A stretch of 64,000 nt of DNA from Eledone cirrhosa (lineage: Eukaryota). The position numbers were made by a program, and so were the translations under genes. The DNA is taken from assembly GCA_964016885.1 (NCBI GenBank), contig OZ024741.1:402132001-402196000 (forward strand), given 5' to 3'. Each line of letters opens with the position of its first letter. Within the stretch, counting starts at the first letter, position 1. Shown one piece after another: positions 1 to 64,000 of the stretch. The notes under the pieces were generated by a model. That model ran no database searches. It worked only from the letters and a program-made list of their open reading frames with translations, and had not been told where the DNA came from.

Positions 1-322
1 CAATACACACAAAAACAAGATGGCGTAGGACAGAACAAAGGAGAGGCACAAAAACAAAGAAAAGAATCCCCAGTCACTGAAGAGATCACAGAATGTGTGA
101 CGAAAGAACTTTGACAATATATAAACAATCATCTGGTTGTGGAACCAACCAACCAACCGGAAATTTATAAATTCCTAAATTTATAAATTTATTATAATAA
201 ATTGAAGTGAAAGCAACTGGTGCGTGTGTTTCTTATTGGCAACATGACCCTCCCAAAGCATAACAATATCGGTTTCAACACACGTTTTCAGATAAAGAAT
301 CTTGCTAAACAAATTAAGAAAC
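1..322 (+). repeat. Penelope-like pseudo-LTR fragment (second copy at ~25661-25830)
   Basis: 72-270 is closely similar to 25661-25830; it carries a hammerhead-like core and abuts (TA)n. Confidence 0.55.
73..115 (+). ncRNA. Minimal type I hammerhead ribozyme motif
   Basis: GTCA-CTGAAGA-GA-TCACA gaatg TGTGA-C-GAAA-GAAC-TT-TGAC: stem I GTCA/TGAC, stem II TCACA/TGTGA, intact CUGANGA and GAAA core. Confidence 0.6.

Positions 323-323
<1 letters not shown>

Positions 324-396
<73 letters not shown>
324..396. repeat. (TA)n microsatellite
   Basis: Pure dinucleotide run. Confidence 0.98.
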
Positions 397-397
<1 letters not shown>

Positions 398-710
398 TAG
401 CAGTTTAGCCCGACGTTGCTCGGGTTTGTTCATTTGCTATGAAAAGTTACATACAGGCAAACGTCGCTTGAAAGCGAATAAGCTTATCAATTAAGTGCAT
501 AAAGCAGTTGAACCGGTTATTAAAAGTTACGAACCAATTAGAATTTTGGACAATCAAGGATGGGTTAATAATCTTCCAATAGCGAATTTAGTAGACCAAA
601 GTTGCAAGATGGTGGCCCTGATGCCGCTGGGTGTCAGATCTGTCCGCCATAGGATACCCTACCAGGAAATAGTGTTCCAGACGGCATAGCTCCAACACCT
701 GCACCAACAT

Positions 711-3700
711 CTATAGCACCTCTTTGTAGACGATATTGCGTGTCATCCCTTGAGGAGTGTAAGCAAAAAGTCCATTCCTGCTCCCTATGCAGGGACAGGC
801 AACATAAAGTTGGCCATGGGAGAGGCATGGCTCCCTCAAATGGATGCCCGTCACCGACAATGTTTGCCCTGGTGACTTGTTAATGGACATGGCAAAACAT
901 AGTCTCACCGGGAATTGGGATCGCCGGAAATCGAACGGGATATCTGACGCCGAGGGGAAAAGGTTCATCCTTGGAATGAAAACATTCTCCCCTCTCCCAA
1001 ACCCCGTTACAATGGTGGCCTCAATCAAGTGGGGCATCAGTGACTTGACTGCTTTGGTGGATGCAAGTTCCTTATTAGCATAATGGGACAGCCAATAATG
1101 TGAGGAAGGAACCCTGGGGGCTCAAGGGAATTTAATAACTCAACCGGATAATTAACGATATCGTCGGGGTCTGACGTCCGGTCAATAGATTTGAAGATGT
1201 GCTCTTTACCGGGAATCTTCTCAATCAGCTGCTCATTAATAAAATTAACCATGGTATTTTTCGGAGCAAGGATGGCTATTTTGCTGAGCCAATCGAGGTT
1301 TTTAAAGTTAGATGAGACATTAGGAAAAAACCCAAAGGTCAGAAGGGCTGCTCACAATGTTGCACAGGGAGTCGATTGCTATGCCGCCCTTGTCATCCGC
1401 AGGGACCTTGCCCTCACCAAGTGCTAAAATGTTCTGAGCAAATGCTGCAGACGTTGTCACCATGCAAATGAGCACGCATATTTGTGCTCAGGTATAAACT
1501 CTTCACCTGGAGCCACAACATGGAGGACTTAAGGGAGGCACGCACTTCATCAGCTCTTGTCCCTTTGGGGATGACAGGCAGCGTTTGCCGAAAATCCACT
1601 GATAGTAGAAGGATTACGCCACCCATAGGAGCCGTAGAATCCCTAATGTCTTTCAGGGTCCTGTCCAATGCCTCAAGGGCACCCTTGTGTGCCATCGTTC
1701 ACTCATCCCAAACAATTAGGCAACATTTTTTGAGAACCAGAGCTTTGTGTGAACTCTTGCTGATATTGCATGTTGGTGTCTCAGTTTTTACTAAATCCAG
1801 GAGGAGTTTAAAGGTTGAATGTGCTGTCCTGCCTCCCGGCAGCAAAGTAGCAGCGATCCCGGATGATGCAACGGCCAACGCAACTTTTTTCTCCTGAAGA
1901 ATCTTAGCGAGAATCAATTTCGTTACAAAAGTTTTTCCGGTACCCCCAGGAGCGTTTTTTAATGGGGGGGGGGGGGTCCGTTTTTTATTGGGGGGATCCG
2001 TTATTTATTTGGAGGGGTCCGTTTCTTATGGGGGGGGGGTTATTTGGAATCCGTTTTTTATTTGGGGGGGGGGGTCCGTTTTTTATGGGGGTGTGGGCGT
2101 TTTTTATTGGTGGGGTCCGTTTTTTATTTGGGGTGTCAGTTTTTTTATGGGGGAGGGGAGTGGGGCGTTTTTATTTGGAAACCGTTTTTTATTGGGGGGT
2201 GTCCGTTTTTTATGGGGGTCCGTTTTTTATTGGGGAGAGGGGGGCGTTTTTTATTTGGAATCCATTTTTTATTTGGGGGGGTCCGTTTTTTATGGGGGTG
2301 GGGGCGTTTTTTATTGGTGGGGATCCGTTTTTTATTGGGGTGGGCTCGGTTTTTTATTGGGGGGATCCGTTTTTATTTGGGGGGAGAAGGGTCCGGTTTT
2401 TATGAGAGGGTGATCCGTTATTTAGGGGGGACCCGTTTTTTATTTGGGGGGTAGGGGGTCCATTTTTTATGGGGGAGGGGGGTCCGTTTTTATTTGGGGG
2501 TCCGTTTTTTATTGGGGGGGGGGGATCACCCAATTCACACTTTTGAAGCTAAATGGCAAAGAGTTCCCGTAGACCTTTAGGTGATTTTAACAAAGCACCC
2601 TCTGCTAAAGTGGAAACCCATTGCGAATCATCTCCAAAAGACCACGCTTAAAGAAGGCTTCTCGGTACGTATCACATATTTCTCCATCAACAGTTTTGAG
2701 GTCCTGAAAACTTTGTGGGCCTACAACTTCATGCAGAAGAAGGTGGAGATGAAAGCACTCATGCTGACTTGGGGGCACAGTGTAAACCCTTCGAAGACAG
2801 CTGTCAAATTTTACACCAGGATGTCTTTCAACAGCCTGACCTGACTTCTTCGCACCCAAGTGTTTTTCGACCATATAAAGTAGGATGGAACCTAGAGGTA
2901 CACATTTGTTGGCGCAAATGTATCGAACTGGTAAATTTGAAGAAACCCGTCAGAGTGGTCTCTTTCGGATCGGCGGCCAACTTGGAGGCGGTTTGGTTCG
3001 TAAAGTAAACCCTTTGCTCATTTTCCAAATGTACTGCAAGCTGTACGATGGCGGGGTGGCGTTGGTGTAGGGGTAAACCAAATAGGCGCCAAAAAGCTTC
3101 ATTGCTACTGATGTGCCGCCCCGCCAGGTATTCTGTGACCTCGTCCCTGCTATTTTCAGCTTGATATGCAAACATTGCGGCATCAGAGCCCTTATTTACA
3201 TATTTGCATATGTATTTTATCCACTTGACGGAGTTGCACAACTCAACGTTGATGAGGGCGTTGAACATCTTCAAGAGAAGCGGGCAGTAAGGGACCACCC
3301 ATCTATTGTCGACTTGACCACCCTTTACTGTTGTGGTGAAGTCACCGTTCTCGGGCCGTCTCCGCCTGTACAGGGGTACCCGTCGCCACCAGTCTGAGTC
3401 TGGTCAACAAATTTTTGTGGGTATCCCTTACTGCACGACCCCCCTTTCAGACACGTGTGATGCTCATTAGGACCCGACGCACACGGACCATGTTAGCTTT
3501 GACGATGTCATGTAATTGCTGGTCAGTTGCTGGGTTAGGGATTTCAGCCGAAATGAAGCTGTCTATGGCATTTGAATTGATTTTATCAGCTAACCAAATC
3601 AAAATGTGAGCATGTGGCAGCCCTCGTTTTTGCCATTCGATGGTGAACATGTCACATTTTACAGCCCCAAATACCTGATCTTTTTTATTAAAGCCATGAG

Positions 3701-3780
3701 TTTAGCCAGTTTCAGTATGAACACTCTGGCAATGAGGTCATGTCTGTTCGAATAATTTTGCCCAGGAAAGATTTCATGGG
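711..3780 (-). pseudogene. Helitron RepHel (HUH Rep + PIF1-family helicase) fragments
   Basis: Rep motif IEWQKRGLPHAHILIWL; IKYICKYVNKGSD; Walker A APGGTGKTF (~1928-1952); VASSGIAATLLPGGRTAHS, LIVWDE, DFRQTLPV, QFPVRLCFAMSINKS and HGQLYVA helicase motifs; many frameshifts and stops. Confidence 0.92.
1955..2525 (+). repeat. Degenerate G/T-rich ~18-20 bp tandem repeat (GGGGGTCCGTTTTTTATT-like)
   Basis: About 30 imperfect units with alternating G and T runs, interrupting RepHel just upstream of Walker A. Confidence 0.85.
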
Positions 3781-3937
3781 TTACATTCCGATTCATATGT
3801 CTATAGCATCAATCTGTTATATGAAGTCTTATTTTGCGGGTTGTTATTTGCAATAAGCCGATTGAAAATGCGCCAGATAAGCCGTATGTCAATACGGAAC
3901 GCTCAACATGGAACGCTCAATACGGAACGCTCCACTG

Positions 3938-4342
3938 CAGTGTTGTCATATAGGGAGTGAAGAGCGACAGAGAGAGTAAAGCAGTTAAATTATAGAGAGA
4001 GGGACTATACGGAACGCTCCATTTGATCAAACACACTGTTTCTCTCTCTACAGTGTTGTCATATAGGGAGTGAAGAGCGACAGAGAGAGTAAAGCAGTTA
4101 AATTATAGAGAGAGGGACTATACGGAACGCTCCATTTGATCAAACACACTGTTTCTCTCTCTACAGTGTTGTCATATAGGGAGTGAAGAGCGACAGAGAG
4201 AGTAAAGCAGTTAAATTATAGAGAGAGGGACTATACGGAACGCTCCATTTGATCAAACACACTGTTTCTCTCTCTACAGTGTTGTCATATAGGGAGTGAA
4301 GAGCGACAGAGAGAGCAAAGCAGTTAAATTATAGAGAGTGGG
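3938..4342. repeat. 113-bp tandem repeat (~3.6 copies) in the Helitron 5' region
   Basis: Unit starts CAGTGTTGTCATATAGGG at 3938, 4051, 4164 and 4277. Confidence 0.95.
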
Positions 4343-4606
4343 AATGATCATGATCGATGTTTGCCCTTATTGTTGATGGATTTGAAATTTGTTTGCCTCA
4401 TGACCTTTTTCTGACCAAAAGCAATAATTGTCCCGATGTTGAATAAAATCCGTTGGAAATTGTGGACATGCATACGTTACAAACCTTAACACACAATTCC
4501 TCAGATTTATATATATAGATAACACTGATGTTGTCTGTGTGTGTGTGTGTGTGTGTGTGTCCTCATTTTTGCAAAGTCTATTCAAATCTACATTTCTACT
4601 CCGATT

Positions 4607-4912
4607 GGTGATGATGATGATGGTGATGGTGATGATGATGGCAATGATGATGATGATGATGATGATGACGATGACGATGACGATGATGATGATGATGATG
4701 GTGATGATGATGGCAATGATGATGATGATGATGATGATGACGATGACGATGATGATGATGATGATGGTGATGGTGATGATGATGGCAATGATGATGATGA
4801 TGATGATGATGACGATGACGATGATGATGATGATGATGATGATGATGGTGATGGTGATGACGATGGCAATGATGATGGTGATGTTGATGATGGGGATAAG
4901 GATGATGATGAT
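4607..4912. repeat. Degenerate (GAT)n microsatellite with higher-order repeats
   Basis: GAT/GAC/GGT/GGCAAT units; source of the poly-D, poly-M and poly-H ORFs. Confidence 0.95.
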
Positions 4913-4956
4913 GCACTTCAAAGTATATAGTACAAATTTATCTAATAGCTATTGAT

Positions 4957-5400
4957 GAATGCAAGTGGTCGAAATGGGATTCCTCCGAAGGGTCTACTGA
5001 GTAATTTTGCTTGATAGAGTTCATAGCTCGGAGATCAGAGCATCACTCCAGGTAGCGCCAATACTGCTCTGAATTAGAAGATCACAGCTCCGATACTATG
5101 GGCATGTGGTTAGAATGTCTCAGGAAAGAATCGCTGGACAGATTTTATGGACAAAACCAACTGGCAAAAGACCCAGAAACAGACCCAAAGCAATATGGTT
5201 GGATAATATCCATGAGATTGGCTTGTTTAGTTTGGGAATATAACAAGATTATTTGGAGATGGTTGCTTTTAACAGGACCCACTGGAAGGATTGTTTGAGG
5301 ACTCTGCTCCCACAACCCTCTTAGGTATAAGTGGGAGAAGAAGAAGAAGAAGAAGAAGAAGAAGAAGAAGAAGAAGAAGAAGAAGAAGAAGAAGAAGAAA
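4957..5400 (+). mobile_element. RTE-clade LINE 3' fragment, family A, with (AAG)n tail
   Basis: Decayed RTE C-terminus (QVxEMGFLRRV..RSQLRYYGHVVRMSQERIA..KPTGKRPR) followed by (AAG)n; related copies at 26530-26897, 27903-28370, 31030-31285 and 31820-32545. Confidence 0.75.
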
Positions 5401-5651
5401 TCAAACCGTCATTATGATCATAAGTCCAACACACTTACCACGAGGCCACACACCTCCACAATCTGAGAAGCCTGAAAAAAATGATCATGCCCCCCCCCCT
5501 CCTTTCATTCTCTATCTAAACCATATTTAAAAAAAAAAGAATCACGTAAGTTTATGTCTGAGAATAAATGTTGGTACAAAATTAAATGATTGATTGGGTA
5601 AACTGTATGGATTTCATTCTATACTGAAGATATTGAGTGTCTGTTTAATCA

Positions 5652-5850
5652 ACACCACCAATACCACCACCACATCACAATCATCATCACCACCAACACC
5701 ACCACCACATCACCACCATCACCACGACCACATCACCACCATCACCACCACCATCACCACCACATCACAATCATCACCACCATCACCACCACCACCACAA
5801 CACAATCACCATCACCACCAACAACACCACCATATCACAATCATCAACAC
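5652..5850. repeat. (CAC/CAT/CAA)n low-complexity tract
   Basis: Degenerate trinucleotide repeat. Confidence 0.9.
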
Positions 5851-6171
5851 TAATAAAATCAGCACGGATCATCTTGCTATGGCAGTCATTAGAGGAGTAG
5901 CAAGAGGTGGGAGGAATGAGGAGGAGTATGAGGGGGGGGGAGGGTTGACTGGAAATCAGGTACAGAACATCAAATTTTCTATTATAAACAAAACTAATGT
6001 TATAGCTGTCAATATGACACTTTCAATTAATGCATAGAACAAACACAAACACACACATATACACATACATATACAGTACACATATATACATCCACATATC
6101 CATCCATATATGTATATATATATGTGGGTGTGTGTGTGTGTATTATGTATGTATACATGTATAAATATATG

Positions 6172-6241
<70 letters not shown>

Positions 6242-6256
6242 ACTTATATATGTATA

Positions 6257-6590
6257 TCATCATCATCATCATCATCATCATCATTTTACGCCCGCTTTTC
6301 CCTGCTTGCAAGGGTAGGATGGGTCCTATTCAGCACAGCATCTCTCCACTTGTCACGGTCCTTCGCCATCTCCTCGGTAAGTTTCAGCGATCTGAGGTCT
6401 GCTCTCACCACCTCCGCGCATGTTTTTCGTGGTCTACCTCTACTGCGTCTTCCTTCTACTGGGATTTCTTGGCACTTCTTTACCCTGTGGTCATCCTCCA
6501 TGTGCATCACATGTCCATACCAACTCAGCCTTCTCTCCTGCACACCACAACTTATCCCTCTTATACCCAGTTTCTTTCTCAACTCGTCTA
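6257..6590 (-). mobile_element. RTE LINE 3' fragment with (TGA)n tail
   Basis: [41 protein letters not shown]; tail ACCCTTGCAAGCAGGGAAAAG..GTAAAA(TGA)n. Confidence 0.85.
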
Positions 6591-6609
6591 TATATGTGTG
6601 TGTGAGTAC

Positions 6610-6950
6610 ATTCATTTCATTCATTCATTCATTTCATTTTACATCCACTTTTTCCCTGCTTGCAAGGGTGGGACGGGAACTGGTTCTGGCTTGATTTCTA
6701 CAGCTGGATGCCCTTCCTAACACCAACCTCATTTACAGTGAGTGCTGGGTGCTTTTTTGTCGTGGCACCTCCACGACCACTTTGCAGTGGAATGATATGG
6801 ACACCAGTCCCTATCATCTCATTTCTACAGCTGAGTAAACTGGAGCAATGTGAAATAAAGTGTCTTGCTCAAGGAAACAACACATCACCCGGTCTGAGAA
6901 TTGAACTCACAACTTTACGATTGCAAGGCCAATGCTCTAACCACTAAGCC
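6610..6950 (-). mobile_element. tRNA-derived SINE, family B, with RTE-type tail
   Basis: Head GGCTTAGTGGTTAGAGC..GAGTTCAATTCTC (A/B boxes), central CCTTGAGCAAGACACTT block, tail shared with the RTE at 6257; second copy at 8251-8583. Confidence 0.85.
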
Positions 6951-7176
6951 ATGTATTACAATTGTTTCTCCGGCGAACAGCTCGAGGTGATTTGTTTGTG
7001 GATTGAACCTGACTCTGGATTCGCAAGTTCCTCAGATACGTCTAGTGATTTCGAAGCAAATCCTCTTTCTTCGAAATCACTATTCGTATCTAAGGAACTT
7101 GCGAATCTAGAGTCAGGTTCAATCCACAAACAAATCGCAACTCGAGCTGTTCGCCGGAGAAACAATTGTAATACAT
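6951..7176. repeat. Near-perfect 226-bp palindrome (fold-back)
   Basis: ATGTATTACAATTGTTTCTCCGGCGAACAGCTCGAG...CTCGAGCTGTTCGCCGGAGAAACAATTGTAATACAT; ~105-bp arms with few mismatches. Confidence 0.95.
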
Positions 7177-7311
7177 AATAAATTGTGTTCCAATGCATCA
7201 CTGATTCTTCATTTTCCATATTATTATACTCTGCTCTGAAGCAGCATAGAGTGCTCAACCGGCATACCGCCTATGGACGCATCCAAGGAAACTTACTACA
7301 AATATATATAT

Positions 7312-7990
7312 ATCATCATCATTATCATCATCGTTTAACGTCCACTTTCCACGCTAGCATGGGTTAGACAGGAGTTGTCCCACTTGAGGCAAGGTTGGTT
7401 GGATGACTGTGTCTCGCTCATATAGGACTTTCTGGCAGGTTTTCTACGGCTGGATGCCCTTCCTAACACCAACCACATTTACAGTGTGGACTGGGAGGTT
7501 TTTACTGTGTTACCTACGTGGCCACATTACAGCGTGGACTGTGTGTTTCTTTGTCGTGACACCTACACGATCTCGATCTCATTATCTCATTTATTTGGAC
7601 TGGGTGTTGTGGTAGCAACTTTACAGAGAAAGGGTGGTGTTGGTGGGAGTGGGAGGATAGGGTAGGAGTAGTGGATTGTGGTGTATATTTGGTTAAGAGG
7701 TGCCTACTGACTGTAGGTTTCGCTTTGTACATAGGAAAGGCGGGTCTTCTGTATTACTGCGTAGCGCCAAAGATCTCGGTCCAGTGACATTGTCTTAGAG
7801 AGGTGCAAGTGTGTAAGTTCGGAATTTATCAGATTGTCCCATGTTTTTCTGGGTCTACCTACTCCGTAACTACCATCAATTTTGATCGCCCTGCACTTTT
7901 TTATACAGCTGTCGTCTTTCATGTGCATCACGTGGCCATACCAACTTCCTCTTCTCTCAAGTCTATGTTGGTATGGCCACGTGATGCGCA
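7312..7990 (-). mobile_element. RTE LINE 3' fragment (same family as 19900-23560 and 40199-42667)
   Basis: [36 protein letters not shown] plus 3'UTR and (TGA)n tail; small inversion at its 5' end. Confidence 0.9.
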
Positions 7991-8250
7991 TATATATATA
8001 TATAAATAATTATAGTGGAGGAATCCACTATTATTTTTGGTAAGGTTCATAATGTTCTATGTGTACTTAAGGTCAACAACATGCATGAATCTAAGCCGAA
8101 TGAAAGGTGTATTCCAATGAGTTAGGACACTTGTAGTTGAAGACAGTAAAAGTTACAGAGCATAAATACTTAATAGAAAATGAAATCAAAGTTGTCCATC
8201 TAAATTCTTAGATTAACAACCTTGGGTTAATTTTGTTATATATATATGGA

Positions 8251-8583
8251 GGCTTAGTAGTTAGAGCATTTGCCTTGCAATCGAAAAGTTGTGAGTTCAA
8301 TTCTCAGACCGGGTGATATGTTTTTTCCTTGAGCAAGACACTTTATTTCACATTGCTCCAGTTTACTCAGCTGTAGAAATGAGATGATAGGGACTAGGGT
8401 CCCTATCATTCCACTGCAAAGTGGTCGTGGAGGTGCCACGGCAAAAAAGCACCCAGCACTCACTGTAAATGAGGTTGGTGTTAGGAAGGGCATCCAGCTG
8501 TAGAAATCAAGCCAGAATCAGTTCCCCTCCCACCCTTGCAAGCAGGGAAAAAGTGGACGTAAAATGATGATGATGATGATGAT
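8251..8583 (+). mobile_element. tRNA-derived SINE, family B, full length
   Basis: Reverse-complement match to 6640-6950; A/B boxes; (TGA)n tail. Confidence 0.85.
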
Positions 8584-8647
8584 ATATATATATATTATAA
8601 AATAACAGGAGGCTGGACTGGTGTAATTCCTTAAAGGTTTATTATAC

Positions 8648-8704
8648 TATGAACGTTTCAATGACCGGGTTCAGGATGAATCCGGTGACATCATCAGGTA
8701 TTCC
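8648..8704 (-). ncRNA. Degenerate hammerhead-like motif
   Basis: CTGATGA-long stem II (ACCGG.TTCA/TGAA.CCGGT)-GAAA-CGTT with palindromic AACGTT stem III; stem I poorly paired. Confidence 0.4.
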
Positions 8705-8824
8705 GAAATTTAACAAAGAAATATATTAAACACAATCCAAGGGGCTGAAAAGCAGAGAGATACCCAAGACGAGAAGGCGGCCAAAAAATTAGCAGTTGCC
8801 AGTCTGGCTGGCCGCCCTCATAAT

Positions 8825-8888
<64 letters not shown>

Positions 8889-8919
8889 ATTAGAAAGGGA
8901 ACAACACAAAATAAAACGA

Positions 8920-8987
8920 CTCCATTACCAAAGGTTTCTAGATCCCAGACAATAATAATATACGTCTGGATCGGTCGTCAGACAGAG
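8920..8987 (-). ncRNA. Type I hammerhead ribozyme motif
   Basis: CTCTGT-CTGACGA-CC-GATCCAGAC-loop-GTCTGGGATC-TA-GAAA-CC TTT GG-TA-ATGGAG; all three stems pair; GUA cleavage triplet. Confidence 0.65.
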
Positions 8988-9075
8988 ATGTTATGGATAA
9001 AAAATATGAAATTAAATAGCTCTGTTCTATACATAGAGCACTCTTTTTTTCTTTGCTTTTCCTTTGGAATTACCT

Positions 9076-10315
<1,240 letters not shown>

Positions 10316-10410
10316 TATATATATAGTTCAAAAGAACAAATAAACAAACAAAAGCAAGAGTCAATAGTACATAGTGTTATTAGTTTCACGCTTGGTGAGA
10401 GTTGGGGGAG

Positions 10411-10448
10411 GTTATGACGTTTCGGACATAAGTCCTTCATCAGGAAGT
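10411..10448 (-). ncRNA. Minimal hammerhead-like motif in a Penelope-like pLTR fragment (10316-10735)
   Basis: CTGATGA-A-GGAC TTAT GTCC-GAAA-CG-TC; perfect stem II, GUC triplet, stem I not paired. Confidence 0.45.
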
Positions 10449-10740
10449 TAGGGAGGAACTCTGAGAAGGAGTGAGGAGGGGAGTTGAAAGGACAAACATG
10501 AAAGGGCAGGAAAAATAGAAATAAAACATGAAAATCAAAATAAATAAAAACGGAATTAAAAGAACAGAAGTAAATGAACAGAATAAAAAAAACGAAAGTG
10601 AGGGGTCTGGGAGGGGTGTACAGGTCTGGGATAGCAAGGGTGTGGTAGTGTGTAAGGGGTGGGTGGAGAGGGAGAGAGGGCGAGGGAAAGAAAGAAAAAA
10701 AATATTTTGGAAAATGCATAAGGTCCTTGGTACAGTTAAG

Positions 10741-10965
10741 TCATCATCATCATCATCATCATCATTTAACGTCCATCTTCCACACTAGACGGAGCAAATA
10801 TATTTGAAAAAAAGAAAAAAATGACTTCATTTGTCATTGGTGTTCATACAGAACTGATTTTGGCTTGGTTTCTACAGCTGGATGGCCTCCCTAACACCAA
10901 CCTCATTTACAGTGAGTACTGGGTGCTTTTTGTCGTAACACCTACATGATCACTTTACAGTTGGG
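10741..10965 (-). mobile_element. SINE/RTE 3' tail fragment
   Basis: (CAT)n followed by TTTCTACAGCTGGATG.CCT.CCTAACACCAACC, shared with SINE family B. Confidence 0.7.
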
Positions 10966-11001
10966 TACTTTTTAAATAAATACATAAATAATTAAATGAA
11001 A

Positions 11002-12052
11002 CTAGCAGAAAAAACCACCCTTTGGGTGGTTTTCTGCTAGCATGTGTAGTGTGCATATTGATATTATATGCAAGTATATATGCATGTAGATATGATACTT
11101 CCAATCAAATCATAATTGACAATATCCACAGAAATTGAACGAAGACTGTGTTACACTGTCTTATGTAATCAGTAACGTAATCCATGATACATTAAAAAAA
11201 GACGATATTATATATAAACTACATTAGGGGAAAATTAGTGACGGAAATATATGAATGTTTATTTAAGCAATCGCTAACCGGAAGTGTTGACATTTGAAAA
11301 TTTTAAAGAAGTGAATCTTAAAATAAACAACAAAATTATTTATATTTAATCAAGAATAACAACATTTAATAGATAATACTAATGTAATATTCATTCATTA
11401 TTTGAATTGGCAGTGGATTGGGCGGTGGATTGGCAGTATCGGTAGAGAGTCGGACGCCATGCTTTCCAGCATAGTTACGTCCCTTTACGATCCGAGTTCA
11501 AATCCCGCCGAGGTTGACTTTGCCTTTCATCCTTACGGGGTCGATAAAATAAAGAACCAGTAATGCACTGGGTAATTGCTGGCCTTGTGCCTAAAGTAGA
11601 AACAATTATTTGAATTGGCAGTATCAGTAGAGGATTGGACGCCATGCTTTCTAGCATAGTTACGTCCCTTTACGGTTTGAGTTCAAATCCCGCCGAGGTT
11701 AACTTTGCCTTTCATCCTTATGGAATCGATAAAATAAAGTACCATTAATGTACTGGGATAATTTCTGGCCTTGTGCCAAAAGTAGAAACAATTATTTATT
11801 CAAAGGGCGGTGGATTGACAGTATCGGTAGAGGATCGGACACAATGCTTTGACGCATAGAGTTACGGCCCTTGTCAGTCTGAGTTCAAATCCCGCCGAGG
11901 TTAACTTTGCCTTTCATCCTTACGGGGTCGATAAAATAAAGTACCAGTAATGCACTGGCATAATTGCTGGCCTTGTGCCAAAAGTAGAAACAATTATTTA
12001 TTCAAAGTAATCCAACTTATTTTACAAACGGGATACTTTATTATAGTTTAGA
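11002..12052 (-). mobile_element. Non-autonomous Helitron, family C, interrupted by a SINE trimer
   Basis: Reverse-complement match to 29157-29686; 5' TCTAAACTATAATAAAG, 3' hairpin ending CTAG|T. Confidence 0.8.
11405..12000 (+). mobile_element. Three tandem copies of tRNA-derived SINE family D
   Basis: Each copy: TGGCAGTATCGGTAGA (A box), GAGTTCAAATCCCG (B box), GCCTTTCATCCTTACGGGGTCGATAAAATAAAGTACCAG core, GGCCTTGTGCC.AAAGTAGAAACAATTATT tail. Confidence 0.88.
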
Positions 12053-12069
12053 TTTAAAACAAAGTTGTT

Positions 12070-12345
12070 TGCTTGGTTTAGTGATTAGAGTATTTGGATC
12101 ATGACTATGAGTTCATGAGTTCGATTCTTGGTGGTGTGTTGTGTCCTTCAGCAAGTATTTTTATTTTACATTGCTTCATTCCATTCAGCTAACAAAAGCT
12201 GTACTTGTAATTCAAAGAAGCCAGCCTTCTCACACACTGTGTCATGCTGAATCGCCCTGAGAATTGTGTTAAAGATATACATGTCTGTGGAATGCTCAGC
12301 CACTTACATGTTAATTTCATGAGCAGGCAATTGGAACATTAATCA
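12070..12345 (+). mobile_element. Decayed tRNA-derived SINE
   Basis: GGTTTAGTGATTAGAGT..GAGTTCGATTCTT..TGTGTCCTTCAGCAAG head and central block related to family B. Confidence 0.6.
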
Positions 12346-12390
12346 GAATCAACAGAGTTCCAACACAATCTAATGTCAATACATACACTA

Positions 12391-13003
12391 CAAGAGTAGG
12401 GTGAAAGGTTCATAGGCTGACTATGAAGGAGTGATGTTAGAGCTGTGAAATCTTACATGCATTCATTTCAACTCTTCTTAATAACTGCATTGTTTCTTTT
12501 CAGGAACTGTGTTGAAAAATAAACCTCATTAGGTCATTCCATGAGAGTATCTTGGTCAGCCTACGAAGGAATGATGCTAGTGCTGTGAAATCTTGCATGC
12601 TTTAATTTCAACTCTTCTTAATAACTGCATCGTGTCTTTCCAGGGATTATGTTGAAAAATAAACCTCATTTGGTCATTCCATGAGAGTATCTTGGTCAGC
12701 CTATGAAGGAGTGATGTTAGAGCTGTGAAATCTTGCATGCTTTAATTTCAACTCTTCGTAATAACTGCATTGTTTCAGGAACTGTGTTGAAAAATAAACC
12801 TCATTTGGTCATTCCATGAGAGTATCTTGGTCAGCTTATGAAGGAGTGATGCTAGGGCTGTGAAATCTGATATGCATTAATTTCAGCTCTTCTTATGAAT
12901 AACTGCATTGTGTCTTTCCAGGGACTATGTTGAAAAATAAACCTCATTTGATCATTCCATGAGAGTATCTTAGTCAGCCTATAAACTTTTCAGCCAACCG
13001 TTG
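12391..13003. mobile_element. Tc1/mariner-type MITE with four internal ~140-bp tandem units
   Basis: TA flanks; imperfect TIRs ..GAAAGGTTCATAGGCTGAC / GTCAGCCTATAAACTTTTC..; units start 12421, 12561, 12701, 12836; two-unit copy at 45658-45995. Confidence 0.8.
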
Positions 13004-13559
13004 TATGTTTAGATAAACAAATATTGTCCTAATTAAAAGCCTTAATATCTTTTATTAGGAATTTGTGGGTTTGGCTTTGAAGAAGGGCTAGGATTACACT
13101 TGAGAGAGATAAGTGTTTATCATTATTTTATATTAGTATAATCAGATTAGGAAGCTACATGTTAGGATATCAATGCAGGCGGTAGTTGATAAAGCAGACT
13201 AGAGTTGTTTATTTTTGCAATGTAGGGTGAAGACTAATATATATATATATATACATACATACATATATACATAAAAAAAAGAGAGTATTTCTCTTACTAG
13301 TAATAAGGTAATTAAGAAATTACTGACCTTCCTGTTTATAGTTGTTTATACTATATACATAACTATAAATAGTATTATTATATATATATATATATTAATT
13401 CAAAATATCAATAAATATGGACATTCATGTAATCAAATATAATTTATTATATATATTTCAGAGCTACTGTGCTGTTTCCTCAGTAGGTCCTCATCAGATA
13501 AAATATATAAATTAATACAGAGTACCCGACCTCCCATGGGTACAAGCTGAAGCATATAG

Positions 13560-13852
13560 ACAATATGGCCCCACACCCTCCCACTGCAAGGTGGTCGTGG
13601 AGGTGCCACGGCATAAAAGCACCCAGCCCACACTGTAAAGTGGACGTATAGGTGCCACGGAAAAAGCACCCAGCACTCACTGTAAATGAGGTTGGTGTTA
13701 GGAAGGGCATCCAGCTGTAGAAATCAAGCCAAAATCAGTTCCTGTATGAGCAAGGCATGGTCAGCCGACCAGACACTGCCCACAACAGGACAACCCGTCT
13801 AACCCATGCTAGCATGGAAGAACGGACGTAAAACGGTGATGATGATGATGAT
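13560..13852 (+). mobile_element. SINE 3' half with RTE-type tail and (GAT)n
   Basis: Shares GGTCGTGGAGGTGCCACGG..GTTGGTGTTAGGAAGGGCATCCAGCTGTAGAAA with family B. Confidence 0.75.
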
Positions 13853-14124
13853 GTATGACATACCTGAACTGGTTCAATTCCAGTCTTGGCAGTGATTAGT
13901 TATGACAAAACTCAATATTAATATACCATAAGTAGTAACATGACAAACTACATATAATGGAGAGGGTGAGTAGGAAAACGTGTAGAAAAAATAAAATAAA
14001 TACATAAATAGATAAGTAAAATACATAAACATAAGTACATAAATGTTAAATATTTAAATAATTAAATATGTAAATATCCGTATTAGAGAAAAAAACAAAT
14101 GAGAGAGAGAGAGAGAGAGAGAGA

Positions 14125-14259
14125 GCTTCTAATCTATTGTAAAACTATATTCATTGATTAATCAATGAACCTTGTTTAACTTTTGGTTATATATATAACC
14201 AAAGATTAATATGGTTTGTTGATTAATCAACGAATACAATTTTACAATAGATTAGAAGC
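14125..14259. repeat. 135-bp fold-back palindrome
   Basis: GCTTCTAATCTATTGTAAAA...TTTTACAATAGATTAGAAGC. Confidence 0.9.
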
Positions 14260-14842
14260 ACTCGACAAAAGATTTTCCTGGAGTATTTAATATTATTCAA
14301 ATTGTTAATAAATGAAAAATATTCTCATAATCAAAATATATATAAATATATACATATATATATGTAGAAGTTCTATTTAAATTGTTGGGATACAACAAGC
14401 AAATATTTTTATAACTGATATAAAGCACTCAACAAATTATAGAAGTAAAGTGATAGGTTGTTGTATTAGCTTAACTTTTGAGATGAAGTGAAAGAATAAA
14501 TATTTAATGGATGAGTAAAGAAGTGTAAATAAGTGTGAATGGAAAATACATAAATAATAGGAGAATTTTAACCATTGTTTAAATATGATTAAATGTTTAG
14601 TTTATCAATTAGATTATTGAGATCTATACATTAAAAATTGAGATCTATATATTATTAAGACTATATATTATTAAAAGAATATATTCATATATAGGCACAC
14701 ACAGATATATATACATATAAGTATATATACATACACCTACATATACATACATATACATACATACAATAAAGGATTTTTTAATTTAAGATATAGGAATTTT
14801 CATAAATTTCCATAATCTTAACAATTTTAACAACTATAATAA

Positions 14843-15559
14843 TATAATAATTCGGAAAACAAAAAAAGAAATAGAACTAGGAATATATTATGGTTCGTTC
14901 CTCCTTTCTCATTAAATATTAAAAATCCTATTGCTAAACTATTCTTTAAAGCTCTTGACAAATGCTTCCCTAGAACACATAAATATTACTCAATTTTTAA
15001 TATACATACTATAAAATTAACTTACTCATCCACCAAAAGTTTAGCGCAGAATATTAATAGAATTAATAATAGAAATTTAAAACCTAACCAAAATACCACT
15101 AATAACCCAAGCAATATCCAATTTGATAAATGTAACTGTAGAAATAAATCTAACTGTCCGTTAAATAACAATTGTTTAGCTAAAAATATAGTATATAATT
15201 GTAATGTAAAAACTAATTTAAATTCATTTAATTATGTAGGATCTACTTCCACAGATTTTAAATCTCGTTTCAATAACCATAAAAACTCTTTTACACATCT
15301 AAACAAAAAATCTTCAACTTCTCTATCTAGCTTATTATGGGACCTCAAATTAAAGAACGTTAAATATTCGTTGCTTTGGAATATTATTTCAAAAGCTACT
15401 CCTTTTAACTCCTCTTCAGAAAATTGTGATCTTTGTATAGAGGAAATATTCTTTATATTAAAGACCAAAAATTCCTTGAACCTAAGGAGCAATTTATTCA
15501 GTTGCTGCTGACATAGATTGAACTCAACGTTTAAATATAAATTTAAATTTAAAATGTAG
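14843..15559 (+). pseudogene. Penelope-like C-terminal GIY-YIG endonuclease region (no ATG; absent from ORF track)
   Basis: Open 14843-15508: RNILWFVPPFS..FFKALDKCFP..CNCRNKSNCPLNNNCLAKNIVY..YVGSTSTDFKSRFNNHKNSF..LSSLLWDLK..CDLCIEE..LNLRS..CC*H; one TGA near the end, terminal stop 15557-15559. Confidence 0.88.
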
Positions 15560-17200
15560 TATATAATTAATTAATTCTATTAATATATTGAACCTATCGA
15601 TAAATCATTAGATTCCTTCATTTGACTGCTTAAACTCTCAAGTTAAAAAAAAATTTTCATAAATAAAAATAAAAAATTCTTCTAGAGAAACATACTGAAA
15701 GCTCTTAAAAGGGGAAAATATTTTATTTGAAAGTTTCTCCTATTTTTGAAAGTTTCTCTTTCTTTTTCTTATGGCTATAAAATTAAGTTAAACATACGGA
15801 GAACTAGATATCTAGAAAATTTAAATTTTTATACTGAATCTATTAAACATATTCTTATTTTAAAATTATATCTTGAAATATTCTATATTTTTTAAAATTA
15901 TATTGATTTAAAATGATATTGCTTATAATTATATTTCCAAATCGTAATATAATTCATTTTTATTTTTTATTTTATTTTATTTTATTTTATTTTATTTTAT
16001 TTTATGTACTTCAATTATACTATGTACTGTATTTATATATCTCTCTCTCTATATGTATGTGTATATATATATATGTATGTATATATATATATGTGTGTGT
16101 GTATGTATGTATATATATATATGCGATGCATATTTACCTGTTGTGTAAGTACGTCTATGTGTATCTATGTGGGGATTGTGTGTATATATATATGCATACA
16201 ATTCGAATGCACTCGTTTATAAGGATTTCCTTAAGGTTCGTGATAAACAAACTTATATAATAACAGTCACAACTACATAACAGGTGGATTTATTAGATAT
16301 AAAACTTATAAAAACATTTATTAAATAATATAAGGTTTGTATAATAACCTCAGGTTTGTATAACCTAAAATTTCCTTTACTCTCATAACATTTGTAACAT
16401 TTAATATACGTAAATAACTTAATTTCCTTCACACTGTTTCGCTTTTACATAGAAATGATTTTCTCTGTTTTTTCTACGATTTCTCCGAAAATCTATAAGT
16501 TTATGAAAATTCCTATATCTTAAATTAAAAAGCCCTTTATTGTATGTATGTATGTATGTATGTATGTATATGTATGTATATGTAGGTGTATGTATATATA
16601 CTTATATGTATATATATATCTGTGTGTGCCGTGCCTATGTATATATATGAATATATTCTTTTAATAATATATAGGTTTTTTAATAATATATAGTCTTAAT
16701 AATATGTAGATTTTTAATAATATATAGATCTCAATTTTTAATGTATAGATCTCAATAATCTAATTGATAAACTAAACATTTAATCATATTTAAACAATGG
16801 TTAAAATTCTCCTATTATTTATGTATTTTCCATTCACACTTATTTACACTTCTTTACTCATCCATTAAATATTTATTCTTTCACTTCATCTCAAAAGTTA
16901 AGCTAATACAACAACCTATCACTTAGAGCTTTCTCTTTCTCTTTTCTTTTTTCTTCTCTTTATCCTTTTCTTATTTTTTTTATTTTCCTCTTAGAGTTTG
17001 CTCTTTTCTCTTTTTTCTCTTTCTCTTTCTCCATAACCCAACTGCTTATTTAAATCTACTGTGATTTAAAAATATCCGAAACTAATTTGCATAATAGTAT
17101 AAATAAATTTATAACCCTACTATCCGGGAGCTTCCAACAGAAATGGTCGCAATCTTTAAGGGTATGTAAATATTTATTTATAAAACTGCTCTATATTATA

Positions 17201-17257
17201 TTTTATCTGATGAAAGCACACCATAATTTAACTTGGTGTCCTTGAAATATGTATAAT
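17201..17257 (+). ncRNA. Hammerhead-like motif in the PLE 3' region
   Basis: CTGATGA-AAGCACACCA/TGGTGTCCTT (9 of 10 pairs)-GAAA-TATG-TA; self-complementary stem III, weak stem I. Confidence 0.5.
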
Positions 17258-17360
17258 GAAATAAATATGGTTTTATAAATATAGTTTCCATTTGTTTAAC
17301 ATATATATATATATATATTTTAATTATGAGAATATTTTTCATTTATTAACATTTTGAACA

Positions 17361-17444
<84 letters not shown>

Positions 17445-17466
17445 AATAAACAACATAAGATAATTA

Positions 17467-17530
17467 ATTCGTTTACCAGTGGTTTCTTGAAGACAGATAT
17501 TTATATCTATCTTCAGTCGTCAGAACGAAT
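17467..17530 (-). ncRNA. Type I hammerhead ribozyme motif (best preserved)
   Basis: ATTCGTT-CTGACGA-C-TGAAGATAGATAT AA ATATCTGTCTTCA-A-GAAA-CCACTGG-TA-AACGAAT: 7-bp stem I, 12-13-bp stem II, stem III, GUA triplet. Confidence 0.72.
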
Positions 17531-17543
17531 AAAATGGAATGTT

Positions 17544-17965
17544 TATTAAACTAGACCTGAAAAATGCGCAAGCTCAAAAGAGCCACATAATGTTATAATA
17601 ACCTTTATAAATCATTATCTATCGTACACTCTGTGGCATCCTTTTATAAAAAAGAGACTCATAACGAACTCAAGATGACACGATAATTATTTAAGCTAAT
17701 GTTCAATATCTCATATTAGATGTTTAGTAATGATTAATACGAAATGTACTTAAACCGAATTCTATATTATAAATTCACTTAAATAATTATCGTGTGATCT
17801 TGAGTTCGTTATGATTCTCTTTTTTATAAAAGGATGCCACAGACTGTACGATAGATAATGATGACAATATTTTTGAGCAACAACACTAGTCCCACACTTT
17901 TGAAGATTTATTATAACATTCTGTGGCTCTTTTGAGCATGCGCATTTTTCAGGTCTAGTTTAATA
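17544..17965. repeat. Long imperfect inverted repeat
   Basis: TATTAAACTAGACCTGAAAAATGCGC...GCGCATTTTTCAGGTCTAGTTTAATA, with paired inner blocks (ATCATTATCTATCGTACA..GGCATCCTTTTATAAAAAAGAG). Confidence 0.9.
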
Positions 17966-18021
17966 TATTTTTAAGGCAACGCTTGTAATAACTCTAGTTA
18001 AACATGATATATATTAATAAT

Positions 18022-18117
<96 letters not shown>

Positions 18118-18169
18118 TATATATACACATATATATATATATATATATATAGACATATATATATATATA

Positions 18170-18693
18170 TGGTGGCTGCCAACTCGTTTTCGAGTACGGC
18201 CACTACTTTATATCCATGTAGGAGAACCCCTACCGATGTGCTGAACGAGTGTGACTTTTTAGTCCAGCCAGCGACTTGAAAACTCTGGTACAAACACTAC
18301 ACTTGTGACAATTACTGACACATAGTGCTGGGCTCATGGTACCATGTGACGACAAGTGCAGAGAGATCTCCCGATATAAAGCAATGCCTGTGCCATGAAG
18401 CTTTTATAGTGAGCAAAGGCACTGCACAAAGCCAGTCCCACTCTCTTAACCAAGATGATATTTACCAAAAAGAAGAACAAGACAACATCATTGGATACCA
18501 TCAGGGCTGCAGGTGTTATATCAGAGTTTTCCTTCTCCTAGAATTCTGCCTTGACAAAGGCTAAGGGGTTATCTCTCCCGGTGATTTTGGATGGCCATTG
18601 ACTTAAGAGCTCCTTTGCCCTTTGACAGGTTTTGTTTTTAGTCCTGCAGGATGTCCAAAGTCACCCTCCTCACCAAGAAACCTTGGTGGGGTT
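18170..18693 (-). mobile_element. Non-autonomous RTE-derived element, family E (copy 1)
   Basis: Reverse complement of 57487-58010; 3' end abuts the (TA)n array at 18027-18170. Confidence 0.85.
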
Positions 18694-18742
18694 TGTGTAA
18701 GTGTGTAACCCCACCAAGGTTATATATATATATATATATATA

Positions 18743-19323
<581 letters not shown>

Positions 19324-19353
19324 ACCTAACTATACCAAGGATTACACACATTT

Positions 19354-19390
<37 letters not shown>

Positions 19391-19597
19391 TATATATTAC
19401 ACAAAGAGAAGTGTGTTACACAGTGAGATGTATGTAAAGAATTATTACAAGTGATTTTACCGTTACTGTACAGGGAACAATATCTACAGGTTAGCAATTG
19501 AATAGAAAAAAACCAGTTCAGAATCAAATCTCTGGATTGGAATTTTAAATCACAAACCTTATAACTATATTTTGCTGATACGAACCTAGCTTCGTTT

Positions 19598-19724
19598 CAC
19601 CACCTATATGTGTCACCACCTATATGTATCACCACCTATATGTGTCACCACCTATATGTGTCACCACCTATATGTGTCACCACCTATATGTGTCACCACC
19701 TATATGTGTCACCACCTATATGTG
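19598..19724. repeat. 16-bp minisatellite (~8 copies)
   Basis: Unit CACCACCTATATGTGT. Confidence 0.95.
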
Positions 19725-19899
19725 CAGTATCAGTCCACATGGATCATCAGTCAACAAAATGCGAAAACTGAACACTGCACATCTAACCTCATGGATAGAG
19801 AGATTGCAAATAGACACGCTGGCCAGAGTGGGCAAAATCACGTGTTATTCGAATCAAATAACGGCTCTCATGGATTGGGGAAGATGCTAGAAAGTGCAG

Positions 19900-22800
19900 C
19901 CCAACCAAGATTGGTCGGGTGGCCATGTCTCGCTCGTATAGGACTGTCTGGCAGGTTTTCTACGGCTGGATGCCCTTCCTAACACCAACCACATTTACAG
20001 TGTGGAACTGGGAACTTTTTATCGTGTTACCTACATGACCACATTACAGCATGGACAGTATGTTATTTTGTTGTGACACCTTCTCGATCTCATTATCTCA
20101 TTTATTTGGACTGGATCTTGTGGTACCAACTTTACAGAGAGAGGGTGGTGTTGGTGGGAGTGGGAGGGTGGAGTAGGGGTAGTGGATTGGGGTCTATATT
20201 TGGTTAAGAGGTGCCTACTGACTGTAGGTTTCGCTTTGTACATAGGCAAGGTGGGTCTTCTGTATTACTGCGTAGCACCACAGATCTCGTTCCAGTGACA
20301 TTGTCTTAGAGAGGTGCAAGGTCGGAATTTATCAGATCGTCCCAGGTTTTTCTGGGTCTACCTACTCCGTAACTACCATAAATTTTGATCGCCCTGCACT
20401 TTTTTATACAGCTGTCGTCTTTCATGCGCATCACGTGGCCATACCAACGTAGTCTTCTCTCAAGTAAACAGCATCTGATCCCTCTTATTCCTAATTTCTC
20501 ACTTAGTTCATTTACGCTTTGCCGTTCACATATATTACTATTACACATCCAGCGGAGCATGCATGCTTCATTCCTTTCCATTCTGCGCAGGTCCTCTGCA
20601 CGCAAAGCCCATGTCTCAATGCCATGTAGCATTGCTGTTCGTATACAGGCATCATACAATCTGCCTTTCATTTTTAGAGAGAAACCTTTAGTGGCCAACA
20701 GCGGTATAAGCTCTCTGAACTTTTTCTATCCCGTTCTGACTCTGGTTACTGTACTTTCAGAGCACCCTCAACCACTGCTGAATTTGTCACCCAGGTAACG
20801 GAAAGTATCCACTATTTCTATAGAACCATCTGGGCAATAGAAGGAGCTAATATCCTGTGGGCACTTGCTACTTATTGCACTTGAGCATCGGCCACATATA
20901 AAGTCTACGTTCTTAGATAGTTTACCTGTGATCCCACTACATCTTTTATGTACCCATAGTTTGCATTTGAGACATAAAATGGAATTTCTGCCTGCTCCTT
21001 TCCTACACACTGAGCATGGCCATTTCCCTGAGGGCACCTGTACCCTATTTTCCTTTCTACAATCTAGAACTTATACAAGTTAACTTTAAGGCCTTTTGAT
21101 TCTAGGCCATGCTTTCTTGTTTGGAATTTCTTCTCTAGTTCAGCCATAGATTCAACTATGAGAGTTAGATCATCTACGTATAGGAGTTCCCATGGGCAGC
21201 CGGTCTTGAACTCCTCTGTTATAGCCTGAAGGGCAATAATAAATAGGAGGGGCTAAGGACAGAGCGTTGATGAACACCAACTTTTACACTAAATTCTTCA
21301 CTATATTCATTATTAATTCTAACCTTACTGACTGTTTCTTTATACATAGCTTATATAGCTCTCACAAGCCATTCATCTACACCTAGTTTTCTAAGAGCCC
21401 ACCAGATAATGGAGTGGGGGCCTCTGTCAAAGGCTTTCTCCAGGTCTACAAAAGCTAAGTATAGGGGTTTACTTTTAGCTAAGTACTTCTCCTGTAGTTG
21501 CCGTATAAGGAAAAGAGCGTCTGTGGTACTTTTACCTGACACAAACCCAAACTGCATTTCATCTAGATCAATTCGCTCTCTGATTAGTTGCACTATAACT
21601 CTTTCTGTGACCTTCATGACCTGGTCAACTAACTTAATGCCTCTATAGTTTACCCTATCTAGAGCATCCCCTTTACCCTTGTAGCAGTTAATCATGATGC
21701 TGCTACGCAAGTCTTTTGGTATGACCCCCATTCTGTATTACTTGGTTAACTATACGGGTGACCATAGTATGTCCCACCATTCCAAATGCCTTCAACATCT
21801 CAGCAACTATCTCCGAAGGCCCAGCTGCCTTGCCTGTCTTCATATCTTTGATTGCCTTACTTATTATACTACCTTTAACTTACACCGCTGGTCCTTCTAT
21901 TGGATCGATTTGGGGCAGACTATCTTTTTCCCATTTATTCTCCTCATTTAATAGTCTCTCATAGTGACATTTCCAGGCTATCTTCTTATCAATATCAATG
22001 AGAGCAAGTACACCATTATCATTACACTTCTCCCTGACAATATCACGGTTTTCCTTGACACATTGTATAGCAATCCTGAACACCTCACGTTTTTGGTCCT
22101 CATGTTGTAGAACATGCTTGAACTTTCTATCCTCTGCTTCCTTTTTTGCAAGGTACACTTGTCTCCTAGCTTCTCTACTGGCCACTTGATAGTGTTCTCT
22201 ACTTCCCCCATCCTGCCATACTTTCCAAGCCTGCTTTTTGGCCTTGATTGTCTCCTCCACCTTACTGTTCCACCACCGAATTACTCTCCTCCTGCCAATA
22301 GGTCTGCTCCAGCCACAGATTTCATCCGTTGCTTTCAGCAAGTTCACTTTCAAGAATTCCCACTGTTCCTCTATATTGCACGTCTCTAATTGCTCTTCTT
22401 TATTGTCAAAGGCATCAAGTAATAAGCTTTTAAATTTGTCACTGGCTATGGGGTCCTTCAACTTCCATATTCTTCTCCTCAAGGTAGGCCTCTTCTGTCA
22501 TTGAGTACGTCTATTCCTGACTATGAGGTCACTAACTACTAGGCTATGTTGGGAGGTGCATTCTTCACGGGGGCGGGATTTAGTGTTTACAACAGACACT
22601 TTGTCATGTCTTCTAGTAAGGAAATAATCTATCTGGCTGGCGTGTTCCCCTGATCTATAGGTGATCAAGTGGTTTTCTTGTTTTTTGAAGTTTGTGTTAC
22701 AGATAGTTAGGTTATTAGTGTCACAGAATTCCAGGATTCTGAAGCCCTCCTCATTTCTATTTCCAACCCCATAGCCTCCATGGATTCCATCATGGCCATC

Positions 22801-23560
22801 ACTATGTTGTCCAACGTGGCCGTTTAGATCGCCAGCAATAATTAAGTAGTCGCTGTCGGTTATTTGGGAGGTAGTGTGCATTAGCGTCTCATAGAACCTG
22901 TCCTTTATAACGTCAGGTAAACCAGATTGGGGTGCATAAGCGGATATTATTGTCACAGTAGTTCTATTTAGAACTAGTCTTATTTTAATTATTCTGTGCT
23001 TCACTCTATTTATGTCAATTTCCTTATCTACCCATTTTTCAGCTAACATAATTCCTATCCACCCAGTCCATTGTCATTTCCCACCCAGAAAAGTTTATAG
23101 CATCGTTTTTTACCCACGATGAATCTGGCAGACCCACCTCTCCACCTAGTCTCTTGAATACAACAAACATCAACTTCTTTACGTTCAAGCATCTCTACAA
23201 CCTCATTTGAGCGACCTTTCAATGTGCCTACGTTCATGGTACCAACTCTGAAGTTGGGAGGGTGGGATTGATGGGTTGGAGGGGCAGGGAGGTGTGTGGG
23301 AGATGGAATTATGTTGCTCATCCGTGTCTGAAATAAAGAGGGGTCCTTGTATTCTCGTCTTGCAGCAGGAGGTGAATTTATCTTTATCTGTGACATTGTC
23401 ATTGAGTGTTTAGACTTTCCAAATTCCGCAGTCCACCCATCAAACAGGTCTAAACTTAAGGAGTAATAACCCAAGTGGTAGCTTTGCTATACTGATTTGT
23501 TAGAGAACTTACTATAAGCCGCTGAGTTATGATTGGACCATATAGCAATGGTGGTGTGTG
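19900..23560 (-). mobile_element. Near full-length decayed RTE-clade LINE (APE endonuclease + RT + PHD)
   Basis: APE: GTMNVGTL..CCIQETRW, SAYAPQ, GDLNGHVG, SQIDY, SQHSLV; RT: NYRGIKL, QFGF, FVDLEKAFDR; C-terminal RRLRWYGHV..GRPRKTW; several frameshifts and stops. Confidence 0.93.
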
Positions 23561-24019
23561 GGGGTGGAGAAGGTTAGTTTTTAGGAAGGGTCCAACAGAA
23601 TGAGACATATTATTAAAAATGAGACATATTATTAAAAATATTAATTGAAAATCCGAGAGAAAAACGGAGAATTTGAATTCTAGACTGGCATAAATAGAAG
23701 TTTAAAACATTGCTTATTGAGTCAACTACGGGTAAAAGGAAAGACAAGTGTTTTGCTTACATTCTCAAAATCGACAGATCGTCCGTAAGATAGATTAGAT
23801 AGATAGATAAATTCTGTCCTTGCGATCAGACGGGGGGGGGGGGGGTACGAGAAAAGGAGCAAAGTGTTTACAAAGTTAGCGAGCGAGATGCAGGAAGGTT
23901 ATAGAATAATTAATTAATAATAATACTAGGTTAGTTTTTAGGAAGGGTCCAACAGAATGAGACATATTATTAAAAACATGTAAAATATTAATTGAAAATC
24001 CGAGTATGTATATATATAA

Positions 24020-24197
24020 TAATTGTTTCTACTTTAGGCACAAGGCCAGCAATTACCCAGTGTATTACTGGTACTTTATTTTATCGATCCGTAAGGATGA
24101 AAGGCAAAGTCAACCTCGGCGGGATTTGAACTCAGAATGGCAAGGGCCGTAACTCTATGCATCAAAGCATGGTGTCCGACCCTCTACCGATACTGTA
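24020..24197 (-). mobile_element. SINE family D
   Basis: Reverse complement of the 11805-12000 unit. Confidence 0.85.
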
Positions 24198-24239
24198 ATA
24201 CAGAAGACCCACCTTCTCTTGTGTATAGACTTAAACATA

Positions 24240-24533
24240 CACCCAGCAGGCACCTCTTAATCCACTATACCCCGCTTCCATACAGGAGACATGGCAAAAA
24301 GCACCCAGTCCACACTGTAAAGTGGCCATGTAAGAGACATGGCAAAAAACACCCAGCGCACACTGTAAATGTGGTTGGTATTAGGAAGGGCATCTAGCTG
24401 TAGAAAACCAGCCAGAAATAGTCCTATATGAGCAAGACATGGTCACCTGACCCAACTTGCCTTTAATGGGACAAACCCCCTCTAATCCATGCTTGCGTGG
24501 AAAATAGACGTTAAATGATGATGATGATGATGA
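24240..24533 (+). mobile_element. RTE 3'UTR/tail fragment
   Basis: AGGCACCTCTTAA..GTGGTTGGTATTAGGAAGGGCATC..GACGTTAAA(TGA)n. Confidence 0.7.
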
Positions 24534-24792
24534 TATGTATTTATGTATGTATTTATATATATATATTAGAAAAGGGAAGTAAGGTTCTATACAAAACAGT
24601 GGATATAGAGAAAAGGTGAAGTTGGAAATAGCACGGAAAATATATTTAAGGGTCTGTTTTTCTTTTTTATCCTTTCTTTGATTCGTCAAAGTGACATTAT
24701 TGAAAAGATAGCATTATTGAAAAAATGAGAGGGACAATTCTTTTTAAAAAAAAGTTTTATAATGTATATAAAGTATATAAAGTATATAAAGT

Positions 24793-25648
24793 ATATAAAA
24801 TATTACCAGTTTCGATGTATTATTAAAATTCATCTTATCAAATGTTGAGTATTGAAATAAAAGTTAAAAGGAATTACTAGGAATTAAAAACTAAGGATTT
24901 AAATTAAAATGAAATGTTGGGGTAAGTTTTCTTCCATCTTTCTTGCTCAAATTTTGGCTTGAGAATGAGTTCTTGTTAATATGGGGGTGGTAGGGAAGAT
25001 AGCAGCAATGTTTCTTCACAGAACAAAGTTGTTTTTTGGAAACATCCTGTAAATATGTGTATATCTGATTGTGTTAATTGACTGGTCAAGAGTTCAAAAG
25101 GGGGTGAGGAATTGTATTCTATGGCAGCAGCAGGAGTGTAAGAGAAATTCTATTATTGGAATATGGTTTTAGGGAGTGTGTGTATATATATAGTGTGAGG
25201 GTGTATATATAATTGTTTCTACTTTTGGCACAAGGCCAGCAATTACCCAGTGCATTACTGGTACTTTATTTTATCGACCCCGTAAGGATGAAAGGCAAAG
25301 TTAATCTCAGTGGGATTTGAACTCAGACCATAAAGGGCCGTAACTCTTTGCCATAAAGTATGGCGTCCGACCCTCTACCGATACTGCCAATCCACCATCC
25401 TATGTTTTTCAGTCTGTCTGTCACAGTTCCTCTAGCTTACAATCCTCATCCCCTTTTGAACTCTTGACCCAATCAGATATATACACATATTTACAGGATG
25501 TTTCCACAAAACAACTTACTCCAACATTTGATTTTAATTTTAAATCTTTAATTTTTAGTTTTTAACTCCTATTTAATTTTTTATTTCAATACTCAACATT
25601 TGATAAGATGAATTTTAATAATACATCGAAACTGGTAATATTTTATAC
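24793..25648. repeat. Inverted repeat (arms ~24793-25116 and ~25437-25648) with a SINE D copy (25210-25398, minus) between; PLE pLTR-like
   Basis: TATAAAATATTACCAGTTTCGATGTATT.. mirrored by ..AATACATCGAAACTGGTAATATTTTATA; carries a mutated hammerhead core (TTGATAA-GATG..CATC-GAAA-CTGG-TA). Confidence 0.8.
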
Positions 25649-25661
25649 TGGTAATACCTAC

Positions 25662-25703
25662 TCACTGAGGAGGTCACAGAATGTGTGATGAAAGAGCTTT
25701 GAC
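25662..25703 (+). ncRNA. Minimal hammerhead motif, paralog of 73-115
   Basis: TCA-CTGAGGA-G-GTCACA gaatg TGTGAT-GAAA-GAGC-TT-TGA. Confidence 0.55.
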
Positions 25704-25839
25704 AATATATAAACAACCGTCCAGTTAACGAACCAACCAGCCAACCAGAAATTCATAATAAATTGAAGTGAAAACTAACAGGTGCATGTGTTTTTATTGG
25801 CAACATGACCCTCCCAAAGTATAATAATATATATATATC

Positions 25840-26162
25840 AGGCTGGTGCTTTCCATGGTTTTTCATGGCATTAAATGACTGAGAGTCCCAGTCCTCTGGA
25901 CAGGACGCCAGTCCATTGCAGGTTTAAAGTCTGTCTAGAGCCCGGAGGCTCATCAGGCCGGTGCTTATCCTGGTTTTTGGTGGTGTTAAGTGACTGTGAG
26001 TACAAGACACTCCCCGCTGGTATACATTCTCAGCTGAGTATACTGGAGCAACATGAAATGAAGTGTTTTGCTCAAGAACACAACACACAACCCAGTCCAG
26101 GAATCAAACCCACAACATTATGATTGTAAGTCCAACACTCTTACCACTAGGCCACATGCCTT
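25840..26162 (-). mobile_element. Decayed tRNA-derived SINE
   Basis: Minus-strand head GGCATGTGGCCTAGTGGTAAGAGTGTTGG..GGTTTGATTCCTGG and TTCTTGAGCAAAACACTT block. Confidence 0.7.
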
Positions 26163-26529
26163 TCATTTTTCTGAGTTTAAATTTCACTGGTGTTGATTTC
26201 ATCATTCATTCCTCCAGAGCAGATAAGGCAGATATGTCTTGTTATTAGGATCAACTCTTATCAATAATTCTCTTACCTTTTTCTTTTACCTGGCTTTGTG
26301 CCAAGGTAAAGAATCATTATAGGTGAGCTAATGACTCAGTTTTAATACCTCTTGATTAAAATGGGATTTGTAAGTTACTGTCAGAAAATCTGACAGAGAT
26401 AAGTTTATGTTGATTTATAGGTGATATCTGCTGAATAAATGATTCTTACATATGATACATCAACATTGATGTAAGAATATATAATAGTAGGATAGATAGA
26501 ATTAACATTTCTTGTTAAAATACTAACAG

Positions 26530-26897
26530 GTAGAGCTACAACTTCTCTGAATTGAGAGATCACAGCTCCAATATTACAGATGTATGGTTAGAATCTCTCA
26601 GGAGAGAATCACAAGAAAAATAGAGTGTAGCTCGGAGATCAGAGAGTCACTCCAGGTAGAGCTGCTTCTTCTCCAAATTGAAAGATCGTAGATCCAATAC
26701 TATGGACATCTGCTTAAAATGTCTCAGGAAAGAATCACTAGACAGATTTTACAAGCAAAACCAACTGACAGGATACCATGGGGTAAACCCTGAGCAAGAT
26801 GGTTGGATAACATCCATGAGCTTAGCTGGACCTGCTGAAAAAATGAGTGTTTGAGGCTCTGCCACTAAGACCCTTCCAAGAAGAAGAAGAAGAAGAC
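26530..26897 (+). mobile_element. RTE family A 3' fragment with (AAG)n tail
   Basis: Homologous to 4957-5400, with an internal duplication. Confidence 0.7.
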
Positions 26898-27514
26898 AAT
26901 GCTAACAACCCTTGTTTGAACTCCCACAATGTAACTTTAGTTGGCTTCTTATGAGGAATTTTCTCAGATATTTTATTGATAAGAGGCCCTGTCTCATCTT
27001 GGGGCCTTAGTCAGTCCAACCCTTAATAGTCAAGAACATATCCCGTAAAAAAAAATCAACATGAAATAAAAAATATTTTATAGACTATCTAAGTCATTTG
27101 GAAATATTGATTTTTTGGGTAATTTTTCACTGAGAATGTCTTAGTGTACTAAACTGACCAGAATGTACTGGCATGTTTCTTTTAATATACTTCTACAAGA
27201 TGAAAGACAACGTTTATATCTATTTAAATCATCTGGACTGTGAACTTTATCTTTCATCTTTGGTAAGATTATATTTCAATTGGTTCAATCCTGAAAAATC
27301 TTCTGATTTCTATTTTTGTTTCTCCAGGCTGTATTTAAACAATATTATATTTTAAGCTGTGATTTAACCCTTTTGAGACAATACTACCTGAAACCATCTC
27401 AGTTTCTATGATACAAAACTGTTTATTTTAATGTGTTTATATTTATTAAAAAACTTTCTATTATAATTCTATGTAACCACCTTTGTTAAGTTATGTTCCA
27501 AACACCAAGTTAAT

Positions 27515-27712
27515 AATTGTTTCTACATTTGGCACAAGGCCAGCAATTTAAAGGGAGGGGAAAGTCGATTAAATCGACCCCAGTGCGTTACTGGTACTTT
27601 ATTTTATCGACCCTGTAAGGATGAAAAGCAAAACTAACTTTGATAGGATTTGAACTCAGAGAAAATATTAGAACACATGGTGTCCAACACTCTAACAAGT
27701 CTGTCTATCCAC
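27515..27712 (-). mobile_element. SINE family D variant
   Basis: TGGTACTTTATTTTATCGACCC..GGATGAAA..GATTTGAACTCAG. Confidence 0.75.
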
Positions 27713-27902
27713 CACACAAACATCAAGTTGATAAAGAAAAGGTTTGTTATATTACCAAACCACTTGAAATACTCGATTATTTTCAAAATTATTTGAAAAT
27801 CTCAGACAATGTTTTTCATTAGAAATATGTTGAAATTCTTAATCACCTTTCCAGGTAAATTTAATCCTGATAGAATTTTAAGAAAGAAAGTTGAGGCTAA
27901 AT

Positions 27903-28370
27903 ATTCTTCTTCTTCTTTGCCCACCTATTCCTGAGACTGTTATGGGGACAGAGTCCTCAAGCACTCCTTCCCTCTGGTCCTGCAAGAAGCAACCATCTCC
28001 AACTGATCTGACTGGATCCCCAAGCGAGACCAGCCAAGCTGATGGATGTTATCCAACCATCCTGCTTGGGGTCTACCCCTGGGTCTCCTACCAGTTGGTT
28101 TTGCCCATAAAATCTGTCTAGCGATTCTTTCCTGAGATATTCTAACCACAACTGTAATATCGGAGCTGTGATCTCCCAAAGAAGTAGTGGCACTATCTGG
28201 AAGTGACTCCAGTGATTCTTTCCTAAGACATTCTAACCACATGCCCATAATATCGGTGCTGTCATCTCTCAATGGAGAGAAGTATTGGCTCTACCTGGAA
28301 TGACTTATTGATCTCCAAGCTACAAATCTGTCCAGTGATTCTTTCCTGGGACATTCTAATCACATGCTCA
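27903..28370 (-). mobile_element. RTE family A 3' fragment
   Basis: Translates SQERIARQILWAKPTGRRPRGRPQAGWLDNIH; (AAG)n tail. Confidence 0.8.
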
Positions 28371-28719
28371 CACACTAATATTTCAGAATGTTTAATCGAT
28401 CATCAATACCATTCACTCCCCACAATCCTGAGACTAAAATAAGCTATAACTTATATACTTTGTCAATCAACTATTTCGTATCAAACTTTTTGCACTAAGA
28501 AATAATAAATTATTGATTTCTCTCTCCAGCTCAAGGCCATATATTTTACAATAGGATCACAGTTGACTTCTTTCAATTCAGTGTTTCATTACAATAACAT
28601 GAACTCCTTGCTGTGCGTGTGTGTGTGTTGTTGTTGTTGTTGTTGTTGTTTTACCCATTCCTTCTGTTTTATTTCCATTTCTTTCTGAGTGTTTTCCCAA
28701 CACCTAGATTATTATTATT

Positions 28720-28816
28720 AACCTCGGCGGGATTTGAACTCAGATCATAAAAGGCCGTAACTCTATGCTGCAAAGCATGGCGTCCGATCCTCTACCGATA
28801 CTGCTAATCCACCGTC

Positions 28817-28849
<33 letters not shown>

Positions 28850-29010
28850 ATAATAATAATAATAATAATTGTTTCTACTTTTGGCACAAGGCCAGCAATT
28901 ACCCAGTGCATTACTGGTACTTTATTTTACCTTATGGGGTCGATAAAATAAAGTAACAGTAATGTACTGGGTAATTGCTGGCCTTGTGCCAAAAGTAGAA
29001 ACAATTATTA
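28720..29010. mobile_element. SINE D fragments, including two inverted 3' halves forming a palindrome (28866-29008)
   Basis: TAATTGTTTCTACTTTTGGCACAAGGCCAGC...GCTGGCCTTGTGCCAAAAGTAGAAACAATTA. Confidence 0.8.
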
Positions 29011-29156
29011 TTAAGATTTTCCATTTTTTTGTTACATCTTTTGTTTTTGTTTTTGTTTTTTTTCCACGCAGAAACCCATATTTGTACCATCCTGTGCTGT
29101 CCTTGATGTATTTTTTTGTAAACCCTTTGTGGTTAATAAAGAAATCATTATTATTA

Positions 29157-29686
29157 TCTAAACTATAATAAAGGAAGGTCTGCGGGATTGCGTATGGTTT
29201 ATTTTTTTAATCCCGTTTGTAAAATAAGTTGGATTACTTTGAATAAATAATGAATGAATATTACATAATTTATCTACTCAATTTCATAAACAAAAATAAT
29301 TTCGTAAAAATAAGCAATTTAAAATTGAATTCTTTTCAAAGTTGCACTTCCGGTATATCGTCGCCACCACCACCACTTCAACTACCATATATATAGAAAG
29401 AGAGAGTGTGTGATGTCAACACTTCCGGTGGCAATTGCTTAAATAAACATACTAATTTTCTCCTAATGCAGTTTATATATAATATCGTCTTTTTTAAAGT
29501 ATCATGGATTACGTTACTGATTACATAAGACAGTGTAACACAGTCTTCGTTCAAATTCTGTGTATATTGTCAATTACGATGTTATTTCATGTATCATATC
29601 TACATGTATATATACTTGCGTATAATATCAATATACACACTACACATGCTAGCAGAAAACCACCAGAAGGGTGGTTTTTCTGCTAG
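29157..29686 (+). mobile_element. Non-autonomous Helitron, family C, complete
   Basis: A|TCTAAACTATAATAAAG ... CTAGCAGAAAACCACC-AGAAG-GGTGGTTTTTCTGCTAG|T. Confidence 0.82.
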
Positions 29687-29804
29687 TTATTATAAGTTAT
29701 TATCATACTAGTTATTATAATAAGTTATTATAATACTAGTTATTATAATAACAATTATTATTAGTCACCTTGACCACCAGTCAAGGTGGTCAAGGTGACT
29801 AATA

Positions 29805-30765
29805 ATAATTGTTTCTACTTTTGGCACAAGGCCAGCAATTATCCCAGTGTATTACTGGTACTTTATTTTATCGACCCCATAAGGGTGAAAGGCAAAGTTA
29901 ACCTCGGCAAGATTTCAACTCAGAATGGAAAGGACCGTAAACTCTATGCTGGAAAGCATGGCGTCTGACGCTCTACCGATACTGCCAATAATAATAATAA
30001 CAATAATAATGAATTCTAGTATAGGCACAAGGCCAATAATTTGGGGAGAGGGGAAAGTTGATTAAATTGGCCCCAATACGTTACTGGTACTTTATTTTAT
30101 CGACCCCGTAAGGATGAAAGGCAAAGCTAACATCTGTGGTATTTGAACTCAGAACGTAAAGGGACGAAAATCTATGTTACAAAGTATGTTGTCCAACGCT
30201 CTACCGATTCTGCCAATGATAATAACATCAAATAAAACTTTGAGAATAATTCTAATTCTCAAGTTAGTTGATTGTTGAATGGCAAGAGATATTTTACCAT
30301 TTATCTGTTTAATATGCCAGAGTATTTTAATTTTCATATCAATGGTGAAGGTAGTAGATTGACAGTAGAACATAGGACAAAATACTTCTCAGTATTTAGT
30401 TAGGAATGTCTAACTCTGTTGAGGTCTATATTACCTTTTATTCTTCCAGGGTTGATAAAATAAATACCAACTATGTATTAGGGTAGGGTATAATCGACTT
30501 TCCTTTCTTTCAAAATGGCCTTGTGTCTATGTTAGAAACAATTACCATAATAAATGGAGTTGTTTATTTATTTAAACTTGGAATCAGTTTTATATTAACT
30601 GGATATGTTGCTCTGACAACTGTGTTTAAAGTGGGTATAGAGATAATTGAAATATAATAATATAATTGTTTCTACTTTTTGGGACAAGGCCAGCAATTAC
30701 CCCAGTACATTACTGCTACTTTATTTTATCGACTCCGTAAGGATGAAAGGCAAAGTTAACCTCGG
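29805..30765. mobile_element. Cluster of SINE D copies (29805-29990 -, 30015-30215 -, 30375-30545 +, 30662-30765 -)
   Basis: Shared core and tail as at 11405-12000. Confidence 0.8.
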
Positions 30766-31819
30766 TATGCACTTAATTCAGTGCACATTTTGTCTTTATA
30801 TTTATACCAATATTTCATAACCAACTGGCAGGAGGCCCAGCAGTAGACTCTGAGCAAGATGGTTGAATAAAATGCTCTAGTAACATATATTGATATAACA
30901 CTCCTACAACTCCCTCATTGAGGATATACAACTGCCTGTGTGTTTCAATTAGTTATGAAAATAATACAAAATTTGGTGGAATTCAATAAAATAACAAAAT
31001 TTTTTCATTTAGAAAATTACTGAACAAAATTATGGGGCATGTGGTTAGAATGTCTGAGGAAAGAATCGCTGGATTGAGAGATCACAGCTCTGATACTACA
31101 GACATGTGGTTAGAATGTCTGAGGAAAGAATCGCTGGACAGATTTGTAGCTCAGAGAATCACTCCAGGTAGAGCCGCTACTTCTCTGAATTGAGAGATCA
31201 CAGCTCCGATACTATAGACATGCGGTTAGAATGTCTCAGGAAATACGGCACTCCAACCGGCAGGAGACCCAGGGGTAAACCCCTTGAATAGATGAAAAGT
31301 AAAGTTGACCTCAACGGGATTTGAACTCAGAGAGCAGAGAGCTGAAACAAATACTGCAAAGCATTTTTTCCATGCTTTCATGGGTTGGACAGGCTGATAA
31401 GGACCTATCCAACCCATGCAAGCATGGAAAAATGGATGTAAAAACAATGATGATGATGATTCTATCTGACTCTGCCAATCCAATGCCATTTGTAATAAAT
31501 GTAACAAGACATAATCCAATTATATGACACTCCTGAAAATTAACATTATATTGTAACTCTTTAGTCATGGAAGGAAGTAAGAGTCATATACATGAACTTT
31601 GTCAGCAGCTCGGTGGAAGGGAAGTTGGTCTTATCAAATGAGAGACTTTGTCTAAATACTTGCAACAGTGTACTCTACTAGAGATACTCAAGGGCCAAGT
31701 TGTTAAATCAGGTGATGGATCAAGTCTACCACCCAGGTAGGTCGCAGTGAGATTTGAACTCAGAATGTAAAGACTTGAAAGAAATATCACACACACAGTC
31801 TATTGTCTCATCCTCCTCC

Positions 31820-32545
31820 TCCTTCTTCTTCATCCACTTATTCCTGACAGAGTCATGAGGGGCAGAGTCCTTAAACACACCTTCCAGTGGGTCTTATCAG
31901 AAGCAACTATCTCCAACTGATCTAGCTGGATCTCCAAATGAGACCAGCAAAGCCCATAGATGTTTTCCAGCTATCTTGCTCGGGGTCTGCTCCTGGGTCT
32001 CCTGCTAGTTGGTTTTGCCCATAAAATCTGTCCAGCAATTATTTCCTGAGACATTCTAACCACATGTCCATAGTATCAGAGCTGTGATCTCTCAATTCAG
32101 AGATTCTTTCCTGAGACATTCTAACCACATGTCTGTAGTATCAGAGCTGTGATCTCTCAATCCAGTGATTCTTGCATGAGACATTCTAACCACATGTCCA
32201 TAGTATCAGAGCTGTGATCTCTCAATTCAGAGATTCTTTCCTGAGACATTCTAACCACATGTCCATAGTATCAGAGCTGTGATCTCTCAATTCAGAGATT
32301 CTTTCCTGAGACATTCTAACCACATGTCCATAGTATCAGAGCTCTGATCTCTCAATTCAGAGATTCTTTCCTGAGACATTCTAACCACATGTCCATAGTA
32401 TCAGAGCTCTGATCTCTCAATTCAGAGAAGTAGCAGCTCTACCTGGAGAGACTCTCTGGTCTCTGAGCTATGCTCTCTCTTGAGTAACATTACTCTATAA
32501 ACCATTCGGAGGTTCCCCATTTCAGCCACTTGCATTCACGATCGT
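31820..32545 (-). mobile_element. RTE family A 3' fragment with an internal 65-bp tandem array (~6 copies, 32036-32428)
   Basis: Unit AGATTCTTTCCTGAGACATTCTAACCACATGTCCATAGTATCAGAGCTGTGATCTCTCAATTCAG at 32231, 32296 and 32361. Confidence 0.82.
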
Positions 32546-32776
32546 TTCAGAGATTAATTTAATTAAATACAAAACATGTATTTAATTTTGCATAGTCACA
32601 CTCAGAAATTGTTTTCAGGGTTTGTTGTAGTCATGGCTGTGTTGTTAAGAAGTTTGCTTCACACCCACGTGGACTTGAGTTCTATCTCACTCTGTGGTTC
32701 CTTCCCCAAGTGTTTTTACTAAAGTCTTGGCCTTGTGTTTGATATTGGTAGCTGGAAACTGATAGAAGACGTTTAA

Positions 32777-34028
32777 CCTTTAACATTTTTTAACATTTAA
32801 ACCAGCTGTATTTGACCAGAATTCTCTCACCACTTTCTGCTCAAACTGGCTGTAAGCAGCCACTCATACTAATGTTAAGGAATTGTTCTCAAAATAAATA
32901 ATATCAATATCTCATAGATTCGATATTATGGGAGGTCATAAATGAACTAAGGGAGAAATTAGGAATAAGAGGGATCAGATGTTGTTTACTCGAGAGAAGA
33001 CTATGTTGGTATGGTCACATGATGCACATGAAAGACGACAGCTGTATAAAAAAGTGCAGGCCGATAAAAATAGACGGTAGTCACGGAGTAGGCAGACCCA
33101 GAAAAACCTGGGACGACTTGATAAATCCGACCTCACTCACTTACACCTCTCCAAGACAATGTCACTGGATCGAGATCTTTGGCGCTACACAGTAGTACAG
33201 AAGACCCGCCTCGCCTAAGTACAAAGCGAAACCTACTACAGTCAGTAGGCACCTCTTAACAAAAATACACCCCCGTCCCTCTACCCCCATCCCATCCACA
33301 CCACCCCTTTCAATGTAAAGTTATGTTGGTACCACAACATCCAGTCCAAATAAATGAGATCGTGTAGGTGTCACCACAAAAACACACAGTCCACGCTGTA
33401 ATGTGGCCGTGTAGGTAGCACAGTAAAAACCTCCCAGTCCACACTGTAAACGTGGTTGGTGTTAGGAAGGGCATCCAACTGTAGAAAACCCGCCAGACAG
33501 TCCTGAGCAAGACAACCAATCTTGCCTCAAGTGGAAAAATTCCCGTCCAAACCCATGCAAGCGTGGAATATGGACGTTAAACGATGATGATGATGATGAT
33601 GATGAAAGCCTTTACTGTGAAAATACAATATTAAGTCGATTGACAAGATCCCAAACCTCATTCGCTTAACAACTGGGGTCGAGCTTGTCAAATCGGACCG
33701 AGGAAACAATGTTTCGATTGATCTTTCCAATTACTAATACTATGTCGGTCGCAAATCTAGGCAGTACAATAGTTTATCTAGAGCTCCCCTCACCATCCTT
33801 CAGGGAAGGCGCCTAATATAGTACAGTTTATAGAGAGCTCCCCTCACCATCCTCCTGGGGAAGAGTGAAGAGGATGAGTGAGAGGCACCGTTAACTCCTT
33901 TCTGACTACATGATGGCTTGCATAACTTTGATCATATATTTGCTGTATATTATATTTATAAGGTTCCTAGCAATAATTAATTGATTATATGTATGTATTT
34001 CTATTTAAGTAATGTAAATGCTAAAGGG
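32777..34028 (-). mobile_element. TTAA-flanked piggyBac-type MITE, family F, interrupted by two insertions
   Basis: TTAA|CCTTTAACATT ... AATGCTAAAGGG|TTAA; pieces match the reverse complement of 44326-44530. Confidence 0.75.
32936..33604 (+). mobile_element. RTE LINE 3' fragment inserted in MITE F
   Basis: INELREKLGIRGIRCCLLERRL.WYGH.., 3'UTR and (TGA)n tail. Confidence 0.88.
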
Positions 34029-34477
34029 TTAAAGACCTTTCAGAGGAACCCCAGTTTGGCTGCTCGTATTTGTGATTGTATTCTTTGGGTCATTACACAG
34101 GTTTCATGACCATATGTAAAAAAAAAACCTCAAAAAAAAAACAAAAAAAAACAAAGGAAATGGGGGTAGGTTTCAGTAAAATCCCTCTTTTATTTATTTA
34201 TTTATCATCTGGGACTCGTTTGTGATTTCATTTTGGAATTCCTGGAACACAAACATTCTCGGATATGTCTGAAACATGAAATTTTTTACATAGGAGAGGA
34301 AGAAGAAAGTTGTGACATTTAACCCTTTAACATTTACATTACTCTATATTTACTATTGTATTTTCACAGTAAAGGCTTTACCTCACATAATATCTCACAT
34401 AACATTTACATTACTCTATATATACTATTGTATTTTCACAGTAAAGGCTTTACCTCACATAATATCTCACATAACAT

Positions 34478-37400
34478 CTCGTATACGAGAGACGTGTGTT
34501 GACGTGTGTGAACAAGCTCGGCTACCGAGTTGGATTTACTTACTCAAAAGTGAGTTTTGATTTATTGTTTTTGTACTGTAATATATGTTAACCCCTTGCC
34601 TGGGTCGTCAGACTTTGAGTTTATTTATTTTCGCCCCTTTTTGGGGCGAATTTTACATTTAAAAATTGATTACAGCAAACTGATAGAAATGGACGGAATT
34701 TTCACATCTCATCCTAACGAGAAAGCCACGCCCTCTAAGAAAGGTGATACAGAGAAGCTAGCAGCACAATGCTCTAAGTCTTCCCTCCTCACGTCTGCAA
34801 AAGAAACATGGAACACGGAATTAAAAGAAAAATTTGTAAAAATGGGTGAAAACCTAGAAAGTCACATAAACGCAGACAAAAACAACAATGACAATAACAG
34901 CACGACCAACAACAGCAACAGTCACAACACCAACCAAGGAAAAAATAACGATAACACCAAACAAAGCGAACCCACTACTAGTGCTTCCTTTGCACAGGCG
35001 GTCCGAAAAACACAGACCTGCAAGCAACTGGACATTACGACTCTGAGAGAAAAGATGAAGGAAGCAAAACAGTATGTAACTTTCAAAGAAGGAGGAGACT
35101 TCACAATCACCTCCCCACAAGAAATCAAAAGAGACACGACACTAAGAACGATATCTTTCAGAACAATTTCCAACATAACAAGGAAACCAGCTCAATTATC
35201 CCAAAAAGAAAATGAGCTGGTCCTAAAAAATGTGTGGAGTGATATATCGTTCATACAAAAAGGGCCACTCTATGGGAATATAACGGTGCTAATGAAGGAT
35301 CAATTGACGGCCAGGAAATACTCTGTGTCGCCAATTGTTTCCAAGCTACACACATTTTCCCCCCACATATTTGGGGAAAAGAACTCAAAAAATAAGAGTC
35401 TCCGGAATCCGGCCAAATGCATGCATTTCCTGGGTACTAAGAGGATTTTTAGAAGACGAGGACGGAATCCTCTCAGTAGGAGAAGTCACCACAGACATTT
35501 TCGGCGGTTTGAGCGTGGAGGTTCTGGTCCAAATGAGACCAGAACGAATAGCTAGAATACCACAGAGGGTGTCCCTCGATGGAGAAACATTTATATACAT
35601 TTCAGCCGAGGGTAGGAGGCCCATATGTTACTACTGTTCAAGCAGGGGTCATCTAAGGGCTGATTGTCTTCAATTGACAAAATAAAAGGCTCTTTTGCCT
35701 ACACCCCACACACCACCACCGCCATCACCACCCCAAAATCCACCCCACCCCAAAACATAACACATACAACAAAACGCAAGCACACACAAGAACAACAAAC
35801 AAACACAACACAAATAAAACAGTATACATACATTAACACAAATAACAAAGAACTAGTAAAAACAATACACAAAGACCCTTCGGTGGAAACTGAAGGGCAA
35901 TTCTTTGCAAGCGCGGCCAACAAACTTTAAAAATGATAAGACTCCCAATGGACACCTATGCAAAACTAAGAGAGAACTTTCCTGAGGACGTGGGGAAAAC
36001 ATGTACTCGACCCTATAACCGCGTCCTCTTGAAACGTTTCCCCACCCACACCTCACCAAACACCCCCACCCACCACAGAACAACACCCCACCAAACAACC
36101 CCTCCAATACGCCCATGGATATTGTGCAACCTGCTCCTCAGGAGCCGAACAGGTAGGTCCTTCCTCTTTTAACCAACATGGCTGATATAAGAGTTGGGTG
36201 TCTGAATGTACGCGGCCTGGGACTGTCTTGGAAACAAGGCAAACTTTTAAACGATCTCAGGTCGCATAGAACGGATGTAATGGTTATTTGCGAGTCCAGG
36301 ATCAGCAGCGAGCGCCAACTGGCGCCCCTCTTCGACGACTTTGAGATCTTCGCATCTCTCTGTCAACCGGGGGTGGGGGTGGAGTTGTCGTTCTGCTGCG
36401 AAAACACCTGGGCCTCGCCATACAGAAGGTGCACCTGGACCCGGAGGGTCGACTGGTGGTTTTAGACATCGGCAGTAGTGAAAGTGGAGCCCTTAGACTA
36501 ATTGCTGTGTACGCCCCTTTTTGGGCAGCGCGGCCGGACTACTTCCAACGTCTGGAAACTTTTCTGGGAACGTCCCGCTCCTTGCTTTTAGTGGGGGACT
36601 GGAATGGTATCCTGGATGCACGTTGGGACTATGTAGGGGCATGTGCCAATAGAGGGGGGTGTAAAAGCCTCAAAAGGTTAATCGGCCGATTTGACCTGGC
36701 CGATAGATATCGACTAGATTTTCCGACTGTACCACTATGGACGTGGACCAATCGCAGCGGAACATCTAGGACGTACCTAGATAGGGTCCTAGTTAGAGAT
36801 AAGGATAGGGACACATTTAGCTGTCCAAAAATGTTCATGGTTGACTATTCGGATCACAAGTTAGTGACCTGCATAGCCAACCTTGATAGAACCCATAGAC
36901 AGGGACCCGGTTACTGGAAGCTGAACTTGTCCTTACCGACAAGCAAAGCTTACAGTAAACGGATTAGCACGTTAGTTAAGCAGTGTTTGACAGGGGCAAT
37001 TGTCAACAACAGGTGGTGGAGCTCTCTTAAGAGAGCAATTAGAATATAATCGATAGGTTTCAGTCAGGAATTAGCAAGGGATAGGAACAAGACGGAAAGG
37101 GAATTAGTAGATAGAGTAGAAGAGGCGATTAGGAGTGGCAATGTAGCCAGCGTGCTGGCATCAAGAATGGCCTTAGACCAGTTCTTTGAGGTGAAGCACG
37201 AAGGCTGCGTTGTCAGGAGTAAAATACGTGGAGTAAAAATGAGGGAGCCAAAGCTGTTAGCTGGGCCCGAGTGACAGAGGCAAAAAGTGGGAACAAGTCC
37301 ACGATTCGGTCTTTGAAGGACAAGGATGAGCGTGTGATCCTTGAACCTGGGCAGATGTGTGCGGCCTTTCAGCAGCACTTTGCACAACTGTTCGGGAGAG

Positions 37401-39822
37401 GGGGCGCGCCGGGTGAGACTATGGATTTCAATCCATACCTCGACGGTCTGCCGCGCCTCTCGGACGCGGAGGCGAAGTCCTGCGAAAGGCCGATTTCAGC
37501 TGCTGAGATAGGGGCGGCGCTGAGCCAATGCGGCAAACGCAAATCCCCGGGTCTCGATGGTCTACCATACGAGCTATATGTAGCGATGCCGGACTTGTTC
37601 TACGATATCCTCGAAGCGGTCTACTGCAACTGGCAGCAGAACGGGAGAATTCCCAGTTCTGTGGCCAAGGGCGTAGTTACGCTGGTGAGGAAGGATGAGA
37701 ACAAGGGGGATGACATAAGTAACTTCAGGCCCATAACACTGCTAAATACAGAGTTAAAGATTTTGGCCAAGGTGTTAGCGAAGAGGTTGGCGCTTGTCGT
37801 TGGAAACCTGGTGGGAGAAGCGCAGACATGCGCAATCCCATTCAGGTCCATTCACGACAATCTCCACCTTATGCGATACATCATAGAGAGGGTAGGGAAT
37901 GAACCCGGCTTTGGTGGGGCCCTGATCAACTTGGATCAATCTAAAGCTTTCGATAGGGTTGACCATCGTTACCTGGATGCGGTGCTCGCGGCGGCAGGCT
38001 TCGGACCCGTTTTCAGGGGTTGGATTGCTGCGATGCACAGCAGCAACGTCTGCTCAAGGGTCAAGGTGAATGGCCACCCCTCGGAGCAGTTCCAAATCAT
38101 GCGATCCATCCGACAGGGATGCCCTCTCTCCTCCCTTCTGTATGTGCTGGCTCTTGAGCCACTACTGCGGAAGTTGGAGCGGTTGTAGGGCATCCCTTTG
38201 GTACCGGGATTGCAGAAAGCGGCGTCGGCCTACGCCGATGACGTGACAGTAATGGTGTCGAGAACCTCGCAAATCGGTGAGATCGGCACCTTACTGGAGG
38301 AATATGAAAGGTTTACAGGAGCCAAGCTGAACCGGGACAAGTCCGTTGGTTTGCAACTCGGAACATGGAGAGGCAAACCGATGCCCTCCAACGACATCGT
38401 CGGACGCTGGACGGAGGCCCGGTGAAGCTGCTTGGGGTCTGGTTCGGACCAGACCTCCAGGTGGAGAAAAACTGGAACGAGGTAACGGCCAGGGTGTTTG
38501 CACTCACCCAGAAGTGGGCCCAGTGCAAACTATCCCTGAAAGGTCGAGCGGAGGTGGCGAACGCTTATATAGCATCCGTCATCTACTACCGCTTGACCGT
38601 CGTGCCTTGCCCAGTGAAAAGATTCGCCAAAATGGAGTGCGCGCTGTTCCAATTTCTTTGGAACAAGCGGACCCCTTTGGTGAGGAGATCCATCTGCTGT
38701 CAACACCCTTCGAAAGAAGGGCTGGGGATGCCGTGGCTACAGATGCGTAAACAGGTATTCCTCACCGGTCAACCGGTGTGGGCCCCGTTTGTGAGGCGAG
38801 CCTTTCCCAGACTCGTCTCGCTCACCGAGCTGCAATCCTGGGTCAAGCAAAGACCGAGAAAAGTGGGCGACTGGCACATTGAATGTGCCTAGGCGCTCAC
38901 GGCCTTCTGGAAAGCGGACCCGGCAATCAGTGGAGACTCCACCTCGACATTCTATAGAGGGTTGGTACGCAGCAGGTGCGACGATGCTCTCGGAGAAGCT
39001 CTAGGCATGGAAGATGAACTGGCCAGTCTGTTCGGTAGGACGTTTGGCCCTGGACCGATGGACAACTTCCAAAAGTCCCTGGCTTGGCAGTGCTACCGAG
39101 GGGCTCTACCCGTTCGAGACAAGCTCCACAGGCATGGGAGCCTGGGTAGGGATCCTTTGAATAAGATCTGTCCGAGATGCGTGCATGACGACGAAACCGT
39201 TGCGCACGCATTCGTACACTGCCCAGGCATTGCTGACCTGTGGGGCTATGTGGAATGACTACTGTCGAGAGTGGGACCAATCCGGTTGACCACCGAGTCC
39301 ATTGTCACGATCAAACCGCCTCCCCCTTTCAAAAACGAAGGAGAGGCGGTTTTTCTCTGTGTGATAGCCATGGCTAAAGACGTTGTATGGTGGACGAGGC
39401 TGAAAGGGCTGAGGTCAGACACCTTTCTCTCCGGCCAACAACTGGTCCCCTTTTTCAAATACCATTTTAAAAGAAGGATCAGAATGGAGAGAGAGGTGCT
39501 CTACCCCAGCAAGTTTTATGAAAGGTGGGTGAAAGTAGGGAGAATGGCCAGAGTGAATGGGTCTTCTCTCTATATCAGCCTGTAGGTGAAAGAAGAGGAA
39601 AAAGAGGAGACGAGGGAAGCACCTACTCTTTGTGCTCCAGAGGAGAAGGGTTGCACATTTTTTCCGGGGTGTGTGCGACCCATGTTAATGCCCTCTCCCT
39701 ATTGAGGACTCCGTTTGTTGTTGTTATTTCATTGTTATATTTTTGTACTCGTTAATTATATATGTAAACTTCCCCCCTTGTATCTGTCCCTACCTTTTGT
39801 GCCCTGGTGGCAAATAAAGAAA
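34478..39822 (+). mobile_element. Near full-length L1/Tx1-clade LINE, inactivated
   Basis: ORF1 from 34689 with CCHC knuckle CYYCSSRGHLRADC; ORF2 from 36178; 3'UTR ends AATAAAGAAA. Confidence 0.92.
36178..39585 (+). pseudogene. Tx1-type ORF2 (APE endonuclease, RT, C-terminal Zn motif)
   Basis: GCLNVRGL, GDWN, YLDR, SDHK, GPGYWKLN; KSPGLDGLP, FRPITLLNTELKIL, LDQSKAFDRVDH, RQGCPLS, AYADDV; CPRC..ETVAHAFVHC; several stops and frameshifts. Confidence 0.92.
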
Positions 39823-40198
39823 TTACTCTATATATACTATTGTATTTTCACAGTAAAGGCTTTACCTCACATAATATCTCACATAACATTTACATTACTC
39901 TCTATATACTATTGTATTTTCACAGTAAGGTCTTTACCTCACATAATATCTCACATAACATTTACATTACTCTATAGATACTATTGTATTTTCACAGTAA
40001 AGTCTTTACCTCACATAATATCTCACATAACATTTACATTACTCTATATATACTATTGTATTTTCACAGTAAAGTCTTTACCTCACATAATATCTCACAT
40101 AACATTTACATTACTCTCTATATACTATTGTATTTTCACAGTAAGGTCTTTACCTCACATAATATCTCACATAACATTTACATTACTCTATAGATACT

Positions 40199-42667
40199 GG
40201 AGGGAAGCTAGGAGACAAGTGTACTTCGCAAGAAGGGAAGCAGAGGAAAGAAAGTTCAAGCATGTTCTACAACGTGAGGACCAAAAACGTGAGGTGTTCA
40301 GGATTGCCAGGCAATGTGTCAAGGAAAACCGTGATATTGTCGGGGAGAAGTGTGTACTTAACGATGATGGCATACTTGCCATCACCGACGCTGATAAGAA
40401 GGTAGCTTGGAAGTGTCACTATGAAAGGCTTCTAAATGAGGAGAACAAATGGGAGAAAGACAGTCTCCCCCAGATCGATCCAATAGAGGGACCAGCAGTG
40501 TTAGTTGAAGGTAGTATAATAAGTAAGGCAATCAAAGATATGAAGACGGGTAAGGCGGCTGGGCCTTCGGAAATAGTTGCTGAGATGCTGAAGGCATCTG
40601 GTTCGGTGGGACACACCATGGTCACCCGGATAGTTAACCAAGTCGTACAGAATGGGGTTGTTCCGAAGGAATGGCGTAGCAGCATCATCGTTAACTGCTA
40701 TAAGGGAAAAGGAGATGCCCTAGATAGGAGTAACTATAGAGGCATTAAATTAATCGACCAGGTCATGAAGGTCACGGAAAAAGTAATAGCGCAACTAATC
40801 AGAGAGAGAATTGATCTAGATGAAATGCAGTTCGGGTTTGTGTCAGGCAAAAGTACCACAGACGCTCTTTTCATTGTACGACAACTACAGGAGAAGTACC
40901 TAGCTAAAAGTAAACCCCTATACTTAGCTTTCGTCGACTTGGAGAAAGCCTTCGACAGAGTCCCCCGTTCCATTATCTGGTGGTCTCTTAGAAAACTAGG
41001 TGTTGACGAATGGCTTGTGAGAGCTATACAAGCCATGTATAAAGAAACAGTCAGTAAGGTTAGAATTAACAACGAATATAGTGAAGAGTTTAGCGTAAAA
41101 GTTGGTGTCCATCAGGGCTCTGTTCTTAGCCCCCTACTATTTATTATTGCCCTTCAGGCTATAACAGAGGAGTTCAAGACCGGCTGCCCATGGGAACTCC
41201 TATACGCAGATGATCTAACGCTCATAGCTGAATCAATGACCGAACTAGAGAAGAAATTCCAAACGTGGAAGCACGGCCTAGAATCAAAAGGCCTTAAAAT
41301 TAACCTGGCTAAGACTAAAGTTCTAGTTTGTAGGAAAGAAAATAAGGCGGCGGTCCCATCGGGGAAATGGCCATGCTCAGTGTGTAGGAAAGGCGTAGGT
41401 AGAAACTCCATTTTATGTCCCAAATGCAAAGTATGGGTGCATAAAAGATGTAGTGGGATCACAGGTAAGCTAACTAAGAACATAGATTTTACATGTGGCC
41501 GGTGCTCTGGTGCAATAAGTAGCAGCAAGTGCCCACAAAATACTAGCTCCTTCAACTGCGCAGAGGGTTCTATAGAAATAGTGGACAGCTTCCGTTATCT
41601 GGGTGACAAAATCAGCAGTGGGGGAGGGTGCTCTGAAAGTACAGTAGCTAGAGTCAGAACTGGATGGAAAAAGTTCAGAGAGCTTATACCACTATTAGCC
41701 GCTAGAGGGTTCTCCCTAAAAATGAAAGGCAGGTTATACGATGCCTGCATACGAACAGCAATGCTGCATGGCAGTGAGACCTGGGCATTGTGTGCAGAGG
41801 ATATACGCAGACTAGAGAGGAACGAAGCTTGCATGCTCCGCTGGATGTGCAATAGTAATATACGTGAACGGCAAAGCATAAACGAACTAAGGAAAAAATT
41901 AGAAATAAGAGGGATCAGATGTTGTTTACTCGAGAGAAGGCTACGTTGGTACGGTCACGTGATGCGCATGAAAGACGACAGCTGTATAACAAAGTGCAGG
42001 GCAATAAAGATAGACGGTAGCCACGGAGTAGGCAGACCCAGAAAAACATGGGACGAGCTGATAAATTCCGACCTCACACGCTTACACCTCTCCAAGACAA
42101 TGTCACTGGACCGAGACCTTTGGCGGTACTCAGTAATAGAGAAGACCCGCCTTACCTAAATACAAAGTAAAAAACCTACTACAGTCAGTAGGCATCTCTA
42201 TCAAAACACACCCCCGTCCCACCACCTCCACCCCAACCACACCGCCCCTTTCAATGTAAAGTTATGTTGGTCCCACAACATCCAGGCCGAAACAAATGAG
42301 ATCGTGTAGGTGTCACGACAAAAAAACACACAGTCCACGCTGTAAATGTGGCCGTGTAGGCAACACGGTAAAAACCTCCCAGCCCCACACTGTAAATGTG
42401 GTTGGTGTTAGGAAGGGCATCCAGCTGTAGAAAACCCGCCAGACAGTCCACGCTGTAATGTGGCCGTGTAGGCAACACGGTAAAAACCTCCCAGCCCCAC
42501 ACTGTAAATGTGGTTGGTGTTAGGAAGGGCATCCAACTGTAGAAAACCCGCCAGACAGTCCTATGCGAGCAAGACAACCACTCTTGCCTCAAGTGGGAAA
42601 ACCCCCGTCCAAACCCATGCAAGCGTGGAACACGGACGCTAAACCTGATGATGATGATGATGATGAT
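40199..42667 (+). mobile_element. 5'-truncated RTE LINE with an uninterrupted RT reading frame
   Basis: Frame open 40199-42159 (NYRGIKL, QFGF, FVDLEKAFDRVPR, GVHQGSVLSPLLF, LYADDL, PHD, RRLRWYGHV); 3'UTR with ~115-bp duplication; (GAT)n tail; possible TSD GATACT at 40193 and 42668. Confidence 0.95.
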
Positions 42668-42886
42668 GATACTATTGTATTTTCACAGTAAAGTCTTTAC
42701 CTCACATAATATCTCACATAACATTTACATTACTCTATATATACTATTGTATTTTCACAGTAAAGTCTTTACCTCACATAATATCTCACATAACATTTAC
42801 ATTACTCTATATATACTATTGTATTTTCACAGTAAAGGCTTTACCTCACATAATATCTCACATAACATTTACATTACTCTATATAT

Positions 42887-42951
42887 GTCCAAACCCATGC
42901 AAGCGTGGAACACGGACGTTAAACGTTGATGATGATGATGATGATGATGAT
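42887..42951 (+). mobile_element. Very short RTE 3' tail within the satellite
   Basis: GTCCAAACCCATGCAAGCGTGGAACACGGACGTTAAACG(TGA)n, nearly identical to 42607-42667. Confidence 0.85.
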
Positions 42952-43902
42952 ACTATTGTATTTTCACAGTAAAGTCTTTACTTCACATAATATCTCACAT
43001 AACATTTACATTACTCTATATATACTATTGTATTTTCACAGTAAAGGCTTTACCTCACATAATATTTCACATAACATTTACATTAATCTATATATACTAT
43101 TGTATTTTTACAGTAAAGGCTTTACCTTACATAATATCTCACATAACATTTACATTACTCTACATATACTATTGTATTTTCACAGTAAAGGCTTTACCTC
43201 ACATAATATCTCGCATAACATTTACATTACTCTCTATATACTATTGTATTTTCACAGTAAAGGCTTTACCCCACATAATATCTCACATAACATTTACATT
43301 ACTCTCTATATACTATTGTATTTTCACAGTAAAGGCTTTACCCCACATAATATCTCACATAACATTTACATTACTCTATATATACTATTGTATTTTCACA
43401 GTAAAGTCTTTACCTTACATAATATCTCACATAACATTTACATTACTCTATATATACTATTGTATTGTCACAGTAAAGGCTTTACCTCACATAATATCTC
43501 ACATAACATTTACATTACTCTATATATACTATTGTATTTTCACAGTAAAGGCTTTACCTTACATAATTATCTCACATAATATCGAATCAATGAGATTTTG
43601 ATGTTATTTATTTTGAGAACAATACCTTAACATTAGTATGAGTGGCCAGTTACAGCTGGTTTGAACAGAAAGAGATGGAGAGTTCTGGCCGGATATGGCT
43701 GGTTTAAATGATAAAGGTTAAGGCCCCACCCCACCTCCAGAGCCTTAGTGATGTAAGTAGCTTCAGGTATGTATCACTGATATTGTTCTTGGATTTCTCC
43801 AGGAAAATATGTATAAGGCATATAACAGTTTTGAGTAGAATTTTTAATATCATAAGTAAGAATAATTATACAAATTGTAGGGTCGAATCAACTTGTCTTA
43901 AA

Positions 43903-44096
43903 TAATTGTTTCTACTTTTGGCACAAGGCCAGCAATTATACCAGTACATTACAGGTACTTTATTTTATCGACCCCGTAAGGATGAAAGGCAAAGTTAACC
44001 TCAGCGGGATTTGAACTCAGACCATAAAGGGCCGTAACTCTTTGCTGCAAAGCATGGTGTCCGACCCTCTACCGATACTGCCAATCCACCGCCCTT
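43903..44096 (-). mobile_element. SINE family D, full length
   Basis: Reverse complement of the 11805-12000 unit. Confidence 0.88.
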
Positions 44097-44325
44097 GTGT
44101 TAAATAATGGAATATGTTTTGTGCTTCTGAAGAAAGAAGAGAAAGTATTCTTCTTCTGAAGAGCACCTACCATTACTAGACTAGGGACATAGGCCTGAAC
44201 TGTGTGGGAGGTTTTGTTTTAGCTATACAGTTCACAAATGTGAGAAATAATTCTATACAGTTTACAAATGTGAGAATGAATTAAGTTTATGATCCAAGGT
44301 TCCACTGTATTTTAAATTACTTTAA

Positions 44326-44530
44326 CCCTTTAGCATTTATATTACTCTATTGGATTTTCATGGTAAGCACTTACATAGTATCTCCCAAAATATCAAATCT
44401 AAGAGATTTTGATATTATTTATTTTGAGAACAATACCTTAACATCAGTATGAGGGGCAAGTTACAACTGATTTGAACAGGAAAAGGTGAGATAATTCTGG
44501 CCGCATATGGCTGGTTTAAATGCTAAAGGG
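44326..44530 (+). mobile_element. MITE family F monomer (205 bp, piggyBac-type)
   Basis: TTAA TSD on both sides; 14-bp TIR CCCTTTAGCATTTA/TAAATGCTAAAGGG. Confidence 0.88.
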
Positions 44531-44711
44531 TTAACATTTTATTATCATATAACAAATATATAAGATTAAATAGAAATACATACATATAATCAATTAATTA
44601 TTGCTAGGAACCTTATAAATATAATATACAGCAAATATATGATCAAAGTTATGCAAGCCATCATGTAGTCAGAAAGGAGATAACGGTGCCTCTCACTCAT
44701 CCTCTTCACTC

Positions 44712-45440
44712 TTCCCCAGGAGGATGGTGAGGGGAGCTCTCTATAAACTCTACTATATTAGGCCCCTTCCCTGAAGGATGGTGAGGGGAGTTCTAGATAA
44801 ACTCTACTATATTAACCCCTTCCCTGAAGGATGGTGAAGGAAGCTCTATAAACTTTACTATATTAACCACCTCCCCTTCAGAGGATTATGAGGGGAAACT
44901 CTCTATAAACTCTTCTATATTAACCCTCTTTCCCCTTCTGGAGGATGGTGATGGGAACTCTCCATAAATTCTACTATATCATGCACCTCCTTCCTTGGAG
45001 GATGGTGAGTGAAACTCTCTATAAACTTTACTATATTAACCCCCTCCCCTGGAGGATTATGAGAGGAAACTCTCTATAAACTCAACTATATTAACCCCTT
45101 CCCCCTCTGGAGGATGTTGAAGGAAGCTCTTTATAAACTCTACTATATTATCCCCCCCTCCCACTGGAAGCTCTCTATAAACTTTACAATATTAAACACC
45201 TGCCCTTCGGAGGATGGTGAGAGGAACTCTCTATAAACTCTACTATATTAACCTCCCTCCCACTGGAAGATTATGAGAGGAACTCTCTATAAATTCTATT
45301 ATATTACCACCTCCCCCTCTGGAGGATGGTGAGAGGAACTCTCTATAAACTCAACTATATAACCCCCCCCCTCTGTCCTCCAGAGTATAGCGAGAGGAAC
45401 TCTCTATAAATTCTTCTATATTAACCACCCCTCCCTCAAA
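44712..45440 (+). repeat. ~45-55-bp degenerate minisatellite (~14 copies)
   Basis: Unit like CCCTCTGGAGGATGGTGAGGGGAACTCTCTATAAACTCTACTATATTAACC; its first units and upstream flank (44567-44805) recur inverted at 33770-34007. Confidence 0.88.
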
Positions 45441-45657
45441 CTTTACTTTATTTTGTATTCAATTTTGTTGTTGCTTTGGAATAAATAATTTAGCACAGAC
45501 TGGTAATTTCCTGTCAGCTCTGAATATAGATATCATATTTTAGGATCAAATATGTCAGCATCTCATTTGAATTAGATAAATAAATAGATAGATATCACAA
45601 CTCCCTACCCCGCTACATAAAGTCTCCTTTCAATTAATGATTTCTGATGTATCTATA

Positions 45658-45995
45658 CGAGGATCGGTCGAAAACTTCATATGCTGACCAAGATAATCTC
45701 ATGGAATGTCCAAATGAGGTTTATTTTTCAACATAGTCCCTAGAAAGAAACAATGCAGTTATTAATAAGAAGAGTTGAAATTAATGCATACAAGATTTCA
45801 CGGCTCTAGCATCACTCCTTCATAGGCTGACCAAAATACTCTCATGGAATCCCCAAATGAGGTTTATTTTTCAACACAGTCTAAGGAAATAAACAATGTA
45901 GTTAATAAGAAGAGTTGAAATAAATGTATATAAGGTTTCACAGCTCTAGCACCACTCCTTCGTAGTCAGCCTATGAACCTTTCAGCCGACCCTTG
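45658..45995. mobile_element. Tc1/mariner-type MITE with two internal units, inverted relative to 12391-13003
   Basis: TA|CGAGGATCGGTCGAAAACTTCATATGCTGAC ... GTCAGCCTATGAACCTTTCAGCCGACCCTTG. Confidence 0.78.
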
Positions 45996-47624
45996 AATCT
46001 CTCATTCATCGACTACATTTATTTATGTGCTCTCCATCAAAGTAAACCATCTTTAGGAAATTCTGCCGTTCTATATTCCTCAGTTCTCAATATCTAGGGT
46101 AACGTCTTTACCATTTTGTCCGTGGGGCGCAGCTGAGACACCACTCAGACTAGGGTGTAGTGTATGTTTCTTTCGTTGCTTGATCCTTTTTTCTTTCAAT
46201 CTCCTTTCCCCCTATCCCTTTTTGTTCCCTTTAAAAATGTGTGTTGTTTTTATTAGATACAGTTCAATTATTTTTATATAATTATCACGACATTGTAAGG
46301 TTTCCTATATTGAATAATGTTAGTTTTACATTTCAATTATCTTATAATAAAAAGTCTGCTTCAATTAGAAAATAAACGGATTCTTTCTTTATTTATAATG
46401 TCCGACTGCCGAGAGAAAGGGCGTAGAGAGTTGTGAAGAGTCGGGTAGCTACGTTACCCTCCTCACATAAATAATGGAAAACCAAAACAAAAAAAAACCC
46501 CCTCAAAACGAGGAGTTGACTGGGTGGAGGTAAGGTGTAGTGGAGAGGAAGGAATGGAGTAGGTAGATGTCGAAGAACCAGGGTAGATAGGTAGGGAGTG
46601 AGGAGGGGAGGGGACCCCCAGGTTAGGGTTTATAGTAGTTTTCGAGGAATACGGCAGCAATATCGTGTAGGTTTGCACTGAATCGTGGTGGTAGTGGCGG
46701 CAGAGGTAGTAAGTATATCATAGAATTATTACCACTATCAGTTAGTCCTGCAGTTAGTTCTATGTGTCCATGAGAAAGGCATGAACATCATATAATCTCG
46801 TTTACATTCACTCTATGATAGAAGTAACAAATGATTATTCTGTGTAGCGAAACATAGAATGGAAAGCTTCCCCTCAATTCTCCAGCAATCTCTACCACAT
46901 CCCACCGACCATCTATATATTACTCAGCGAACCAACATCCCCTTTACTCCACCCCCTATCTCTACTACCCCCCTCACACCCAACCGCCACTCCCCTCCTT
47001 CTCTTTATTTTTCTTTCTGTTCGTAAAACTAGTACAGACCAGGACGGTACTGTTGTTGGTTTTATTTAGTATAAGCGTAAGGCCTTTAGCGACAGCAGAG
47101 CAGTGTTACCGGCACCGAAACTAGGTGTTATATATTCTCAGCAGCTCGCCATAGACGAAGGAACGATAGATACATAGAAAGAAATGAAGGAGGAGAGAGA
47201 AAAAAGATAGAAAGAACGAACATAAATAACGTAAGAACACAATTGAAAAATTTAATTAATTATTTTACAAACAATTTCAAAATAATACGTGAAAGAAAGA
47301 AAGAAAAAGATAATTTTTATATATAATAACAATATCGTGAAATAAATATATATTTATATATAATTTTAATATAAAAATAGTATTAATATAAGCAAACGGA
47401 CGACGAAGGAAAACAATATATGTTATTTATTATTTACTGGTTTCTGTGGAGATGTTGATGTTATTTTAAAAGAAAATTAAGTATTGTTTGAAGCCACTAA
47501 CTGCCAGGTTTGTTAAATTAGTTGGTTGCTGAGGAGGAGGCCAGCAGACTCCAACATCAACTCTATTGATATTATATATTATCTTTATTATCTCTCCTCA
47601 GTCTAGCAACAGTTGTGTATCCAC

Positions 47625-47692
<68 letters not shown>

Positions 47693-47734
47693 CAGACACA
47701 CACAAACACACGCATATATATATATATCAACCCT

Positions 47735-47786
<52 letters not shown>

Positions 47787-47791
47787 ACCCT

Positions 47792-47858
<67 letters not shown>

Positions 47859-47877
47859 TATATACATTTTATTAAGG

Positions 47878-47934
47878 GAGTCTTCTTACTCTGGAGTTTC
47901 GCCTGTTTATCATAGGATCATCATTAGAAAACTC
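47878..47934 (-). ncRNA. Degenerate hammerhead motif
   Basis: GAGTTTTCT-AATGATGA-TCCT..AGGC-GAAA-CTC CA GAG-TA-AGAAGACTC: 9-bp stem I and stem III intact, core C3 lost. Confidence 0.5.
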
Positions 47935-48479
47935 TACTCCGGTATTGAGTACTCTTATCTCTCAGTTGTGACCCACACACGGATATACAGTATATATATA
48001 TATATATATATTTACCAACGAAACAATCTCATGCTTGCTCGTTGTTGGGAGAAGCGGATGAGACGGGAAAGAAAGTCTGCAAGCTTTATTTATTATTTAC
48101 CAGAACACATCGAATGTGATCTATCGGAGGATAAAGTTAAACGATAACAGTCTCCAATAATAACAGACATCGCTTCACTTCTCAGAACTGCAACATTTAA
48201 AAAACAAAACATCATGTGCGCGAATTTTGGTTTGTACTGCGCTCTAATTCGGCTCGGACTCTACTCAGTAAGTCATTCTATTGTTTTCATTACAATTGTT
48301 GTTATTTATCATTATTATTGTTGTTGTTGTTGCTTCTGTCATCTGTATTTCTTCTGCCTTTATTTCTTAATTTGTTTTCAAGAATTGAACTTAAAAAAAA
48401 AAATATATATATATACTGTATATTTATTATTATAGCTCCGAAGAGCTTGTGTTTATATATATGTGTGTATATATATATA

Positions 48480-48598
48480 TAATTGTTTCTACTTTTTGGC
48501 ACAAGGCCAGCAAATAACCAGTGTATTACTGGTACTTTATTTTATCGACCCCGTAAGGATGAAAGGCAAAGTTAACATCGGCGGGATTTGAACTCAGA
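48480..48598 (-). mobile_element. SINE family D, 3' part
   Basis: Core and tail match. Confidence 0.8.
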
Positions 48599-48795
48599 TA
48601 CACACACCCACGTTTATATAAACACAAGCTATATATATATATATATATGAATTAGCTATTGAAACGGCAAGAGTTCAGCGTTGGGACCCGACTCTTTATA
48701 ATATATATATATATATGTGTGTGTACAATTCCAAGGTATCGGGGCAACCACAGTTAAAAAAGGTACTCAATACATTGGTAGAGTATAGGTATCTT

Positions 48796-48845
48796 CATTC
48801 CTGATGAATTCATACAAATGAAACAGTTCTAGTCCTGTAGAAGTG
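48796..48845 (+). ncRNA. Type I hammerhead ribozyme motif
   Basis: CATTC-CTGATGA-ATT CATACA AAT-GAAA-CAG TTCTAGTC CTG-TA-GAA(G)TG. Confidence 0.6.
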
Positions 48846-51199
48846 TCTGTCTGTCTGTCTCTCTCTCTCTCTGTCTGTCTGTCTGTCTCTCTCTCTCATC
48901 AACATTCTGACCTTTATTTATTGGCTATTAAAACAAAAACAAAAGAAAAAGGATGACCTGCTTTTTATTTGCAGTATAAGCTTTTGTTTATTGTTAAACT
49001 ACCCCAAGTCTATCTGTATTTATCTATATATCTACCTGTCTGTCTCTAAGTCTCTCTCTACCTGTCTGCTCTGTATTTATCTTTCTCTAAGTCTCTCTAT
49101 CTGTCTTTCTCTCTCTATGGTCGTTTTTGTTCCCTCCTATTTTCTTTCCTTCTCTCTCTCTCTCATCATATATTTCGGTGTGTTATATTTATAAAGTTCC
49201 TAGCAATAGTTAATTATAACTATTATGTGTTTATATTTTCATTCTGAAAGAATTGTGAACAATTAGTAATGTTATTTATACAGCTGCGAATAAAATATCT
49301 CTCTGTCTATCTCTCTGTCTCTCTACCTTCTCTCTTTATCTCTCTATCTCGTGTGTGAAAAGTTTTCATTCTTATATATGTGTATATATATATGTATATC
49401 GATGTGTATATATATGTGTATATAGATGTATATATATATGTGTATATATATGTATGTATATGTATGTGTATATATATGTGTATATAGATGTATATATATA
49501 TGTGTATGTATATGTGTATATATATGTGTATATATGTGTATATATATGTGTATATATATGTGTATATATATGTGTATATATATGTGTATATATGTATATA
49601 TATATGTATGTATGTATGTATATATGTATATGTATATGTATGTATATATGTATATGTATATGTATGTATATATGTATATGTATATGTATGTATGTATGTA
49701 TATATGTATATGTATATATGTATGGATATATGTATATATATATATGTATATATGTATGTATATATATATGTATGTATGTATATATGTATATATATATGTA
49801 TATATATATGTATGTATATATGTATATATATATATGTATGTATATATATATGTATGTATATATATATGTATATATATATGTATATATATATGTATATATG
49901 TATGTATATATATATGTATGTATATATATATGTATATATATATGTATATATATATGTATATATATATGTATATATATATGTATGTATATATATATGTATA
50001 TATATATGTATATATATATGTATATATATATGTATGTATATATATATGTATATATATATGTATATATATATATATGTATATATATATGTATATATATATA
50101 TATGTATATATATATGTATATATATATGTATGTATATATATATGTATATATATATGTATGTATATATATATGTATATATATATGTATGTATATATATATG
50201 TATGTATATATATATGTATATATATATGTATGTATATATATATGTATATATATATGTATGTATATATATATGTATATATATATGTATGTATATATATATG
50301 TATATATATATGTATGTATATATATATGTATATATATATGTATGTATATATATATGTATATATATATGTATGTATATATATATGTATATATATATGTATG
50401 TATATATATATGTATATATGTATATATGTATATATGTATATATGTATGTATATATATATGTATATATGTATATATGTATGTATATATATATGTATATATG
50501 TATGTATATATGTATGTATATATATATGTATATATGTATGTATATATATATGTATATATGTATGTATATATGTATGTATATATATATGTATATATGTATG
50601 TATATATATATGTATGTATGTATATATATATGTATATATGTATGTATATATATATGTATATATGTATGTATATATATATGTATGTATGTATATATATATG
50701 TATATATGTATGTATATATATATGTATATATGTATGTATATATATATGTATATATATATGTATATATGTGTGTATATATGTATATATATATGTATATATG
50801 TGTGTATATATGTATGTATATATGTGTGTATATATGTATATATATATGTATATATATATGTATATATGTATGTATATATGTATGTATATATGTATGTATA
50901 TATGTGTTATATATGTATGTATATATGTGTATATATATGTATGTATATATGTGTATATATATGTATGTATATATGTGTATATATATGTATGTATATATGT
51001 GTATATATATGTATGTATATATGTGTATATATATGTATGTATATATGTGTATATATATGTATGTATATATGTGTATATATATGTATGTATATATGTGTAT
51101 ATATATGTATGTATATATGTATGTATATATGTATGTATATATGTATATATATATGTATGTATGTATGTATATGTATGTATATATATGTATGTATGTATG

Positions 51200-51230
<31 letters not shown>

Positions 51231-51293
51231 GTATATATATGTATGTATGTATATATGTGTATATATGTATATATATGTATGTATGTATATATG

Positions 51294-51328
<35 letters not shown>

Positions 51329-51797
51329 GTATATATATGTATGTATATATGTATATATATGTATGTATATATGTATATATATGTATGTATATGTATGTAT
51401 ATATGTATATATATGTATGTATATATGTATATATATGTATGTATATGTATGTATATATGTATATATATGTATGTATATATATATATATGTATATATATGT
51501 ATGTATATATATATGTATGTATATATGTATGTATATATGTATGTATGTATATATATGTATATGTATGTATGTATATATATGTATATATATGTATGTATAT
51601 ATATGTATATATATGTATGTATGTATATATATGTATATATATATGTATGTATATATATGAATATATATATATATGTATGTATATATATGAATATATATAT
51701 ATATGTATGTATATATGTATATATATATATATATGTATGTATATATGTATATATATATATATATGTATGTATATATGTATATATATATATATGTATG

Positions 51798-51974
51798 TAA
51801 CGAAGGAAATGTGGTAAGGAACCAGGTGGACCATAACGCACCAAAGTACTCAATACTTGAGGTAGTAGAGTGGGTAATAGGAACCAGTAAGACCCCGACA
51901 GCTGAGCTCAAGCCGTTTCGAATTAGCCGTCGAAACGGCTTGAGCTCAGCTGTCGGGGTCTTACTGGTTCCTAT
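51798..51974 (+). repeat. Short element ending in a perfect ~45-bp-arm hairpin (51877-51974)
   Basis: ATAGGAACCAGTAAGACCCCGACAGCTGAGCTCAAGCCGTTTCGA-ATTAGCCG-TCGAAACGGCTTGAGCTCAGCTGTCGGGGTCTTACTGGTTCCTAT. Confidence 0.9.
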
Positions 51975-52023
51975 ATATGTATGTATATATATATATGTAT
52001 ATATGTATATATATGTATATATG

Positions 52024-52060
<37 letters not shown>

Positions 52061-52106
52061 GTATGTATATATGTATATATATATATATGTATGTATATAT
52101 ATGTAT

Positions 52107-52146
<40 letters not shown>

Positions 52147-52334
52147 GTATATATATGTATGTATATATATATATGTATATATATGTATGTATATATATAT
52201 ATGTATATATATGTATATATATATATATGTATATATATGTATATATATATATATGTATGTATATATGTATATATATATATATGTATGTATATATATGTAT
52301 ATATATATATATATATGTATGTATATATATGTAT

Positions 52335-52374
<40 letters not shown>

Positions 52375-52577
52375 GTATATATATATATATATGTATGTAT
52401 ATATATGTATATATATATATATATGTATGTATATATATGTATATATATATATATATGTATGTATATATATGTATATATATATGTATATATATATATATAT
52501 GTATGTATATATATGTATATATGTATGTATATATATGTATATATATGTATATATATATATATGTATATATATATATG

Positions 52578-52624
<47 letters not shown>

Positions 52625-52625
52625 G

Positions 52626-52742
<117 letters not shown>

Positions 52743-52779
52743 GTATGTATATATATATATATGTATATATATATGTATG

Positions 52780-52862
<83 letters not shown>

Positions 52863-52871
52863 GTATATATG

Positions 52872-52974
<103 letters not shown>

Positions 52975-52975
52975 G

Positions 52976-53064
<89 letters not shown>

Positions 53065-53065
53065 G

Positions 53066-53116
<51 letters not shown>

Positions 53117-53117
53117 G

Positions 53118-53333
<216 letters not shown>

Positions 53334-53342
53334 CATATATAC

Positions 53343-53378
<36 letters not shown>

Positions 53379-53399
53379 GTATATATATATGTATATATG

Positions 53400-53434
<35 letters not shown>

Positions 53435-53435
53435 G

Positions 53436-53501
<66 letters not shown>

Positions 53502-53504
53502 TGT

Positions 53505-64000: not shown

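What the first reader, a model, noticed from the sequence alone, without database searches (positions are those of the whole stretch)
34319..44534. A 205-bp TTAA MITE gave rise to a 72-bp satellite that hosts a Tx1-clade LINE and RTE insertions
Seen: the monomer at 44326-44530 (TTAA TSD, 14-bp TIR) has the same ends as a 9.4-kb structure at 34323-43717. In the latter, the segment just inside the left TIR is amplified ~19 times, and a 5.3-kb Tx1-type LINE and RTE copies sit inside the array. A third copy (32777-34028) also carries insertions in this same segment. Established: Xenopus Tx1L inserts site-specifically into internal tandem repeats of TTAA-flanked non-autonomous DNA transposons, forming composite Tx1C. 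Inference: this may be an analogous composite, a LINE riding a MITE-borne satellite and potentially mobilisable as one unit because both TIRs remain. One insertion does not prove specificity, and a similar 3' tail (..AATAAAGAAAT) at ~29060-29150 lies outside the satellite.
Basis: partly seen in the sequence, partly recalled or inferred. Interest (0 to 1): 0.72.

Follow-up and report, generated by a model that had tools for sequence, protein, structure and literature searches.

The report
Site-specific LINE in piggyBac MITE satellite
About 340 copies of a young jumping gene in what is likely an octopus-type genome sit at one exact spot of a 72-letter repeat inside a much older small DNA transposon; they likely arrived one by one rather than riding the transposon, and each full-length copy likely carries about 25 letters of its own target at its front end to finish the insertion.

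Summary
The anatomy is confirmed. A piggyBac-derived MITE (13,282 exact left ends) has its first segment amplified to 19.0 units here and holds a decayed 5.35-kb L1/Tx1-group LINE and two RTE pieces. The LINE is target-specific: 342 of 447 exact tail matches continue into one register of the unit, and the misses examined were sister families. Four 5'-truncated copies have 2-13-bp target duplications, the mark of independent retrotransposition. The 'mobile composite' idea is not supported: in 44 loci the LINEs differ by a median 1.5% and their MITE right ends by 16%, with no pair under 5%, and this copy's right TIR lacks a terminal G. In 5'-complete copies the last ~25 nt of the upstream unit lose the local array variants (kept 0 of 6). 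The RNA therefore likely carries a target-derived head that joins by homology, as many R2 elements do. The scan already reported this family elsewhere in the same genome (e1-8809848, e1-9817998, e1-9536372). This report adds the negative composite test and an unexplained likeness of array units across loci.

The parts
34319..34322 (.). TTAA target duplication, left
   Evidence: sequence
34323..34336 (+). Left TIR of the expanded MITE (14 bp, CCC end)
   Evidence: the monomer TIR matches the TIR of a 2.57-kb piggyBac at 13 of 14 bases
34328..34477 (+). 72-bp array, piece 1 (2.1 units)
34453..34477 (+). Last ~25 nt of the unit next to the LINE; likely the element-borne 5' head (inferred)
   Evidence: shared neighbour variants kept 0 of 6 beyond unit position 40; variants at positions 44-65 in 6 of 68 such units against 332 of 792 others
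34478..39824 (+). Body of the L1/Tx1-group LINE; decayed copy (125 substitutions in 5,327 aligned bases against copy L052, a 286-bp deletion, several frameshifts)
34689..36156 (+). ORF1 remnant (in intact copy L052: 580 aa, one CCHC knuckle, Pro/Thr-rich tail)
   Evidence: zf-CCHC E 0.007, below the curated cut-off; limits read from the sequence
36178..39585 (+). ORF2 remnant (in L052: 1,145 aa, AP endonuclease + RT + zf-RVT)
   Evidence: limits read from the sequence
39586..39824 (+). 3' UTR with no poly(A); ends in a two-pyrimidine tag (TT here; CC 41, TT 17, TC 14 among 72 copies)
39825..40198 (+). 72-bp array, piece 2 (5.2 units), starting at the target register
40199..42670 (+). 5'-truncated RTE-type LINE (RT + PHD frame, TGA tail, about 5-6-bp duplication)
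42671..42886 (+). 72-bp array, piece 3 (3.0 units)
42887..42951 (+). 65-bp RTE 3' tail at the same register as the long RTE piece
42952..43579 (+). 72-bp array, piece 4 (8.7 units)
43580..43717 (+). Right part of the MITE; the right TIR (43705-43717) lacks one terminal G
43718..43721 (.). TTAA target duplication, right
44326..44530 (+). MITE monomer, 205 bp, perfect 14-bp TIR, TTAA at 44322 and 44531
32777..34028 (-). Third MITE copy with an RTE 3' piece (32937-33605) and an unrelated insert (about 33635-34008)

Best explanation
This is one decayed copy of a young LINE family whose copies sit at one register of a 72-bp repeat inside an older piggyBac-derived MITE; the copies likely inserted one by one by target-primed reverse transcription, and full-length copies likely finish by pairing a target-derived head of about 25 nt with the target. 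Steps: (1) Shown: a ~220-bp non-autonomous piggyBac spread long ago; in some loci, mostly near chromosome ends on the contigs listed, its first segment is a tandem array. (2) Inferred from junctions: the LINE endonuclease nicks at or within two bases of TT^AC in the unit, and the RNA 3' end is copied there. (3) Shown as a pattern: 5'-truncated copies have short, variable target duplications. (4) Inferred: a complete cDNA ends in a copy of the last ~25 or more bases of the unit. This anneals to the target downstream of the nick, so every complete copy has the same 5' junction, gains one extra unit on its left, and overwrites local variants in that unit's last part. (5) Inferred: the specificity came from GATA/TATC-seeking sister families, since both targets have TCTAT five bases after the element's tail. 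The MITE ends are passive; the composite is a nest, not a vehicle.
For: Specificity: 29 of 30 best 3'-end loci run into the array in register, and the 30th matches 11 nt. 342 of 447 exact tails are followed by the register. In a position-ordered sample, 20 of 20 copies with this family's tail were on target; the other 10 of 30 had different tails and other flanks, mostly TATC/TC-rich, and 8 of those 10 aligned upstream at only 73-86%. 5' junction: the same in 41 of 41 and 30 of 30 (the samples overlap) and 328 genome-wide. Independent arrival: 13 tails lacking an exact 5' motif were fetched; 4 were 5'-truncated, with duplications of 2, 6, 9 and 13 bp, one of them in a monomer right behind the TIR. 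In 44 loci (946 pairs) LINE distance had median 1.5% and MITE right-end distance median 16.1%, minimum 5.3%; Mantel r -0.02, p 0.56. Three tandem copies in one cluster differ by 24-31 of 1,501 bases and have different 3' tags. Head: variants shared by both neighbours are kept in the unit left of the LINE 0 of 6 times beyond position 40, against 6 of 13, 6 of 9, 9 of 10 and 7 of 12 in control trios. Variants at positions 44-65 occur in 6 of 68 such units against 332 of 792 others (p 8e-9), while the right neighbour is ordinary (25 of 64). In L185, a former monomer, the left unit repeats the target's five private variants up to position 34 and then switches to the family form. L240, L245 and L248 show the same switch inside divergent arrays. 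Known parallel: R2 elements whose RNA keeps upstream 28S bases have uniform 5' junctions (PMC3774820 abstract). MITE origin: a 2.57-kb TTAA piggyBac with stop-free 561-aa frames shares the TIR at 13 of 14 bases and about 69% over ~150 bp. Sisters: endonuclease 72-74% and RT 84-85% identical.
Against: No RNA was seen, so the head and the transcript start are inferred from DNA alone. The informative counts beyond position 40 are small (6, 7 and 9 events, not independent of each other). Up to position 40 the left unit keeps only 13 of 26 shared variants, so the switch point varies or later array turnover blurs it. The left and right neighbour units are not more alike than other units (identical in 4 of 38), so a long duplication is visible only in L185. 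The fold-back between head and body is weak (4.2% of head shuffles fold as well; 2 of 4 sisters fold likewise). Only 44 of about 340 composites were compared, so a rare co-transposition is not excluded: 26 of 44 keep an intact right terminus and stop-free transposase frames exist. L056 has the full-length left junction but lacks 3.9 kb; it could be a truncation at a fixed top-strand cut rather than an internal deletion. No tree with named Tx1 families could be built.
Confidence: 0.75

Rival explanations
1. The LINE is site-specific but carries no head: the top strand is cut 7 bases upstream of the first nick (target truncation), and the conserved 25 bases are simply the sequence the enzyme demands.
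For: Between the left and right junction 5-7 target bases are formally missing, and left and right units are not duplicates on average. L056 has the same left junction without the 5' body. Target truncation is a known outcome (PMC4494074 passage).
Against: Four truncated copies show duplications, not deletions. L188 inserted behind the TIR, where that upstream sequence is absent. No 5' junction directly on the TIR was seen in any sample. L185 duplicates private variants, and L240, L245 and L248 have the family form inside arrays of another form.
Confidence: 0.15
2. LINE plus array plus TIRs moved as one piggyBac-mobilised composite, which would also explain the uniform junctions and the high share of complete copies.
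For: About 95 of the first 100 listed copies keep the 5' end (read from position lists, not all fetched), which is unusual for a LINE. Internal deletions are common. Stop-free transposase frames with a matching TIR exist.
Against: 0 of 946 pairs have MITE ends under 3% apart, while 191 pairs have LINEs under 1% apart, with ends a median 16.7% apart. The ends around LINEs are as diverged as those of monomers (16-17%). The right TIR is damaged in this copy. Truncated copies have their own duplications.
Confidence: 0.04
3. The repeat is the LINE's own transduced tail: read-through RNA delivers downstream units, so the LINE seeds the arrays.
For: Array units are more alike across loci (5.1% at non-hypervariable positions) than the same segment is among monomers (12.7%). 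LINEs and arrays share the distal regions.
Against: Loci do not share rare variants in the same order downstream (37 same-rank against 30.5 shifted, 2,485 pairs). Many arrays have private variants on both sides of the LINE. Closed arrays without a LINE exist. There are 36,174 exact unit junctions against about 340 LINEs.
Confidence: 0.06

Closest known systems
Tx1L of Xenopus laevis in Tx1D (PMC4494074 passage; PMC1950540 passages)
   Same: AP-endonuclease LINE with a specific site inside a non-autonomous piggyBac family.
   Different: Different host (likely an octopod) and target. No evidence here that the nest moves as a unit. Complete copies show a target-like head instead of a fixed short duplication. 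Relationship to Tx1L was not measured.
Crocodilian Tx1-Mar (Mariner-N4_AMi) and Tx1-9_AMi (Harbinger) (PMC4494074, parts 3 and 4 of 5 read)
   Same: Tx1 families that prefer a spot in an older DNA transposon. That paper also used 5'-truncated copies (of SINEU-3) to argue against hitchhiking, and raised transcription from the flanking transposon.
   Different: Those are old (85-87% to consensus), looser, and use Mariner or Harbinger. This family is young (median 1.5% apart), register-exact, and aims at a tandem unit.
R2 elements with upstream 28S sequence on the RNA (PMC3774820, abstract and outline only)
   Same: Uniform 5' junctions, explained by annealing of target-derived bases on the first strand to the target.
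   Different: R2 uses a restriction-like endonuclease (recalled) and an HDV-like ribozyme. Here the enzyme is AP-type, Rfam found no ribozyme at E<=1, and the target is a selfish repeat.
Kibi, Koshi and crocodilian microsatellite-seeking Tx1 families (PMC4494074 passages)
   Same: Sister families in this genome end in TATC/TC-rich repeats.
   Different: The family here has left microsatellites for a complex 72-bp unit.

Membership tests
L1/Tx1-group non-LTR retrotransposon | ORF2 with AP endonuclease, RT and C-terminal cysteine-rich zinc motif; L1-like RT | tested here: met
   Pfam PF03372, PF00078, PF13966 on copy L052; best solved relative is human LINE-1 ORF2p, E 1e-53, against 3e-23 for R2
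Tx1 clade | Type I-like ORF1 (CCHC knuckle, RRM) rather than Transposase_22 (PMC5203782 passages) | tested here: inconclusive
   One CCHC motif is visible, zf-CCHC E 0.007 below the cut-off, no Transposase_22 hit; RRM not shown, single-sequence model pLDDT 38.7
Tx1 clade | RT groups with named Tx1 families on a tree | not testable with these tools
   No named Tx1 sequence was returned; closest named protein is an Argonauta hians hypothetical protein, 68% in the RT region
Target-specific Tx1 elements | Most copies at one position of a multicopy target, inserted independently | tested here: met
Target-specific Tx1 elements | The encoded endonuclease nicks the target specifically | not testable with these tools
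   Needs a nicking assay like those in PMC1950540
Non-autonomous piggyBac (MITE) | TTAA duplication, CCC...GGG termini, no coding capacity, autonomous partner with shared ends | tested here: met
   partner of 2.57 kb with PF13843, TIR 13 of 14, about 69% over ~150 bp
   0 of 946 pairs; Mantel p 0.56 (first test on 22 loci p 0.43)
R2-like 5' joining by homology | Uniform 5' junction with target-derived bases that travel with the element | tested here: met
   At DNA level only:
R2-like 5' joining by homology | RNA 5' end lies in target sequence, set by a ribozyme or a start site | tested here: inconclusive
   No Rfam ribozyme hit; the RNA end itself was not observed

The most novel reading that the evidence does not exclude
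The LINE drives concerted evolution of a dispersed satellite. Each complete insertion overwrites part of a target unit with the donor's version; recombination between the two units that bracket the LINE removes it without a scar; array turnover then spreads the converted unit. This would explain why array units at unlinked loci are 5% apart, while the same segment in monomers is 13% apart and the MITE ends around the arrays are 14-16% apart, and why closed LINE-free arrays (L138, L297, L298, L299) have the same unit type. The parasite would be maintaining its own landing pad.
Probability: 0.2. Interest if true: 0.75.

Novelty: new variant of a known kind. Interest (0 to 1): 0.5.

Why it matters
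It is a young, register-exact AP-endonuclease LINE with stop-free copies (L039 and L052, 2 of 40 loci with both frames open) and close sister families with other targets. That makes two open questions testable: how such enzymes are retargeted, and how the 5' end of a LINE is joined. The nest also repeats the Xenopus Tx1L/Tx1D arrangement in a mollusc, and here the hitchhiking idea could be tested and failed. The general habit (Tx1 aiming at other transposons) is known, and this scan has already noted the family on other DNA of this genome, which limits the surprise.

Tried and rejected
Co-transposition of composites: rejected for 22 and then 44 loci; masking CpG-like columns leaves the ends a median 14.4% apart. 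A fixed 65-bp target duplication: not seen on average (left and right unit identical in 4 of 38). 3' transduction of several units: no excess of shared rare variants in the same order. The tail at 29060-29150 as an off-target copy: no alignment to the LINE's 3' end. RTE as a dedicated second resident: a hot spot used by several TGA-tailed families in monomers and arrays; no genome-wide denominator was obtained. Ribozyme at the 5' end: only one weak unrelated Rfam hit in 32500-46000. ORF1 structure: low-confidence model, not searched further. L066 as a 5'-transduced daughter of L239: their bodies are closer to each other than to L052 only in the first 700-base block, so dropped. Expression: no RNA holder listed. 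Names for relatives by cluster look-up: this query could not be made. Primary Tx1L papers PMC85248 and PMC362770: not held. Search of earlier notes by protein sequence: nothing. Dropped rows: 7 loci were left out (L045, L180, L182, L188, L189, L190, L192: truncated, rearranged or tandem), and only the 44 of 72 with a right end of over 100 bases inside the fetched stretch were paired. In one search, L059 was cut to its first left unit because of a parsing error.
Full report
Observation. A 205-bp monomer (44326-44530) has a perfect 14-bp TIR and TTAA on both sides. A 9.4-kb structure (34323-43717) has the same ends, with the segment behind the left TIR repeated 19.0 times in four pieces. Inside it lie a 5,347-bp LINE (34478-39824) and two RTE pieces. 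A third copy on the minus strand has other inserts in the same segment. The right TIR of the long structure has lost a terminal G. The look-alike tail near 29100 is not this family.

Host and MITE. The genome has 3.0 Gb. The closest named protein to ORF2 is from Argonauta hians, 68% in the RT region, so the host is likely an octopod. The MITE's left end occurs 13,282 times exactly. Of 50 left ends taken in order along C1, 10 of 30 in the first 31 Mb start an array and 0 of 20 at 31-33 Mb do. The tandem junction occurs 36,174 times. All 9 arrays chosen by that junction have a left TIR at or shortly before their start, and 8 of 9 end in the MITE's right part. A 2.57-kb TTAA piggyBac with stop-free 561-aa transposase frames shares the TIR at 13 of 14 bases and about 69% over ~150 bp of one end. 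So the host element is a non-autonomous piggyBac.

The LINE. Copies L039 and L052 (2 of 40 loci examined) have both frames open. ORF2 is 1,145 aa with AP endonuclease, RT and zf-RVT, nearest to human L1 ORF2p among solved structures. ORF1 has a CCHC motif and no Transposase_22 hit, which fits the Type I-like ORF1 that PMC5203782 links with Tx1 (passages). A tree with named Tx1 families was not possible. The window's copy is dead: 2.3% from L052, with a 286-bp deletion and several frameshifts.

Specificity. 29 of the 30 best 3'-end loci run straight into the array at one register, and the 30th matches 11 bases. Genome-wide, 342 of 447 exact tail matches do so. In a position-ordered sample, all 20 copies with this family's tail were on target; the other 10 of 30 had variant tails and other flanks, mostly TATC/TC-rich, and 8 of those 10 aligned upstream at 73-86%. 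Three sisters have endonucleases 72-74% and RT 84-85% identical. Both kinds of target show TCTAT five bases after the tail, which suggests (inference) that the unit mimics an older microsatellite target. The 5' junction is the same in 41 of 41 and 30 of 30 cases (overlapping samples) and 328 times genome-wide.

Arrival one by one, not as a composite. I fetched the 13 listed tails that lacked an exact 5' motif nearby and had not been seen before. Nine kept the 5' end; four were 5'-truncated, with target duplications of 2, 6, 9 and 13 bases starting at the register. One of the four sits in a monomer directly behind the TIR. In 44 loci with a right MITE end, LINEs differ by a median 1.5% and the ends by 16.1% (minimum 5.3%). 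191 pairs have LINEs under 1% apart, yet their ends are a median 16.7% apart, and no pair of 946 has ends under 3% apart; Mantel p 0.56 (p 0.43 on the first 22 loci). The ends around LINEs are as old as those of monomers. Movement as one unit is therefore not supported, though 26 of 44 keep an intact right terminus and a rare event is not excluded. Tandem LINEs in one array arise both ways: three copies in one cluster differ by 24-31 of 1,501 bases, while six in another differ by 0-6 and two of them are identical over that stretch.

The 5' head. About 95 of the first 100 listed copies keep their 5' end, often despite internal deletions (partly read from position lists). The sequence before the body always ends in the unit's last bases. 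In 71 parsed loci, variants shared by both neighbouring units are kept in the left unit 13 of 26 times up to position 40 and 0 of 6 times beyond it; control trios keep 6 of 13, 6 of 9, 9 of 10 and 7 of 12 beyond it. Positions 44-65 vary in 6 of 68 left units against 332 of 792 other units (p 8e-9) and 25 of 64 right neighbours. L185 was a monomer: its left unit repeats five private variants of the target up to position 34 and then takes the family form. L240, L245 and L248 show the family form at the junction inside arrays of another form. The simplest reading is that the RNA starts in the unit and that the cDNA copy of these bases anneals to the target, as postulated for R2 elements whose RNA keeps up to 36 upstream 28S bases (PMC3774820, abstract). 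Against it: no RNA was seen, the decisive counts are small, left and right units are not duplicates on average, the head-body hairpin is weak, and Rfam shows no ribozyme. The rival is a fixed upstream top-strand cut with strict sequence demand; it does not explain the duplications of truncated copies, the insertion behind the TIR, or L185.

RTE pieces. Both RTE tails in the array end at one AT site of the unit. This recurs 128 times exactly, from several TGA-tailed families, in monomers as well as arrays. RTE pieces are also common elsewhere in the window, so this is a hot spot, not a home.

Unexplained. Array units at different LINE-bearing loci are 7.4% apart (5.1% with ten hypervariable positions masked), barely more than within an array (4.5% and 3.4%). 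The same segment in 40 monomers is 18.8% apart (12.7% masked). Four closed LINE-free arrays have the shared type, while others have private types. Read-through delivery of several units found no support. Target choice, ectopic conversion, or repeated overwrite-and-loss by the LINE could each produce this; the last is my novel case (0.2).

Comparison and novelty. It works like Xenopus Tx1L in the piggyBac Tx1D and like crocodilian Tx1-Mar (PMC4494074: passages and parts 3 and 4 of 5; PMC1950540: passages), with an R2-like 5' join. It is an L1/Tx1-group element by domains; Tx1-clade membership is likely but untested on a tree; it fails the test for a mobile composite. Seven literature searches listed no paper whose title or abstract start describes this family; I saw only listings for most hits. 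Repbase and Dfam were not searchable, and the supplements of PMC4494074, which list Tx1 targets, were not read. The scan's own notes report the same family and the same head idea on other pieces of this genome. I read them, and they are not independent support. Verdict: a real, young, target-specific LINE; new variant of a known kind; interest 0.5.

Noticed in passing
window 33771-34008 and 44566-44803: An inverted copy, 98.3% identical over 238 bp, of the start of another repeat element that carries a 56-bp satellite (44715-45430) sits inside the third MITE copy; the likeness suggests a recent local copy.
   Followed up: no
window 49373-63555: A TA-rich simple-repeat tract of about 14 kb fills the end of the window.
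   Followed up: no
G000:C1:4221000-4260500 (L072-L077, L290-L292): Six LINE copies in tandem inside one MITE array, 0-6 differences per 1.5 kb, one spacer of exactly 67 bases; similar runs on C10 near 40.7 and 41.4 Mb.
   Followed up: partly
L066 and L239 (G000:C1, about 10.98-11.03 Mb): Two nearby inverted loci share part of a ~1.2-kb LTR-bounded element, 17 unrelated bases, one unit and the LINE 5' end; L066 has an extra 150-bp LINE 5' piece in front. Likely a local repair or template-switch event. In L239 the left unit is wholly of the family form while the right units are a divergent type.
   Followed up: partly
G000 C1-C3: LINE copies on the three largest contigs lie only in the first ~31 Mb and the last ~22 Mb, while MITE left ends are denser just inside (70 in 31-49 Mb against 30 in 0-31 Mb of C1).
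   Followed up: partly
L180, L184, L195 and others: Many copies keep both ends but have one to three internal deletions with short microhomologies; possibly template jumps that rescue the 5' join.
   Followed up: no
L293-L295, near 1100-1330: Sister families begin directly after TATC repeats, and in 2 of 4 their first bases fold back on those repeats.
   Followed up: partly
L039, L059, L183, L164; L131, L136: Other elements also enter the segment at or near its TATATA stretch; they look like a Helitron-type and mariner-type elements (labels recalled, not tested).
   Followed up: no
L223 (G000:C1:34023794-34027074): A full-length piggyBac has a MITE monomer abutting its end at a shared TTAA, with further MITE pieces on the other side.
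   Followed up: no
window 29060-29150: A 3' tail of another element with a similar last dozen bases, followed by (ATT)n; family not identified.
   Followed up: partly
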